A stretch of 64,000 nt of DNA from an uncultured Chloroflexia bacterium (GTDB taxonomy: Bacteria > Chloroflexota > Limnocylindria > Limnocylindrales > CSP1-4), in contig CAVQJC010000020.1 of assembly GCA_963712745.1 (NCBI GenBank), forward strand, positions 160,001 through 224,000, in the 5' to 3' direction. Below the pieces are notes generated by a model. That model was not told where the DNA came from, did not search any database, and was given only the letters and a program-made list of their open reading frames with translations. Made by a program: the position numbers and the translations under genes. Positions 1 through 64,000 of the stretch are shown in pieces. Positions within the stretch are counted from its first letter, which is position 1, and the number at the start of each line of letters is the position of its first letter.

Positions 1-635
1 TCCGCACCAAGGCCCCCGATCATGCGTACTTCCGCGGGGGTCTCGTAGGTGGGCCCGGTGAGCCCGAGGTAGATGCCCTCGGCGAGGGCCACGTCCACGG
101 CTCGCCCGGCCGACTGCAGGCGCTCGCGCAGCTCACTGTCCCAGACCCCGGTCATATCCGGGAAGCGGGGACCCAGGCGATCGTCATTGGGACCTATGAG
201 CGGGTTGCGCCCGGTGAGGTTGATGTGATCACGCATGACCATCAGGGTGCCCGCGCCGAGGGCCGGGTTCACGCCACCCGACGCGTTGGTCAGCAGCAGG
301 ACCGGCGCACCAAGGCGGCCGAGCAGCAGCGCCGGCTCTACGACCAGCCGCTCGCTCAGCCCTTCGTACATGTGCAGGCGACCACGCAAGCAGGCTACGG
401 GCGCGCCACGCAGCATGCCCATGATCAAGCGGCCGCTGTGACCAGGCACCGACGGCGCCGGCCAGCCGGGCATCTCCTCGAACGGGATCTCGGCTGAGTC
501 AGTGATCTCGTCGGCCAGTCCGCCAAGGCCGGAGCCCAGGACCAGGCCCAGCCGTGGGACGAGGTCCGTCTCGTCTCGGACGCGTGCCTCGAGCTCGTCG
601 AGTCGCTGACTGTACGGAACGATCGGATGGGACAT
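1..635 (-). CDS. punA: Purine-nucleoside phosphorylase (trimeric type), 3' part outside window
   Basis: Manual translation from ATG at 635 (GGAG RBS upstream): MSHPIVPY...LGLVLGSGLGGLADEI...QGRLHMYEG...LLTNASGG...DHINLTGRNPLIGPNDDRLGPRFPDM...GPTYETPAEVRM, typical PNP motifs. Confidence 0.92.
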   Translation of the reverse strand, partial: MSHPIVPYSQRLDELEARVRDETDLVPRLGLVLGSGLGGLADEITDSAEIPFEEMPGWPAPSVPGHSGRLIMGMLRGAPVACLRGRLHMYEGLSERLVVEPALLLGRLGAPVLLLTNASGGVNPALGAGTLMVMRDHINLTGRNPLIGPNDDRLGPRFPDMTGVWDSELRERLQSAGRAVDVALAEGIYLGLTGPTYETPAEVRMIGGLGA

Positions 636-683
636 CGGGCGCACTCCTGTGGCTGCTCCACCACAGGGTAGCCCGCGCCGGGC

Positions 684-815
684 GCAACGAAGTGCCCGGA
701 GCGACCTTCACGCTCTCCCGGGATCCGCCTTGATGCGATCTCAGCGGCTCCGAGTGCCGGTTCGCGTTGATGTGATCGCAGCGCTCCTGGCGTCGTGCCT
801 GGCCCCTCCGGGCAA
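684..815 (-). ncRNA. Candidate structured leader RNA or small RNA upstream of punA
   Basis: Inverted repeats TGCCCGGAG (693-701)/CTCCGGGCA (806-814) and TGCGATCTCA (734-743)/TGTGATCGCA (771-780), plus an alternative 3' hairpin followed by CUUCGUU. It starts directly downstream of a consensus-like promoter. No family assigned. Confidence 0.45.
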
Positions 816-820
816 GACCA

Positions 821-849
821 ACTATGCCTCCGTGGTCGGCCACGGTCAA
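821..849 (-). promoter_or_regulatory. Sigma70-type promoter TTGACC-N17-CATAGT
   Basis: Minus-strand TTGACC (849-844) and CATAGT (826-821) with exact 17-nt spacing, pointing into the structured region 814-690 and punA. Confidence 0.65.
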
Positions 850-950
850 TCGAGTTGTCCACGAGTTGACGCCATCCTCGCTGTCGCTATCCACCGATCC
901 GGCAGCACTGTGGACGAGCGGTGGAGAAATCCGACGGGGGCGAGCGGCGC

Positions 951-1652
951 TCAGTGAGCGCGACGGCGGGCGCGGACCAGGATGGTGTGCGCGTAGCGGT
1001 CGTGGAACCCCTGCTTGCTCGGGCTTTGCGCGATGGTGTAGAGCAGGAAGAGCAACCAGGCCATGCCCACGACAGCCAGGATGAGGCCGACGGCGCTGGG
1101 TACGTACACCACCAGCGAGGTCAGCAGAGCGGGGATACCGACGATCAGCCAGCGAACGAGCGAGTGGCGCAAGATGAGCGGGGATCCGTCGCGCTCGTCT
1201 CCGATGCGCAGGCCCAGCAGGCGCATCCCCACGGTCACGCCCGCGTACGTCCACAACCCCGCGAAGTAGGCCAGGCTGATGCCCAGCTGCAGCACCAGCA
1301 CTACCAGGAAAGCCAGCAGATCCAGCTCTCCGCCGGGAGCGTCGATGGCGCCAGGCTCGCTGACCAGGCCGCCGAAGAGCCAGGCCAGCGCGAAACCCAC
1401 CAGCGAGAGCACGATGATGTCGATGACGAGGGCCATGATGCGGTTGGGCACATCAGCGAGATAGAGCCCTGCTGGGCCCGGTGTCCGCGCGGTCGAGGTG
1501 ATGGTCCGCGTCAGCCCGCGGGAACTCCCGGCCCCGACCCCCGCGGCCACGACGGCTTCATCTTCGGGAACGCCATCACCTGGCGTCTCCTCCCAGATGG
1601 CCTCCTGCTCGGGCCCGGGATCATCACCCTGGGGCAGTCCCGACGTGGTCAT
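951..1652 (-). CDS. RDD family membrane protein
   Basis: ADVPNRIMALVIDIIV, GVTVGMRLLGLRI and KQGFHDRYAHTILV are RDD hallmarks. ATG at 1652 has a GGAGG RBS. Confidence 0.88.
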   Translation of the reverse strand: MTTSGLPQGDDPGPEQEAIWEETPGDGVPEDEAVVAAGVGAGSSRGLTRTITSTARTPGPAGLYLADVPNRIMALVIDIIVLSLVGFALAWLFGGLVSEPGAIDAPGGELDLLAFLVVLVLQLGISLAYFAGLWTYAGVTVGMRLLGLRIGDERDGSPLILRHSLVRWLIVGIPALLTSLVVYVPSAVGLILAVVGMAWLLFLLYTIAQSPSKQGFHDRYAHTILVRARRRAH

Positions 1653-1752
1653 CGCTGGCCTCCTGCGGCGCGCAGCCCAGCGCCATCCGGGGGCGCGGGG
1701 CACGACGCGTCCCGGTCAGGATACCCGTCCGTCCATGGCATGAGCGACCAAT

Positions 1753-2768
<1,016 letters not shown>

Positions 2769-2772
<4 letters not shown>

Positions 2773-3200
2773 GGATTGCGGATGGGTCGCGAGGCAGCCC
2801 GGCCGAACTCTCGTCGCTCTACTCCCCGCCCCATCCAACCGATGACGACCGAGGCGACACCGAGCAGGACATGGCCCAGCTGATCGAAGCCTGAGGTTGG
2901 CGCATCGTAGAGCCCGAGGAGGTCGCTGCTGACGAGGCTGAGGACGCCAGTGACGAGATAGAAGAGGCCCAGGCCAACCAGGCCGAAGGCCCGGTTGCGG
3001 CCATTGAGAGCGATGCCCACGTGCAGGAACAGTGCCCCGGTCACGAGGTGGACCAGGTCGTGGCCGAAGCCGGTCACGATGATACCGGTGTCCCCCGATC
3101 CGCCCGCGATGGGAGTGCCCACGGAGCCCGCGAGGCCGAGCGCCACCAGGATCGTGCCGACCACGACCGCGAACGTGCGCTCCAGTCCCATCGAGCCCAT
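2769..3200 (-). CDS. DUF4383-like four-helix membrane protein
   Basis: Four hydrophobic segments with HDLVHLVTG and DQLGHVLLG motifs. GGAGG RBS before ATG 3200. Confidence 0.7.
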
Positions 3201-3262
3201 CGGGCCTCCTGTCTCGTACCAAGCTCGGCCGGCCGAGACGTGGCTGGCCACCGGAGGCGAGA

Positions 3263-5242
<1,980 letters not shown>

Positions 5243-5312
5243 GTGGCTCCTCCTCCGCTCGTCCCTGGGCGCCTCGGATCGCGGCGTCGCTCGAAGCGCG
5301 CAGGATAGGCGA

Positions 5313-5340
5313 ACGCGCGACCTCCTGCGAGGCCGCGCGT
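5313..5340 (-). terminator. GC-rich hairpin (possible terminator) between the hypothetical gene and acs
   Basis: ACGCGCGGCCTC-GCAG-GAGGTCGCGCGT on the minus strand. The U-tract is poor, and a TATCCT -10-like box for acs follows. Confidence 0.4.
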
Positions 5341-5375
5341 CTTCGTCCGGCGGACGCCGCCTGGGAGCGCCGCCA

Positions 5376-5858
5376 TCAGGAGCCGGGTTTGTCGTCTCCG
5401 GGGATGTCAGGGGGTGTGCTGGCAGCCGCCGGATCGCTATCACTGCCAGGGGCCGTGGGCGAGGTACCGCGCGGGACCTGGCCGCTGGACACCGACGCCT
5501 GCGTGCCACCGGAGCCGCCATACCTCGGGGCGCCGGACGGGTAGTAGCGCTGGGCAGACTCGGCGGCCGTTCCGCGATTGCCCCACAGGCCGAACCACTT
5601 GGAGATGTCGAGGAAGAGGCCTATCAGGATCCACATCCAGTCCCAGCCTTCGATGTTGGCGCCACCAGCGAGGGCGGGCTGCCAGGCGAGCAGGAACATG
5701 ATGGTGGTGAAGGGCAGGAAGATGATGCCAAGCAGCGGCATGATCCAGTTGCCCTGCCAGACCACTTCCCAGCGATCACTGAAGATCCAGGCCAGGACCA
5801 GCACCACGCGCGGCGCGACCGCGATGCTGAAGGCCAGTAGACAACCGAGCAAGATCAT
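5376..5858 (-). CDS. Hypothetical small membrane protein with Gly/Ser/Pro-rich tail
   Basis: Three Trp-rich hydrophobic segments ([40 protein letters not shown]). Purine-rich RBS and host-like codon usage. Confidence 0.75.
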
Positions 5859-5888
5859 CGGGTTCCCTCTCCTCTACGTGTGGGCATC

Positions 5889-6690
5889 CTACCTGCCGGC
5901 GTCTACCCTCGAACCGCCCGGTTCGGGTGATACGGCGCCTCCCGTGTCGTCGCCCGCAGGCCCCACGGGAGGCGGGACGATGGCCTCGACCGCCTCCCGT
6001 GGGGCCAGGAAAGCGTTGGCCAGGAAGCCCGTGAGGGTGCCGAACACGCCCACACCGACCACGATGATGAGCCCGCCGATGACCCGGCCCGCGTCGGTGA
6101 CCGGGAAGTAGTCGCCGTAGCCCACGGTGGACATCGTCACCAGCAGGTACCAGACGGCGTCCGCAGCCGTCTCGATGTTGGCATTCTCGGCGCCGCTCTC
6201 GACCCACAGGATGGCCAGCGAACCGAACTCGAAGACCAGGATGGCCACCAGCAGCACCGAGAGCAGCCCGCCGGCTGCGCGATTCGAGAAGAAGGCCTTG
6301 AGCCCCTTGATGGGTCCACCCAGGCGTCGCATGATCGCTCATCACGCGCACGATGCGGAGGATGCGCAGGACGCGCAGCACCGGGAAGGCGGCCAGGAGA
6401 TCGATCCAGCCGGAGCCCCGCAGGAAGTAGCGGCGTCGGTCCTGCGCAACCACCAGACGGCGGCCCAGATCGAGCAGGAAGATCACCGTCAGGATCGAGT
6501 CCATGATGATGAACACCTGGTCCAGGTGCGGGTTCCTGAACAGGCCGATGAAGACGAGGTTGAAGACCGAGAGGATGGAGATGCCTAGGATGAAGACCTC
6601 CCAGGCGGGAGAGAGCAGGACCTCACCGTTCTCCTGCTGGCTGGTCCACTCGATCTGCTCGAGGTGTCGGTCGATGTCCATGTCCGCCAT
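5889..6690 (-). CDS. 6-TM voltage-sensor-type potassium channel, interrupted by a +1 frameshift at about 6336-6339
   Basis: The N-terminal frame has S1-S4 (PVLRVLRILRIVRVM). The C-terminal frame (5889-6332) has the pore TMSTVGYGD. Removing one base from AGCG joins them. Confidence 0.85.
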
Positions 6691-6881
6691 TGACTGCCTC
6701 TCCTCTGACTGCGCGGACTGGGCCCGCCGCGTTTCGCCTCATGCGCAGGCTGTTGCGCTCCGGACCGTATCTTCGGTGACCTGACCTGCGGCCAGCAAGT
6801 GTGCGCCAGGCGCCGCGGTCCTGGCCGCAAGTAGCGCCCTGAGGCTCCTGGGCCGGTGAGCAGGAGATACCATCGGAACCC

Positions 6882-8681
6882 ATGACCTCAGCCGACGCGA
6901 GCGTGCCACCCAAGGCTGCGCGGCCCTCGGCTCGCGAGCTTCTGGGCCGCTATGTGCCCATCACCGCCTGGCTCCCCCGCTATCCGAGGGCGTGGCTGGG
7001 CAAGGACATCGCCGCGGGCATCACCTCCTGGGCGGTGATGGTGCCGGTGTCCATGGCCTACGCGGAGCTGGCCGGCGTGCCTGCGGGCGTGGGCCTCATC
7101 ACGGCCACGGCCGGCCTCACGGCCTACGCCATCCTGGGCACCAGCCGCCACGCCAAGGTGACCACCAGCTCGACCATGGCCGTGATGTCCGCGTCCGTCG
7201 TAGCTCCCGCGGCCGCTGGCGATGCGGCTACCTACACGGCCATGACGGCCATGCTGGCCATCATCGTGGGCGTCTACCTGCTCGCAGCCGGCATCCTCAA
7301 GCTCGGCTTCCTGGCCGAGTTCCTGGCCAAGCCGGTCATCACCGGCTTTATCGTCGGGCTGGCCATCACCATCGCGGTGGGCCAGCTGCCCAAGCTCCTC
7401 GGCGTCGAGGGCAGCGATGGCAATGTCTTCGATCAGCTGGCCCACCTCATCGGGGAGCTGCCCGAGACGAACGTCATCTCACTGGCCCTGGGCCTGGCGG
7501 CCATGGTCATCATCATCGCCGCCCGGGCCATCGACCGGCGCATACCCGGGCCGCTCATCGCCGTCATCGGCGCCATCCTGCTCTCGACCGCCCTGGACCT
7601 GGCCGACGAGGGCGTGGCAGTGGTCGGCGACATCTCTGGCGGCGTGTCCGCCCCGGGCGTACCCGATGTCAGCCTCGGCGACCTCGCCTACCTGGCCACC
7701 GGCGCGGCCGGCATCATGTTCCTCGCCCTGGCCGAGTCACTGGCGGCGTCACGTGCCTTTGCCAACCGTCATGGCTACCGCATCGAGCCCGACCAGGAAC
7801 TCATCGCACTGGGCGGTTCGAACGCTGCCAGCGGCCTGGCGGGCGGGTTCGCAGTGGACGCCAGCGTCAGCTCCATGGCCGCGGGCGAGGCCGCCGGCAA
7901 CAAGTCGCAGCTGGCCTCGCTGGTCACAGCTGCGGGCATGGTCCTGACCATCGTCATCCTTTCTCCAGTGTTCACCAACCTGCCCCAGTCACTGCTGGCG
8001 GCGGTCATCATCACCTCCGTCATCAGCCTCGTCGACTTCGCTGAGTGGCGGCGCTATGTCCAGTGGCGCAAGACGGACGCCGCCCTCGCGCTCATCGCGG
8101 CTATCGGGGTCCTGACCACCGACGTCCTCGTCGGCCTGGTCATCGCGGCCCTCGTGTCGGTGGTGATCCTGCTGTACACCGCCAGCAAGCCAGCCATGGC
8201 TACCCTCGGCCGGCTGCCTGGACCGCACCAGCACTTCGTCGATGCCGGTCGCAACCCCGAAGCCGAGTCTATCGAAGGGCTGCTGATGCTTCGCTTGGAC
8301 ACGCCGCTCTACTACTTCAACGCTACCGCCGTCTCCGACCGGGTCCTGCGGGCGGTCGACGCGGCGGACGAGGTACCCAGGGCCGTGCTGCTCGACATCG
8401 AGGCCACCATCGAGCTCGACGTGACCACCTCCGATGCGCTGTACGGCCTCATCGGGGCCCTCGAAGAACGCGGCACCTACCTGGTCATCGTGCACGCCAA
8501 GGGCAGCGTTCGCGACCGGATGCGCAAGGTCGGCCTGATCGAGCGCCTCGGCTCGAGGGGCATGTACCCCAGCGAGCGCATCGCGGTCGAGGCTCTGGCC
8601 GAAGCACCTGAGGACGGCGCCGACGCAGTCGTCGACGCTGAGCCCGAGAGCCCGCCGCCGCCACTAGACTCGGACCGATGA
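6882..8681 (+). CDS. SulP/SLC26 anion transporter with STAS domain
   Basis: DIAAGIT...VPVSMAYAELAG, DQELIALG.SN, and C-terminal STAS (LRLDTPLYYFNA, VLLDIEA..ELDVT). Confidence 0.93.
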   Translation: MTSADASVPPKAARPSARELLGRYVPITAWLPRYPRAWLGKDIAAGITSWAVMVPVSMAYAELAGVPAGVGLITATAGLTAYAILGTSRHAKVTTSSTMAVMSASVVAPAAAGDAATYTAMTAMLAIIVGVYLLAAGILKLGFLAEFLAKPVITGFIVGLAITIAVGQLPKLLGVEGSDGNVFDQLAHLIGELPETNVISLALGLAAMVIIIAARAIDRRIPGPLIAVIGAILLSTALDLADEGVAVVGDISGGVSAPGVPDVSLGDLAYLATGAAGIMFLALAESLAASRAFANRHGYRIEPDQELIALGGSNAASGLAGGFAVDASVSSMAAGEAAGNKSQLASLVTAAGMVLTIVILSPVFTNLPQSLLAAVIITSVISLVDFAEWRRYVQWRKTDAALALIAAIGVLTTDVLVGLVIAALVSVVILLYTASKPAMATLGRLPGPHQHFVDAGRNPEAESIEGLLMLRLDTPLYYFNATAVSDRVLRAVDAADEVPRAVLLDIEATIELDVTTSDALYGLIGALEERGTYLVIVHAKGSVRDRMRKVGLIERLGSRGMYPSERIAVEALAEAPEDGADAVVDAEPESPPPPLDSDR

Positions 8682-9955
8682 CCGACTGGGATATCGAATC
8701 CGTCCGCTACCGCTTCCCTGCCCTGCGCCGTCCGGGCCCCGCCGAGGGGCCCGTGGCCTGGCTGGACAATGCCGCCGGCACGCAGGTCGCAGACACGTGC
8801 CTGCGCGCCATCAACGACTACCTCCTGGGCAGCAATGCCAACCACGGCGTCCCCAACGCGCCCAGCATCGAGACCGATGAGCTGGTCCGGGACGCACGCC
8901 TGGCCATGGCTGACCTGCTGGGCAGCACCGATGCCGACGAGATCAGCTTCGGACCGAACATGACCACCATCACCTACGCGCTGAGCCGCGCCATCGGCGC
9001 CTCCCTCGAGGCCGGCGACGAGATCGTCGTGACCCGTCTCGACCACGACGCCAACGTGGCCCCCTGGCTGGCCGTGGCGGAGGCACACGACCTGGTGGTC
9101 CGCTGGGTCGGCATCAGCGCGCAGGACGCCACGCTCGATCTCGACGAGCTCGAACGGGTGCTGGGGCCGCGGACACGACTGGTGGCCGTGGGTCTCGTGT
9201 CCAACGCCACCGGCAACATCAATCCCGTGCCCCGGATCGCCAACCTTGCGCACAAGACCGGCGCCCTCCTGTTCGTGGACGCGGTGGCGGCGGTGCCCCA
9301 CCTGCCGATCGACGTCGAGGCCCTCGGTGCCGACTATCTGGTCTGTTCGCCCTACAAGTTCTACGGGCCGCACCTGGGGGTGCTCTGGGGGCGGCGAGAG
9401 CTGCTGCAAGCGCTGCCGCCGTTCCACGTCCGGCCAGCCGGCGACGCCATCCCCGGTCGCTTCGAGACCGGCACCAAGGCTTTCGAGCTGCTGGCCGGCC
9501 TGGGCGGCACGATCCGCTACCTGGAGAAGGTCGGCATCACCCAGGGCGGTGCGCCGGGACTTCCGGGCCAGGCTGACCGCTTCCGCCGATCACGCCTGCT
9601 GGCTGCCTTCTCGGCCATCCGCCGCTATGAGACGACGCTGGGCGCACAGTTGCTCGATCGTATCGGCGCTGTACCGGGCAGCCGCGTCTACGGCCTGACC
9701 GACCCGGCTCGTTCAGCGGAACGTTGCCCCACGGTGGCCTTCACGCTCGACGGCCACGCGCCCGCGGGCGTGGCCCGTTTCCTCGGAGAACGTGGCATCT
9801 ACGTGCGCAACGGCGACCACTACGCCTGGGAGCTACATCAGGCCCTGGGCCTGGCCGAGACAGGCGGGAGTGTGCGGGTCAGCCTCGCCCACTACAACAC
9901 CCCCGACGAGGTCGAACGCCTCGGCCGCGCGTTGGACGAGCTGGCCTCGGCCTAG
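8678..9955 (+). CDS. Cysteine desulfurase-like PLP enzyme (class V aminotransferase, Cys-less subfamily)
   Basis: WLDNAAGTQV, RLDHDANVAPW and CSPYKFYGPH (PLP Lys). GDHYA replaces GHHCA. ATGA overlap with SulP. Confidence 0.88.
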   Translation: MTDWDIESVRYRFPALRRPGPAEGPVAWLDNAAGTQVADTCLRAINDYLLGSNANHGVPNAPSIETDELVRDARLAMADLLGSTDADEISFGPNMTTITYALSRAIGASLEAGDEIVVTRLDHDANVAPWLAVAEAHDLVVRWVGISAQDATLDLDELERVLGPRTRLVAVGLVSNATGNINPVPRIANLAHKTGALLFVDAVAAVPHLPIDVEALGADYLVCSPYKFYGPHLGVLWGRRELLQALPPFHVRPAGDAIPGRFETGTKAFELLAGLGGTIRYLEKVGITQGGAPGLPGQADRFRRSRLLAAFSAIRRYETTLGAQLLDRIGAVPGSRVYGLTDPARSAERCPTVAFTLDGHAPAGVARFLGERGIYVRNGDHYAWELHQALGLAETGGSVRVSLAHYNTPDEVERLGRALDELASA

Positions 9956-10051
9956 CTCGATAGGCAGGCGGGCCGGCCTCCCGGTTGCGGCTACGCGTCT
10001 TGGTGCGAAGCCCGGTCGGATACGATGGGCTGGCAAGCCCGGAGGAAGATG

Positions 10052-10540
10052 ATGGCCATCGAAGGTGCCGCGCCGAGGCGCGACTATGAGGAAGCGCTGC
10101 GCTCGCTCGGCCTCGTGTTCGACCACCAGCAACTCCAGGACGTCATGCTCCTCGAGCGCGACGGAGGCTTTCTGGCCACCGCGCTGGGGCAGGCAGAGCA
10201 GCTGCTCCCGGACGAACCCCAGAAGCGCTATCGGTTCGTCGAGACCACCTATCCCGACGACGAGATCGTGGCCGCCTCGATGCGAGGGGCGGAGCGCCGT
10301 GGTTCCCGCCACCGCGCTGATCGCAACGAGCTTGCCTTCCGGCTCATCGGCCGCTACGTCAACGAACACTCCGGATCACGAATCCTGGTCGTGGACCAGG
10401 GTGATGGCTTCCTGCTGCGCATGCTCGTCGACGCCGATGCCGACATGCCCCACCGCTTCCTCACCATCACCAGCCAGGATCTGGAGGAGATGCACGAGGC
10501 AGCGAAGGCGGCCCGCGGAGGACCCGGCCGCATCCTCTGA
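10052..10540 (+). CDS. Hypothetical protein with two tandem ~75-aa repeats
   Basis: GGAGG RBS at 10041-10045. The halves YEEALRSLG..FD....DVMLLERDGGFL and NELAFRLIGRYVN....RILVVDQGDGFL align by eye. Confidence 0.75.
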   Translation: MAIEGAAPRRDYEEALRSLGLVFDHQQLQDVMLLERDGGFLATALGQAEQLLPDEPQKRYRFVETTYPDDEIVAASMRGAERRGSRHRADRNELAFRLIGRYVNEHSGSRILVVDQGDGFLLRMLVDADADMPHRFLTITSQDLEEMHEAAKAARGGPGRIL

Positions 10541-10560
10541 GCCTGCGGCCGGTCGCGCAG

Positions 10561-12508
10561 GCGCCTATCCGGCTCTGGGCTCGACCCAGGCGGGCAGCTG
10601 CTCGCGCAGCACGTCGAGCGGCAGCGAGCCATGGCCGATGACCTGGTCGTGGAAGGCCTGGCGATCGAAGCGATGGCCGTCGCGCCCCTCCAGTTGCGCC
10701 CGCAGCGCCAGGATCTCGCGCTGACCGATCATGTAGCTCAAGGCTTGGCCTGGCCAGGCGATGTAGCGGTCGGTCTCGATCTCGGCATCGAGGCGTGCCA
10801 GCCCGGCCCGCGTGACGAGGACCTCGACGGACTGCTCACGACTCCAGCCGAACGCGTGCAGGCCGGTATCGACGACCAGGCGGGCCGCGCGATGCGCTTC
10901 CGACTCCAGCGCCCCGAACCGCTCGAGAGCCGTGTGATACAGGCCCATCTCGCCGGCCAATCGCTCGGCGTACAGGGCCCAGCCTTCGACGTAGGCGCCG
11001 CAGGCCAGCATGGCGCCATGCTTGCGAAAGGCCGGCAGATGGCCGAGCTGCCGTTCGGCGGTGAACTGGAAGTGGTGGCCGGGCACAGCTTCGTGGTAGG
11101 TCATCGCGACGGCTTGGTGGAGCGGCCGTGAGGGCGGGTCGTAGGTATTGAAGAAGTAGGTACCTGGACGGCTGCCATCCTCGGCCGGCGGGTAGTAGAA
11201 GGCCGCGGGCGCATCGCGCTCCGCGTGCGGCTCGACCGCCCGCACCACGCAGGGCTCGCTCGGTGGGTTGCCGAACCACGCGGGAGCCTCGGCCTCGGCC
11301 CGCCGGATCCACTCTTCCGCCGCCCGCAGCAGGTCCGCGGGATCGTCGACGTGGTTGTGCGGGTCCCCGTCGAGGAATGTGCGCAGCGCAGCCACGCTCG
11401 GCTGGCCAAGCTCGGCGGCCAGAGGCGCCTCGGCTGCCTCGATCTCGTCGAGCCGAGCGAGGCCGTATGCGTGGATGGCGCGCGGGTCTTCCGGCAGGTT
11501 GGTGTAGGCCATGATGTGGTGCTGGTAGACCGCCTCACCGTCGGACAGATAGCAGACACCCGGACCGGGGCGAACGTGCGCGGCATAGCGCTCGAGCATG
11601 TCGAGCCACTCCGCCAGCGACGGCTGCACGAACTCTTCGACTGCCGACAGCAGGGTCGCGCGCTGCTCATCTCCCAGCTTGGGATCGGCCAGCAGCAGCG
11701 GCAATTCGGCCGCGGGTGCCTGCACCATCCGCCGCGTCTGGTCGATACAGCGTGCCACCACCTCGGCGGGGGCAGTGCGACCTGCCGCGAGGCCCTCGGC
11801 CAAGTTGGCACGATGGGCAGCCATCCAGGCCGGGTATGCGGCCAGGCGCGTGAGCAGGTTCGCGAATCGCTCGGGCGTGTCGGTCCGATGGAGCCGGGCC
11901 AGCTCCCCGGGCAAGGCCTGCGGGCCGTCGATCTGGTCGATCGCATCCATCTGCCACAGCCGCAGCTCGTGGGCACCGCGCAGGCGCCGCACGATGGCCC
12001 GCATCAGGCCCAAGGTGAGGCGGTCTTCGACGCCTAGGGCATCGCCGTCCAGCTGGTCCACGGCCGCGGACCAGCCTTCGACGGTGGCCATCAGGGCTGC
12101 GCGTCCCTCAGGGGACGGGTCGTCGAGCCGGTCGTCCCAGCGCTCGTCGCCCTGAAGCGTCGCCCACAGCGGGTTCTGCGCGAGGAACTCCTCCCAGGCC
12201 TGGTCCGCAAAGCGGTGGACGGGCGTCGGCTGGAGCGCGGCAGTGGTCATGTGGTCCTCCCCTCAGGATGACGTCGGGTCGCCTATCCGGCTCTTGGCTC
12301 GACCCAGGCGGGCAGCTGCTCGCGCAGCACATCGAGCGGCAGCGAGCCATGGCCGATGACCTGGTCGTGGAAGGCCTGCTGATCGAAGCGATGGCCGTCG
12401 CGCTCCTCGACCTGCGCCCGCAGCGCCAGGATCTCGCGCTGACCGATCATGTAGCTCAAGGCCTGGCCCGGCCAGCTGATGTAGCGGTCGGTCTCGGTCT
12501 CGGCCTCG
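10561..12508. repeat. Near-identical ~230-bp direct repeat at the 3' ends of the two DUF885 genes (10561-10790 and 12279-12508)
   Basis: Long identical runs are visible by eye, e.g. gcccgcagcgccaggatctcgcgctgaccgatcatgtagctcaaggc, and the match continues through the stop codon. Confidence 0.9.
10565..12250 (-). CDS. DUF885 family putative Zn-metallopeptidase (copy 1)
   Basis: HEAVPGHHFQ, YVEGWALYAE, RAARLVVDTGLH and PGQALSYMIG. Confidence 0.92.
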   Translation of the reverse strand: MTTAALQPTPVHRFADQAWEEFLAQNPLWATLQGDERWDDRLDDPSPEGRAALMATVEGWSAAVDQLDGDALGVEDRLTLGLMRAIVRRLRGAHELRLWQMDAIDQIDGPQALPGELARLHRTDTPERFANLLTRLAAYPAWMAAHRANLAEGLAAGRTAPAEVVARCIDQTRRMVQAPAAELPLLLADPKLGDEQRATLLSAVEEFVQPSLAEWLDMLERYAAHVRPGPGVCYLSDGEAVYQHHIMAYTNLPEDPRAIHAYGLARLDEIEAAEAPLAAELGQPSVAALRTFLDGDPHNHVDDPADLLRAAEEWIRRAEAEAPAWFGNPPSEPCVVRAVEPHAERDAPAAFYYPPAEDGSRPGTYFFNTYDPPSRPLHQAVAMTYHEAVPGHHFQFTAERQLGHLPAFRKHGAMLACGAYVEGWALYAERLAGEMGLYHTALERFGALESEAHRAARLVVDTGLHAFGWSREQSVEVLVTRAGLARLDAEIETDRYIAWPGQALSYMIGQREILALRAQLEGRDGHRFDRQAFHDQVIGHGSLPLDVLREQLPAWVEPRAG

Positions 12509-13968
12509 AGCCGGGAGAGACCGGCTCGCTCGATGAGCAGGTCGATGGACTGCTGGCGGGTCCAGCCTAGCGCGTGGATCCCGGTGTCGACGACGAGGCG
12601 GGCGGCCCGCCAGGCCTCCGTCTCGAGGGCACCGAAGTCCTCCAGCGGCGTGCGATAGAGGCCCATCTCCCGCGCCAGCTGCTCGGTGTAGAGCGCCCAG
12701 CCCTCGATGAAGGAGCCGGCCGCGAGCCGGGCCCCGAAGCGACGGAAGTCCGGCAGCCCGGCGAGCTCCTGCTCGATAGCCAGCTGGAAGTGATGGCCCG
12801 GCACGGCCTCATGGAAGGTCGTTGCCGCCAGCCGGTGCAGGTGGCGGGAGGCTGGATCGTACGTGTTGATGAAGTACATGCCCTTGCGGCTGCCGTCGGC
12901 GCTGGGCGTCATGTAGAAGGCCGGTGGGGCTTCCTGCTCCATGTGCGGCTCGACCGCGACCACCTCGCAGCCGTCCTTCGGGAGCCGTCCGAACCAGTCA
13001 GGCGCGACAGCCTCGGCACGCATGATGAGCTCGCGAGCGAAGGTCACCAGCTCCGAAGGCTCGTCGACGTGGTTCTCTGGTGCGACCTCCAGGTGTGCCC
13101 GCAGCGCCGCGACGTGGTCGAAGCCAAGCGTGGCAACGATGGCGGCCTCGCGCGCCTCGATCTCCGCCAGCCGAGCCAGGCCGTAGTCGTGGATGGCCCG
13201 TGGATCCTCCGAGATCGTGGTCCAGGTCAGGATCTGGTGGCGATAGATGGCCTCGCCGTCGGCGAGGTGGCAGACGCCGTCCCCAGCCCGGGCATGTGCG
13301 GCGTACTCGCCAAGCATGGCCAGCCACTCCCGCAAGGCCGGGATCACGTGCTCCTCCACGGCCCCTACCAGCGCGGCCTTTTCCTCCTCGTCCAGCTCGG
13401 GGTGTGCGAGCACGATGGGCGACTGCGTCGCCGGCGACTCGACCATGCGGCGCGTCTGGACCAGGCAGCGTTCGACCACCGCCGGCGCAGCCGTCCGCCC
13501 CGAAGCCACTCCCTCGGCCACGTTGGCGCGATGTGCGGCCATCCAGGCCGGATAGGCCGCCAGACGTGCCATCAGCTTCCCGAAGCGCTCGGGCGAGTCC
13601 ACACGCTGCAGGCGTGCGAGGTCGCCGACCAGGCCCTGGGGACCGCCGTACTGGTCCAGCGCCTCCATCTCCCACAGACGTAGATCGTGGCTGCCCCTGG
13701 TCCTGGCGATGACGAAGCGGATGAGTCCGAGGGTGATCTCGTCCTCGACCGAGAGATCGAGGCTGGCGAAGCCATCGATCTCCGCCTCCCAGGCACCGGC
13801 GAGAGCCAGCATCGCAGCTCGTCCATCGGGACCGGGGTCGTCGAGCCGGTCATCCCAACGCTCATCGCCCTGCATCGTGGCCCACAGCGGGTTCAGCTCC
13901 AGGAACTGCTCCCAGGCTCGGTCGGCGAACGCATGGACGGGCGTGACGGTGGATTCAGCGAGGGACAA
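12283..13968 (-). CDS. DUF885 family putative Zn-metallopeptidase (copy 2)
   Basis: HEAVPGHHFQ, FIEGWALYTE and RAARLVVDTGIH. Same length (561 aa) as copy 1. TTG start after an GGAGG RBS. Confidence 0.92.
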   Translation of the reverse strand: MSLAESTVTPVHAFADRAWEQFLELNPLWATMQGDERWDDRLDDPGPDGRAAMLALAGAWEAEIDGFASLDLSVEDEITLGLIRFVIARTRGSHDLRLWEMEALDQYGGPQGLVGDLARLQRVDSPERFGKLMARLAAYPAWMAAHRANVAEGVASGRTAAPAVVERCLVQTRRMVESPATQSPIVLAHPELDEEEKAALVGAVEEHVIPALREWLAMLGEYAAHARAGDGVCHLADGEAIYRHQILTWTTISEDPRAIHDYGLARLAEIEAREAAIVATLGFDHVAALRAHLEVAPENHVDEPSELVTFARELIMRAEAVAPDWFGRLPKDGCEVVAVEPHMEQEAPPAFYMTPSADGSRKGMYFINTYDPASRHLHRLAATTFHEAVPGHHFQLAIEQELAGLPDFRRFGARLAAGSFIEGWALYTEQLAREMGLYRTPLEDFGALETEAWRAARLVVDTGIHALGWTRQQSIDLLIERAGLSRLEAETETDRYISWPGQALSYMIGQREILALRAQVEERDGHRFDQQAFHDQVIGHGSLPLDVLREQLPAWVEPRAG

Positions 13969-14004
13969 CGGCGACCTCCCGGCGAGTGTTGGTGGAGCGA
14001 GCGC

Positions 14005-16761
14005 TCACGCGTTGAACATGGCGATCTGGTCCGCGCCCCGCTCGACCGCCGGGTCGAGCCCCAGCAGCGGGCTCAGGACCGAAAGGTCGGCCCGCGTGCT
14101 GGACCACAGCCGGCGCACGTTGCTCCACTTGAGGATATGCCAATTGTCGGCCTCGAGGCGCGCGCTCAGCACAGGCGAGCGCTCCAGTCGCAGGCGTAGC
14201 AGCGAGGCTCGCTCGTCCGCCACCACCAGGAAGCGGACGACGTTGTCCGTGGTCTCGATGCGCGGCCCGCGCTTCATGACCGGCTCGTCGAGTGCGGCCT
14301 GCCACTCCACGTCGAAAAGGAACGCGCCCTTGCCCCGGACGTACCAGATGCAGTCGATCTGCTCCAGCACCTCCTGGGGACCGGGTGCCACCAGCGGCAG
14401 GTACACGCGCTGCTCGGGGTCGCTGAGCAGATCGCCCAGTACCCCGCCGGCGTAGCGACGCCGCTGCTCGCGTTGGGCGACCCAGGCCCGCATGCCGGCG
14501 CGATGGGCGAAATCGGTGAGCAGGCCGACCATCTCCCCGTGCTCCGCATAGCGCTGCTGCAGCGACTCGTCGGTACGCAGGAGCCCGTCCTCGGCAGGCT
14601 CGGCGCTGCGATAGCTCTCGAGCGTAACCTCAACGAGCTCGGCGTCGGCCGTCTCCGGCCCGCGGAAGAGCCGGCCGACGCGCTCGTCGAAGGCCTCCCG
14701 GCCGATTCCCCCGCTGGTGGTGAGAAGGCTGAAGATGCCCCACTCGAGCCGCTCGGAGAGCGGCTGCTTGGCCGCCCCCAGGTCACGTGGGTCGCGCAGC
14801 CACCAGAGGTCCTCCTCGAGCTCGACCAGGCGCGGGTGATCTCGCTTGCGCAGCTCCTTGCGGATGATGTCGAGCGTGAGCCGCACCGGGTCGCTGGCCG
14901 GCCCGCGGTCGGCCCAGTCGATATCTCCCTGCGCCGAGGTCACAGAGGACGATCCTCCGTCCCCGGCTCCGTCCCCGGCTCCGTCCCCGGCCCCGTCCCC
15001 GTCCCCGGACGGCTCGGTCGCGTCGGTCGCGGTCGTGGCGTGAGCTGGCAGGGGCGTGTCGCTGACGACCCCATACAACCCCGGCTCACGCTCCTCCTGC
15101 TCGGACTCATCCTCGTCCGACGTCTGCGGCGTACCCACCAGGCGGCGGAGGTGGCCCAGGTGGTCGAGCCCGAGCAGCACCTCGCCCAGCACGCGGTCGA
15201 AGCGTGTGGGCTCCCCGCGCAGCTGCAGGACGGCCACCGCGATGTCGGCGATGGCAGCCTCCACCTGGGCGATCTGGAATGGACCCGACCGGTCGGAGGA
15301 CGATCGGATGGCCACGTCCCGGTCGGCCGTGGCTGAACGAGGAAGCGCGAACTGGACCGTACCGTCGATGCCCCGCTCCGACGCCCCAAGGACGGCATCG
15401 TCGACGCGCAAGCCCGCGCCCACGCCGCCGATGACCACGGCCACGAGCGCCTCCGGGCTGGCGCCCTCGAGCATGACCACGGTCTGGGCATCTGGCAGGA
15501 GCACCGGTCGCACCGCGCTCAGCGCTCGTTGCAGGGTGGCCGCGTCGCGCGCCCATTCGGCCTTGGTGGCAGGACCGAAGACGCTCGCCAGCGGGAGGGT
15601 GGCGGCGCCCTCGGGCCCGATGGCCAGGGACGAGGCGAGGTAGGCAAAGGCCAGGTTATCGGCCGACCAGTGGATGGGCGGTTCGGTCAGGACCAGCTTG
15701 ATACCGCGGCGTACGCGCGGCCGGGCCCCCGGCTCCGAGCCTGGACGCGGGGGTGGACCGAACGTCTCTCGTCCGTGGGGTAGGCCGAAGCGCAGGGCCA
15801 CGTTGGCGCTGCCGTCCTGCAGCGCTCGCAGGTCCGGGCCCACGCGGGCGGGCGTCCGCCCTCCGCCGGCCTCGACGGCCTGGACGAAGGCTCGCACCGT
15901 GCGCGTACCCTCCTCGAAGGCGGCCCAGGCGTTGCGTTCGCGCCACTGGCGGGACGTCGAGCCGCGGACGTGACCGGCGCTGATGCGGACCCCGGAGACC
16001 CGGCCCGGATAGCCGTTCAGGCGGCTGATGGCGAGGACCATATGCACCACCGCCAGCCGCAGGGCGGCCTGCACCGAGGGCGCGCGCAACTCGGTCTCGA
16101 TACGGTCGAGGATGGCCGCCAGCGCGACCTGGGCGCGAGGGGGGTAGAGGTCCACCATCTCGGCGGGTAGAGGATGATCGGCGGTCGGTGCCGGGAAGCG
16201 CTGGCGCAGCATCTCGCGGGCCGCGGAAGCGTCCACCGAGCGTGCACGATAGAGGTCGTCGGGGTCGACCGCGATAGGGCGCTTCTCAGCCCGACCATCG
16301 CGGCAACGTGGGCAGGAGAACGTCTTGCGCGAAGGGTCGCTGGCATCGGCCTCCCACACGAACTCGCTAACGGTCACGGTGTTGCCACAGCCGGGGCAGC
16401 GGGAGGCATAGCTGGCTTCGATGACCGAGCGCAGACCGCCCTCCATGCCGCGGGCATCTACGGCGATGCCGGACACGGCTGCGTCCAGGTGGCGCAGGTC
16501 AGGCGGACGCAGGACGATCTCGGCCACGAGCCGTGTGAGGGCCGTGGACTCGATGGCGAATGAGCGGCGCAGCGCATCGATGGCGCAGCGCGTCACCCAT
16601 CCGCCTCGCCCATGCAGCTCGAGCACGACGTCCCCGGCCTTGGTGCGGGAGTCGATCTGGGCGGCCAGGGCCGCCAGGTCCGGCACCGGCGCGAGGCGCT
16701 CGAAGGCAGGCAGGATGGGGCCGCGTGTATGAGTCTGGGAGGGCTTCTGCGGGTCCGCCAT
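14005..16761 (-). CDS. Zn-ribbon adenine-DNA-methyltransferase-like protein with degenerate motifs, fused to a C-terminal restriction-endonuclease-like domain
   Basis: TKAGDVVLELHGRGG (motif I remnant), RCPGCG...SCPRC, DLYPPRAQVAL, ERNAWAAFEE, LVLTEPP (motif IV remnant), VRPVLLPDA, and C-terminal IDCIWY...FLFDVEW. Confidence 0.65.
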   Translation of the reverse strand: MADPQKPSQTHTRGPILPAFERLAPVPDLAALAAQIDSRTKAGDVVLELHGRGGWVTRCAIDALRRSFAIESTALTRLVAEIVLRPPDLRHLDAAVSGIAVDARGMEGGLRSVIEASYASRCPGCGNTVTVSEFVWEADASDPSRKTFSCPRCRDGRAEKRPIAVDPDDLYRARSVDASAAREMLRQRFPAPTADHPLPAEMVDLYPPRAQVALAAILDRIETELRAPSVQAALRLAVVHMVLAISRLNGYPGRVSGVRISAGHVRGSTSRQWRERNAWAAFEEGTRTVRAFVQAVEAGGGRTPARVGPDLRALQDGSANVALRFGLPHGRETFGPPPRPGSEPGARPRVRRGIKLVLTEPPIHWSADNLAFAYLASSLAIGPEGAATLPLASVFGPATKAEWARDAATLQRALSAVRPVLLPDAQTVVMLEGASPEALVAVVIGGVGAGLRVDDAVLGASERGIDGTVQFALPRSATADRDVAIRSSSDRSGPFQIAQVEAAIADIAVAVLQLRGEPTRFDRVLGEVLLGLDHLGHLRRLVGTPQTSDEDESEQEEREPGLYGVVSDTPLPAHATTATDATEPSGDGDGAGDGAGDGAGDGGSSSVTSAQGDIDWADRGPASDPVRLTLDIIRKELRKRDHPRLVELEEDLWWLRDPRDLGAAKQPLSERLEWGIFSLLTTSGGIGREAFDERVGRLFRGPETADAELVEVTLESYRSAEPAEDGLLRTDESLQQRYAEHGEMVGLLTDFAHRAGMRAWVAQREQRRRYAGGVLGDLLSDPEQRVYLPLVAPGPQEVLEQIDCIWYVRGKGAFLFDVEWQAALDEPVMKRGPRIETTDNVVRFLVVADERASLLRLRLERSPVLSARLEADNWHILKWSNVRRLWSSTRADLSVLSPLLGLDPAVERGADQIAMFNA
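14957..15008. repeat. 12-bp tandem repeat CCGTCCCCGGCT (about 4 copies) encoding a GDGA linker
   Basis: Direct reading. It encodes GDGDGAGDGAGDGAGDGG in an acidic linker of the MTase-like gene. Confidence 0.85.
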
Positions 16762-16886
16762 CGTGTACCCCTGAGTCTATCGGGGGAGGGCCGAACAGGC
16801 ATCGGTTCATTCGGCGGGTGGGCGCCGCCGAACGTCAGGACTGGCGCTATTCCGATGGACCGGGGCTGGGTGCCCTGGGCTCGACC

Positions 16887-17831
16887 CTACAGCTCGTCGC
16901 CTTCTTCGTCGATATCGACGTCGTCGTCATCGTCGTCGTCGTCCGAGGCCAGCAAGCCCTCGCCCTCGATCTGGAAGCCTTCTTCGGCCTGTGTCTCGGC
17001 CGGCAGCACGGAGCCGATGTCCTCGAACGACTCGGGCTCTTCATCGAGCTCGAGCTCCTCCTCCAGGTCGGACTCCTCGCGTACGAGCGTGCCCTTGGTG
17101 TAGGGCCGAAGGTCGCTGACCTTGGCCGCGGTCGGGAATGAGACCTTGCCGTAATTCGAGGGGTCCTGGTAGGTCTCGCGGATGATGATACGCACGTCCT
17201 CGTCTCCGAGGCTGGTGACGCCGGCAGCGTACTTGTTGCCATCGGCCATGAGGCGCAGCAGGCGAGCCGCCACGCGGGGCTCCACCGCGCCGATCTTGAC
17301 GCCATTGGACTTGGCCACGACGCGCGGGCCCGACGGGCTGAGCTCGACGAAATCTCCGGGGTTGACCTGGGCCAGGTCGGTAGGGCTGGCCAGGTCCACC
17401 AGGTGAGCGAAACCGGTCTTTCCGGTCTCCTCCACGAAGATGCTCACCTTTGCCTTGCTGCCCACCTGCGCCGGGACCGTGCGGGAGCCGGCATCGACCA
17501 TGAGCGTGCGCAACCGACCGATGTTGCGCTCGGCGATGCGGTTGGTGGGATCGATGGCCAAGGCCGATTGGTAGTGCTCGCGCGCCTGGCCTAGCTCGCC
17601 TTGTTCCCAGTAGGCCTTCGCAGCGCGGTTCTCGGCGGCACTGTCCGGACCCATCTCGAGGACCTTGAGGTTGATCTCCGCGGCAGCGATCCAGTCGGCC
17701 CGGCGGGCAGCGTCGATGGCCTGATCGACGAGCTGCCGCTTCTGGCGACTGGCGGTGATGGCGCTCGAGACGCCCGGAGCGGCGGCGGAGGGGGCAGCTG
17801 GCTGGTTCTCGGTCAGCGGGTCGAAGCTCAT
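16887..17831 (-). CDS. TPR protein with a C-terminal HIRAN-like beta domain and an acidic tail
   Basis: TPR helices (NRAAKAYWEQGELGQAREHYQSALAIDPTNRIA), then FVEETGKT, LAQVNPGDFVEL...KIGAVEPRVAARLLRLMADGNKY and an Asp/Glu-rich tail. ATG 17831 has a GAGGA RBS. Confidence 0.75.
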   Translation of the reverse strand: MSFDPLTENQPAAPSAAAPGVSSAITASRQKRQLVDQAIDAARRADWIAAAEINLKVLEMGPDSAAENRAAKAYWEQGELGQAREHYQSALAIDPTNRIAERNIGRLRTLMVDAGSRTVPAQVGSKAKVSIFVEETGKTGFAHLVDLASPTDLAQVNPGDFVELSPSGPRVVAKSNGVKIGAVEPRVAARLLRLMADGNKYAAGVTSLGDEDVRIIIRETYQDPSNYGKVSFPTAAKVSDLRPYTKGTLVREESDLEEELELDEEPESFEDIGSVLPAETQAEEGFQIEGEGLLASDDDDDDDDVDIDEEGDEL

Positions 17832-17979
17832 TCGTTCCTCGGGGCATGGATTGAAGGTCCGCACACGGGCGGAGGGCCGAAGGGTATCGCAGGCATAGCC
17901 ACACACCAGCGGCTGGCGAACACGAATCGTACCACCACTCCCCACACACGCCCGCTACCCCGCCGAACGCGAGCGGACA

Positions 17980-19821
17980 TCAGACGCGGTGCGGCTTCTC
18001 GCGTATGAGGGCCAGGAAGTCGGGCCGCGGCAGGGTGTTGGCCACCAGCTCCGGCCGGACCCAACCGCGGCGCGCGATGGCCGTGCCCCAGGTGAGGTGT
18101 CGCCATTCGCTGCGCGCGTGGGCATCGGAGTCGACGACGAAGCGGCAGCCGGCATCGATGGCGGCGCGGATGCGGTGCTCGTCCAGGTCAAGGCGGGCCT
18201 CGCTGCCGTTGATCTCGAGCAGCGTCCCGGTCTCGGCAGCCAGCCGGTAGAAGGCCTCCCAGTCGAGGTCGAGCTCCGCTCGCTCGCCGATCTTGCGTCC
18301 CGACGGGTGACTGATGATGTCCACGTGGGGGTTGCGCAGGGCCAGCTCGTAGCGCGCCATCAACTGCTCCCGCGGCTGACGGCGACCGACGTGCAACGAA
18401 GCCACCACCACATCGAACGCGGCCAGCAGCCGGTCGTCGTAGTCGAGCCGTCCGTCGACAGTGATCTCGAGCTCGGTCCCGTGGAGGAGCAGGAAGCCCG
18501 CCGGGTTCGCGCCCGGGGGCAGGTGGCCCTCGGCGAGCTCCTGTTCGAAGCGCTCGTTGAGCTCGGCCACGACCCGCCGCTGCGCTTGCACGCGGGCCGC
18601 ATCGAGCCCGTTGGCGATGGTCAGGCTGTGCGAGTGGTCGGTGAGCACCTGGTATTCGCGCCCGTCGGCCCGCGCCGACTCGACCATCATCTCGAGCGTC
18701 TCGCGGCCATCGGACCAGTCACTGTGGCTGTGGCAATCCCCACGCAGGTCGACCCGCTCCAGCAGGCGAGGCAGGAGCCCAGCCTCCGCGGCCTCGATCT
18801 CCCCCCGGCCCTCGCGCAGCTCCGGGGGGATCTGGGTGAGGTCGAGGAAGGCGTAGAGCGCAGCCTCGTCGGCGAAAGTCAGTGGCGCGGCTGACTCATC
18901 ATCGAGGGGCACGAGTCCACGCTCGGACAGGGACCAGCCGCGCTCGCGGGCCCGGTGCCGCAGGGCCACGTTGTGTTCGGCCGAGCCGGTGAAGTGGACG
19001 AGATAGCTGCCCGCCACGCCCGACGGCATGGTCAGGAGGTCGAGCTGCGGTCCGTCCAGCAACCGAACCGAGACCCGGTCCGCCCCACCCCTGATCCCGA
19101 CCTCGAGGTCCTCGATGGCCGGCGAGGCCCGCAGGCTCTCGATGACCGACCGGGGCTCTTCGGTCTCGACGAGCACGTCGAGATCACCGACCGTCTCACG
19201 CCATCGGCGCACCGAGCCGGCGGCGGTGGCCGTGATGACCCCGGGCATCGTCTCGAGCAGTGACACCACACGCTCGGCCAGGTCGTGCGCCTCGCCCATG
19301 CGCATGCGCCGTGGGGGACGCTGCCCCAGCTCGCCGATACCCTCCACGATACGCGCCTCAGTCCTGGCGCTGATACCCCGGATCTGCTGCAGCCGGCCAG
19401 CTCTGGCCGCCCTCTCCAGCTCGGGCAGGGTGGCGATGCCAAACCTGCGCCAGACCTCGCCGGCGGTACGTGGGCCGATGCCGGGGACGGCCAGCAACTG
19501 GAGCAGGCTCGGCGGCACTTCGGCGCGCAGGTCCTGCTGATAGCCGAGCCGGCCGGTCGTGGCCAGCTCCGCGATGCGCTCGGAGATGGAGCCGCCGACC
19601 CCTCGCAGGCGGGGCCGCTCGCCGGCGCGGTATGCCGCGGCGACCTCGAAGCCGGCGCGGGCCACCGAATCCGCTGCCCGTCGGTAGGCGCCCACCTTGA
19701 ACGACGATTCGCCCTTGACCTCGAGCAGGTCCCCGATCTCGGCCAGGACCGCGGCGATGCGGGCATTGGTCAGAGCGGCGGTGGCGTCATCAGCCGGCGG
19801 CCGCATCTCGCGAGGCGCCAC
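17980..19821 (-). CDS. polX: DNA polymerase/3'-5' exonuclease PolX
   Basis: FKVGAYRRAA, HhH VPGIGP, GSVRRWRETVGDLDVLV, HFTGSAEHN, and PHP domain DCHSHSDWSDG, TDHS, DSDAH. The exact start is uncertain. Confidence 0.95.
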   Translation of the reverse strand: MAPREMRPPADDATAALTNARIAAVLAEIGDLLEVKGESSFKVGAYRRAADSVARAGFEVAAAYRAGERPRLRGVGGSISERIAELATTGRLGYQQDLRAEVPPSLLQLLAVPGIGPRTAGEVWRRFGIATLPELERAARAGRLQQIRGISARTEARIVEGIGELGQRPPRRMRMGEAHDLAERVVSLLETMPGVITATAAGSVRRWRETVGDLDVLVETEEPRSVIESLRASPAIEDLEVGIRGGADRVSVRLLDGPQLDLLTMPSGVAGSYLVHFTGSAEHNVALRHRARERGWSLSERGLVPLDDESAAPLTFADEAALYAFLDLTQIPPELREGRGEIEAAEAGLLPRLLERVDLRGDCHSHSDWSDGRETLEMMVESARADGREYQVLTDHSHSLTIANGLDAARVQAQRRVVAELNERFEQELAEGHLPPGANPAGFLLLHGTELEITVDGRLDYDDRLLAAFDVVVASLHVGRRQPREQLMARYELALRNPHVDIISHPSGRKIGERAELDLDWEAFYRLAAETGTLLEINGSEARLDLDEHRIRAAIDAGCRFVVDSDAHARSEWRHLTWGTAIARRGWVRPELVANTLPRPDFLALIREKPHRV

Positions 19822-19824
19822 GGC

Positions 19825-21105
19825 CTAGGTCGCGATGACGCGGTCGCGCCCCTGTCGCTTGGCCTTGTACAGCGCCTGGTCGGCCCGCTCCACGAGGCGC
19901 GCCATCGACACACCGTCGGGACCGGCCACGGCCACACCGACCGAGACGGTGACCGGCTCGCTGATGCCCAGGCTGGCGGGGTGCATCTTGACCACCGCAC
20001 GGCGGATGCGCTCGCCCACCTCGACGGCCTGTTCCGCGTCCGTCCTGCGCAGAAGGACCGCGAACTCCTCCCCTCCGTAGCGAGCGGGCGTGTCCTCCTC
20101 GCGGACGGCATGGGTGATGGCCGTGGCCACCGCCTGCAGCACGCGGTCGCCGGTGGCATGACCGAAGCGGTCGTTGATGATCTTGAAGTGGTCGATGTCG
20201 ACCATGAGGATGCCGATGGTGTCGTTGGCCCGCCGGCGGGGGCTCTCGATGGCCAGCGCCTCGTCGAAGTAGCGGCGGTTGGGCAGACGGGTGAGCACGT
20301 CGATCTTGGCGCCGCGCTCGGCAGCTTCCAGGGCGTACGTGCGCTGGAACGCGGTGGCCACCTCCTTGGCCGCCCACGCGAGCAGCCGGCGATCGCCTTC
20401 GCTCCAGCCTTCACGGGCGCGCCGCGCGAGCAGGAGCGCTCCCAGGAAGCTGCGCTCGGCCACCAGCGGCGTAGCCAGGGTATGGGCCAGCCCGTAGGCC
20501 GAACGCACACGCCGGGCGATCTCCTCGGCTGCCGCCGCAGCCTCGTCCGACGCGCCCACGCTCTCGCCCACGCCTTCATCGTGCTCGCCGGGCAACGCAC
20601 CGTGGGCGTCCAGCTCGGGCCGCAGGGTGGTGCGCGAGGGCGGCGCGTCGGCCTGGGCGGCCACCAGCGTCACCTCTACGGCCTGGTCCTGGCTGACGCG
20701 CGCGACCACCACGTGGTCGGCGTCGGTGGCCCGTCGCAGGTCGCTGATGACGGTGTCCACCACGGACTCCGGCGAGAGCGAGCGGGAGAGGCCGGTCACG
20801 ATGCGCCTGATGCTGGCCTCGCGTTCAAGCCGGTTGCGGGTCAGCGCGGCCGAGGTGGCGTACATCACGTAGAGCGCCAGGGCCAAGGTCACCAGGGCCA
20901 CCGCCAGCACCAGGTCGGCCACGCCGATGCCGTCCTCGTAGAGGAACCAGGCCGACGCGATGGCTAGCGCGAGCAGGCTTGCCAGCATCACGCGTAGGGC
21001 CAGATGCAGGCGACGGTTCAAGGGGGCGTCGGCACCGGAGACCGAGGCGATCTCCAGGTCGGGGACATCCGGTTCCGGGGCGGTCCGGTCGTTGGCGGCG
21101 CTCAC
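19825..21105 (-). CDS. Membrane-anchored GAF-GGDEF diguanylate cyclase
   Basis: Two TM helices, a GAF-like region, DVLTRLPNRRYF, DIDHFKIINDRFGH, RYGGEEF and an RxxD I-site (REED). GTG 21105 lies 6 nt after CATCCT. Confidence 0.92.
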   Translation of the reverse strand: MSAANDRTAPEPDVPDLEIASVSGADAPLNRRLHLALRVMLASLLALAIASAWFLYEDGIGVADLVLAVALVTLALALYVMYATSAALTRNRLEREASIRRIVTGLSRSLSPESVVDTVISDLRRATDADHVVVARVSQDQAVEVTLVAAQADAPPSRTTLRPELDAHGALPGEHDEGVGESVGASDEAAAAAEEIARRVRSAYGLAHTLATPLVAERSFLGALLLARRAREGWSEGDRRLLAWAAKEVATAFQRTYALEAAERGAKIDVLTRLPNRRYFDEALAIESPRRRANDTIGILMVDIDHFKIINDRFGHATGDRVLQAVATAITHAVREEDTPARYGGEEFAVLLRRTDAEQAVEVGERIRRAVVKMHPASLGISEPVTVSVGVAVAGPDGVSMARLVERADQALYKAKRQGRDRVIAT

Positions 21106-21160
21106 CCCGCGAGGATGGCACAGCACCACCGCCCGTGCCGCCTGCCGGGGTCGGCGGGAT

Positions 21161-22267
21161 TCAGTCCTTGGGCTGCTTCACCTTGTAGAAGTTGCGGTTG
21201 ACCCACGAGCGGATGGTGCGCAGGTTGGGCCGCACGGTGCCGTCGTCGGCCAGGTAGCCCCAGGTGGCGGGGGCCAGCACCTTCATGCTCGACTTAGGCA
21301 CCTTCATCTTCTGCACCAAAGCGTAGAGCTGAGCGGCCGCTTCGGTCGTCTTGGGGATGTTCGTATCGATCTTGTCGCGCACGGCCAGGAGCGTACCCAG
21401 CAGGCGCACCCCGGCGCCGTCGTCCTCGATGATCTCCCTGACCGCGGCCTTGACCATGTCCTGCTGCCGCTCGGCGCGGCGCCAGTCGCTGTTGTACTGG
21501 TTGCCCATCGTGCCCTTGCGGCTGCGAGCGTAGACCAGGGCGCTGCGGCACTTCGACGGCTTGGGCTTGCAGGCGGGGTCGCCCCGAAGCCGGTAGTCGT
21601 TCTGGGCCGGGAAGTACACGCCCCGTGAGCGGCGATGATGGTAGGAGTTGTCGATGACCGTCTCCTCGATGTCCACGCGTATCCCGCCCAGCGCATTGAT
21701 GAGATTGGCGAAGGTGGCGAAGCGCGTCATGGCCCAGTAGTCGATCTCCGTGCCCAGGAAGGCCTCGATGTCCTTGCGGAAGCGGTCGATGCCCTTGCGG
21801 TCGATGGCCGCGTGCTTGAGCCCGGGCTTGCGATAGCGCAAGTAGTAGATCGAGTTCACGCGCATCGATCCGCTGTTGCCGCCGCCTGCCAGCGGGATGC
21901 CGGCCATGTCTCGAGGGATGCTGACGATGGCTCCTTTGCCCGTCAGCGGGTCGATGGTCGCGACCATGACCACGTCGAGCCGCTCACCACCGGAGTTCTT
22001 GCGCCAGTCGGAGCCGATGAGCAATACGGTCAGCCGTCCGTCCTTGCCCAGCTTGACGGGCAGGCCCTTCTTGGGCCGCGTCGTCTTCTTCTTGCCCTTG
22101 TTGTTGCGCGAATCGGTTGCCAGCTGGCGCATCGAGTCGAGCGCGACGCGCAATCCGTCCTCGCTCTGCACGATGCCCGGGGACGCAGCACCGGCGGGCA
22201 GCGCACCAAAGAGGATGGACAGGGCCAGGAGCGCGACGACGACGTGCGCCGTTCTGAGTTGAGCCAT
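21161..22267 (-). CDS. LCP (LytR-CpsA-Psr) family cell-wall phosphotransferase
   Basis: Signal or TM N-terminus, TVLLIGSD, RLDVVMV, VSIPRD, ALVYARSR and DWRRAERQQ. Confidence 0.9.
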   Translation of the reverse strand: MAQLRTAHVVVALLALSILFGALPAGAASPGIVQSEDGLRVALDSMRQLATDSRNNKGKKKTTRPKKGLPVKLGKDGRLTVLLIGSDWRKNSGGERLDVVMVATIDPLTGKGAIVSIPRDMAGIPLAGGGNSGSMRVNSIYYLRYRKPGLKHAAIDRKGIDRFRKDIEAFLGTEIDYWAMTRFATFANLINALGGIRVDIEETVIDNSYHHRRSRGVYFPAQNDYRLRGDPACKPKPSKCRSALVYARSRKGTMGNQYNSDWRRAERQQDMVKAAVREIIEDDGAGVRLLGTLLAVRDKIDTNIPKTTEAAAQLYALVQKMKVPKSSMKVLAPATWGYLADDGTVRPNLRTIRSWVNRNFYKVKQPKD

Positions 22268-22292
22268 GGCCCGTTAGCCTACCCCGTCTTCA

Positions 22293-23042
22293 CTACATCA
22301 TCACCATGCCGCCATCGACGGCCAGGACCTGACCGGTGATACAGGCGGCCTCATCGGAGGCCAGGAAGACCACCGCCGCGGCAACGTCCTCGGGGGTCGC
22401 GAAGCGGCCGAGCGGTGTGCGCCGCTTGGCTTCCTCCAGCAGCTCCTGGGGCAGGTCGGCGGTGAGGTCGGTAGGCACGAATCCCGGCGCTACCGCGTTG
22501 GCCGTGATACCGCGAGAGCCCAACTCCCTGGCCGTAGCCTTGGTCAGGCCGATGAGGCCGGCCTTGGACGAGGAGTAGTTGGCCTGGCCCTCCTGACCGG
22601 CCTGGCCCGAGACACTGGTGATGTTGATGATGCGTCCACTGCGCGCCTTGAGCATCGGCCGGGTCACGGCCTTGATGGTGTAGAAAGCACCGAAGAGGTT
22701 CGTCTCGAGCACGATGCTCCAGTCCTCGGGCTTCATGCGCATGATGAGGTCGTCGCGATTGAGGCCGGCGTTGTTGACCAGGATGTCGATCTTCCCAAGC
22801 TCCTCGAGGGCCGTCCTGACGAGCGCGATGGCGGCCTCCTGGTCGCGGGCATCGGCCTGCACGGCGAGGGCCTTTCGCCCGAGCGCCTCGATGGCCGCCA
22901 CGGTCTGCTCGGCGGCGGAGACATTGCCCTTGTAGCTGATGCAGACGTCGGCGCCCTGCTCCGCGAGACGCACGGCGATGGCACGGCCGATGCCGCGCGA
23001 ACCCCCGGTGACGAGGGCTGTCCGGCCGCTGAGATCGATCAT
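22293..23042 (-). CDS. fabG: 3-oxoacyl-ACP reductase
   Basis: TGGSRGIG, NNAG, GQANYSSSK and NAVAPGF, within the fab operon. Confidence 0.95.
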   Translation of the reverse strand: MIDLSGRTALVTGGSRGIGRAIAVRLAEQGADVCISYKGNVSAAEQTVAAIEALGRKALAVQADARDQEAAIALVRTALEELGKIDILVNNAGLNRDDLIMRMKPEDWSIVLETNLFGAFYTIKAVTRPMLKARSGRIINITSVSGQAGQEGQANYSSSKAGLIGLTKATARELGSRGITANAVAPGFVPTDLTADLPQELLEEAKRRTPLGRFATPEDVAAAVVFLASDEAACITGQVLAVDGGMVMM

Positions 23043-24253
23043 GGCTGCTCCTTCGTGTGTGCGTGTTCGGGCTCGCCGGGTACGACGTCATCGAGTGGGA
23101 CCGGTGGTCCGCTGGGATCGTCGAGCACCGCAGCCAGGCGCGGCGGGATGGGATCGACCGAGGCCCAGTCGAGCGGCGCACGCACGCTGGCCACCGGCTC
23201 CACGGCTCTGCCTCGCTCGGCCTGGGCCGGGTCCGCCGTCCAGGTCAGGGCGACGGCTCCAGACGTGAAGCCAGCCCCGAAGGCTACGAAGACGATCTTG
23301 TCACCGGGTTTGACGCGGCCCTCCTGTACGGCCTCGTCGAGCGCGATGCCGACCGAAGCGGCAGAGGTGTTGCCGTACTTGTCGATGTTCACGAACATCT
23401 TGGACATGGGCAGGTTCAGGCCCTTGGCCACCGCCTCGATGATGCGCACGTTGGCCTGGTGCGGGATGAAGAGGTCCACGTCGGCCGGCTGCCAGCCGGC
23501 CTTCTCGATGGCCGCCAGTGCCGAGGAGGCCAGCGTGCGCGTGGCGAAACGGTAGGTCTCACGGCCCTCCATGCGGATGAAGTGCTCGCCGCGGCGGGCC
23601 GTCTCCAGGCTGGGCGGGCTCTTGGACCCTCCCGATGGCATCCAGATCATGTAGGCACCGTCCGGATCGGTGGTCAGCTCCAGGCCGGCCATGCCGCCTC
23701 CGTCCTCGTCCGAGGCAGAGAGCACCACGGCTCCGGCACCGTCGCCGAAGAGGATGCAGGTGCCGCGGTCCTCGAAATCGAGGAACCGGGTCAGCAGCTC
23801 GGCCCCCACCACGAGCACGTTGCGGGCCATCCCGCTGCGGACGTAGGAATCGGCGGTGGCGTAGGCGAAGACGAAGCCGGAGCAGGCGGCGCCGATGTCG
23901 AAGGCGGCCGCGGTGGTGTTGCCGATGGCCTCCTTGACAAGGGCTGCCGTCGACGGCATGGGGTAGTCGGGCGTGAGCGTGGCCACGACGATGACGTCGA
24001 TATCGTCAGGTTCCAGCCCGGCCGTCGCGATGGCCCGCAGGGCGGCGATGGCGCCGAGCGTGGCGGTCGTCTCGTGCGGGGCGGCCACCCGCCGCTCGCT
24101 GATGCCGGTGCGGGTCCGGATCCACTCGTCGGATGTGTCGACGAGCCGCTCGAGGTCGGCGTTGGAGAGCACCCGCTCAGGTACGTACGAGCCCCACCCG
24201 CTGACGCGGACGCTGCGAGGCGGACCGCCGGGCACGGCGCCAGGTCCACTCAT
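23039..24253 (-). CDS. fabH: Beta-ketoacyl-ACP synthase III
   Basis: DTSDEWIRTRTGI, AACSGF, LFGDGAGA, PHQAN and YGNTSAAS, with an extra C-terminal tail. Confidence 0.95.
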   Translation of the reverse strand: MSGPGAVPGGPPRSVRVSGWGSYVPERVLSNADLERLVDTSDEWIRTRTGISERRVAAPHETTATLGAIAALRAIATAGLEPDDIDVIVVATLTPDYPMPSTAALVKEAIGNTTAAAFDIGAACSGFVFAYATADSYVRSGMARNVLVVGAELLTRFLDFEDRGTCILFGDGAGAVVLSASDEDGGGMAGLELTTDPDGAYMIWMPSGGSKSPPSLETARRGEHFIRMEGRETYRFATRTLASSALAAIEKAGWQPADVDLFIPHQANVRIIEAVAKGLNLPMSKMFVNIDKYGNTSAASVGIALDEAVQEGRVKPGDKIVFVAFGAGFTSGAVALTWTADPAQAERGRAVEPVASVRAPLDWASVDPIPPRLAAVLDDPSGPPVPLDDVVPGEPEHAHTKEQP

Positions 24254-24726
24254 GCGGGATCGACCTCGATGAGCGTCTGCCTGGCCTTGACCAGGTCACC
24301 GTCGCCGGCGGCGACGCGTCTGACCGTGCCGGTCACGTCGCACTTGATCTCATTGAACAGCTTCATGGCCTCGATGAGACCGATGACCTGGCCGGCATTG
24401 ACCTGGCCCCCCTCCCGGACATAGGGCTCGGCGTCGGGCGACGGCGAGCGGTAGAAGACCCCGGTCAGCGGCGCGCTGACAGCATGGGCGCCTCGCTCCT
24501 GCATTGGCTCATCCTCGAGTGGTGGCTCGGCCAGCGGCAGATCGGGCGAGACCGTCGAGGTCACCACGGCAGCCGCCACCGGAGCGATCGCGCCCAGCGT
24601 ACGCAGCACCACGGTGGTGTCAGCGTGCTCCACCTCGAGCTCGGCCAGGCCGGACCGCTCCAGCAGTCGCTCGAGACGGTCGATGAGAGCCAACAGCTCG
24701 GCCATCTCCGCGCGCTCGGCCATCAA
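24250..24726 (-). CDS. accB: Biotin carboxyl carrier protein (biotinylatable)
   Basis: APLTGVFYRSPSPDAEPYV (thumb) and IEAMKLFNEI biotinylation motif. Confidence 0.95.
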   Translation of the reverse strand: MMAERAEMAELLALIDRLERLLERSGLAELEVEHADTTVVLRTLGAIAPVAAAVVTSTVSPDLPLAEPPLEDEPMQERGAHAVSAPLTGVFYRSPSPDAEPYVREGGQVNAGQVIGLIEAMKLFNEIKCDVTGTVRRVAAGDGDLVKARQTLIEVDPA

Positions 24727-25988
24727 CCGTTCCAGCGCTGGAGCACGATGGCCGAGTTCTGGCCACCGAAGCCGAAGGCATTGACGAGGGCCACGTCCAG
24801 CTCGCGCTCCCGCGCCTTGAGCGGGGTCAGGTCCAGCGCACCGGCTCGCTCGTCGGGCTGGTGCAGGTTGAGCGTGGGCGGTACGACACCCTCCTCGAGT
24901 GCCTTGACCGTAGCCACGGCCGCCACCGCACCGGCCGCACCGAGCGTGTGCCCGATGGACGACTTGGTGGCAGTCACGCTGACCTCGGCGGCGTGATCTC
25001 CGACCAGGGCGTTGATGGCCAGCAGTTCGGTTGGGTCGCCTTCGCCGGTGCTGGTGGCATGGGCGCTGACGAGGTCGATGTCGGCCGGCTCAAGGCCGGC
25101 CTTCTCGAGCGCGCGGCGCGCGGCACGCACGGCCCCCATGCCACCCGGTGAGGGCGTGGTGATGTGGTGGCCGTCGGCGGTGGCGCCGTAGCCACAGACC
25201 TCGGCATAGATGCGGGCGCCGCGGCGTCGGGCGTGCTCCAGCTCCTCGAGCACCAGCGTGCCCGAACCCTCTGCCACCACGAATCCATCCCGCGCTGCGT
25301 CGAAGGGGCGGCTCGCCGCCTCGGGTTCGTCGTTGCGGGTGGAAAGCGCCTTCATGCGCGCGAAGCCGGCCACGATGGCGTCAGCCACGGGCGCCTCACA
25401 ACCCCCGGCGAGCATGACGTCGGCGTCGCCGCGGCGGATGATCTCGTAGGACTCGCCGAGTGCGTGACCGGCCGAGGCACAGGCGCTGGTGGTGGAGTAA
25501 TTGGGGCCGAGTGCCCCGAAGGTGATGCCAGCCACGCCCGCGGGCATGTTGGCGATGGCCATGGGGATGAAGAAGGGGCTGACCCGGCCCGGGCCGTCGA
25601 TGCGGCAGATGGCGATCTGTTCGATGAGCGTGTTGGTGCCACCCAGGCCCGAGGCCATGAGCACGCCGGTCATCTCCGCGGCCTGGCCCTCGAACCGGCT
25701 GGGCAGGCCCGCGTCGATCAGCGCCTCATGCGTCGCGACCAGGCCCATGTGGGTGGCGCGGTCGTTGCGCCGGACCTCCTTGCGGTCGAGCACGGCAGAG
25801 GGGTCGAGGTCGGTCACCTCGCCGGCGATGCGGGCGGTCGACCGCGAGGCGTCGAAGCAGGTGATGGGGCCGATGCCGGATTCCCCCGCCACCAGGCGTC
25901 GCCAGAAGGTCGGGACATCGTTGCCCAGCGGGGTGACGGCCCCGAGGCCGGTCACGACCACGCGGCGGCCCCCGGCGACGGAGGTCAT
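24723..25988 (-). CDS. fabF: Beta-ketoacyl-ACP synthase II
   Basis: RRVVVTGLG, TSACASAGHA, AHATST, TKSSIGHTLGAAG and NAFGFGGQN. Confidence 0.95.
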   Translation of the reverse strand: MTSVAGGRRVVVTGLGAVTPLGNDVPTFWRRLVAGESGIGPITCFDASRSTARIAGEVTDLDPSAVLDRKEVRRNDRATHMGLVATHEALIDAGLPSRFEGQAAEMTGVLMASGLGGTNTLIEQIAICRIDGPGRVSPFFIPMAIANMPAGVAGITFGALGPNYSTTSACASAGHALGESYEIIRRGDADVMLAGGCEAPVADAIVAGFARMKALSTRNDEPEAASRPFDAARDGFVVAEGSGTLVLEELEHARRRGARIYAEVCGYGATADGHHITTPSPGGMGAVRAARRALEKAGLEPADIDLVSAHATSTGEGDPTELLAINALVGDHAAEVSVTATKSSIGHTLGAAGAVAAVATVKALEEGVVPPTLNLHQPDERAGALDLTPLKARERELDVALVNAFGFGGQNSAIVLQRWNG

Positions 25989-26732
25989 CGGACGAACCTC
26001 CCGGTGCGGATGGTAGCGGCACGGTAGACGTCGCCGGGCAGCCCGCGCTCGGCGACCTGCTCGGCGGCGGACTGCGGATCGTAGGCTGCGCGCAGCAGCT
26101 CGGCCTGTGGGTCGGCTCCTTCTTCCAGCGTGAGGAGACCCCAGCAGGCGTCAGGCGTGCCGTCGAAGGCGTAGCCGCATGACCCCGGGTTGACGATGAG
26201 CTTGCGGCCCAGCTCGCGCATGTCGGCCACGTGCGTGTGGCCGCAGCAGATCGACCCGCGCGTCGGTGCGAGTGACGCGCTGGACGGTGACGGCCGGGTC
26301 CAGGTCCGCGGGCAGGCCGCTGGTCTGGCTGCCGGGCGAGGCATGCGTCGCCAGCACCAGCTCGTCGCCGACGGTCAGCCGGCGTTCCGCAGGCAGCCGT
26401 CGCAGGTAGTCCAGCTGCTCGTCGTCCAGCTGCTCCCGGGCCCACTCGGCGGCGGCCCGGTGGCCGGCCGGCACCTCGTCGAGCCAGGGGAAAGCCGCAG
26501 CGTAGTCGCCGTCGGCCACAGCGATGTCGGTGTTGCCGGCGATGACCCAGGCACCGTCGGCCTCGAGCCGCCTGACCCTTTCCACCGTCTCGGCCGGCCG
26601 GGGTCCGTTGAGCACCAAGTCGCCGAGCACGATGACGCGGTCGGCGCCGCGCTGCTCGATGGCCGTCAGGGCAGCCTCGAGCGCGTCGAGGTTGCCGTGG
26701 ATGTCGGAGATGAGGGCGATGCGCCGCGTCAT
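25985..26732 (-). CDS. YfcE-like metallophosphoesterase, interrupted by a +1 frameshift at about 26252
   Basis: The first frame has ISDIHGN, LGDLV, GNTD and THASP. The second has CGHTH and NPGSCG. ATGA overlaps at both ends. Confidence 0.88.
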
Positions 26733-27217
26733 CGGAGGGCCTCCGCGGGTGGGATGACGAAGGAGATGAGCGCCTCACAGGCGATCTCACCGTCGACCGA
26801 GGCGACCGCCCGGCCCTTGCCGAAGCGACGACCGAGCTTCTCCATGGTGACCTCCAACGTGAGCCGGTCGCCCGGCTGCACGACCCGCTTGAAGCGGCAT
26901 CCGTCGATGCCGGCGAAGAGGCCGATGCGGTCGCCGAAGCCCTCCTCGCGGGCCACGTAGACGGCCATCGTCTGGGCCAGTGCCTCGACCTGGATGACCC
27001 CTGGCATGACCGGCAGGTCGGGGAAGTGCCCGCCGAAGAACCACTCTGAAGCCGTGACGGCCTTCTCGCCGCGGATGTAGCCCCGCTCGCGGTCCTCCTC
27101 GACGATGCGATCGACGAGCAGGAACGGCCAGCGGTGGGGGATGAGCTTCTGGAGCTCGGCGGTCGTGAGCAGGACAGCGGACGGCTGCCCGGCGGAGTGC
27201 CCCTGAGCGTCGGTCAT
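26729..27217 (-). CDS. fabZ: 3-hydroxyacyl-ACP dehydratase
   Basis: IPHRWPFLLVDR and GHFPDLPVMPGVIQVEALAQ. Confidence 0.96.
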   Translation of the reverse strand: MTDAQGHSAGQPSAVLLTTAELQKLIPHRWPFLLVDRIVEEDRERGYIRGEKAVTASEWFFGGHFPDLPVMPGVIQVEALAQTMAVYVAREEGFGDRIGLFAGIDGCRFKRVVQPGDRLTLEVTMEKLGRRFGKGRAVASVDGEIACEALISFVIPPAEALR

Positions 27218-27246
27218 GGTCTCCCTCTCGATGCGGGCCGGAAGGG

Positions 27247-28626
27247 TCAGGCCCCGTGGTCGGGCGCCACGGCGTCAAGGAACGCCGCCGCACCCTTGCG
27301 GTCAAGCAGGTTGGTATCGAAGCCACCCGAGAGGAACGTCTCGTCCTCGAGGAGGGCCCGGTGGAACGGGATGTTCGTCTCGATGCCCTCGACCAGCAGT
27401 TCGCGCAGCGCCACGCGAGAGCGTGCGATGGCGGATTCCCGGTCGGGACCCCAGACGATGAGCTTGCCCAGGAGTAAATCGTAGTACGGCGGCACCTCGT
27501 AGCCGCTGTAGAGGTGGGTCTCCATGCGGATGCCGGCGCCACCGGGCGGAACGTAGTGCTCGACCACCCCGGCCTGGGGCTGGAAATCGGCCCGCACATC
27601 CTCGGCATTGATGCGGAACTCGATGGCGTGACCGCGGCTGTGGACATCCTCCTGGCCATAGCCCAGCTCCTCGCCGGCCGCGAGCCGGATCTGCTCGGCC
27701 ACGATATCGATGCCGCTGAGCATCTCGGTCACCGGGTGCTCCACCTGGATGCGGGCGTTGATCTCGATGAAGTAGTAGCGACCCTCGCCGTCGACGAGGA
27801 ACTCCAGCGTACCCACGTTCTGGTAGCCCGCGGCCACGGCCGCCTTGACCGCCGCCTCGCAGAGGGCCGTGCGTGTGGCCTCGTCGATGGCCGGGCTGGG
27901 TGCCTCCTCCACGATCTTCTGGTGCCGCCGCTGGACCGAGCAGTCGCGCTCACCGACATGGACGCCGTGGCCATACATGTCGATGAGCACCTGGACCTCG
28001 ACGTGCCGCGTCCGCTCGAGCCACTTCTCGAGATAGAGCGAATCGTCCCCGAACGCGGCTCGCGCCTCCGAGCGGCAGACCGTCAGCGCCTGCTGCAGCT
28101 CGCGCGGGGTGCGCACCATGCGCATGCCCTTGCCGCCACCACCAGCACTGGGCTTGATGAGCAGCGGATAGCCCACGCGCTCGGCCTCCTCGAGCGCATG
28201 CGTGTCGTCGCGCAGCATGCCGTGGGAGCCGGGCACCATGGGCAGGCCGTGCTGGGCCAGCAACTCACGGGTCCCTGCCTTCGAGGCAAAGCGCTCGAGC
28301 ACCTCTGCCGAGGGGCCGATGAAGGTGAGGTCGTGAGCCCGGGTCATCTCCGCGAATCCGTCGTCCTCGCTGAGGAAGCCGTAGCCGGGATGGATGGCAT
28401 CGCAGCCGCTGACCAGGGCTGCGCTGATGACCGACGCTGCGCTCAGGTAGGAGCGTGCGGACTCGGCGGGGCCGATGCAGATGGACTCGTCGGCCATGCG
28501 CACGGCGCGCGATTCGGTGTCGGCCTCGCTGTGGGCCACGACCGCCTCGATGCCCATGCTTCGGCAGGCGCGCAGCACGCGTACGGCGATCTCGCCGCGG
28601 TTGGCGATGAGGACACGGGTGATCAC
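27247..28626 (-). CDS. accC: Biotin carboxylase
   Basis: VLIANRGEIAVR, IHPGYGFLSE, GGGGKGMR, RDCSVQRRHQK and RIQVEHPVTE. Confidence 0.97.
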   Translation of the reverse strand: MITRVLIANRGEIAVRVLRACRSMGIEAVVAHSEADTESRAVRMADESICIGPAESARSYLSAASVISAALVSGCDAIHPGYGFLSEDDGFAEMTRAHDLTFIGPSAEVLERFASKAGTRELLAQHGLPMVPGSHGMLRDDTHALEEAERVGYPLLIKPSAGGGGKGMRMVRTPRELQQALTVCRSEARAAFGDDSLYLEKWLERTRHVEVQVLIDMYGHGVHVGERDCSVQRRHQKIVEEAPSPAIDEATRTALCEAAVKAAVAAGYQNVGTLEFLVDGEGRYYFIEINARIQVEHPVTEMLSGIDIVAEQIRLAAGEELGYGQEDVHSRGHAIEFRINAEDVRADFQPQAGVVEHYVPPGGAGIRMETHLYSGYEVPPYYDLLLGKLIVWGPDRESAIARSRVALRELLVEGIETNIPFHRALLEDETFLSGGFDTNLLDRKGAAAFLDAVAPDHGA

Positions 28627-29138
28627 GACTCGGCCACCTCGCCGACCGCCTCGCTCCCGAGCTCGACCTCGAAGGGATCGACGTCGATGAGTGCCTGACC
28701 GTACTCCACGGCCTGCCCGTCTTCGGCTAGCACGCGACTGATGATGCCGTGGGCTGGAGCTGTGACCTCCTGCGCGATGCCGAGCACATCGACGCTACCG
28801 AGCAGGTCGCCGGCCTGGACCGAGTTCCCCACCGCGAGGCCCGAGAGAGGCAGGAAGTAGCCGACCGCCGGGGAGCGTGCCACCCTGCCGTCGAGCGCAG
28901 GGGACGACTCGGACTCCGCACCGGGGCCGCCGGCGGGCAGAGCCATCCGCGACGGCGAACCCACGTCGCGTCGCAGGCGCACGCGCCAGCCACTCGTGCG
29001 CACCTCCAGCTCGCCCAGCCGGCTCGAGCGCAAGCGGGCGATGAGCGCCGGCAGCACCTCGTCCGTCAGGTCCTCGAGCCGGGCGGTCGACCCTTCGTCC
29101 GCGCCCTCCGGGACTCGCCCGGCCGCCTCGTCGGTCAC
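28623..29138 (-). CDS. Lysine-free BCCP paralogue (non-biotinylatable, BADC-like)
   Basis: AccB-like N-terminus (LIARLRSSRLGELEVRTSGWRVRLRR) and biotinyl/lipoyl fold (RSPAVGYF...VQAGDLLG...EDGQAVEYGQALI), but DVLG replaces EAMK. GTGA overlap with accA, (A/G)TGA overlap with accC. Confidence 0.88.
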   Translation of the reverse strand: MTDEAAGRVPEGADEGSTARLEDLTDEVLPALIARLRSSRLGELEVRTSGWRVRLRRDVGSPSRMALPAGGPGAESESSPALDGRVARSPAVGYFLPLSGLAVGNSVQAGDLLGSVDVLGIAQEVTAPAHGIISRVLAEDGQAVEYGQALIDVDPFEVELGSEAVGEVAES

Positions 29139-30208
29139 GTATCACTCCCCTCGTCGCCGAGATGGGCATGCCCATCGACCTCGGTGCCCTGTCCGTCCTC
29201 CAGGTCGTCGGCCGCATCGGGCGCAAGCCGCTCGCCTTCGCCTACGGCCATCACCCGCTGGCCAGAGTCCAGCAACGTGCGCAGCCGGTCCACCCAGTTC
29301 TGGCGTTCACGGCGCTCACGCACCGGCAGATCCTTGGTGGTGAAGGCGCCGTAGTTGCGATACCGCGCGTAACGGGCCCGGACCAGTTCGTCGACATCAT
29401 GGTGGACCAGCGCCTCGAGCTGCGCCTCGATGGCCTCGCCCAGCCGGTGCGCGGTCTCGTCGGGATCCTCGTGAGCCCCCTCTCCCGGTTCGCTGATGAC
29501 GGTGTCGATGACCCCCAGCGCCTGCTGCTCGCGGGCCGTCAGACGCATGGCCACCGCGGCCTGCTTGGCCATGTCGCTGGTGCGCCAGAGGATGCTGGCA
29601 CAGCCCTCCGGCGAGATGACTGAGTAGATGGCGTTCTCGAGCGCGAGCACGACGTCGCCGACGGCGATGGCCAGCGCCCCGCCGGAGCCCCCTTCACCGG
29701 TGATGACGGTGACGATGGGCGTACGCAGCGAGGTCATGTCCGCGATGTTGCGGGCGATAGCCTCGGCCTGGCCCCGCTCTTCCGAGGGCGCATCGGGTGC
29801 CGCTCCGGGCGTGTCCACGAAGGTGACCACCGGCAGACCGAGCCGCTCGGCCAGCTTCAGCAGCCGACCGGCCTTGCGGTAGCCCTCTGGGTGGGGCATG
29901 CCGAAGTTGCGGCGGATGTTCTCCTCGACGTCACCACCCTTCTGGTGACCCAGGAACACCACGCGGTGCTCGCCGATCGTGGCCAGGCCTCCCACCAGCG
30001 CGGGGTCGTCGCCGAAGGCGCGATCGCCATGGAGCTCGACCACTTGGCTGGCCATGCCTCCCAGCAGCTCGAGCGTGTGGGGGCGCTGCACGTTGCGGGC
30101 CATCTGCACGCGCGCCCAGACGGCCTCGCGCAGGGCCTCCTCATCGACATCCGCGATCACCGACCCCGGGTCGGCGCTCTCGGGCATCGCGGTCACCGGC
30201 TCAGCCAC
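29135..30208 (-). CDS. accA: Acetyl-CoA carboxylase carboxyltransferase alpha
   Basis: ELHGDRAFGDD, RNFGMPHPEGYRKA, GEGGSGGALA and YSVISPEGCASILW. The start is approximate (GTG 30208 or ATG 30187). Confidence 0.95.
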   Translation of the reverse strand: MAEPVTAMPESADPGSVIADVDEEALREAVWARVQMARNVQRPHTLELLGGMASQVVELHGDRAFGDDPALVGGLATIGEHRVVFLGHQKGGDVEENIRRNFGMPHPEGYRKAGRLLKLAERLGLPVVTFVDTPGAAPDAPSEERGQAEAIARNIADMTSLRTPIVTVITGEGGSGGALAIAVGDVVLALENAIYSVISPEGCASILWRTSDMAKQAAVAMRLTAREQQALGVIDTVISEPGEGAHEDPDETAHRLGEAIEAQLEALVHHDVDELVRARYARYRNYGAFTTKDLPVRERRERQNWVDRLRTLLDSGQRVMAVGEGERLAPDAADDLEDGQGTEVDGHAHLGDEGSDT

Positions 30209-31100
30209 GGATCGCCTCCGCATCGGCCCCACCGCGCCCGTTGACGGAATGCCCGTTGTGGTTGATCCGCTCGGCCCTGGGCTGAAGGTAGCGCAGCAGG
30301 CGAGCCACCTCAGCGCGCAGCTCGGCCCGCGGCACGACCAGGTCGAGGAAGCCGTGGCGGTAGAGGAACTCGGCACGCTGGAAGCCCTCGGGCAGCTCAT
30401 CGCCGGTGGTGCCCGCCGCCACGCGTGCGCCGGCAAATCCGATGAGGGCGTTGGGCTCAGCGATGTTGACGTCGCCCAGGGCTGCGAAGGAGGCGAAGAC
30501 GCCGCCAGTGGTGGGGTCGGACATGATGCTGACATAGGGCACGCCTGCGAGCGCCAGGCGTTCCACCGCCGCGCAGGTCTTGACCAGCTGCATCAACGCC
30601 AGCGTGCCTTCCTGCATGCGGGCGCCGCCCGAGGTGCTCACGGCCACGTAGGGGATGCGCCGCTCGAGGGCGGCCTCTGCGGCGCGGGTGATCTTCTCGC
30701 CCACCACCGAACCCATCGAGCCCCCCATGTAGGCGAAGTCCATGGCGCAGATCGAGACCGATTGGCCCTCGATGGCCCCGATGCCCCAGACCGCCGCATC
30801 GCGGATGCCGGTCTTGGCCTTCTGTTCAGCGACCCGATCGGGGTAGGTCTTGAGATCGACGAAGCCAAGAGGATCGAGCGATTCGAGCCCGGCATCATGC
30901 TCTTCGAACGAGTCGGCATCGAGCAGGCTGCCGAGGCGGACATCCACCCGCAGCCGGAAGTGGTGCCCGCACCTGGGGCAGACGCGCTGGTTCTCCTCGA
31001 GCTGCTTGTTGTAGATCATCTCGCTACAGCCGGGGCACTTGGTCCAGAGGTCTGAGCGCGAGGAATCGGGGCGCGGGCGGAACGGCAGGCGGATGGGCAC
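30201..31100 (-). CDS. accD: Acetyl-CoA carboxylase carboxyltransferase beta
   Basis: Zn finger LWTKCPGC...VCPRCGHH, GGSMGSVVGEK, SGGARMQEG and DPTTGGVFASF. Confidence 0.97.
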   Translation of the reverse strand: MPIRLPFRPRPDSSRSDLWTKCPGCSEMIYNKQLEENQRVCPRCGHHFRLRVDVRLGSLLDADSFEEHDAGLESLDPLGFVDLKTYPDRVAEQKAKTGIRDAAVWGIGAIEGQSVSICAMDFAYMGGSMGSVVGEKITRAAEAALERRIPYVAVSTSGGARMQEGTLALMQLVKTCAAVERLALAGVPYVSIMSDPTTGGVFASFAALGDVNIAEPNALIGFAGARVAAGTTGDELPEGFQRAEFLYRHGFLDLVVPRAELRAEVARLLRYLQPRAERINHNGHSVNGRGGADAEAIRG

Positions 31101-31525
31101 TAGAGGATGCCCCCCGAAGATCGGGAGCGACGCCAGGCCACGATGGCCGCGCCCGCCAGCGGCAGCGCCAGCGAGACGCCCGAGGCGATGGCGCCGCCAG
31201 CTACCAGGCTGCGGCGGCGTCGATCGACACCCTGGGCATCGACCGGCTCCAACCCGCGCCCGGTCGTGGCAGCAGGATGGAGTGGGACCGGTTCCGCCAG
31301 GACGGCCCGCGGCTCTCCGGTCTGCATCCGGCGGGCAGCGGCCAAGCGGGCAGCCAGCAGATCCTCGAAACCGAAGCGCGGGTGCAGCCGGGGCAGGGAG
31401 TCGCGCAGCAGGCGCGCGGTCGCGGCCAGCTCGCCGTCAGCGCCGGACCGCGGACCGTCGTCGCCCCGGAGGATGGAGTCGATGGCGCTGTCAAGCTGCG
31501 TGGCGTTCTCGGGGGCTCCCGTCAT
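31100..31525 (-). CDS. Small protein with a single C-terminal TM helix, putative anti-sigma factor
   Basis: ATGA-coupled to the ECF sigma gene, with a helical cytoplasmic N-terminus and one TM. Its stop overlaps the accD start (TAGTG). Confidence 0.55.
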   Translation of the reverse strand: MTGAPENATQLDSAIDSILRGDDGPRSGADGELAATARLLRDSLPRLHPRFGFEDLLAARLAAARRMQTGEPRAVLAEPVPLHPAATTGRGLEPVDAQGVDRRRRSLVAGGAIASGVSLALPLAGAAIVAWRRSRSSGGIL

Positions 31526-32115
31526 GGCTCCAGTCGCCCACGCACCGAGACCAGGGCGCGGTGGATGAGCACACGGACGGCGCCTTCGGACTTGCCCATG
31601 ATCTCGCCGATCTCGCGCGCGCTGAGTTCGTTGACGAAGCGCAGCACGACTGCCTGGCGCCGTTCGGGGGGCAGCTCCATCACGGCCGCGAGCGCTCGCC
31701 GCGCCTCCAGGCGCGTCTCGGCCGCCACCGCCGGATCGTCAGGCGCAGTGATGTCGAGCGCCAACTCGAGGGGGTCCTGAGGGTGACGGCGGTCACGCCG
31801 TCGTTCGTTGGCGATGACGTTGCGGGCGATGGCATAGAGCCAGACGCGGAAGGTGGAGTCCTCGCCTTCACCCTGCTCGCGAAAGCGGGGCAGCGCAGAG
31901 AGCGCCTTCAGGAACACACCCTCGGTAATGTCCTCTGCGGCGTGCGGGTCGCGAGTCTCGTAGAGCGCCAGGCTGTAGATCTGTGCCACGTATCTCCGAT
32001 ATAGCTGCTCGAAGGCGCCCGGGTCCCGTTTGGCAGCCTCGACCGCCGGCCGGTCCGAATCGAATGGGACGACGACAGCCGCGGATTCATCACGCCCTCT
32101 CCCCTTCCAAAACAC
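31522..32115 (-). CDS. ECF (sigma-70 group 4) RNA polymerase sigma factor
   Basis: AFEQLYRRY, AEDITEGVFLKA, FRVWLYAIARN and LPPERRQAVVLRF..ELSAREIGEIMGKSEGAVRVLIHRA. Confidence 0.93.
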   Translation of the reverse strand: MFWKGRGRDESAAVVVPFDSDRPAVEAAKRDPGAFEQLYRRYVAQIYSLALYETRDPHAAEDITEGVFLKALSALPRFREQGEGEDSTFRVWLYAIARNVIANERRRDRRHPQDPLELALDITAPDDPAVAAETRLEARRALAAVMELPPERRQAVVLRFVNELSAREIGEIMGKSEGAVRVLIHRALVSVRGRLEP

Positions 32116-32140
32116 CGGGGAAGTCTAGCCGTTACAGGGG

Positions 32141-32932
32141 TCAGGCCGCGGCGTCCACGGCGCAGCGCACGACATCGCCGACCGTGATGGAGCTCAGCGG
32201 CTGGCCCGGACCGGTGCGCACGAGCAGCGAGCCGGTCTCACGGTCGACCCCCACGGCCGTACCTACCACGGCCTCGGAACCGGTCTCGACGGTCACGCTC
32301 GCGCCGGTGGTGATCTGGGCATCAGCCCAGCGGGGGGCATCGAAGGCCCCGGCCCGCAGCTCTTCGTAGAGCGGCTCCAACCTCTCCAGCCAGGCCTCCA
32401 GCAGGGCATCGCGGTCGATGCGCCGGCGACCAGAGGCTTCGGACAGGCTCCACATCGAATCGGCCAGCTCCGGCGGATACTCGCCCTTGGCCCAGTCCAC
32501 GTTGACGCCGAGGCCGACCACGATGGACGCGAGCCGGTCGCCCTCGAAGGCCAATTCGGCGAGCAGACCGGCGACCTTCAACAGGCGCCCGCGATGGACC
32601 GCGATGATGTCGTTGGGCCACTTGAGGGCGAGCCGGTCGGCCGTGGGGCCCAGCAGCGAGGTGGCCGCGCCGAGCATGGCGATCGACGCGATGGCCGGCA
32701 GGCGCCAGGCATGGGCCGCGGACAGGCCGGTCGGCCGAAAGCCGGCCGAGACCAGCAACGAGCCGCCGGGACGGTCCTGCCAGATGCGGTCCAGACGGCC
32801 CCGACCATGGCTCTGCACATCGGCCACGGCCACGCAGACCTCCGCCGTGCCCTCCTCGAGCCAACCGCGCACGACGGCCTGGGTCGAGTCGACCCGCTCG
32901 AATCGCTCGAGGCGGGAAACGAAACCGGGCAC
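32141..32932 (-). CDS. birA: Biotin-protein ligase (no N-terminal HTH)
   Basis: VDSTQ, QSHGRGRLDRIW, LKWPND, KVAGLLAE and GLGVNV. Confidence 0.92.
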   Translation of the reverse strand: MPGFVSRLERFERVDSTQAVVRGWLEEGTAEVCVAVADVQSHGRGRLDRIWQDRPGGSLLVSAGFRPTGLSAAHAWRLPAIASIAMLGAATSLLGPTADRLALKWPNDIIAVHRGRLLKVAGLLAELAFEGDRLASIVVGLGVNVDWAKGEYPPELADSMWSLSEASGRRRIDRDALLEAWLERLEPLYEELRAGAFDAPRWADAQITTGASVTVETGSEAVVGTAVGVDRETGSLLVRTGPGQPLSSITVGDVVRCAVDAAA

Positions 32933-32939
32933 CGAGCCG

Positions 32940-34208
32940 TCAGCCAGCTGAGACCTCCTCCGCCGCCTCCACCGCCTCGGGCTCCTGCAGCCGGAAGGTG
33001 CGGTGGATGGCCTTGGCCGCGGCGTCGATCCGGTCCTCCGCGATGATGCAGGTGATGCGGATCTCGGAGGTCGAGATCATGCTGATGTTGATGCCCTCGT
33101 CGGCCAGGGCACCGAACATCTGAGCCGCGTAGCCGGGGTGATTGTGGATGCCCTCGCCCACGATGCTGACCTTGGCCACGGCGGTATCGGTCTGGACATC
33201 TTCGAAGCCGAGATCCTTGCCCAGCAACTCGAGCAGGCGCGCGGTGCGAGCCACGTTGGCGCGATCGATGGTGAACGACATGTCCGTGCTGCCGTCATGG
33301 CCGACGTTCTGGACGATCATGTCGACGTTGAGCCCCTGATCAGCCATCGGCTCGAAGATGGCCCGGGCGATGCCCGGGCGGTCGGGCACGCCGACGATGG
33401 TGACCTTGGCGACCTTGCGGTCCAGCGCCATGGCCCGGACCTTGTCTCGCAGCTCCACAGCAGTTACCTCTTGGATGGTTGTGCCCGGGTGGTCGCTGAA
33501 CGTGGAGCGAACTCGGACCTTGACGGCATTGACCCAGCCCAGCTCGACGGCCCGGGTCTGCATGACCTGGGCACCCTGGTGAGCCAGCTCGAGCATCTCT
33601 TCATAGCCGATGGTGGGGATGAGCTGCGCATCGGGCACGACGCGCGGGTCGGCAGTGAAGATACCTTCGACGTCGGTGTAGATCTCGCAGGCGTCGGCAC
33701 CGAGGCGGGCAGCCAGCGCCACGGCCGTGGTGTCCGACCCACCACGCCCCAGCGTGGTCACCTCTGCGAGGTCGTAGGACTCACCGGTGGAGCCCTGGAA
33801 GCCGGCCACGATGACGACCCTTCCACGCCCGATCTCGCGGTGCAGGCGCGCAGGGTCGATATTGGCGATACGGGCGCGGCCGTGACTGCTGTCGGTGCGG
33901 ATGCCGGCCTGGGGCCCGGTCAGCGAGATGGCCTCGACACCCTCTGCATGCAGGGCCATGGCCACGAGCGTGCCACTCATGTGCTCGCCCGTCGCCAATA
34001 GCAGGTCCATCTCGCGCGGGTCGGGCTCGTCGGTGATGGCTGCGGCGAGCTCAGTGAGATGATCGGTGGTGTCGCCCATGGCGCTGACCACCACCACCAG
34101 GTCGGCGCCGTCACGACGATCGCGGGCGATGCGCCCCGCCACATGGCGGATGCGCTCGGCGTCGGCTAGCGACGAGCCGCCGTATTTCTGGACGATGAGT
34201 CGGGTCAT
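32940..34208 (-). CDS. lysC: Aspartate kinase
   Basis: VQKYGGSS, VVVSAMG, LGRGGSDTTA and two ACT domains. Confidence 0.96.
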   Translation of the reverse strand: MTRLIVQKYGGSSLADAERIRHVAGRIARDRRDGADLVVVVSAMGDTTDHLTELAAAITDEPDPREMDLLLATGEHMSGTLVAMALHAEGVEAISLTGPQAGIRTDSSHGRARIANIDPARLHREIGRGRVVIVAGFQGSTGESYDLAEVTTLGRGGSDTTAVALAARLGADACEIYTDVEGIFTADPRVVPDAQLIPTIGYEEMLELAHQGAQVMQTRAVELGWVNAVKVRVRSTFSDHPGTTIQEVTAVELRDKVRAMALDRKVAKVTIVGVPDRPGIARAIFEPMADQGLNVDMIVQNVGHDGSTDMSFTIDRANVARTARLLELLGKDLGFEDVQTDTAVAKVSIVGEGIHNHPGYAAQMFGALADEGINISMISTSEIRITCIIAEDRIDAAAKAIHRTFRLQEPEAVEAAEEVSAG

Positions 34209-34217
34209 ACGGGGAGT

Positions 34218-35219
34218 CTACGTGAGGTCGAGCGCCGAGCCCTCGGGCCGGTTGTCACCACCACCGATGACACGCGCACCGTCGGCCCGTGCCGACTGGA
34301 CCGCGGCCCGCCCGCCCAGGCCCAGCTCCTGGGCCCGTCGCTCCATGGCCGCGGCGATGGTAGCCGCGGCAGCGACGTCCTCGCTGAAGGCGATGACCGT
34401 GGGACCGGCACCCGACAGGCAGGCTCCCCGTGCACCGGCCGCCAGTGCGGCCTCGATGAGATGGGGCAGCTCGGGGTAGGCGTTCGTGCGGTAGGGCTCG
34501 TGCAGGCGGTCGACCGTGGCGGCGGCGAGCAGGTCGAATCGACCCTGGCTCAGGGCGGCGACCATCAGCGTGGCCGCTCCCACGTTGTGGACCGCATCGG
34601 CGAAGGGCACCGACTCGGGCAGGGCCGCTCGCATGGCGGCCGTGGAGAGATGCTTGTCGGGAATATAGAGTGCTGCCAGCAGCCCCTCGGGCGGGTCAAG
34701 GCGGATCGCGCGTGGGGCGCCCTCGACCTCGGTCACCACGCACAGGCCTCCATATATGGCCGCGGCGGCATTGTCAGCGTGCCCCTCGGCCAGGGTCGCC
34801 AACTCCAGGATCCGCTCGCGGCCGAGGGCACCGTCGAGCAGGGCATCGGCAGCCGTGAGGGCCGCCACCGTGGCCGAGGCCGACGAGCCCAGACCACGTG
34901 TCACCGGGATGCGGTTGTCCATGCGCACGCGCCAGGCGGCCCCGCCCGGGTCGACACCAGCATCCGCCAGCCCCTCGAGCAGGGCGCTGATGAAGCGGTT
35001 GCGGCGGCCGTTGGGCAGATGGCCGGCACCCTCGCCGCGCACCTCTACCTGGTAGACCGGTTCGCGCTCCGCCGAGAGCACCTCCAGCTCGATGAGGGTA
35101 GCCAGGTCCAGGGCCATGGCCAGCGCATCGAAGCCGGCACCAAGATTGGCGGTCGTGGCCGGGACGTCGATGGTGACCCGGCGCCCGACGAGGTCGGCGC
35201 CCGAGCGCAGTACGCTCAC
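34218..35219 (-). CDS. thrB: Homoserine kinase
   Basis: VPATTANLGAGFD, PVTRGLGSSA, EGHADN and LSGAGPT. Confidence 0.95.
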   Translation of the reverse strand: MSVLRSGADLVGRRVTIDVPATTANLGAGFDALAMALDLATLIELEVLSAEREPVYQVEVRGEGAGHLPNGRRNRFISALLEGLADAGVDPGGAAWRVRMDNRIPVTRGLGSSASATVAALTAADALLDGALGRERILELATLAEGHADNAAAAIYGGLCVVTEVEGAPRAIRLDPPEGLLAALYIPDKHLSTAAMRAALPESVPFADAVHNVGAATLMVAALSQGRFDLLAAATVDRLHEPYRTNAYPELPHLIEAALAAGARGACLSGAGPTVIAFSEDVAAAATIAAAMERRAQELGLGGRAAVQSARADGARVIGGGDNRPEGSALDLT

Positions 35220-36325
35220 CAGCCGAGAGCGCGGCGCACGGCCTCGACGCTCGGCTCAGCCTCCAGCAAGGGGTCGACCAGGAGCCGCCCGGTGTCGGGA
35301 TCCTTGAGGCCGAGACCGGTGAGCACGGCCACGATGGTGGCCCCGGAGTCGATACGCCCGTCGGCCGCAGCCTTCTTCACGCCGGCCACCGAGGCGGCGC
35401 TGGCGGGCTCGCAGAAGATGCCCTCGAGGCGAGCGAGGTCGCGGTAGGCGGCAAGGATCTCGTCATCGCTGACCGCATCGATGAGACCCCCCGATTCGTC
35501 GCGCGCGGCCAGGGCCAGCTTCCCGCTGGCAGGCCGGCCGATGCGGATGGCGGTGGCGACGGTCTGGGGGTCATCGAAGTCGTGGCCCTGCACCAGCGGA
35601 GAGGCACCTTCGGCCTGGAACCCGATCATCCTGGGCGCGGTCTCGACCAGGCCGGCCTCCCGGTACTCTCGGAAGCCCTTCCAGTAGGCCGTGATGTTGC
35701 CGGCGTTGCCGACCGGGATGGCGAGGTAGTCGGGAGCCCCTCCCAGGTCCTCGCAGACCTCGAAGGCAGCTGTCTTCTGGCCCTCGAGCCGGTAGGGGTT
35801 GACCGAGTTGACCAACTCCATGGGGTGATCCGGATCAGCCTGCGCGGTCATCTCACGCACGATACGCAGGGCGTCATCGAAGTTGCCGTCGATGGCCACC
35901 ACGCGGGCGCCGGCCGCCTGGCCCTGCAACATCTTGCCGGCCGCGATCTTGCCCTTGGGCAGGACGATGACGGCCTCGATACCGGCCGCTGCCGCGTAGG
36001 CCGCGGCCGACGAGCTGGTGTTGCCGGTGGAGGCGCAGATGACGGCGCTGGCCCCCTTCTCGATGGCCTTGGCCACGGCCACCACCATGCCCCGGTCCTT
36101 GAACGAGCCGGTGGGGTTCTGGCCTTCGACCTTGAGGTATAGCTGGGGCACGCCGATGGCACGACCAAGGTTGCGCGCGTGCACGAGTGGGGTAAACCCC
36201 TCGCCCAGGCCAAGGGGCGGGGTAGCCTCGGTCAGGGGCAGGAACTCGGCGAAACGTTCCATCAGCCGCGGACGCCGACCGGTGCTCGACTGCTCCGCCT
36301 GGAGCTGATGCAGGACCTGGCTCAT
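35216..36325 (-). CDS. thrC: Threonine synthase
   Basis: NPTGSFKDRG, CASTGNT, PVGNAGN and FCEPASAAS. Confidence 0.96.
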   Translation of the reverse strand: MSQVLHQLQAEQSSTGRRPRLMERFAEFLPLTEATPPLGLGEGFTPLVHARNLGRAIGVPQLYLKVEGQNPTGSFKDRGMVVAVAKAIEKGASAVICASTGNTSSSAAAYAAAAGIEAVIVLPKGKIAAGKMLQGQAAGARVVAIDGNFDDALRIVREMTAQADPDHPMELVNSVNPYRLEGQKTAAFEVCEDLGGAPDYLAIPVGNAGNITAYWKGFREYREAGLVETAPRMIGFQAEGASPLVQGHDFDDPQTVATAIRIGRPASGKLALAARDESGGLIDAVSDDEILAAYRDLARLEGIFCEPASAASVAGVKKAAADGRIDSGATIVAVLTGLGLKDPDTGRLLVDPLLEAEPSVEAVRRALGW

Positions 36326-36335
36326 GCGCACGTCG

Positions 36336-37634
36336 CTAGGCGTCCGAGAGGATGGGGTACACGGTCACAGCCCGGTCGAAGATGCCCAGCCTGGCACTCA
36401 TGGCAGTCAACGACATGGGCCTGCTCACGAAGCCCTCGTCAGTGGTGGCCAGGGCCAGCTCCTTGACGGTCTCGGGGAAGCCGGCCTCACCCAGTCCCTC
36501 GACGACCACGAGCCAGCCGCGCTCACCAGCCAGGTCGTCGGTCACGTCCATCTGACCGGCCGGCGGAAGCCGGCCCCAGGTGGAACCGGCACCAGCCGCG
36601 AGGGCCAGAACGTCGGAAAGGATGGCGCTCGAGGTGGCGGGGCCGCCGGCGCCCGGGCCGGCCAAGGTGATGCGCCCGACAGGCTCGGCATCGAGCTCGA
36701 CGACGTTGGTCACGCCGCCGGTCGACCCGAGCGCGGAGCCTACCGCCACGGCCATGGGCGTGACACCCGCGCGGATACCGTCGTCGGCGCGCTCGGCCCG
36801 CGCCACCAGCTTGAGCGCCAGGCCCATCCTGGCTGCCACGCCCATGTGGCGGCGCTTGACACCGGTGATGCCTGGCTGAGCGTCGCCGCCCACCGCGGGC
36901 ACACTACGACGGAGCGCCTCTAGGTCGATCCAGCCGTCCCAGGCCAGGCGCGAGAGCAGGGTCAGCTTGTAGGCGGCGTCGAAGGCCTCAACGTCGCTGA
37001 CCGGGTCGGCCTCGGCGTAGCCACGGGCCTGGGCTTCGCGCAGGACGTCGTCGTACTCCCGTCCGTCGGAGGCCATGGTGCTGAGGATGTGGTTGGTGGT
37101 GCCGTTGAGGATGCCCCTGATCGCGTCGACGCGGTCGGCCGCCAGCTCGTCGACCAGTGGACCCAGCACGGGCACGCCGGCCAGGACCGCGGCCTCGAAG
37201 CGCAGGGCCACCCCGGCCTCGCGGGCCGCGTCCTCAAGCTCGCGGCCCCGGCGGGCGACCAGATCCTTGTTGGCCGTGACCACGCTCTTGCCCGCGGCGA
37301 ACGCAGCCAGTACGGCCTCTCCGGCCACGCCGGAGCCACCGATGAGCTCGATGACGATGTCGACATCGTCGTCCAGCAGCTCGGCGTAGTCGGTCACCTG
37401 GCGAACCGCGGGCGGGATGGTCAAGCCGCGGTCGCGTTCAAGGTCAAGGTCGGCGATGCCCACCAGCTGCGGCAGCGCATGGCCGCGGCGGGCCACCGAG
37501 GCACCCCAGGCGGGGTCCGTCAGCCTGGCGGCCACGGCGGTGCCGACCGTGCCCAGGCCGAAGAGGGCGATACGCGGGCCCGTCGAAACAGGTGCGGAGT
37601 CTGCGGTCGTCATGTCGGACGCATCATGATCCAT
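36336..37634 (-). CDS. hom: Homoserine dehydrogenase
   Basis: GLGTVG, VVTANK, FEAAVLAGVP, GILNGTTN, GYAEADP and GPGAGG. Confidence 0.95.
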   Translation of the reverse strand: MDHDASDMTTADSAPVSTGPRIALFGLGTVGTAVAARLTDPAWGASVARRGHALPQLVGIADLDLERDRGLTIPPAVRQVTDYAELLDDDVDIVIELIGGSGVAGEAVLAAFAAGKSVVTANKDLVARRGRELEDAAREAGVALRFEAAVLAGVPVLGPLVDELAADRVDAIRGILNGTTNHILSTMASDGREYDDVLREAQARGYAEADPVSDVEAFDAAYKLTLLSRLAWDGWIDLEALRRSVPAVGGDAQPGITGVKRRHMGVAARMGLALKLVARAERADDGIRAGVTPMAVAVGSALGSTGGVTNVVELDAEPVGRITLAGPGAGGPATSSAILSDVLALAAGAGSTWGRLPPAGQMDVTDDLAGERGWLVVVEGLGEAGFPETVKELALATTDEGFVSRPMSLTAMSARLGIFDRAVTVYPILSDA

Positions 37635-37723
37635 CTACCGATCGTAGCGCAGCGCTCGCCTGCTAGAGTCGAGCGTCGGCGGGATCGCTTTCCGGTCCCA
37701 CCCTTCTTCCAGGCAGCGAGCAC

Positions 37724-38755
37724 ATGACCGACACCACTACCCAGACCACCTCCAGCACCCAGCCCACGCCCGGCAGCGGCCGCGTGTTCTCCGGTGTGCA
37801 ACCCTCGGGCCTGCCGCACATCGGCAACCATCTGGGCGCCTTCTCCAACTACATCGCCATGCAGGACGGCTTTGACGCCATCTACTGCATCGTCGACTAC
37901 CACGCCTTGACCTCCACCCATGATGCGCAGCTCATCGCGCGCAACACCCATGAGATGGCCATGGGCCTGCTAGCGCTCGGGCTGGACCCCGAGCGCGCGG
38001 TGCTCTTCCGCCAGTCCGACCGGCTCGAGCACATCGAGCTGATGTGGCTGTTCGCGTCGGTCACGCCGACCGGTTGGGTCGAGCGCACGCCGTCCTTCAA
38101 GGAGAAGCGTCGCAATCAGCCCGACGACGTCAACCTGGCGCTCCTCAACTACCCCGTCCTGCAGGCGGCCGACATCGCCATCTACAAGGCCGACTACGTG
38201 CCGGTGGGCAAGGACCAGGCGGCGCACCTGGAGCTGGCGCGCGAGATCGTGCGTTCGTTCAACGGTCGCTACGGCGAGGTTTTCCCCGAGCCCCAGGCGG
38301 TCTTCAGCGAAGCACCCGTGGTCAAGGGCACCGATGGCGCCAACAAGATGTCGAAATCGCTGGGCAACGTCATCGAGATCTTCGCCGACGAGGACACCAT
38401 CCGCAGGCAGATCATGAGCATGGTCACCGACACGCAGCGCCAGCGCCGCAGCGACCCCGGCCGGCCGGAGGTCTGTAACGTGTGCCAGCTGCACCGCATC
38501 TTCAGCCCGGCCGACTACGAGGACATCTGGGAGGGAGAACGCTCGGCGCGCACCGGCTGCGTCGACACCAAGAAGTTGCTGGTCGAGCGCATGCTGGCCT
38601 ACTTTGGCCCCGCGCGCGAGCGACACGCGGAGCTGCAGGCCAAACCCGGCCTTGTGGACGAGGTCCTGGCGGCCGGGGCCGACGCCCTCGCGCCCATGGC
38701 CGCGGAGACCCTCGCCGAGTGCCACCAGCTCATGGGCCTGGCTCCGCGTCGCTGA
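37724..38755 (+). CDS. trpS: Tryptophanyl-tRNA synthetase
   Basis: SGVQPSG.PHIGN, YPVLQAADI, VPVGKDQ and KMSKS. Confidence 0.97.
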   Translation: MTDTTTQTTSSTQPTPGSGRVFSGVQPSGLPHIGNHLGAFSNYIAMQDGFDAIYCIVDYHALTSTHDAQLIARNTHEMAMGLLALGLDPERAVLFRQSDRLEHIELMWLFASVTPTGWVERTPSFKEKRRNQPDDVNLALLNYPVLQAADIAIYKADYVPVGKDQAAHLELAREIVRSFNGRYGEVFPEPQAVFSEAPVVKGTDGANKMSKSLGNVIEIFADEDTIRRQIMSMVTDTQRQRRSDPGRPEVCNVCQLHRIFSPADYEDIWEGERSARTGCVDTKKLLVERMLAYFGPARERHAELQAKPGLVDEVLAAGADALAPMAAETLAECHQLMGLAPRR

Positions 38756-38827
38756 CCTAGATGGCCTTGGTCGGCTGGCTGTGGCGGAGCATCCTCTGAG
38801 GCCGGGGCCGCGGGGTAGACTCGCGCC

Positions 38828-40096
38828 ATGATGTCCCCGCTCGTCGAGCAAGAGGGGCGCTGGATTCGCGCGCTCCTGATCCTCGCCACGCTCACCGTGG
38901 CGCTGGTCTTCGCGGGCCTGGCTGCTGATGTCGTTCGCTACTTCAGCGACATCATCCTCATCGTGGTGATGGCCTGGGTCTTCGCCTTCGTGCTCTCGCC
39001 CGCGGTCGACGGCATCAAGCGCTTCCTGCCCGCCGCGCCGCGTACGCTGGTCGTGGTCGTCGTCTACGGCCTGCTCTTCCTCGTCCTGGCCGCGCTGGGC
39101 CTCATCATCGCCACCCAGCTGGCCGGCTCCATCGTGGCCTTCACCGACGAGTTGCCGACCCTCCAGGAGCGCGTCCCCGAGATCGTGCAGCCGTGGCAGC
39201 AGCGCCTCGAGGCCGTGGGCCTGCAGGTCGATCTCGTGCTCGTGCTCGACGAGGCGCTACAGGAGATCGCGGCCTCCTCCGGCCAGTTCGTGGGTCCGCT
39301 CCAGGACATCGCCTTCGCCAGCCTGGGCATGCTGGGCAACCTCATGTTCATGATCTTCCTGTCGCTGTTCATCGTCATCGACAAGGACCGCCTGCTGGCC
39401 TTCATCAACCAGGTCACGCCGCCACGCTACGCCCCCGAGGTGCGGCTCTTCCAGACCAGCGTGGCCGCCTCCTTCGGTGGCTTCATCCGCGGCCAGGCCA
39501 TCCAGGGGCTGGTCTACGGCAGCATCGCCGCCGCTGGCAGCCTGGTGCTGGACATCGACTACGTGCCGCTGACCACCGCCCTGGTGGCCATCTTCCAGTT
39601 CATCCCCTTCTTCGGGCCCTTCCTCTCGTGGGCGCCCCCGGTGGTCGCCGCCATCCTCACCCAGCCCGACGCACTCATCCCCATCATCGCCATCATGGCG
39701 GTGGGCTGGTTCATCACCATGAACCTGGTGCAGCCGCGGGTGATGGCCAGCTCGGTGGGCATCCACCCGGTCGTCGTCCTCGTGAGCGTACTCATCGGTA
39801 TCCGCCTGCAGGGCATCGTGGGTGCCGTCTTCGCCATCCCCGTGGCCGCCGTCATCAGCGCCTTCTTCTTCCACTACCTCAACCGCTCGAAGGGCGGCCC
39901 GCGCGACGTCGCGAGCAGGGCTGCCCGCCGGCTCGAGGAGCGTGAAGGCCGGCCTGTGCGGATACCGACGCCACCGGCCGTGGGTACGCCCCCCGGCGGG
40001 GCGACGACGACACCGGCTCGCGCCGATGGCGCACCCGAGCCGGGCCGGTCGGGCCGACCCGCCAGGTCCGACGCCAGCCACGAGGAGACCGCATGA
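38828..40096 (+). CDS. AI-2E (PerM/TqsA) family transporter
   Basis: Multi-TM protein with GGFIRGQ, FIPFFGP and QPRVMASSVGIHPVVVL. Confidence 0.9.
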   Translation: MMSPLVEQEGRWIRALLILATLTVALVFAGLAADVVRYFSDIILIVVMAWVFAFVLSPAVDGIKRFLPAAPRTLVVVVVYGLLFLVLAALGLIIATQLAGSIVAFTDELPTLQERVPEIVQPWQQRLEAVGLQVDLVLVLDEALQEIAASSGQFVGPLQDIAFASLGMLGNLMFMIFLSLFIVIDKDRLLAFINQVTPPRYAPEVRLFQTSVAASFGGFIRGQAIQGLVYGSIAAAGSLVLDIDYVPLTTALVAIFQFIPFFGPFLSWAPPVVAAILTQPDALIPIIAIMAVGWFITMNLVQPRVMASSVGIHPVVVLVSVLIGIRLQGIVGAVFAIPVAAVISAFFFHYLNRSKGGPRDVASRAARRLEEREGRPVRIPTPPAVGTPPGGATTTPARADGAPEPGRSGRPARSDASHEETA

Positions 40097-41061
40097 ACGA
40101 CGACCAGGAGCAGACCCCCGGCGAGCTACACGACCCGCCCTCCAACCGGGCCCGCAGCGGCGCCCCGGTCGACGCCCTCACCGGCAGCTACGCCGAGCTG
40201 GCCTCGGCCGGTCGCTATATCCCCAGTGCCAGGGCTACGCCGCGCCGGGCCAGGCCGCTGGCCGAGTGGGACAGCCGCCCGCGCATCCTGGTGACCAACG
40301 ACGACGGCATCGAATCGCGCGGGTTGCTGGCGCTCAAGCAGGCGCTGGACCCCATCGGCGACGTCTACGTCATGGCCCCGGACACGAACCAGTCGGCGGT
40401 GGGCCACTCGATGACCTTCATGCGCCCCCTGCGGGTGCGCGAACGCACGCTCGACGACGGCTCGCGGGGCTGGTCAGTCGACGGCTCGCCCACCGACGCG
40501 GTCAGCCTCGCCTTCCTGGGCTACTTCGGGGTCAGCTTCGACTTGGTGGCTTCAGGCATCAACTACGGCTCCAACATCGGCGACGACATCACCTACTCGG
40601 GTACCGTCGGCGCGGCCATGGAGGCGGTACTCTCCGGCTGCCCGGCGCTCGCCATGAGCCAGGAGATCGAGGGCGAACCAGACTTCGCGCTCGCCCGACA
40701 GGTCGCCACCAAGGTCGCCCGCAACGTCTTCGAGCACGGGCTGGGCGAGGGCGAGCTGCTCAATGTCAACGTGCCCGCCGCCGACCCCTCCGAGTACGCC
40801 GGGGTCGAGCTCACGCGCATGGGCAAGCGCGTCTACCAGGACAAGTTGCTCGAGCGCCTCGATCCACGCGGCACACCCTACTACTGGTTCGGCGGTCCAC
40901 CGCCGACCGGTGTCTCCGAGCCAGGCACCGATTTCCATGCCGTGGCCACCAAGCACGTGGCCATCACGCCCATCCAGCTGGACCTCACCGCCAAGCGACT
41001 GCTGGAGCGCATCCACGCCTGGGACTGGACCCTCGATGAGGAAGGCATGTCCTCCGACTGA
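40093..41061 (+). CDS. surE: 5'/3'-nucleotidase SurE
   Basis: ILVTNDDG, DGSPTDAV and SGINYGSN.G....YSGTVGAAMEA, with a ~60-aa N-terminal extension. Confidence 0.95.
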   Translation: MNDDQEQTPGELHDPPSNRARSGAPVDALTGSYAELASAGRYIPSARATPRRARPLAEWDSRPRILVTNDDGIESRGLLALKQALDPIGDVYVMAPDTNQSAVGHSMTFMRPLRVRERTLDDGSRGWSVDGSPTDAVSLAFLGYFGVSFDLVASGINYGSNIGDDITYSGTVGAAMEAVLSGCPALAMSQEIEGEPDFALARQVATKVARNVFEHGLGEGELLNVNVPAADPSEYAGVELTRMGKRVYQDKLLERLDPRGTPYYWFGGPPPTGVSEPGTDFHAVATKHVAITPIQLDLTAKRLLERIHAWDWTLDEEGMSSD

Positions 41062-41124
41062 CGCGGCCCTTCGGCGGACGCAGACAGCCGGCGGCGCCGC
41101 GCGCGGCGGTTATCTGGCTAGTCG

Positions 41125-42740
41125 CTAGGAAGCGGCCTTCTGGTCCGCGAGCACGGCCCGTGCCGCGTTGCGCCCCGGCAGCCCGGTGACACCACCGCCG
41201 GGGTGGGCTCCCGCGCCGGCCAGGTAGAGACCATCGAGCGGCAGCCGATGGCGGGCGTAGCCGAGCAGCGGCCGCCAGGCGAACCACTGGTCGAGGCCGG
41301 GCTCGAGGTGGAACGGATGCCCGCCCGACACCCCGAAGTCGCGCTCGATATCGAGCGGCGTCAGCACTTGCCGCGCTACGACCAGCCTGCCGATGCCTGG
41401 GGCTGCGCCTTCCAGGGTCCCGATCACGAGATCGCCGAGCGCCTCGCGTTGGGTATCCCAGTCGCCATCCCGCAGCTCGTATGGGGCCGTCTGGACGAGC
41501 ACGCTCATGACGTGCCGGACGCCAGCAGCCGCGGCGCCGTCGACCAGGAGCGGGTCGACCAGGCTGGGGATGGTGGCCTCCAGCCAGGGAGCGTCGCTGA
41601 TGCGTCCGTACTTCGACGCGTCGGCGGCCAGGTCGAGGTAGCGGACCGACGGAGCCAGCACGAGACGACCGCGCAGACGCATGGCACCTTCGTCCCCGTC
41701 GAGCCCCTCGAACGTGGGCAGCTCGGCCAGGGCCAGGTTGACCTTGGCCGTGACGCCGCGGTCGCGCAGGTGGTCGACCTCCCAGCCCAGCTCCGGCCCC
41801 AGCGTCTCGGGATCGACCAGGCCGCCCAGCGTGGTGCGCGGGTCAAGTCCGCTGACCACGACGCGGCTCTGCAGCTCTTCACCGTCGGCGAGGGCCACGC
41901 CGCTCACGGTGCCGTCAGCGTCGCGTATGGCGATGACCTCAGCACCGGTGCGGATGTCCACGCCCGCCGCGCGGGCGGCCTCGGCCAGCGCCGCTGCGAG
42001 CGCGCCCGGGCCGCCCCGGGCGTAGACGGTCTCGCCGGCTGCGCCGCCGCCGCTGCCGGCCGAATTGGTGAGCATCACGGCGCTGGTGCCCCCGTGATGC
42101 GGGCCCATGGCCGTGTGGCGCAAGCCGCGCGTCGCGATGAGCGCTCGCAGCGCGTCCGACTCGAGGTTGTCCTCGAGATAGTCGGCGATGGACATGGGCA
42201 GCATGCGTGTGAACTCGCGGGCCAGCCGCGACTCGAGCCGGCGATAGCGCCAGCCGAGCTTGAGGCCACTGACGAGCACGTCGGGGTTGGCCCTCTTGGT
42301 GTCAGGCGGCGTCATCAGCAGCAGACGCCAGAGCGTGGAGGCGAGCGCCCGCACCTCGGCGTCGAATGACTCCCAGGCCGCCGCATCGGATGTGGACACG
42401 GCTTCGAGCCCGGCCGCCGTACGGGCCGCGTCGGCCCAGAGGGTGATGGGGCCGCCTTCTCCACCGACGGCCGTGACGAGGGCCGCTGGCTGCACCAGGC
42501 GCAGCCCGTGCGCGCCGAGGTCCAGATCCTCGCGACCGAGGCGGTCAGGCGGCCCACCGTGTGGGCCAGCGTGGGCACGCGCGCCGACGGCGCGATCTCC
42601 GACGTGCCCACCATGCCGCCGACGGTCTCACGACGCTCGAGCAGGAGCGTCGAGAGTCCGGCCCGGCCCAGGTACGTCGCGGCCACGAGGCCGTTGTGGC
42701 CGCCGCCGACGACGATGGCATCCCAGTCCTGCGCGCTCAT
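41125..42740 (-). CDS. Phytoene-desaturase-like FAD oxidoreductase (subunit 2), interrupted by a -1 frameshift at about 42528
   Basis: DAIVVGGGHNGLVAATYL in the first frame and GLYLAGAGAHPGGGVTGLPG in the second. One added base restores ARDLDLGAHGLRLVQP. Confidence 0.85.
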
Positions 42741-44332
42741 GCCGCCACCCCCTTGCGCTTGGATCGCTCCAACACCTTCATCGCGGCGAGACGGCCGTTG
42801 GCGCCCATGATGCCGCCGCCCGGATGGGTGGACGAGCCGGAGAGCCACAGGTTCCGGACAGGCGTCTCGAAGCGGCTCCAGCCCGGCACCGGCCGGTTGA
42901 AGAAGAGCTGCTCGAGCGTCAACTCACCCTGGAAGATGTTGCCCTCGGTGAGCCCGATGTCGCGCTCCATGTCCAGTGGAGTCACCACCTGGCGATGGAG
43001 GATGATGTCGCGGATGTTGGGCGCCCGCTCGGCGATGACGTCGATGACCGCGTCGCCGAACGCCTCACGCTGGTCGTCCCAGGTGCCCTCGGCCAGCTTG
43101 TAGGGAGCCCAGTGGACGAAGCAGCTCATGACGTGCTTGCCCGGCGGCGCCATGGTGGGATCGACCAGCGTGGGGATGATCGTGTCGATGTAGGGCTTGC
43201 GGCTGAAGCGGCCGGACTTGGCGTCGTCGTAGGCCTGCTCCATGTAGTCGATCGAGGGCGAGAAGCTGATGGCCCCGCGGAGGTGCTCACCGGGTCCCGG
43301 CAGCGACGTGAACGAGGGCAGCGCGTCGAGCGCCAGGTTGACCTTGCCGCTGGAGCCCCGGAAACGGAACCGGCGGACGTCGGCCTCGAAGTCCGGTGGC
43401 AGTGTGCCCGACGGCAGCAGGCCCAGGAAGGTGCGTCGGGCGTCCGCACTGGAGAGGACATGGTCGGCCTCGATCTCTTCGCCGCTCTCGAGCACGACGC
43501 CCGTGGCGCGGCCGTCACGGACCAGGATCTCGGCCACCGGAGCCTCGGTGCGGATCTCGGCGCCGAGCGCAGCCGCGGCGCTGGCGATGGCCGCGGCCAC
43601 CCCGCCGGTGCCGCCCTTGGGGATGCCCCAGGCGCGGAAGGCACCGTCGATCTCACCCATGTAATGGTGCAGCAGCACGTAGGCGGTGCCGGGCGAGTGC
43701 ACGCCCAGGTAGGTGCCGATGATGCCCGAGGCAGACATGGTGCCCTTCAGCGGCGCAGTCTGGAACCAGCGATCGAGGAACTCGGCTGCGCTCATCGTCA
43801 TCAGCTGGATGAACGTGAGCTGCTGCCGGCGCGACAGGCCTGAGAAATCCTTGATGAGTGAGCCCAGTGCCGACGCGTCGCGTGGGTCGGGCCGGCGCGG
43901 GTCGGTCGGGGTCATGGCCAGGATGGGCTTGATGAAGCGCGCCATCTGCGCCATCAGTTGGCCGTACTCCTGGTAGGCCTCGGCGTCGGAGAGCGACCAG
44001 CGGCGCAGCTCGCGCATGGTGTGCGCGTGATCGTCGGTGCGCCAGAGATGGTCGCCGTCGACCGGCGTGAACGTGCCGTCCAGCGGCAGGATGTGCAGGC
44101 CGTGCCTGGGCAGTTGCAGGTCGCGGATGATCTCGGGTCGCAGCAGGCTGACCACGTACGAGACCACGCTGAAGCGAAAGCCCGGGAAGATCTCCTGGGT
44201 CAGCGTCGCCCCGCCCAGGATCTCGCGACGCTCGAGCACGAGCGTGCGCAGGCCACCCTTGGCCAGGTAGGCGCCGCTGATGAGGCCGTTGTGGCCGCCA
44301 CCGATGACGACCGCGTCGTAGCGTTGTGGCAC
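42737..44332 (-). CDS. Phytoene-desaturase-like FAD oxidoreductase (subunit 1, COG1233 type)
   Basis: DAVVIGGGHNGL, PGTAYVLLHH, GNIFQGEL and THPGGGIMGANG. GTG 44332 follows a GAGGAG RBS. Confidence 0.9.
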   Translation of the reverse strand: MPQRYDAVVIGGGHNGLISGAYLAKGGLRTLVLERREILGGATLTQEIFPGFRFSVVSYVVSLLRPEIIRDLQLPRHGLHILPLDGTFTPVDGDHLWRTDDHAHTMRELRRWSLSDAEAYQEYGQLMAQMARFIKPILAMTPTDPRRPDPRDASALGSLIKDFSGLSRRQQLTFIQLMTMSAAEFLDRWFQTAPLKGTMSASGIIGTYLGVHSPGTAYVLLHHYMGEIDGAFRAWGIPKGGTGGVAAAIASAAAALGAEIRTEAPVAEILVRDGRATGVVLESGEEIEADHVLSSADARRTFLGLLPSGTLPPDFEADVRRFRFRGSSGKVNLALDALPSFTSLPGPGEHLRGAISFSPSIDYMEQAYDDAKSGRFSRKPYIDTIIPTLVDPTMAPPGKHVMSCFVHWAPYKLAEGTWDDQREAFGDAVIDVIAERAPNIRDIILHRQVVTPLDMERDIGLTEGNIFQGELTLEQLFFNRPVPGWSRFETPVRNLWLSGSSTHPGGGIMGANGRLAAMKVLERSKRKGVAA

Positions 44333-44491
44333 GTTCTCCTCGCTTGGCGCGCCTCCCCTGCCCCTCGACAGGGTCCCCACGCGCCCTCGACGACATCAGT
44401 CGGTCGCCGGAGTGTCATGTCCCATGCTACCCGCCCGGCGAGGTTGCGGGTCGGCCGGGCCAGCGCGCGACGCGACGCCTAGACTCTGCTC

Positions 44492-45685
44492 ATGTCAGTC
44501 GGATCAGCCTTTGACGAGCGCACCCTCGAGCTGAACGTCCGGCGACAGTGGCGTGAATGGTCGGGGGTGTTCAGCTCGAGCGCGTATGCGCCGCATATCG
44601 ACATCGAGTACAACGCGCTGCGCAACGCCGCGGCGCTCATCGATGTCTCGCCCCTCTTCAAGTACCGCGTGGCCGGCCCGGATGCCGATCGGCTGGTCGA
44701 TCGCGTCATCACCCGCGAGGCCATGTCCGTCAAGCCGGGTCGCGTCATCTACACGCCCTGGTGCGACAGCGAGGGCCGCGTCATCGACGACGGCACGCTC
44801 ATGCGCCACGACGACGGCTCATGGTTCTGGACCGCGGCCGAAGGCCAGCTGCGCTGGCTGCAGCTCAACTCGCGCGGGCTCGACGTCGACATCGAGGACC
44901 GCACGGACGCTCTGGCGGCGCTGGCCCTGCAGGGGCCGCTCGCGCGCGATGTGCTCGAGGCGACCGCCCAGACGTCCCTCACCGAGCTGCGCTACTTCAG
45001 CCACCGTGCGCTGACGATCGCCGGGGTCAACCTCGACGTCAGTCGCACCGGCTACACCGGCGACCTCGGCTACGAACTGTGGATCCCGGTCGAGGATGCG
45101 CTGGCGGTGTGGGACGCGCTCGTCGAGACCGGCACGGCCTACGCCTTGCGTCCGGCTGGCATCCTCGCGCTCGACGTCGCCCGCATCGAGGCCGGGCTCA
45201 TCATGGCCGGCGTCGACTACATCTCGTCCCATCACGCGCTCACGCGCGAGCAGAGCTACTCGCCCTATGAGCTGGGCCTGGGCTCGCTGGTCAAGCTGGA
45301 GAAGGAGGTCGCCTTCGTCGGCCGGAACGCGCTGCGCGCCGAGCGGGATGCGGGTGGCCCGCCCCGACGGCTGGTCGGGCTCGATCTGGACTGGGCCGAC
45401 CTCGAGCGGTTGTACGCCGCACACGGGCTGAGCCCGGCGCTGTCGGCCAACGCCTGGCGAGACGAGATCCCCATCTACGACTTCGGCCAGCAGGTCGGAC
45501 GTGCCACCAGCGGCTCGTGGAGCCTGGTGCTCAAGAAGAACCTGGCCATCGGCACGGTGGCCGCGGCCTCGGCCGAGATCGGCACAGAGCTGGAGATGGA
45601 GTGGTCCGTCGAGGGCGAGCGCGGCCGCATCGGTGCCGAGGTCATCGAGCTGCCCTTCTTCGACCCGCCCCGCAAGCGCGAGTAG
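44492..45685 (+). CDS. GcvT-like folate-dependent aminomethyltransferase/demethylase
   Basis: EYNALRNAAALIDVS, GRVIDDG, LALQGP, SRTGYTGDLGYEL, RIEAG and PFFDP. No gcvH or gcvP nearby. Confidence 0.88.
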   Translation: MSVGSAFDERTLELNVRRQWREWSGVFSSSAYAPHIDIEYNALRNAAALIDVSPLFKYRVAGPDADRLVDRVITREAMSVKPGRVIYTPWCDSEGRVIDDGTLMRHDDGSWFWTAAEGQLRWLQLNSRGLDVDIEDRTDALAALALQGPLARDVLEATAQTSLTELRYFSHRALTIAGVNLDVSRTGYTGDLGYELWIPVEDALAVWDALVETGTAYALRPAGILALDVARIEAGLIMAGVDYISSHHALTREQSYSPYELGLGSLVKLEKEVAFVGRNALRAERDAGGPPRRLVGLDLDWADLERLYAAHGLSPALSANAWRDEIPIYDFGQQVGRATSGSWSLVLKKNLAIGTVAAASAEIGTELEMEWSVEGERGRIGAEVIELPFFDPPRKRE

Positions 45686-45723
45686 CCCCCAGGAAGCCGG
45701 CGACTGGTGGTGGTCGGCCGCCG

Positions 45724-45757
45724 TGGTATGATGCTCGTGCATACTGCGCCGCATACT
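45724..45757 (+). promoter_or_regulatory. vapBC promoter: extended -10 TGGTATGAT overlapped by inverted repeat GTATG-N9-CATAC (candidate operator)
   Basis: GTATG 45726-45730, CATAC 45740-45744 and a second CATAC 45752-45756. Confidence 0.55.
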
Positions 45758-45768
45758 CAGGATTCGCC

Positions 45769-46017
45769 ATGACCATGGTGCGTACCACCATCACCATCCC
45801 CGAGGAAGTGCTGCGTGCCGTCGACGACCTCGCCGGTGCCGGCGGGCGCTCCGCCTGGATCGCCCAAGCCGTCGAGGCTCGCATGAAGCGCGAGCGGCTG
45901 GGCAGGGCCATCGAGGAGACCCGCGGTGCCCTCAAGGACTCGCCGTGGTGGAAGACACCCGAGGAATTGTATCGGTGGGTACGCGACCAGCGCATCGATC
46001 GCGAGGACCCTGTGTAG
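45769..46017 (+). CDS. vapB: Ribbon-helix-helix antitoxin (VapB-like)
   Basis: MVRTTITIPEEVLRAVD....RSAWIAQAV RHH pattern, abutting a PIN gene. Confidence 0.8.
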   Translation: MTMVRTTITIPEEVLRAVDDLAGAGGRSAWIAQAVEARMKRERLGRAIEETRGALKDSPWWKTPEELYRWVRDQRIDREDPV

Positions 46018-46449
46018 ATGTCGGGCTACGTCCTCGACACCACGGTCATCATCGATCACGCTCGTGGCCATGCTGGAGGCCCGGAGGTCGTCGCACGTCT
46101 GTTTGCCGAGACCGGCCAGCTGTACACCTGCGACATCGTGACGACCGAGGCCCTATCGGGCGGCGATGCCCCGGAACGCGCGGCCATCACTAGGTTCCTC
46201 GATGCGCTCGAGTTCATCGCCGTCGATCCGGAGGGGGCACGCTGGGCGGGTCGCCGTCGCCGAGACCTGCAGACCGCAGGCCGACGCTGCCCGCTGGCGG
46301 ACGCGCTCATCGCCGCGACGGCCTGGCGGGTGGGGGCAACGGTCGTGACCCGCAACCCGGCTGATTTCGAGCGCTTCGGTGTGCCTGTCCTGGCCTACGG
46401 CCACCCACCGGCGGCGAGCGCGGGCACGAAGCGCGGGTCTACTTCGTAG
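46018..46449 (+). CDS. vapC: PIN-domain toxin (VapC-like)
   Basis: YVLDTTVIID, E.LSG, ADALIAATA and VTRNPADF. Confidence 0.9.
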   Translation: MSGYVLDTTVIIDHARGHAGGPEVVARLFAETGQLYTCDIVTTEALSGGDAPERAAITRFLDALEFIAVDPEGARWAGRRRRDLQTAGRRCPLADALIAATAWRVGATVVTRNPADFERFGVPVLAYGHPPAASAGTKRGSTS

Positions 46450-47165
46450 ACGTCACGGATGCGCTCGGGTGAGAGCACCTCCGCCGGCGCGCCGTCGGCC
46501 ACCAGCCGCCCCTCGTCAAGCAGCACCAGCCGCGGGAAGAAGTGGGCCGCCAGCGGCAGGTCGTGGAGCACGGCCAGCACCGTCAAGCCGTCGTCGGTCA
46601 GCCGCTCGAGCAGCGACAGCACCTCCACCTGGTGCCGCAGGTCGAGGTGGACGGTGGGCTCGTCGAGGACGATGAGCCGGCCACCCTGGGCCACGGCCAT
46701 GGCGATGAGCACGAGCTGGCGCTCGCCCATCGAAAGCTGCTGAACGTCGCGGCCACGCAGCCTGTCGATGCCCACCCGCGTGATGGCCGTCTCGACCGCG
46801 GCGCGGTCGGACGCAGCGGCGCCGGTGAAGGGATTCTCATGGGGGATGCGTCCCAGTCGAACGACCTCCTCGACGTGCATCGAGAAGGGTAGGTCCACCT
46901 GGCTGGGCACGACCGAGATGGCCCGCGCGATGGCCGAGCGCTCGATGCCGGCCAGGGGCTCGCCGTCGAGGACGACCGTGCCGCTGGTCGGCTCGGCCAG
47001 GCCGGTCAGACAGCGCAGCAGGCTCGACTTCCCTGCGCCATTGGGCCCGACCAGGCACAGCCGCTCGCCCGGCTCGATGTGCAGTTCGACGCCGGCCAGC
47101 ACGTCGGTCTGGCCATAGCGAAGGCCGAGGCCCTCGACGTCGACGCGCAGTCCCGGCGCGCTCAC
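46395..47165 (-). CDS. Cobalamin/Fe-siderophore ABC transporter ATPase (BtuD-like)
   Basis: GPNGAGKS, LSMGERQ, LDEPTVHLD and VLHDL. GTGA overlap with the permease. Confidence 0.92.
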   Translation of the reverse strand: MSAPGLRVDVEGLGLRYGQTDVLAGVELHIEPGERLCLVGPNGAGKSSLLRCLTGLAEPTSGTVVLDGEPLAGIERSAIARAISVVPSQVDLPFSMHVEEVVRLGRIPHENPFTGAAASDRAAVETAITRVGIDRLRGRDVQQLSMGERQLVLIAMAVAQGGRLIVLDEPTVHLDLRHQVEVLSLLERLTDDGLTVLAVLHDLPLAAHFFPRLVLLDEGRLVADGAPAEVLSPERIRDVYEVDPRFVPALAAGGWP

Positions 47166-48241
47166 AGCTGGTACCCCGTGCGATAGCGGCGCAGCAGGAG
47201 CACGAAGATGGGCGCGCCGATGACGGCGGTGATGATGCCCACGGGCAGCTCCCCCACCAGCCGGGCGCCGAGGTCGGCGATGACCAGGAAGGCGCCACCG
47301 AAGATGGCCGAAAGCGGGAGCACCACGCGCGCATTGGGGCCGACCACCAACCGGATGACGTGCGGCACGACCAGGCCTACGAACCCGATGAGCCCGGCCA
47401 GGGCCACCGCTGCCGCCGTGACCAGCGAGGCCAGGCCCAGCAGGATGGCGCGCTCGCGACGCACGTCGACGCCAAGGTGGAGGGCCGTGTCGTCGCCCAG
47501 CAGTAGGCCGTTGAGCGAGCGGGCTCGGGCCAGGATGAGGATGGTCCCGACGGCGATGACGGGCAGGCCGATGGCCAGGCTCTGCCAGTCCGAGCCCGAG
47601 AGGCTGCCGAGCAGGTAGAAGAAGATCTGTCGCAGCTGCGAACCTGACAGGTACATGGCCAGGGAGAGCCCGGCCGCGAGCATGGAGCCCACCGCGTAGC
47701 CGGTGAGCAGGATGGAGGTCATGGTCGAGCGTCCGCCTCCGCCAGCCACGCGGTAGACCAGCGCGATCGCCGCGAGAGCGCCGATGAAGGCGAAGATATT
47801 GACGATTCCCAGCCCGAGCCAGGCGATGTGGATGGGCAGGAGCACGCCGATGGCGGCTCCGAGGGCAGCCCCCGAAGCGGTGCCCAGGACGTAGGGATCG
47901 GCCAGCGGGTTGCGCAGCAGCCCCTGGAAGGTGACGCCCGCGATGGACAGGCCGAGACCGACCACCAGCGCGGTCAGGACCCGCGGCAGCCGCAGGGTGA
48001 GCACGATGGTCTCCGAGGAGCGGGCCCAGGTGCCGTCGACATCCCAGCCCAGCTGGCCCGCCAGGATGGCGATGGTCTCGCTGGGGGAGATCTGTACCGT
48101 GCCCAGGCCGATGCCGGCGACCACGGCCACGGCCAGGATGAGCAGCCCGATGAGGCCCAGCACGACAGGGTGTCGGCGCAGGGCCTCGAAGGAGCTGTGG
48201 CGGACCGTCGCGCCCCCGCGCGCCAGGTCCTGGGTGGTCAT
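47162..48241 (-). CDS. FecCD/BtuC family ABC permease
   Basis: LRLPRV, FQGLLRNPLADPYVLG and GLIGFVGLVVPH. Confidence 0.94.
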   Translation of the reverse strand: MTTQDLARGGATVRHSSFEALRRHPVVLGLIGLLILAVAVVAGIGLGTVQISPSETIAILAGQLGWDVDGTWARSSETIVLTLRLPRVLTALVVGLGLSIAGVTFQGLLRNPLADPYVLGTASGAALGAAIGVLLPIHIAWLGLGIVNIFAFIGALAAIALVYRVAGGGGRSTMTSILLTGYAVGSMLAAGLSLAMYLSGSQLRQIFFYLLGSLSGSDWQSLAIGLPVIAVGTILILARARSLNGLLLGDDTALHLGVDVRRERAILLGLASLVTAAAVALAGLIGFVGLVVPHVIRLVVGPNARVVLPLSAIFGGAFLVIADLGARLVGELPVGIITAVIGAPIFVLLLRRYRTGYQL

Positions 48242-48243
48242 GG

Positions 48244-49254
48244 TCAGGCGGCTTCACACATCGGCGGGTCGCTCGGGAAGCCGGCCAGCTCCAGCTCCGG
48301 GTGGATCGCCCGAGCCAGCGAAGCCAGGCCCTGTGCCAGACGCGGCCCTGGGCGGGTGACCGGGACGTCGTTGACTGGCACCACGTCGCCCACGGCCACG
48401 GCGGTCATGGTGTCCCAGCCGGGCCTGGTGGCGACGACGTCGGGGCAGACCCCGTAGTTGGCATCGCCCAGGACGATGATCTCAGGGTCGGCCACGATCA
48501 GCTCCTCGAGCGGGATCGACCAGGCGCCGGCGTCGGTGGTGGTGACCGGGTCACCGCCCGCCAGGACGATCATGTCGGCCAGGAAGGACTCCGGCGCAGG
48601 AGCGTAGATCTCGGGTTCGGCGCCGATCTCGTAGAACGTGCGTGGCCGATACTCGACCGCGGCCACCGCTTCCGCCACGGCTTCGAAGCCGGCCGTCATC
48701 TCGGCCACCACGGCTGCCGCCTCGTCGGGCGCACCGATGGCTTCGCCGATGAGTTCGATGTCGGCCACGACCGTGGGCACATCGGGCGCGTAGACGACGA
48801 CCACCGGGATGCCCAGGTCGCGCATCGTGGCGATGTCATCGGGATCGGTCAGGTTGTTCCCGCCGGCGAGGACGAGGTCGGGCTCGAGCGCCACCACCTG
48901 CTCCATGTTCGCACTGCTGAAGGTAGCCACCGGGGTCAGCTCCAGAGCCTCTGGCGGGTAGTCGTCCGAGTCGGTACGGCCGACCATGCGCTCTCCGGCG
49001 CCGAGGGCGTAGGCGATCTCGGTGTTGGCCGGTGAGAGGCTGATGATGCGCTGCGGCTCCGCCGCGATGGTCACCTCCGTGCCCTCGTCATCGGTGATGG
49101 TCACGGGGAAGGCGTCCTCATCAGCCTGGGCGGCCGAGCCCGATCCGGTAGCGACGGTGACCGACATGATCAGGAGCGCTCCGGCTGCAATGGTCACAAC
49201 AAAGCCCCGGCCACGCGAAGTGACGAGGGCTGGGTCGATGGTCGGCGAACGCAC
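48244..49254 (-). CDS. BtuF-like cobalamin-binding protein
   Basis: PQRIISLSPANTEI, DYP and TRPGPRL, with a TM or signal N-terminus, downstream of a B12 riboswitch. Confidence 0.88.
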   Translation of the reverse strand: MRSPTIDPALVTSRGRGFVVTIAAGALLIMSVTVATGSGSAAQADEDAFPVTITDDEGTEVTIAAEPQRIISLSPANTEIAYALGAGERMVGRTDSDDYPPEALELTPVATFSSANMEQVVALEPDLVLAGGNNLTDPDDIATMRDLGIPVVVVYAPDVPTVVADIELIGEAIGAPDEAAAVVAEMTAGFEAVAEAVAAVEYRPRTFYEIGAEPEIYAPAPESFLADMIVLAGGDPVTTTDAGAWSIPLEELIVADPEIIVLGDANYGVCPDVVATRPGWDTMTAVAVGDVVPVNDVPVTRPGPRLAQGLASLARAIHPELELAGFPSDPPMCEAA

Positions 49255-49287
49255 GTGCTTCCCCTTTCACTCGAAGGGCTGGCGCAC

Positions 49288-49388
49288 GATCCAGGCCACG
49301 GCGTCCGGACTTGCGGCGCGAGAGCACCGTTCACCGTAGCGGGACTGTGCCGGCTTCTCACCGGTCTTCGCGTGACCCGGATCCCGCT
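49288..49388 (-). ncRNA. Cobalamin riboswitch
   Basis: Minus strand GCGAAGACCGGUGAGAAGCCGGCACAGUCCCGCUACGGUGA...AAGUCCGGACGCC matches the B12-box core. Closing stem GAUCCGGGUCAC/GUGGCCUGGAUC. TAGACT -10 at 49406-49411. Confidence 0.88.
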
Positions 49389-49519
49389 GTTTGGTTGTCC
49401 TGCCGAGTCTACCGCGGTGGAGTCCGCGCGACACGCGCATAAGTGCGGGGTAAGAGCGCCCGTTGATACTGCGCTCAACCGCCTCCACCGCCGGTCATCC
49501 GCCGGAGGAAGGGCTGTCC

Positions 49520-51046
49520 ATGCGAGGACACACACGTGGATTCCCCGAGCGCACCGCGCTGCTGGCGCTGGCCGGTGCGGTGCTGGCAGCATCGCTGCCG
49601 GTGGCCGCTGCCGCCGCCGCTCCCATCGACGTGGCTGGGCTACCACCCTGCGATGGCCTCCCTAGAACGACCGAACGCGACGATGAAGTGGCGTCACCGT
49701 GGCAGGTCGTGCTGGATGAGGACGGCGTCGTGCAGGAGCATCGTCTGACACTCCGGCGCGGCGGCAGAGAGGCGGTGGTGCGAGCCGGCAGTCGCGGTTT
49801 CGCCATCCGCGTCGGTGATGGGCGACTGCTCATCGGCGACCGGGCCGAGGACGGTACCCGCTTGACCATGATCGAGATCCGGCGCAGCTGCCGCTTGTGG
49901 ACGCGGAGCTTCGACGGCCTCGTCTACCCCCACCGCGACGCGCTGGCCGGTGAACCCGTGCGGCTTGCCACCCACGAGCCTCGATCACGCCGCTTCACCG
50001 GCACGCTCCTGCTCGATGTCGAGACCGGCGCCTCCAACGGCCTCATCGACGGACAGTGCATCGAGACCTGTCTGCCCCATGACGGAGACATCTCTGCGGC
50101 CGCGCTGCAGCCGGCGGGGGCGCCGCGCCCGGTGCCGAATTTCTCTCGCGGCGGCTGGCCCAAGGACACTACCCTGCCCTTCCGCTGGAAGTCGGGTGCG
50201 GCCCCGCCATCGTGGGCCACGACGCCGCTCCTGTCGGCCGCCAACGACGCCCGGCGGACGTCGGGAGCCCGCAGCCCACGATTCGTCTATCGCTCGTCCG
50301 CTTCCAACGCGGTGGCCTACGGCGGCAACGTCCCCGGCTACTGCGGCATCAACGGCATCGCCTGCGCCGGGCGCAGCATCCCCAGCTTCTGGGGTGTGTG
50401 GCTGCGGCCCTACGGCACCGACTACGCGTGGGGCTCGCTGCGCTGGTGCCAGAAGACATCGTCGGCCCAGGGCTGCTTCGACATCCGCCGCGTGCTGCTG
50501 CATGAGCTCGGACACATCATCGGGCTGACCCACCCGTCAAGCGCCGGCTTCACCCTGGCCGGCGGCGAGTCTGTGATGCAGGCCATCACGCCCACGCGCC
50601 CCAAGCCCGGGGCTGGACGACATGCCTTCGGCCGGTGCGATGTGGCCACGCTGCAGGAGCTCTACGACACGCCGGACAACAAGACCCCCATCTCCAGCTG
50701 CAACGACGTCGCCACCATCCTGCGGCTGGACGCGACCAGGTCTTCGCTGGCGGCAGGAGAGAGCGTGACACTCCGGGCCCGGCTGGAGATCGACGACCGC
50801 TCCGCCTATCGGCAACTGCGGGGCAATCCGCTCAACGGGCGGTCGGTCAAGCTCAGGTACCGGCGTGCCGGCAGCAACGACGTCTGGAAGACCGCGTGGA
50901 TGAAGTCGACCTACTCATCGGGCAACTACGAGCTGACCATCGCGCCGGCCGCCACCTGGGAATTCAAGGCCGTGTTTCCGGCCCCGGCAGACGAGGGGCT
51001 GCGCTACAGCCGCTCGGCCACGGTGAAGGTGAAGGTGGCGGGTTGA
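49520..51046 (+). CDS. Secreted matrixin-like (metzincin) metalloprotease, Cys-rich
   Basis: Signal peptide, HELGHIIGLTH, Met-turn ESVMQ and an Ig-like C-terminus. Confidence 0.8.
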   Translation: MRGHTRGFPERTALLALAGAVLAASLPVAAAAAAPIDVAGLPPCDGLPRTTERDDEVASPWQVVLDEDGVVQEHRLTLRRGGREAVVRAGSRGFAIRVGDGRLLIGDRAEDGTRLTMIEIRRSCRLWTRSFDGLVYPHRDALAGEPVRLATHEPRSRRFTGTLLLDVETGASNGLIDGQCIETCLPHDGDISAAALQPAGAPRPVPNFSRGGWPKDTTLPFRWKSGAAPPSWATTPLLSAANDARRTSGARSPRFVYRSSASNAVAYGGNVPGYCGINGIACAGRSIPSFWGVWLRPYGTDYAWGSLRWCQKTSSAQGCFDIRRVLLHELGHIIGLTHPSSAGFTLAGGESVMQAITPTRPKPGAGRHAFGRCDVATLQELYDTPDNKTPISSCNDVATILRLDATRSSLAAGESVTLRARLEIDDRSAYRQLRGNPLNGRSVKLRYRRAGSNDVWKTAWMKSTYSSGNYELTIAPAATWEFKAVFPAPADEGLRYSRSATVKVKVAG

Positions 51047-51060
51047 GGCACCGACCCGGC

Positions 51061-51910
51061 ATGCGCCTGGTACCCCTGCTCGGCGCCATGGTCATGCTCG
51101 CGGGCATGAACGCCATCGGGGCCGATCCACGTCCCCCACGCACCGCCGCCTGAGCCGCCGACGGTCTGGCTCAAGGGCGCGTTCGGCCGGGTCGCCGGAA
51201 CCTCCCCGGCAGCCCCGGCGGTGGCCCCGCCGGACGACCGCGCACTCGACAGCTGGATGCGCGGGGCGCCGCTCGAACTCTCCACCGACCTGGCCCTCAC
51301 CGAGCCGATCGAGATCTGGGTCGTCTCCCGGCCGGCCGACGGCGAAGGGAGGGAGGAGCTCCTGTCGACGGGCGCCACGTCGTTCGACGGACCCGACCAT
51401 CCGGGGCTGAACGTAGTCACGGCCAGCGTGACGACCGAGAGCCACGGCCCGAGCCAGCATGCCTGGCTGGTCGAGACGCCCGACCGAAGCGGCGGGCCGG
51501 AGCTCCTGCTCGACATCCCGGGCCCCAGGCTCGAACTCGTCTCCGCGTCCGGTTCGGTGAGCGGTGAGCCGGGCCACGGCTGCTACGCCTACCTCTGCGT
51601 CCACGTCGGCTACCGCCCTCCGCTCGAGACGCTGGAGGTATTGCCGGTCGCCATCGGTGAGACCCTCGGGCTGCAGCTCGACGACGGTTCGGCCATGTCC
51701 GGCTGGACGGGCACGCTCGAGCCGCTCGGGACGTTCGCCACCGCTGAGCCGGCCCGGGCCGCGGCGACGTTCGGGGACGGGGCGCGCGCGGCGCCAAGAC
51801 TGGACGGACTGGAGGTGCCCGCGGCGGGCGAATGGCTGCTGGAGCTACGCGCGGACTTCGACCGCGAGCGCGGCTGGCAGTGGTTCCTCTACCGGCTCAT
51901 GGCCGAATAG
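51061..51910 (+). CDS. Secreted hypothetical protein, probable +1 frameshift at about 51110-51150
   Basis: The signal peptide MRLVPLLGAMVMLAGMNA stops at 51153. The +1 frame is open from 51110 to 51910 with host-like codon usage. Confidence 0.6.
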
Positions 51911-51939
51911 CGGATGGGGTCGTCGGGAGCAGCGGGGCC

Positions 51940-52227
51940 TCAGGCGCCGGTGGCCTCGGCGGCCTCCTCTGCCTCGGGGAACAGCGACGTCTGCCGCTCC
52001 TCGGGCAGCATCACCCCCAGGATCTCCTGCATGGCCGCGATATGGGCACATGTCTTCCAGGACTCGAAGTAGTGGCAGGTGCACTGCCAGCCATCGGCTT
52101 CAAGGACGATCTGGTGGGAGTCGTTGTCTCCCGCGAAGGTGACGGCCAGCCGCTCCACGGTGATGCGGTCACGCTCACGCGCATAGCGGTGCGCCTTCTC
52201 GATCTTGCCGATGACGCTCGAGTGCAT
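51940..52227 (-). CDS. Small SWIM-type zinc-finger protein
   Basis: MHSSVIGKIEKAHRYA...WQCTCHYF....TCAHIAAM (CxC...CxH). Confidence 0.8.
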   Translation of the reverse strand: MHSSVIGKIEKAHRYARERDRITVERLAVTFAGDNDSHQIVLEADGWQCTCHYFESWKTCAHIAAMQEILGVMLPEERQTSLFPEAEEAAEATGA

Positions 52228-52374
52228 CGCTCCCATCCTCCCGCCCGTCGCTGTCCGCCCCGACGAGCCGTTGCCGCGACGCCGCGTCGGACCCTCGCCG
52301 GGTCCGCTCGACGGACGTCGATCCCTGTCGCCCAAGAGTAGCGACTCCGCCAAGAGGTGACAGGGGCCGAAGGT

Positions 52375-53466
52375 CTACTCCGGGTCGGCCTGATCGGCCA
52401 GTGCGAGCTGCTCCTTGATATGGGTGATGACGTCGATCGGCGAGGGGTCCACCGCGTACATGAAAGCCAGGTAGACGCTCACGTAGTCACCCAGGACGAG
52501 GGCTGAGAGCGCCTGCCCCAGCCGGCCCTCGCCGGCTGCGTCGACGAAGGTGTGCCAGATCTGTCCTGTGCCGACGACGTCGCCCATGAGCTGCGACCGC
52601 AGGCCGTCGCGCGGATGCACGAGCTCGCTGCGCAGGATCACGACCCCGAGGTGGTCGCGCAGCGATTCGGGCTGCTCGAACCCCACCACGGTGTTATGCG
52701 TCGCCTCCGGCAGCTCCTCGAAGGCCGCGCTGACCTTGGCGTTCTCGTTGAGCTGCGTCTTCCACCGGCGAGCCACCGGCGCCAGGAAGCCGGGCCCGGC
52801 TACCATCACGAAACGGTCGACCAGCGACCAGGCCAGCTGCTTGGCGGGATTGTCGGCGGAAGGCACGCCCGGCTGGCAGCGCGCGGCCATGGCCTGGCCC
52901 GCGGCGACTGCCGCAGCGATCTCGGCCTCGTCGAGCTCGAGCACACCGGCCTTCTCGAGGATGCCGGCCACGATGGCCAGCGACCATCCCATCGACGCCC
53001 GGGGAGATCCGCGGTCGGGGAATGTCGCCAAGGGCAGACGTGCTGCGGTGGCCACGTTGCGCAGGGCACCCCCGGTGCTCACGACTACGACCGGGCAACG
53101 GCGCTCGAGCGCAGCCTGCAAGGCACTCAGCGTCTCCTCGGTGGCACCGCTCTTGGAGCTGGCGATGACGAGCGTCTCAGGGCCCACCCACGCGGGCAGC
53201 TCGTAGCCACGCACGATCTGGAGGGGAACGTCGATGCGGTCGGACCAGATGCCCTTGACGAGGTCGCCCCCGATGGCCGAGCCGCCCATGCCCAGGATGG
53301 CTACCGCTGCGGGCTTGCCCCAGGGCAGCTCGAGGCCCCGGGAGATGCGCCAGCCCTCGGCGAGCTGCTCGGGCAGGGCGGCCAGCTGTCCGAGCATGCC
53401 CTCGCCGTCGGCGCGGGCCATGGCCGCAGGTTCGTCGAGGATGTTGGTGAGGTTGGACTGTTCCAT
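52375..53466 (-). CDS. Bifunctional phosphoglucose/phosphomannose isomerase (SIS)
   Basis: GMGGSAIGG, SKSGATEET, KTQLNENAK and ELPEATHN. Confidence 0.93.
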   Translation of the reverse strand: MEQSNLTNILDEPAAMARADGEGMLGQLAALPEQLAEGWRISRGLELPWGKPAAVAILGMGGSAIGGDLVKGIWSDRIDVPLQIVRGYELPAWVGPETLVIASSKSGATEETLSALQAALERRCPVVVVSTGGALRNVATAARLPLATFPDRGSPRASMGWSLAIVAGILEKAGVLELDEAEIAAAVAAGQAMAARCQPGVPSADNPAKQLAWSLVDRFVMVAGPGFLAPVARRWKTQLNENAKVSAAFEELPEATHNTVVGFEQPESLRDHLGVVILRSELVHPRDGLRSQLMGDVVGTGQIWHTFVDAAGEGRLGQALSALVLGDYVSVYLAFMYAVDPSPIDVITHIKEQLALADQADPE

Positions 53467-53483
53467 GTCGGCGCCGGGCGGTC

Positions 53484-54956
53484 CTAGCCGTTGACCATGT
53501 GATCACCCTCGGCGAGGAGGGCGTCGCGCAGCTCGGAGCTGCTGGCCTCGGCATATACGCGCACGAGCGGCTCGGTGCCGCTGAACCGGACCAGCAGCCA
53601 CGACCCGTCGTCGACCCAGAACTTGAAGCCGTCGCCGGTGTCCAGTGGCACAGTGCGGTCGACCGACCGACCGCCGAGTGTGGCCGGCGAGTGCTCGCTG
53701 AGCTCGACCAGCAAGCGCGCCTTCAGCGCCGGGTACGAGGCCCGGTCGGTGTGGACGTCCGTGCGCAGGTAGAAGGACGGCCCGGCCACCTCGTGCAGAT
53801 GCGCCACGGCCTCGGAGACCGTGGCCCGGCCGGCATCGCGCTCGCGGATGAAGAGGTCGAGCAGGAGCAGGTCGGCATAGATGCCGTCGCGCTCAGGCAG
53901 GTGCATGCCGAAGCCATAGCCACCCGACTCCTCTCCGCCCATCATGGCGCCGGTCTCGATCATCTTGGGCCCGACGTACTTGAAGCCGACCGGCGTCTCG
54001 TGCACCTCCACCCCATAGATCTCACCGAGGCGGAAGGCCATCGAGGTCTCGTTCACCGTCGAGACCAGCGGGGCACGTTCGCCGCGGTGCTCGAGCATGT
54101 AGTAGGCCAGCAGGCCGTAGCACTGAAGCTGGTGGATGAAGACGCCGTTCTCGTCGGCCGCGCCGGCCCGGTCGGCATCACCGTCGAGCAGCAGGCCCAG
54201 GTCGTAGCCGCCATCACGGACGCGCTCCAGGGCCTCGTCGACGTGCGGGCGGATAGGCTCGGGGTTGACCCCGCCGAACCACGGATTGCGCTCGCTGTGG
54301 ATCTCGTCGACGACGATCTCGCCGCCGGCCAGCAAGCGGCTGATCCAGCCGGCGCCAGAGCCGTAGAGCGGGTCCACGAGCACGCGCATCCTGGCCGCGC
54401 GCAGCTTGTCCAGGTCGAGCGTGCGGCGCACGAAACGCTCGTAGCCGGCGAAGGGCTGGATGTACTCCACCATGCCCGCTGCCTCGGCCTCGTCGAACGG
54501 TCGACGCGGGGGCGTGCCGGCGGCGTTGGCCACGATCGAGGCCTCGACCGCGTGCAGGATCTCCGGGCTGGCCGCGGCACCGGTGGGCGACTTGATCTTG
54601 AAGCCGTTGTCGGTCCAGGGGTTGTGAGAGGCGGTGATGACGATGGCGCCGGCCGCGCCGCGCTCGACCACTTCGTACGAGGTCAGCTGCGTGGGGATGG
54701 CCTCGGACGCCATGAGCACCCCGATGTCATGGGCCAGCAGCACCTCCGCAGCAGCGGCCGCGAAGTACTCGCTGCTGAACCGTCGGTCGTAGCCGACGAC
54801 GACGCCGTTCGCCTGCGTCCCCTGCTCGATGACCCACTCGGCGACGCCCTGGGCGCAGCGGCGAACGTTGTCGTAGGTGTACTCCTCGCCGATCCTGGCA
54901 CGCCAGCCATCGGTCCCGAAGACGATCGACGGCGCCGCAGACGGTGTTTCGGACAC
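53484..54956 (-). CDS. Phosphoglucomutase/phosphomannomutase
   Basis: FGTDGWR, ITASHNP, DGDADR, GGEESGG and RFSGTEP. GTG 54956 follows a GAGGAGG RBS. Confidence 0.95.
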   Translation of the reverse strand: MSETPSAAPSIVFGTDGWRARIGEEYTYDNVRRCAQGVAEWVIEQGTQANGVVVGYDRRFSSEYFAAAAAEVLLAHDIGVLMASEAIPTQLTSYEVVERGAAGAIVITASHNPWTDNGFKIKSPTGAAASPEILHAVEASIVANAAGTPPRRPFDEAEAAGMVEYIQPFAGYERFVRRTLDLDKLRAARMRVLVDPLYGSGAGWISRLLAGGEIVVDEIHSERNPWFGGVNPEPIRPHVDEALERVRDGGYDLGLLLDGDADRAGAADENGVFIHQLQCYGLLAYYMLEHRGERAPLVSTVNETSMAFRLGEIYGVEVHETPVGFKYVGPKMIETGAMMGGEESGGYGFGMHLPERDGIYADLLLLDLFIRERDAGRATVSEAVAHLHEVAGPSFYLRTDVHTDRASYPALKARLLVELSEHSPATLGGRSVDRTVPLDTGDGFKFWVDDGSWLLVRFSGTEPLVRVYAEASSSELRDALLAEGDHMVNG

Positions 54957-55080
54957 GGGCGTTGGCCCTCCTCTCGCCTTCCCTCCTGGATGCCCCGCGA
55001 CACGCGGCGACACGAACCCGAATGGTACCGCGGCCCGTCGCTAGACTTGCCAGTCAGGCAGGAACGAGGCAGAGGGAGCT

Positions 55081-55906
55081 GTGGCCGGCAAGACACGTCA
55101 AGGACCAGCGACGGCCGCAGGCACCCCTGCCGGCGGCGAGACCGCGCCGATCTTCATCATCGGCTCGCCTCGCTCCGGCACCACGCTGCTGCGCCTCATG
55201 CTCGACTCCCACCCGCACATCTCGTGCGGCGAGGAGACGCATTTCCTGCGTGACCTCGAGGCCATCGTTGGCCGAAACTGGGAGCTCGTCTCGACCTACG
55301 GCCTGGACCGGACCTGGTGGCTCGAGCACATCCATGACCTCTACACCGACTTTCAGGCGGCGGTGCTGCAAGGCTCGGGCAAGTCCCGCTGGGCCGAGAA
55401 GGACCCGACCTACACACTGCACCTGGACTTCATCGAGGAGCTGTTCCCCGACGCGCTCTACGTGCATCTGCTGCGCGACGGTCACGACGTCGTGGCCAGC
55501 TTCCGTGACCGCTGGGGCTACACCTCGGCAGCGCGCGCGGCGCGCACCGAATGGGCGCGCTACGTCGGCGCAGCCCGAAGGCTCGGAGCCCGACTGCCCC
55601 GAGGATCGCTTCCTCGAGCTGCGCTACGAGGAGCTGGTGGCCGATCCCGAGACCGAGGGACGGCGGCTCTTCGCGTTCCTCGGCGAGGCCTGGGACCCGG
55701 GCGTCCTCGACTTCGATCCGGCCGAGCATCGAGCCACCGATCGCTACCTCTGGTTCACGGCGCAGCGTCGCCGGTCCGGCGGCGATGACAGCACCATCTA
55801 CCGTTCGCGCGTGGGTACCGGCGGCAGCTCGCTCGACCTCGTTCTGCGCACGCTCCTGCGGCGGCGCCACGGCGACCTTTTGCGCGAGCTCGGCTACCTC
55901 GGATGA
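55081..55906 (+). CDS. PAPS-dependent sulfotransferase 1, interrupted by a +1 frameshift at about 55597-55603
   Basis: IFIIGSPRSGTTLLR, WAEKDP and RDGHDVVAS, continuing in the next frame as EDRFLELRYEELVADPE...LRELGY. Confidence 0.88.
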
Positions 55907-55915
55907 CCAGGCCCC

Positions 55916-57001
55916 ATGGCCGCTGACCGACCGATCCGCATCGGCTTCCTGCACGTCGGGCGCGAACGCAGCGGCCTGCGCCGTTACGGCCGAATCCTCG
56001 CGGCCGAGGCTGCCGCTCGGCCGGACCTGGAGGTCATCGAGAGCGATGCCGGAGGCCGCGGCGCCTCGTGGGCCGACCTGCGTCGGGCCGCGCGGCGCCT
56101 GAGCGATGCTGATGTCGTCCACCTGCAATGGAAGCTGGCTGACTGGGGCCCGCGCAGCGGGGGCATCCCGCGCATGGAAGTCGTGCTCCAGACGCTGCGG
56201 CGCCCGGTGGTCATCACCCTCCACGACGTCTTCGCTCGCGAAGGTGTCTGGGACCGCTTCCTATCCCCGGCGGCGCTGGGCCTGCGCCGGCTGGGCACAG
56301 CCGCGTCCAGCCTGATCGTCCACTCCGAGGAGGAGCGTGGACGGCTGCGGGGCATGGTCCCGTCGGCCAAGGTCGAGGTCGTGCCCCATTTCGTGGAGGT
56401 CCGTGACGGACTGCCCGACCGCGCAGCCGCCCGCGAGGCGCTCGGGGTCGACGGCCTGCTTGTGGTAACCCTGCTCGGCTACCTGACCAGGCGTCGCGGC
56501 CACCGGCTCGTCATCGACGCGCTGACCGAGCTGCCGTCAGAGGTCACGGCGCTCTTCGTGGGCTCACCCATCGAGGGCCGGGACCACGTCGGCCGGGCCC
56601 TCGAGGAACACGCTGCCGAGGTCGGCGTGGCCGACCGTGTGCGCTTCCTCGGCTACTTGCCAGAGCCCGAGCTCGAACAGGTGCTCGCGGCTACCGATGT
56701 CGCGCTCTGCCCCTTCGAGCGGATGTCGGCCTCTGGCGCGCTGGCCACCTGGCTCTCGGCGGGCCGGCCCATCGTGGGCAGCGACCTCGCGCCCTTCCGC
56801 GAGCTCAAGGCCATGCGTCCAGGTGCGCTCCACCTCTTCCGGCCGTACCAGGCGGGGCCGCTGGCGCGCTGCATCAGCGACACGCTGAAGGTCTCGGGCA
56901 ACGGGCGGGATCCGGACGTGGAGGCCCTGGCCCAGCGCTTGGCGACACCTCGCATCGTCGACCGCTACCTCGGTCTCTACCGGGTGGCGGCCGCGCGCTG
57001 A
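55916..57001 (+). CDS. GT-B (family 4-like) glycosyltransferase 1
   Basis: SGLRRYG, VITLHDV, LLGYLTRRRG, FLGYLP and SASGAL...GRPIV. Confidence 0.88.
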   Translation: MAADRPIRIGFLHVGRERSGLRRYGRILAAEAAARPDLEVIESDAGGRGASWADLRRAARRLSDADVVHLQWKLADWGPRSGGIPRMEVVLQTLRRPVVITLHDVFAREGVWDRFLSPAALGLRRLGTAASSLIVHSEEERGRLRGMVPSAKVEVVPHFVEVRDGLPDRAAAREALGVDGLLVVTLLGYLTRRRGHRLVIDALTELPSEVTALFVGSPIEGRDHVGRALEEHAAEVGVADRVRFLGYLPEPELEQVLAATDVALCPFERMSASGALATWLSAGRPIVGSDLAPFRELKAMRPGALHLFRPYQAGPLARCISDTLKVSGNGRDPDVEALAQRLATPRIVDRYLGLYRVAAAR

Positions 57002-57051
57002 CGGACGCGTAGCCCCTACGGGCCGCAGCCTCCCCCTGGGCCGTAACTCCC

Positions 57052-58149
57052 CTACAGGAGGTCGCTCTTCTCCTCCTTCAGCTGGTTGACGACGGCCTTG
57101 ACGTCCTGGGCCGCGTCGGCCGCGATGACCAGGACCGCCTCCGGCGTGTCCACCACGATGACGTCCTCGAGCCCGACCGTGGCCACGGTACGCCCGCCGG
57201 CCGCATGTACCAGCACGTCCTTCCCGCCCACGTCGATGACCCGAGCGGAGCCCTCGGTGGTGATGACGGCGGCGCCGACGGCGGCGCGCTGGTCACGCAG
57301 GGCCGACCACGAGCCGAGATCGCTCCAGCCCACGGCCATGGGCACGACCGCCACCGCTGACTCGGTCGAGGCCGGTTCGAGCAGGGCGTAGTCGATAGAG
57401 GTCGCACGCAGGTCACGATAGGTCTCTTCGAGTTCCGCGCCCGGCCAGCCGGCGACCCCGCTCGGCGAGGCGCCCGCCACCCACTCGCGGATGGGTTCGT
57501 CGATGTCCGGGGAGTGGTGCTCCAGGCCGGCCACGAGCTCCGACCGGCGCCACACGAAGATGCCCGCGTTCCAGTACGCCGCCCGCGACGCGATGAGCTC
57601 CCTTGCTCGCGCCGGGTTCGGCTTCTCCTCGAAGCGTTTGACACGGAACGTGTCGCGCCCGCCGTGTACCACGGGGTCGCCGACGGCGATGACGTAGCCG
57701 TATCCGGTGGACGGCTCCGTGGGCTCGACCCCGAGGGTCACCAGGTCGCCGCCGGCGGCGCGCTCGCCGGCGGCGACCAGGGCCGAGCGGAAGCCCGCCT
57801 CGTCGGCCACGGCCTGGTCGGCCGGCAGCACCACCATGACCTCGTCGGCGGGCCGCTCGACGAGATGCGCCATCAACGCCACCGCAGCGGCGGTGTTGCG
57901 CCCGCAGGGCTCACCGATGATGTTGATGGCCGGGATCTGCGGCGCGACCTCCTGCACCAGCGGCGCGTAGCGAGCATCGGTCACGACGTAGACGTCCTCG
58001 GGCGCGATGAGCGGCTCGAGGCGGCTGACGCCGGCTCCGAGCAGGGTGCGATCGCCCTCGAGGAGCGGCAGGAACGGCTTGGGGCGACGGACTCGGCTCA
58101 GCGGCCAGAGCCGCGTCCCGCCCCCGCCGGCCATGATGACGGCGTACAT
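57052..58149 (-). CDS. manC: Mannose-1-phosphate guanylyltransferase
   Basis: VIMAGGGGTRLWPLSR..PK, EPCGRNTA, FEEKP, WNAGIF, SIDYALLE and WSDLGSW. Confidence 0.94.
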   Translation of the reverse strand: MYAVIMAGGGGTRLWPLSRVRRPKPFLPLLEGDRTLLGAGVSRLEPLIAPEDVYVVTDARYAPLVQEVAPQIPAINIIGEPCGRNTAAAVALMAHLVERPADEVMVVLPADQAVADEAGFRSALVAAGERAAGGDLVTLGVEPTEPSTGYGYVIAVGDPVVHGGRDTFRVKRFEEKPNPARARELIASRAAYWNAGIFVWRRSELVAGLEHHSPDIDEPIREWVAGASPSGVAGWPGAELEETYRDLRATSIDYALLEPASTESAVAVVPMAVGWSDLGSWSALRDQRAAVGAAVITTEGSARVIDVGGKDVLVHAAGGRTVATVGLEDVIVVDTPEAVLVIAADAAQDVKAVVNQLKEEKSDLL

Positions 58150-58218
58150 GACACGATTGTGCACGAGGGCGGCTATCATCCGCCGGGACCCCGGACAAGA
58201 GGCAGGAAGACGACCAGC

Positions 58219-59268
58219 GTGACCGAGAGCGTGACAGAGGAACCGAAGACCGCAGGGATGACGGAGGAGGCCGGCGGGCAGGAGCCGGCTGACACGCGAC
58301 CGCCCCGGGGCATGAACCCCAGCCTCCCGCCGGACGTGAACCCCGAGCCGCTGCCGCTGGGCTTCGCGGACTTGTGGCGCATCGCACGCAAGACGTACCG
58401 CGCGGAGCGGCGCTACTACCTCAAGCTCGACCGGCATCGCAAGATGAACAGCAAGCGGCTGTCGAGCTCGGTCCTGCCGGCCTTGAAGCGGCCCATCTTC
58501 ATCATCGGCGCGGCCCGCTCGGGCACCACTTTCCTGGGCGACTGCCTCGGCCGTCTGCCGGAGGTGACCTATCACCACGAGCCGCCGGCCACCAAGGCCG
58601 CCGGCCGCTATGTCTACGAGGGCCTGTGGAGCTATCGCCGCTCGCGCTGGTTCTTCCGCATGGTCTACAGCTGGCTGGTGCGGGTCGAACGCGACGGGGA
58701 TCTGCGCTTCTCGGAGAAGACGCCCACCAACATCTTCCTCATCCCGTTCCTGGCCAAGGCCTTCCCCGACTCGCAGTTCGTCCACATCATCCGCGACGGC
58801 CGGGACGCGGCCAGCTCCCACATGCACAAGCCCTGGCTGCGGGCCGAGGACGCGTGGTCGGGAGAGCGCGAGCCCGGCGGCTACCTGCACGGGCCCTGGC
58901 CCAGCTTCTGGGTCGAGCCGGACCGTCGCGACGACTTCCTGAGCACGAGTGACGCGCGCCGCATGGCCTGGGCCTGGCGCCGCTACACCGAGGTCGGCCT
59001 GCGCGACGGGCCGGCATTGGGGGCCGAGCGTTATCACGAGCTGCGCTACGAGGACCTCGTGCGCCGGCCTATCGACGAGGCCGAGCGCATGCTCGACTTC
59101 CTCGACATCAGGCGCAGGACATCGCGCGATGCGTTCGTCTCCGCCACGATGCGCGCGGACAATTCCTCGGTGGGCACGTGGCGCAACACCTTCTTCCCGT
59201 CGGAGATGGCCGAGATCGACGCGGAGGCCGGCGACCTGTTGCGTCGGCTCGGCTACGTCGACGACTGA
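58219..59268 (+). CDS. PAPS-dependent sulfotransferase 2
   Basis: PIFIIGAARSGTT, SEKTP, HIIRDGRDAASS, LRYEDLV and LRRLGY. The start is uncertain (58219, 58258 or 58312). Confidence 0.9.
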   Translation: MTESVTEEPKTAGMTEEAGGQEPADTRPPRGMNPSLPPDVNPEPLPLGFADLWRIARKTYRAERRYYLKLDRHRKMNSKRLSSSVLPALKRPIFIIGAARSGTTFLGDCLGRLPEVTYHHEPPATKAAGRYVYEGLWSYRRSRWFFRMVYSWLVRVERDGDLRFSEKTPTNIFLIPFLAKAFPDSQFVHIIRDGRDAASSHMHKPWLRAEDAWSGEREPGGYLHGPWPSFWVEPDRRDDFLSTSDARRMAWAWRRYTEVGLRDGPALGAERYHELRYEDLVRRPIDEAERMLDFLDIRRRTSRDAFVSATMRADNSSVGTWRNTFFPSEMAEIDAEAGDLLRRLGYVDD

Positions 59269-59287
59269 CCCGAGCCAGGCGCACACG

Positions 59288-60388
59288 ATGGCCGTCGAGC
59301 TGCGTGACCTGGGCTTCCTCCACCTGGGCCGCGAGGAGAGCGGCGTGCGGCGCTACGGCCAGCTCATCGCCGACGAGGCTCGCACCCGCGCGGGCCTGAC
59401 CGTCACCGAGGTCGAGGCCGGTCGCGTCGACCAGTCCTCCGAACAGCTCGCCGCGGTAGCCGATGGCCTGGCCGACTGCGACGTGGCGCTGATGCAGTGG
59501 AACCGTCGCGGCTGGGGCAAGAACGGCCGCGCACTGCCCCGCCTGATGCGGTTCCGCCGGGCCTACAAGGGCCTGCTGGTGGTGACCATGCACGATGTCT
59601 TCGACCGTACCGGCCTCCGCCAGCGGTATCTGCAGCCCGATGCCTGGAGCCTGCGCTGGCTGGGGCGCAACGCAGATCGCATCGTGGTTCACTCCCAGAT
59701 CGAGGTCGAACGACTGCGGGGGATCGTCCCGGTCGAGAAGATGCGCGTCATCCCTCACTTCGTCGAGCGTCGCGAGCTTTCGCTGACCCCGGCTCAGGCT
59801 CGAGCCAGGCTGGGCCTCGGTGACCGCCGGCTGGTCACGCTGCTGGGTTTCGTCTACGGACGGAAGGGCCACCGCTACGCGGTCGAGGCGGTGCCCTACA
59901 TGCCCGACGACGCGGTGATGGTGTACGCGGGGGGACCGGTCGAAGGACGCACGTTCGTCCACGACCTCGCCCTCGACAAAGCCCAGGAGCTGCAGCTCGG
60001 TGACCGCTTCCGCATCACCGGCTACCTCAGCGAGGACGAGTTGGAGACCTGGATCGCCGCCACCCACCTGGCCATCCTGCCCTTCACCGACCTCTCGGCC
60101 TCGGGCTCGATGTCGTCCTGGATCTCCGCCGGCAAGCCCATGCTCGTCTCGGACCTGCCGGGCACGCGCGAGTACGCGCGCTGGGCGCCGGGTGCCCTCC
60201 ACTTCTTCGGGCCCTCCGAGCCGTGGCCGCTGGGCGCGGCCATCAGCGAGCTTCTGGCCCGACCGCTGCCCGACCCCGACCCGGGCGTGCGACAGCTGGC
60301 CCGCGAGTTGAGCATGGAGAACACGGTCGATCGCTACCTCGCTGTCGCGCGCGAGGCGCTCGCATCCCGCGGGGCTGACGGGGGCTGA
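59288..60388 (+). CDS. GT-B (family 4-like) glycosyltransferase 2, paralogue of 55916-57001
   Basis: GFLHLGREESGVRRYG, TMHDVF, LLGFVYGRKG and SASGSMSSW..GKP. Confidence 0.88.
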   Translation: MAVELRDLGFLHLGREESGVRRYGQLIADEARTRAGLTVTEVEAGRVDQSSEQLAAVADGLADCDVALMQWNRRGWGKNGRALPRLMRFRRAYKGLLVVTMHDVFDRTGLRQRYLQPDAWSLRWLGRNADRIVVHSQIEVERLRGIVPVEKMRVIPHFVERRELSLTPAQARARLGLGDRRLVTLLGFVYGRKGHRYAVEAVPYMPDDAVMVYAGGPVEGRTFVHDLALDKAQELQLGDRFRITGYLSEDELETWIAATHLAILPFTDLSASGSMSSWISAGKPMLVSDLPGTREYARWAPGALHFFGPSEPWPLGAAISELLARPLPDPDPGVRQLARELSMENTVDRYLAVAREALASRGADGG

Positions 60389-60451
60389 CGGGATTCCGCC
60401 GGCCAGCCAGGGCCGGCGCCGACCCGGCCCGGGACGGAGGAGCCGGGCGGC

Positions 60452-61636
60452 CTACTTGATGCCGGCGTCGTCCCTGAGCTGCGCCGCCTTGTCGGTGCGC
60501 TCCCAGGGCAGGTCCAGGTCTTCGCGCCCGAAGTGGCCGTAGGCCGCAGTCTGGCGGTAGATCGGCTGCCACAGGTCGAGGGCATTGATGATGCCTGCTG
60601 GACGGAGGTCGAAGTGCTGTTCCACCAGCTTCTGGATCTCGGCGTCGGCGATGGCGCCGGTGCCGAACGACTCGACCGAGATGCTGACTGGTTCGGCGAT
60701 CCCGATACCGTAGGCCAGCTCCACCTCGAAGCGGTCGGCCAGGCCGGCTGCGACAACGTTCTTGGCCACCCAGCGGGCCGCGTACGCTGCCGAGCGGTCG
60801 ACCTTCGTCGGATCCTTGCCGCTGAAGGCCCCGCCGCCGTGCCGAGCCATCCCGCCGTATGTGTCCACGATGATCTTGCGGCCTGTGAGCCCGGCGTCGC
60901 CCATGGGCCCGCCCAGTTCGAACCAGCCAGTGGGATTGACGTGCATGATCGGATCCTGAGGGCGTAGTCCAGGCTCGATGCTGGGCAGGATCACCGTCTC
61001 CATGACGTCGGCCCGCAACTGCTCGATGCGGATATCGGGATCGTGCTGGGTTGAGACAACGACGGTGCCCACCCGCTTGGGCTGACCGTCCTCGTATTCG
61101 ACGGTGACCTGGGTCTTGCCGTCCGGTCGCAGATAGTGAAGCTGACCGCTCTTGCGCACCTCGGCGAGGCGGCGGGACATGCGGTGGGCGAGGGCGATGG
61201 GCAGGGGCATGAGCTCCGGCGTCTCGCGGCAGGCGAAGCCGAACATCATGCCTTGGTCGCCTGCCCCCAACTCCTGGCCGTCGACACCCATGGCGATGTC
61301 CGGCGATTGCTCCTTGATCGAGACGAGCGTGCCGCAGGTCAGGTAGTCGAAGCCATACTCGGCCTTGGTGTAGCCGATATCACGAACCGTGTCCCGTACG
61401 ATCGCCTGGAAGTCGACATAACCCTGGGTCGAGATCTCGCCCAGGACCATCACCAGCCCGGTAGTGGTCGCGGTCTCACAGGCGACCCGCGGCTCTGGGT
61501 ACCGGTGGGCGGCGGCGTCGGTGATGATGGCATCAAGGATGGCGTCCGAGATCTGGTCGCACATCTTGTCGGGGTGGCCCTCGGTGACCGACTCGGAAGT
61601 GAAGAGATACGGGCCCGAGTCGGTGATCCTGGTCAT
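60452..61636 (-). CDS. metK: S-adenosylmethionine synthetase
   Basis: [19 protein letters not shown] and [16 protein letters not shown]. Confidence 0.97.
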
Positions 61637-61799
61637 GAAACAGCGCTCTCCTGTGATGGGGTCCGCGAAGGTTAGCACGCGAATCAGGCTCTCTCCCGCC
61701 CCGGGCCAAGCGACCCGGTGGCCTGTGCCCCGCGGCAGGCCACTTCGGGACCGATGGCCGTGCCCAAGACCGAAAACGCGCGCGCATGCTGCAACCCAT

Positions 61800-62528
61800 A
61801 TGGTCAACCTTCCCACCTCGATCGACCCCAAGCGCGCGGCGGAATACCTTGCCGACTGGGGTTTCCTCGCCGACCCCGACCTGCCCGACCGGCCGGGGCC
61901 AGCCTTCCTGCTCGTGGCCATCCGGGCCAAGCCGACCCTGCGCCACTACGACCCTGAACTGGTCGAGTACTGGGTCACTGGCGCGCGCGGCTTCGGCGTG
62001 CGCGAGGCCATCACCTACGCCAGCCGGATGCCGCGCGAGGCGGAGTTCTCCTGGGGCCGGATCACGGTCTCCGATCGCAAGGGCGTGGCCAACAGCTACG
62101 TCTCCTTCGGCGGCACCATGCGCGCCGAGCGCATCGACGGCGAGGTCATCTGCGTCTTCGAATCGCCGGCGCCGCTGCTGCGCCGTGGCGGTCACTCACA
62201 GGGCTGGGACACCGGCTCGTACAGCGTGGGCGGGTTCTTTGGGCGCTTCCGGGCCGCTGCTGGCTACCAGCACGAGTTCGAGACGCTGGCCGCCAAGGTC
62301 GACCCGGTGACACGTTACTCGGCCTTCGTCCACGAGCTGATGGCGCGCTACCGCTCGAGCGAGTACCTGCGTGACCATTACCCCAAGCTGTGGACCATCA
62401 TGGTCGGCGAGGAGAGGCGCCTGAAGCGCGACCATCCTGTGGCCTGGGCCGAGGGCGCGGAGTTGCTCGAGTCGACCAAGCGCGTGGCCGGTGGGGGCAG
62501 CATGGCCAGGGTCTTGCGACCGTTCTGA
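61800..62528 (+). CDS. Hypothetical protein (242 aa)
   Basis: Strong GC3 codon bias and globular composition ([20 protein letters not shown]). No family recognised. Confidence 0.75.
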
Positions 62529-62836
62529 CCGACCAGTGCCGCGGGTAGGCTACCCCTGCATGTCGCTGCCAGGGACCATCCGACAGAACGTAACGACGAG
62601 CCTGAGCCTTGCGCGCGACCGCGTTAGGCGCTAACCCCGGCGGATGTTGGGGACGTGGTTGCCGCAGGCAGTCGTGCTGCTGATCGTGGGTGGCATCATC
62701 CCCGGCGTGCTCGTGGACGACCTCACGCGTGGCCGCGGCGTTCGGGCGGCGCCCGCCGCCACGCTGAGCGGTGGGAGTCAGAACGGCCGGCGTCTGTGCG
62801 ACACCGGCCATCCGCGACTCAAGCGGGACCGCTCGG

Positions 62837-64000
62837 TCAGGTGCCCTGCTTCCAGGAGTTCGTGTACTCGACCTGCTCGGGGGTCATGCCCTCGATAAAG
62901 ATGCCGCGGGCCTCCAGCTTGAGCCGGGCGATCTGCGCATCGAGGTCCGCGGGCACCACGAGCACCTCGTTGGCCAGCGATTCGTGGTTGCGGGCCACGT
63001 ACTCGGCCGAGAGCGCCTGCCCCGCGAAGCTCATGTCCATGACCGCGGCCGGATGACCCTCGGCCGCACCAAGGTTGACCAGCCGGCCCTCAGCCAGCAG
63101 GTACAGCTTCTTCTCGCCGAGGTCGTACTCCCTGACGCTCTCGCGGACCTCCCGCACGTGTCCCTCGGCCAGCCGCTCGAGCGCGGCCAGCTCGAGCTCG
63201 GCGTCGAAGTGCCCGGAGTTGGCCAGCACGGCGCCGTCGGACATCACGCGGAAGTGCTCCTCGCGGAAGACGTTGAGGTTACCCGTGGCGGTGACGAAGA
63301 TCTCGCCCCACTGGGCCGACTCGCCCGCGGTCATCACCTGGTGGCCGTCCATCAGGGCCTCGATGGCGCGTACCGGATCGACTTCGACCACGGTCACTAG
63401 GGCACCCATGCCGTTGAGGCGATTGGCGATGCCGCGACCGACCCAGCCGTAGCCAGCTACGACGCAGCGGCGCCCGGCCAGAAGGTAGTTGGTCGCGCGC
63501 AGGATGCCATCGACGGTCGACTGGCCCGTGCCGTAGCGGTTATCGAAGAGGTGCTTCGTCTGAGCCTCGTTGACGGCCACGACCGGGAAGGCCAAGGCGC
63601 CATCGGCGGCCATGGCCTTGAGGCGGATGACACCGGTGGTCGTCTCCTCGGTCCCGGCAAGGACCTCGGACAGCTGTCCCGGCCGCTCCTTGTGGAGCAG
63701 CGCCACGAGGTCGCAACCGTCGTCCATGGTGATGTGCGGATGGGTGTCCGCGGCCGCGTTGAGGTGCTGGTAGTAGGTCTCATTGTCTTCGCCACGGATG
63801 GCATAGCAGCTGATGCCGTACTCCGCCACCAGGGCGGCTGCCACGTCGTCCTTCGTGGACAACGGGTTGGAGGCCACGAGCGTGACCTCGGCGCCGCCGG
63901 CCTTGAGCGTGCGCATGAGGTTGGCGGTCTCGGTGGTGACGTGCAGGCAGGCGCCGATACGCAGGCCGGCCAGCGGCTGCTCTCGCTCGAAGCGCTCGCG
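62837..64000 (-). CDS. ahcY: Adenosylhomocysteinase, 5' end outside window
   Basis: [38 protein letters not shown] and [13 protein letters not shown]. Confidence 0.97.

Follow-up and report, generated by a model that had tools for sequence, protein, structure and literature searches.

A stretch of 64,000 nt (referred to as the window, always at its whole length) was found to encode, at 28623..29138 on the minus strand, a paralogue of the biotin carboxyl carrier protein (BCCP, AccB) that lacks the acceptor lysine, hereafter X. On balance, we lean towards X being a conserved pseudo-carrier, i.e. a non-biotinylatable, non-catalytic subunit of acetyl-CoA carboxylase (ACC) that is analogous to plant BADC. 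ACC catalyzes the committed step of fatty-acid synthesis, is a target for antibiotics and metabolic engineering, and is taught as a four-subunit enzyme in bacteria. Non-biotinylated BCCP look-alikes (BADC) are, to our knowledge, regarded as a feature of plants and algae and have been described as absent from bacteria and prokaryotes, and whether they act as glue or as inhibitor is still debated. Full-text searches of the literature for a bacterial Lys-less BCCP returned no relevant description. The analysis presented here points to a bacterial version of these plant subunits.

Results

X is a 171-aa open reading frame with a GTG start, a Pfam Biotin_lipoyl match and an AlphaFold2 (AF2) model with a mean pLDDT of 83.9. 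The acc genes given below are all on the minus strand. X is located between accA (carboxyltransferase alpha, 29135..30208; Pfam ACCA 1.3e-111, with the start uncertain between GTG 30208 and ATG 30187) and accC (biotin carboxylase, 27247..28626; Pfam CPSase_L_D2, Biotin_carb_N and Biotin_carb_C), the latter being its predicted docking partner in the complex model described below. Upstream of accA follows accD (carboxyltransferase beta with zinc ribbon, 30201..31100; Pfam Carboxyl_trans and Zn_ribbon_ACC). As had been claimed originally, X is joined to both neighbours by 4-nt overlaps, which read GTGA in the sequence at 29135..29138 (accA stop/X start) and at 28623..28626 (X stop/accC start), all on the minus strand. 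In related loci, with the nearest start codon taken as a heuristic, the gap from the accA stop to the X start was -4 to +8 in 30/36 cases, and that from the X stop to the accC start -4 to +4 in 27/36. The canonical accB, with EAMK and the thumb present, is found four genes downstream between fabF and fabH (24250..24726, minus strand; Pfam 7.4e-15), separated from X by accC, fabZ, a metallophosphoesterase gene and fabF, as originally stated. It scored 93.1 bits on NF005457 (cut-off 87) and 107.2 bits on TIGR00531 (cut-off 115.2). A BPL/BirA-like gene lies 3 kb off X in the window (32141-32932).

In the RNA libraries of two runs, assembled contigs matched X at 28783-28967 without differences, and one such contig bridged the accA/X junction (29044-29251). 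As DNA may be present in such libraries, the support from these contigs is weak.

X and the AccB of the window were aligned by BLASTP over 85 aa with 35% identity (E 3e-9), which placed DVLG of X (residues 117-120; 28779..28790, minus strand) opposite EAMK of AccB, so that the replacement noted at the outset was borne out. X is unable to bear biotin and hence cannot be the carrier. Pfam Biotin_lipoyl covered residues 101-151 (E 2.6e-7, 30.8 bits vs a cut-off of 22.1), while X remained under the cut-off of TIGR00531 (41.2 vs 115.2 bits). Scans against Pfam and NCBIfam returned biotinyl/lipoyl-type families only, and no dedicated curated family for X was found in either database. MK was found in 0/120 of the closest homologues. 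In a set of 151 rows, comprising the query and the 150 best 50%-identity cluster representatives, 147 carried [DEN]xLG, and L119, G120, E145 and G147 were invariant in 134 sequences. This family-wide replacement motif rules out a local defect or sequencing error.

The whole of X is indeed devoid of lysine, as originally reported. The proteins neighbouring X have a Lys share of only 1.4-3.1%, so that a lysine-free protein of 171 aa is only mildly unusual here (by estimate, about 3 in 100). One or two Lys at other positions occur in 33 of the 120 closest homologues, and low-GC orthologues have three to five away from the motif and none at it, which identifies the loss at the motif as the real feature. 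The absence of lysine throughout was consequently discarded as the key feature.

X retains both folded parts of AccB, as noted originally and as seen in the alignment of the N-terminal segments of X and the window AccB, in the AF2 model and in Foldseek searches. Residues 16-56 (28971..29093, minus strand) form an N-terminal helix and a beta-hairpin (AF2: helix 16-38, strands 43-48 and 51-56), corresponding to the alpha/beta/beta assembly motif of BCCP, with P30, L32, L41, E43, E45, W51, R54 and R56 nearly invariant in 134 sequences. They are followed by a low-complexity linker (residues 57-85; 28884..28970, minus strand; pLDDT 48-58), which is variable in length in a family with proteins of 145-337 aa. 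Residues 86-155 (28674..28883, minus strand; pLDDT ~98) constitute a biotinyl-type barrel without the acceptor Lys, for which Foldseek returned 1bdo (E 6e-7, TM 0.82) and P. horikoshii BCCP (TM 0.85-0.91). With the X family profile, E. coli BCCP (4hr7_B) was recovered at 3.9e-19, in a match that spans both folded parts and places the N-terminal motif on the N-terminus of 4hr7_B. The thumb loop, originally described as missing, is better called shortened: its region has 6 residues fewer than that of the window AccB, or lacks 10 alignment columns in another alignment, and Lys-less relatives of other classes (L109, L108) retain residues at the thumb columns gapped in X.

In Limnocylindria, the gene order accD-accA-X-accC was conserved in 20/20 loci and in 12/12 loci of families f2 and f3, and the search for Lys-less biotinyl-domain genes between accA and accC, which had been proposed with the original prediction, recovered them throughout the Limnocylindria loci examined. 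The motif was present in 16/17 named Chloroflexota/Limnocylindria MAG loci, with an IEAMKL accB in the same locus in 14/17. For the folded parts of X, dN/dS was 0.06-0.31 (8 pairs), compared with 0.22-1.06 for linker and tails; whole-gene values for the closest pairs were 0.23-0.41 for X vs 0.34-0.58 for accB. Both folded parts of X are thus under purifying selection, and neutral evolution does not apply. X could in principle be the functionless, decaying remnant of an accB, given that the catalytic Lys is missing and that accC and accA evolve more slowly than X (dN/dS of these two genes 0.07-0.17). This reading is already contradicted by the conservation data and is highly improbable: the frame is open in 41/41 related genomes, the replacement motif is invariant in hundreds of clusters, the folded parts are constrained, and the paralogue is phylum-wide with a single origin in the best-found tree.

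Lys-less BCCP paralogues are not restricted to Limnocylindria. Within Chloroflexota, they were found in 18 families at least, where they mostly occupy the slot pepP-efp-X-xseA, alongside a canonical EAMK copy. In the other classes of Chloroflexota, pepP-efp-X was seen in 7/7 loci, followed by xseA in 6/7, with no acc genes nearby; in family f4, a protein with QSLG adjoins accA. Among the best 30 BCCP-like loci of Armatimonadota, Lys was absent in 18/30 and accC adjacent in 29/30, and the second BCCP copies in those genomes carried the canonical EAMK (12/12). In other families of Chloroflexota, five nearly complete genomes showed MK-bearing copies only, from which it follows that ACC in this phylum needs no such subunit.

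In the best-found tree, all 47 Lys-less proteins of Chloroflexota were united in one clade (p-AU 0.805), which gives a single origin of the paralogue in this phylum. A free quick tree calculated without the motif and thumb columns split the group in two; this split was set aside, as the AU test favours the single-clade tree, with deep branches weakly supported. In many bacteria, efp-accB-accC is the usual slot of accB. Read in evolutionary terms, X would derive from this efp/accC-linked lineage of bacterial accB: an old Chloroflexota paralogue, in the efp-accB slot of the other classes, would be the ancestor of X, which in Limnocylindria would have been relocated to the position between accA and accC. 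We infer that it arose independently of plant BADC.

The efp linkage also bears on the question of whether X acts outside ACC, as a decoy of biotin protein ligase, as a target of PII-type signalling or in a role linked to efp and xseA, with the acc placement in Limnocylindria being secondary. Such a role would fit the pepP-efp-X-xseA setting remote from acc genes in the other classes, the BPL/BirA-like gene near X, and the binding of plant PII to BCCP and BADC that is mentioned in passages of PMC12706156. We nevertheless consider it unlikely. With efp-accB-accC as the usual accB slot, the efp linkage would be inherited from true accB rather than being the sign of a new function, Lys-less copies adjoin acc genes in three separate settings (Limnocylindria, f4 and Armatimonadota), and the N-terminal BCCP assembly motif is kept and constrained. 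As the gene adjoins efp elsewhere in Chloroflexota, the family-wide link to ACC rests on these three settings, and an ACC role for the whole Lys-less family is an extrapolation.

For the complex of AccC, AccB and X, models were obtained with scores of 0.70, 0.70 and 0.65, compared with 0.01 for the best control; the modelling tool may owe these scores to having learnt the solved E. coli BC-BCCP complex. Between the runs, at least 38% of contacts agreed, with partner pLDDT values of at least 66. The mark applied to such models is attained by 116/157 solved complexes and 2/215 mismatched pairs. Modelled contacts were formed by residues 91-94, 118-119, 121 and 143-148 of X with residues 34, 49-73 and 98 of AccC, and the contacting residues of X are its most conserved positions. 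X is thus predicted to dock on AccC, a result that may reflect the solved BC-BCCP structures. Contacts between X and AccB were likewise present in the model. When AccC was replaced and X and AccB kept, the score fell to 0.01, so that the pairing of the X and AccB hairpins has no support of its own and was discounted; of the three-component model suggested originally as a check, only the placement of X on AccC was retained, as a prediction.

Discussion

The predicted docking of X on AccC is compatible with two modes of action within ACC. X could be a competitive brake, occupying the place of BCCP either on biotin carboxylase or within the hub of BCCP subunits without being able to carry carboxybiotin, such that flux would decrease proportionally as the ratio of X to AccB rises. 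Its fold and N-terminal motif are those of AccB minus the Lys, the docking face is predicted to surround the former biotinyl hairpin, and the encoding of AccB in a separate place (fabF-accB-fabH) means that the X:AccB ratio could in principle be regulated; an inhibitor model has also been reported for BADC, according to passages of PMC11926652. We judge this mode to be improbable, as the packing of X against accA on one side and accC on the other, each by a 4-nt overlap, suggests a fixed co-production with the catalytic subunits, which fits a constitutive subunit better, and as the authors of PMC11926652, in the same passages, favour a glue role of BADC over inhibition.

In the reading we prefer, X would be a constitutive pseudo-carrier subunit. 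It is encoded in the tightly packed accD-accA-X-accC unit, with the lysine-bearing AccB encoded separately. The C-terminal domain of X would occupy the non-catalytic BCCP docking site of biotin carboxylase via the conserved surface of AVGY, the DVLG hairpin and AVEYGQ, and its N-terminal motif would join the oligomeric hub of AccB N-termini. X may thereby help to keep biotin carboxylase, BCCP and carboxyltransferase together, while biotinylated AccB would shuttle among the active sites. Parts of a preprint on E. coli ACC tubes (PMC11160672) describe the BCCP C-domain at the BC/AccD docking site, and present a model in which the alpha/beta/beta motif of the 30 N-terminal residues of BCCP forms an oligomeric hub.

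In its architecture, X resembles AccB/BCCP (E. coli AccB; PDB 1bdo, 4hr7), with a helix and hairpin at the N-terminus that a flexible linker connects to the biotinyl barrel at the C-terminus, and with its gene directly upstream of accC in the acc operon. It differs in that neither the acceptor Lys nor the Met next to it is present (DVLG for EAMK), in the shortened thumb of the Limnocylindria proteins, and in its score far under the TIGR00531 cut-off. With the plant and algal BADC1-3 of plastid ACCase it shares being a BCCP paralogue without the biotinylation motif alongside a true BCCP in a heteromeric ACC. X is however bacterial and operon-encoded, and the function of BADC is experimentally backed, that of X predicted from sequence and models. 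A small non-catalytic subunit, as proposed for X, is also found in the actinobacterial epsilon subunits (AccE/PccE type), to which X has no relation in sequence or fold, as it matches Biotin_lipoyl-type families only. Passages of PMC11926652 and PMC11889953 report that BADC either helps BC and BCCP to assemble or inhibits the enzyme, and epsilon subunits of the AccE/PccE type are said to glue holoenzyme assembly in a passage of the former. In Chloroflexus, ACC has a fused BC-BCCP that retains EAMKM (PMC11077971).

The original prediction of a fifth, non-catalytic ACC subunit in this organism gains from synteny, selection and the modelled docking on AccC, and has to be widened in scope, since such genes are not peculiar to this organism and extend over the Chloroflexota families named above and many Armatimonadota. 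More tentatively, at least two phyla of Terrabacteria, Chloroflexota and Armatimonadota, may possess a five-subunit heteromeric ACC in which two old BCCP paralogues share the work: the ancestral, accC/efp-linked BCCP would have lost its Lys to become a structural hub and docking subunit, with a second copy, EAMK(V/L)F(N/S), carrying biotin. Bacteria would then possess a counterpart of plant BADC that arose independently and more than once; to this reading as a whole we give somewhat less than even weight. If it is true, the two-paralogue ACC would be a simple operon-encoded system to settle the question of glue versus brake, and the X operon itself offers a compact bacterial system for probing pseudo-carrier function. 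That hundreds of bacterial lineages have a conserved, selected Lys-less BCCP embedded in an operon suggests that heteromeric ACCs have repeatedly arrived at pseudo-carrier subunits as a solution.

In these phyla, many database entries bear the name "acetyl-CoA carboxylase biotin carboxyl carrier protein" without being able to act as carriers, which is of relevance when metabolism is reconstructed from MAGs. The ESM Atlas neighbours of X are Chloroflexota clusters labelled "hypothetical protein".

Gene and operon

The gene for X, the lysine-less paralogue of the biotin carboxyl carrier protein (BCCP, AccB), occupies window positions 28623..29138 on the minus strand, starts with GTG and encodes 171 amino acids. 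The 4-nt overlaps with accA and accC named in the original prediction are both present as GTGA, with 29135-29138 common to the accA stop and the X start, and 28623-28626 common to the X stop and the accC start. Neighbouring acc and fab genes, all on the minus strand, were identified by Pfam and follow the order accD (30201-31100), accA (29135 to about 30208), X, accC (27247-28626), fabZ (26729-27217), a calcineurin-like metallophosphoesterase gene (26151-26732), fabF (24723-25988), accB (24250-24726), fabH (23039-24253) and fabG (22293-23042). The biotinylatable accB is thus located four genes downstream of X, past accC, fabZ, the metallophosphoesterase gene and fabF, as had been claimed.

The metallophosphoesterase gene lies inside the acc/fab cluster, with few-base overlaps with both fabZ and fabF. 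FabH has 404 residues, its Pfam-matched core (residues 48-338) being extended on both sides, and ends in a proline- and acid-rich tail of ~65 residues. Upstream of accD, ORFs of 141 aa (31100-31525, minus strand) and 197 aa (31522-32115, minus strand) were judged by eye to resemble an anti-sigma/ECF-sigma pair. Beyond them follows a biotin protein ligase gene (BPL_LplA_LipB and BPL_C; 32141-32932, minus strand), so that the enzyme expected to biotinylate AccB has its gene beside the acc operon.

The window was compared with assembled contigs from three RNA libraries. Contigs identical to it cover parts of X (28830-28967 in library X2, 28783-28933 in library X3), and an X2 contig with one differing letter bridges the accA/X junction (29044-29251); because such libraries can contain DNA, these contigs are a weak hint at most.

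Relationship of X to BCCP

X is a member of the BCCP superfamily, yet it fails the carrier's defining test. Pfam Biotin_lipoyl matches it with an E-value of 2.6e-7 (30.8 bits, cut-off 22.1), its TIGR00531 score is 41.2 bits against a cut-off of 115.2, and a scan of Pfam and NCBIfam yielded no model specific for the X family. A BLAST-type comparison with the window's AccB (35% identity across 85 residues) pairs DVLG with EAMK, and the AccB N-terminal assembly segment is common to both proteins, both as anticipated. The thumb loop, described as missing, is shortened, with a 6-residue gap in this small alignment. The lysine count of X is indeed zero, but absence from the whole protein was dropped as the telling feature: neighbouring proteins contain just 1.4-3.1% lysine, and low-GC orthologues hold 3-5 lysines elsewhere and none at the motif, so that the informative feature is the loss at the hairpin.

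Conservation and selection in Limnocylindria

X is a real, constrained family in Limnocylindria, the class of the window's genome. A word-indexed search with X gave 2030 candidates (1276 proteins at E <= 1e-3); MK was found in none of the best 120 homologues, which contain no lysine (87), one (27) or two (6). When 50%-identity representatives were searched exhaustively, 2469 passed E <= 1e-3; of these, 253 reached <= 1e-10 and 15 reached <= 1e-30. Among 151 rows, comprising the query and the best 150 representatives, 147 have [DEN]xLG at the EAMK position (DVLG 99, DCLG 12, DMLG 11, EVLG 9, DLLG 8, EMLG 4, NVLG 3, DILG 1), the remainder being a 546-aa EAMK protein, two fragments not reaching the site and one unalignable sequence. 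This sole EAMK protein (P0247) matches in four stretches; it may combine several domains or be a biotinyl-protein fusion. Across 134 aligned sequences L119, G120, E145 and G147 are invariant, and P30, L32, L41, E43, E45, W51, R54 and R56 in the N-terminal part are nearly so.

A match to X is present in 41/41 genomes of the same order, and X lies between accA and accC in the order accD-accA-X-accC in 20/20 loci, which together with the missing MK speaks for a conserved gene and against a local defect. In the 17 loci titled Chloroflexota or Limnocylindria MAGs, the motif was seen in 16, the last being broken by frameshifts, and an IEAMKL accB follows a few genes downstream in 14. Two Limnocylindria families checked separately, f2 (4/4) and f3 (8/8), have the same motif and gene order. 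For junction gaps, whichever start codon lay closest to the preceding stop was used, a heuristic biased to small gaps; by this measure accA/X falls within -4..+8 in 30 and X/accC within -4..+4 in 27 of 36 loci. In f2 loci L239-L242 (genomes of ~1.1 Mb), an accD-type ORF was the only one of the two carboxyltransferase genes picked up upstream of X; accD and accA, separate elsewhere, may here form a fusion or lie very near each other. The lysine-less gene is retained in these genomes though they are small.

Selection was estimated as dN/dS by NG86. In the closest pairs, whole genes gave 0.23-0.41 for X, 0.07-0.14 for accC and 0.08-0.17 for accA, with 0.34-0.58 for accB in the few available pairs. 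Over eight pairs, the folded parts of X (residues 21-57 and 86-155) are constrained at 0.06-0.31, and linker and tails range from 0.22 to 1.06. All these values are rough, because the genes are GC-rich and their synonymous sites approach saturation in all but the closest pairs. A relic without function can, in practice, be ruled out as an explanation of X.

Distribution and phylogeny

The X-family profile matched 210 of 401 Chloroflexota genomes, a tally including one unpublished genome (G184), from which no locus was taken and which bears on none of the claims. E-values were 1e-32 to 1e-66 in families f1 (23/23), f2 (4/4) and f3 (16/16) of Limnocylindria, near 1e-21 in family f4 (2/2), and 1e-13 to 1e-26 in many further families. 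From the listed best places in genomes outside f1-f3, 52 were hand-picked, one to several per family, and fetched; the lysine is missing in 38 and present in 14. At the EAMK position stand QSLG (f4), DVLG (f21), EVLG, ETLG and ETLN (f26), EALG and EVLG (f33), EALQ (f7), ETLN and ETLR (f9), EALN (f17), EALN, QSLN and ESLN (f24), EALA and ESLN (f28), EVMM and QVVN (f32), EVLN (f37), EVLR (f40), EALN (f46), EALR (f76) and EAMS (f81). Of five genomes with a lysine-less form, four also have a canonical copy, of the IEAMKVFN or the IETMK type; in the fifth (76% complete) the lysine-less copy alone was seen. Five nearly complete genomes (f14, f50, f53, f64, f66) showed MK-bearing copies only. The paralogue is widespread in Chloroflexota, not universal.

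For Armatimonadota, 81 genomes were searched with the lysine-less protein from locus L053. The best 30 loci (L197-L226; G438, G441-G520) include 18 without the lysine (G 10, R 7, S 1), and 29 of the 30 adjoin accC. In 12/12 genomes checked there is a second, canonical BCCP of IEAMK(V/L/I/T)F(N/S) type at another place, and the paralogue pair seems to be phylum-wide. Locus L089, from an unclassified MAG, encodes an EAMH protein adjoining accC, with a canonical copy also there. With lysine-less forms in at least 18 Chloroflexota families (f1-f3 included) and in Armatimonadota, the feature extends well past the lineage of the window.

The lysine-bearing partners (L113-L118, L227-L238, window 24250-24726) share the signature EAMK(V/L)F(N/S) in both phyla and differ from the EAMKMMN/EAMKLMN of ordinary accC-linked AccB; they may form an old BCCP lineage of their own.

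Outside Limnocylindria, pepP and efp precede the lysine-less gene in 7/7 loci (L103, L106-L110, L112) and xseA follows it in 6/7; topA is often found upstream of this group. This arrangement recurs in L077, a further Chloroflexota MAG with EAMR. In many bacteria accB usually stands in the order efp-accB-accC. By its position, the lysine-less gene seems to have inherited the place of the ancestral accB. The genome of the window (L182, contig C4) has xseA directly after efp with no BCCP-like gene between, which fits a putative move of the gene to the accA/accC junction in the Limnocylindria ancestor. The efp-linked copies also leave room for a role of X outside acetyl-CoA carboxylase (ACC), which we consider unlikely.

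A quick maximum-likelihood tree was calculated for 95 BCCP-type proteins. A branch with SH-aLRT 89 separates all canonical proteins, L053 and L089 from all 46 Chloroflexota lysine-less proteins, L077 and L042. The 14 Limnocylindria rows form one group (support 99), whose sister group consists of the efp-linked DVLG proteins of f21 (support 87). Once the columns of motif and thumb were taken out, the free quick search required two state changes; a tree constrained to hold the 47 Chloroflexota lysine-less rows together (p-AU 0.805) gained 21.7 log-likelihood units over the free one. The best tree found therefore has one old loss in Chloroflexota, not rejected by the data and, as the alignment has 149 columns only, not proven. 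L053 and L089 seem to have lost the lysine separately.

Predicted structure and role

The AF2 model of X, calculated with the family alignment (mean pLDDT 83.9), comprises a helix (16-38), a hairpin (43-48 and 51-56), a disordered linker and a barrel (86-155, pLDDT about 98). Foldseek matched it to BCCP biotinyl domains, including 1bdo (E 6e-7, TM 0.82), P. horikoshii BCCP (TM 0.85-0.91) and 4hr7_G, and the X-family profile matches E. coli BCCP 4hr7_B at 3.9e-19, N- and C-terminal parts alike.

In three-chain models of AccC, AccB and X, X scored 0.70, 0.70 and 0.65, with 0.01 for the best control; the mark applied is reached by 116/157 solved complexes and 2/215 mismatched pairs. The runs share at least 38% of contacts, with partner pLDDT of at least 66. 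X residues 91-94, 118-119, 121 and 143-148 are predicted to contact AccC residues 34, 49-53, 59, 64-73 and 98. Within the family, conservation is highest at the residues that face AccC, which are conserved in true BCCPs too, and the pass may stem from the tool having memorised the solved E. coli structure. X 40-57 also touches AccB 36-47, a contact left unsupported because the control without AccC scored 0.01.

The proposal of a non-catalytic fifth ACC subunit is partly supported, by conservation, selection and predicted docking, and broadened. With moderate confidence, X is most likely a putative subunit of this kind, predicted to dock on biotin carboxylase (AccC) and to take part in the BCCP N-terminal hub; a brake on ACC in place of a scaffold, compatible with the same data, is less probable. 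Such a subunit would act much like BADC, the non-biotinylated BCCP homologues of plants and algae, a likeness on paper; parts of PMC11926652, PMC12706156, PMC11889953, PMC11077971 and PMC11160672 served for comparison. Full-text literature searches found no description of a bacterial lysine-less BCCP; subscription journals lay largely beyond their scope and an earlier report is possible. As far as found, a pseudo-carrier subunit of heteromeric ACC, which the data partly support, would be new among bacteria.

According to the portions of preprint PMC11160672 consulted, the E. coli ACC tube has the BCCP C-domain docked between biotin carboxylase and the AccD N-terminus, and the N-terminal 30 residues of BCCP form an alpha/beta/beta motif, from which the model builds an oligomeric barrel at the centre of the tube. 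By analogy, a lysine-less BCCP keeping both parts could fill structural positions of this type. BCCP output in E. coli is reportedly about twice that of the other ACC subunits (same portions of PMC11160672).
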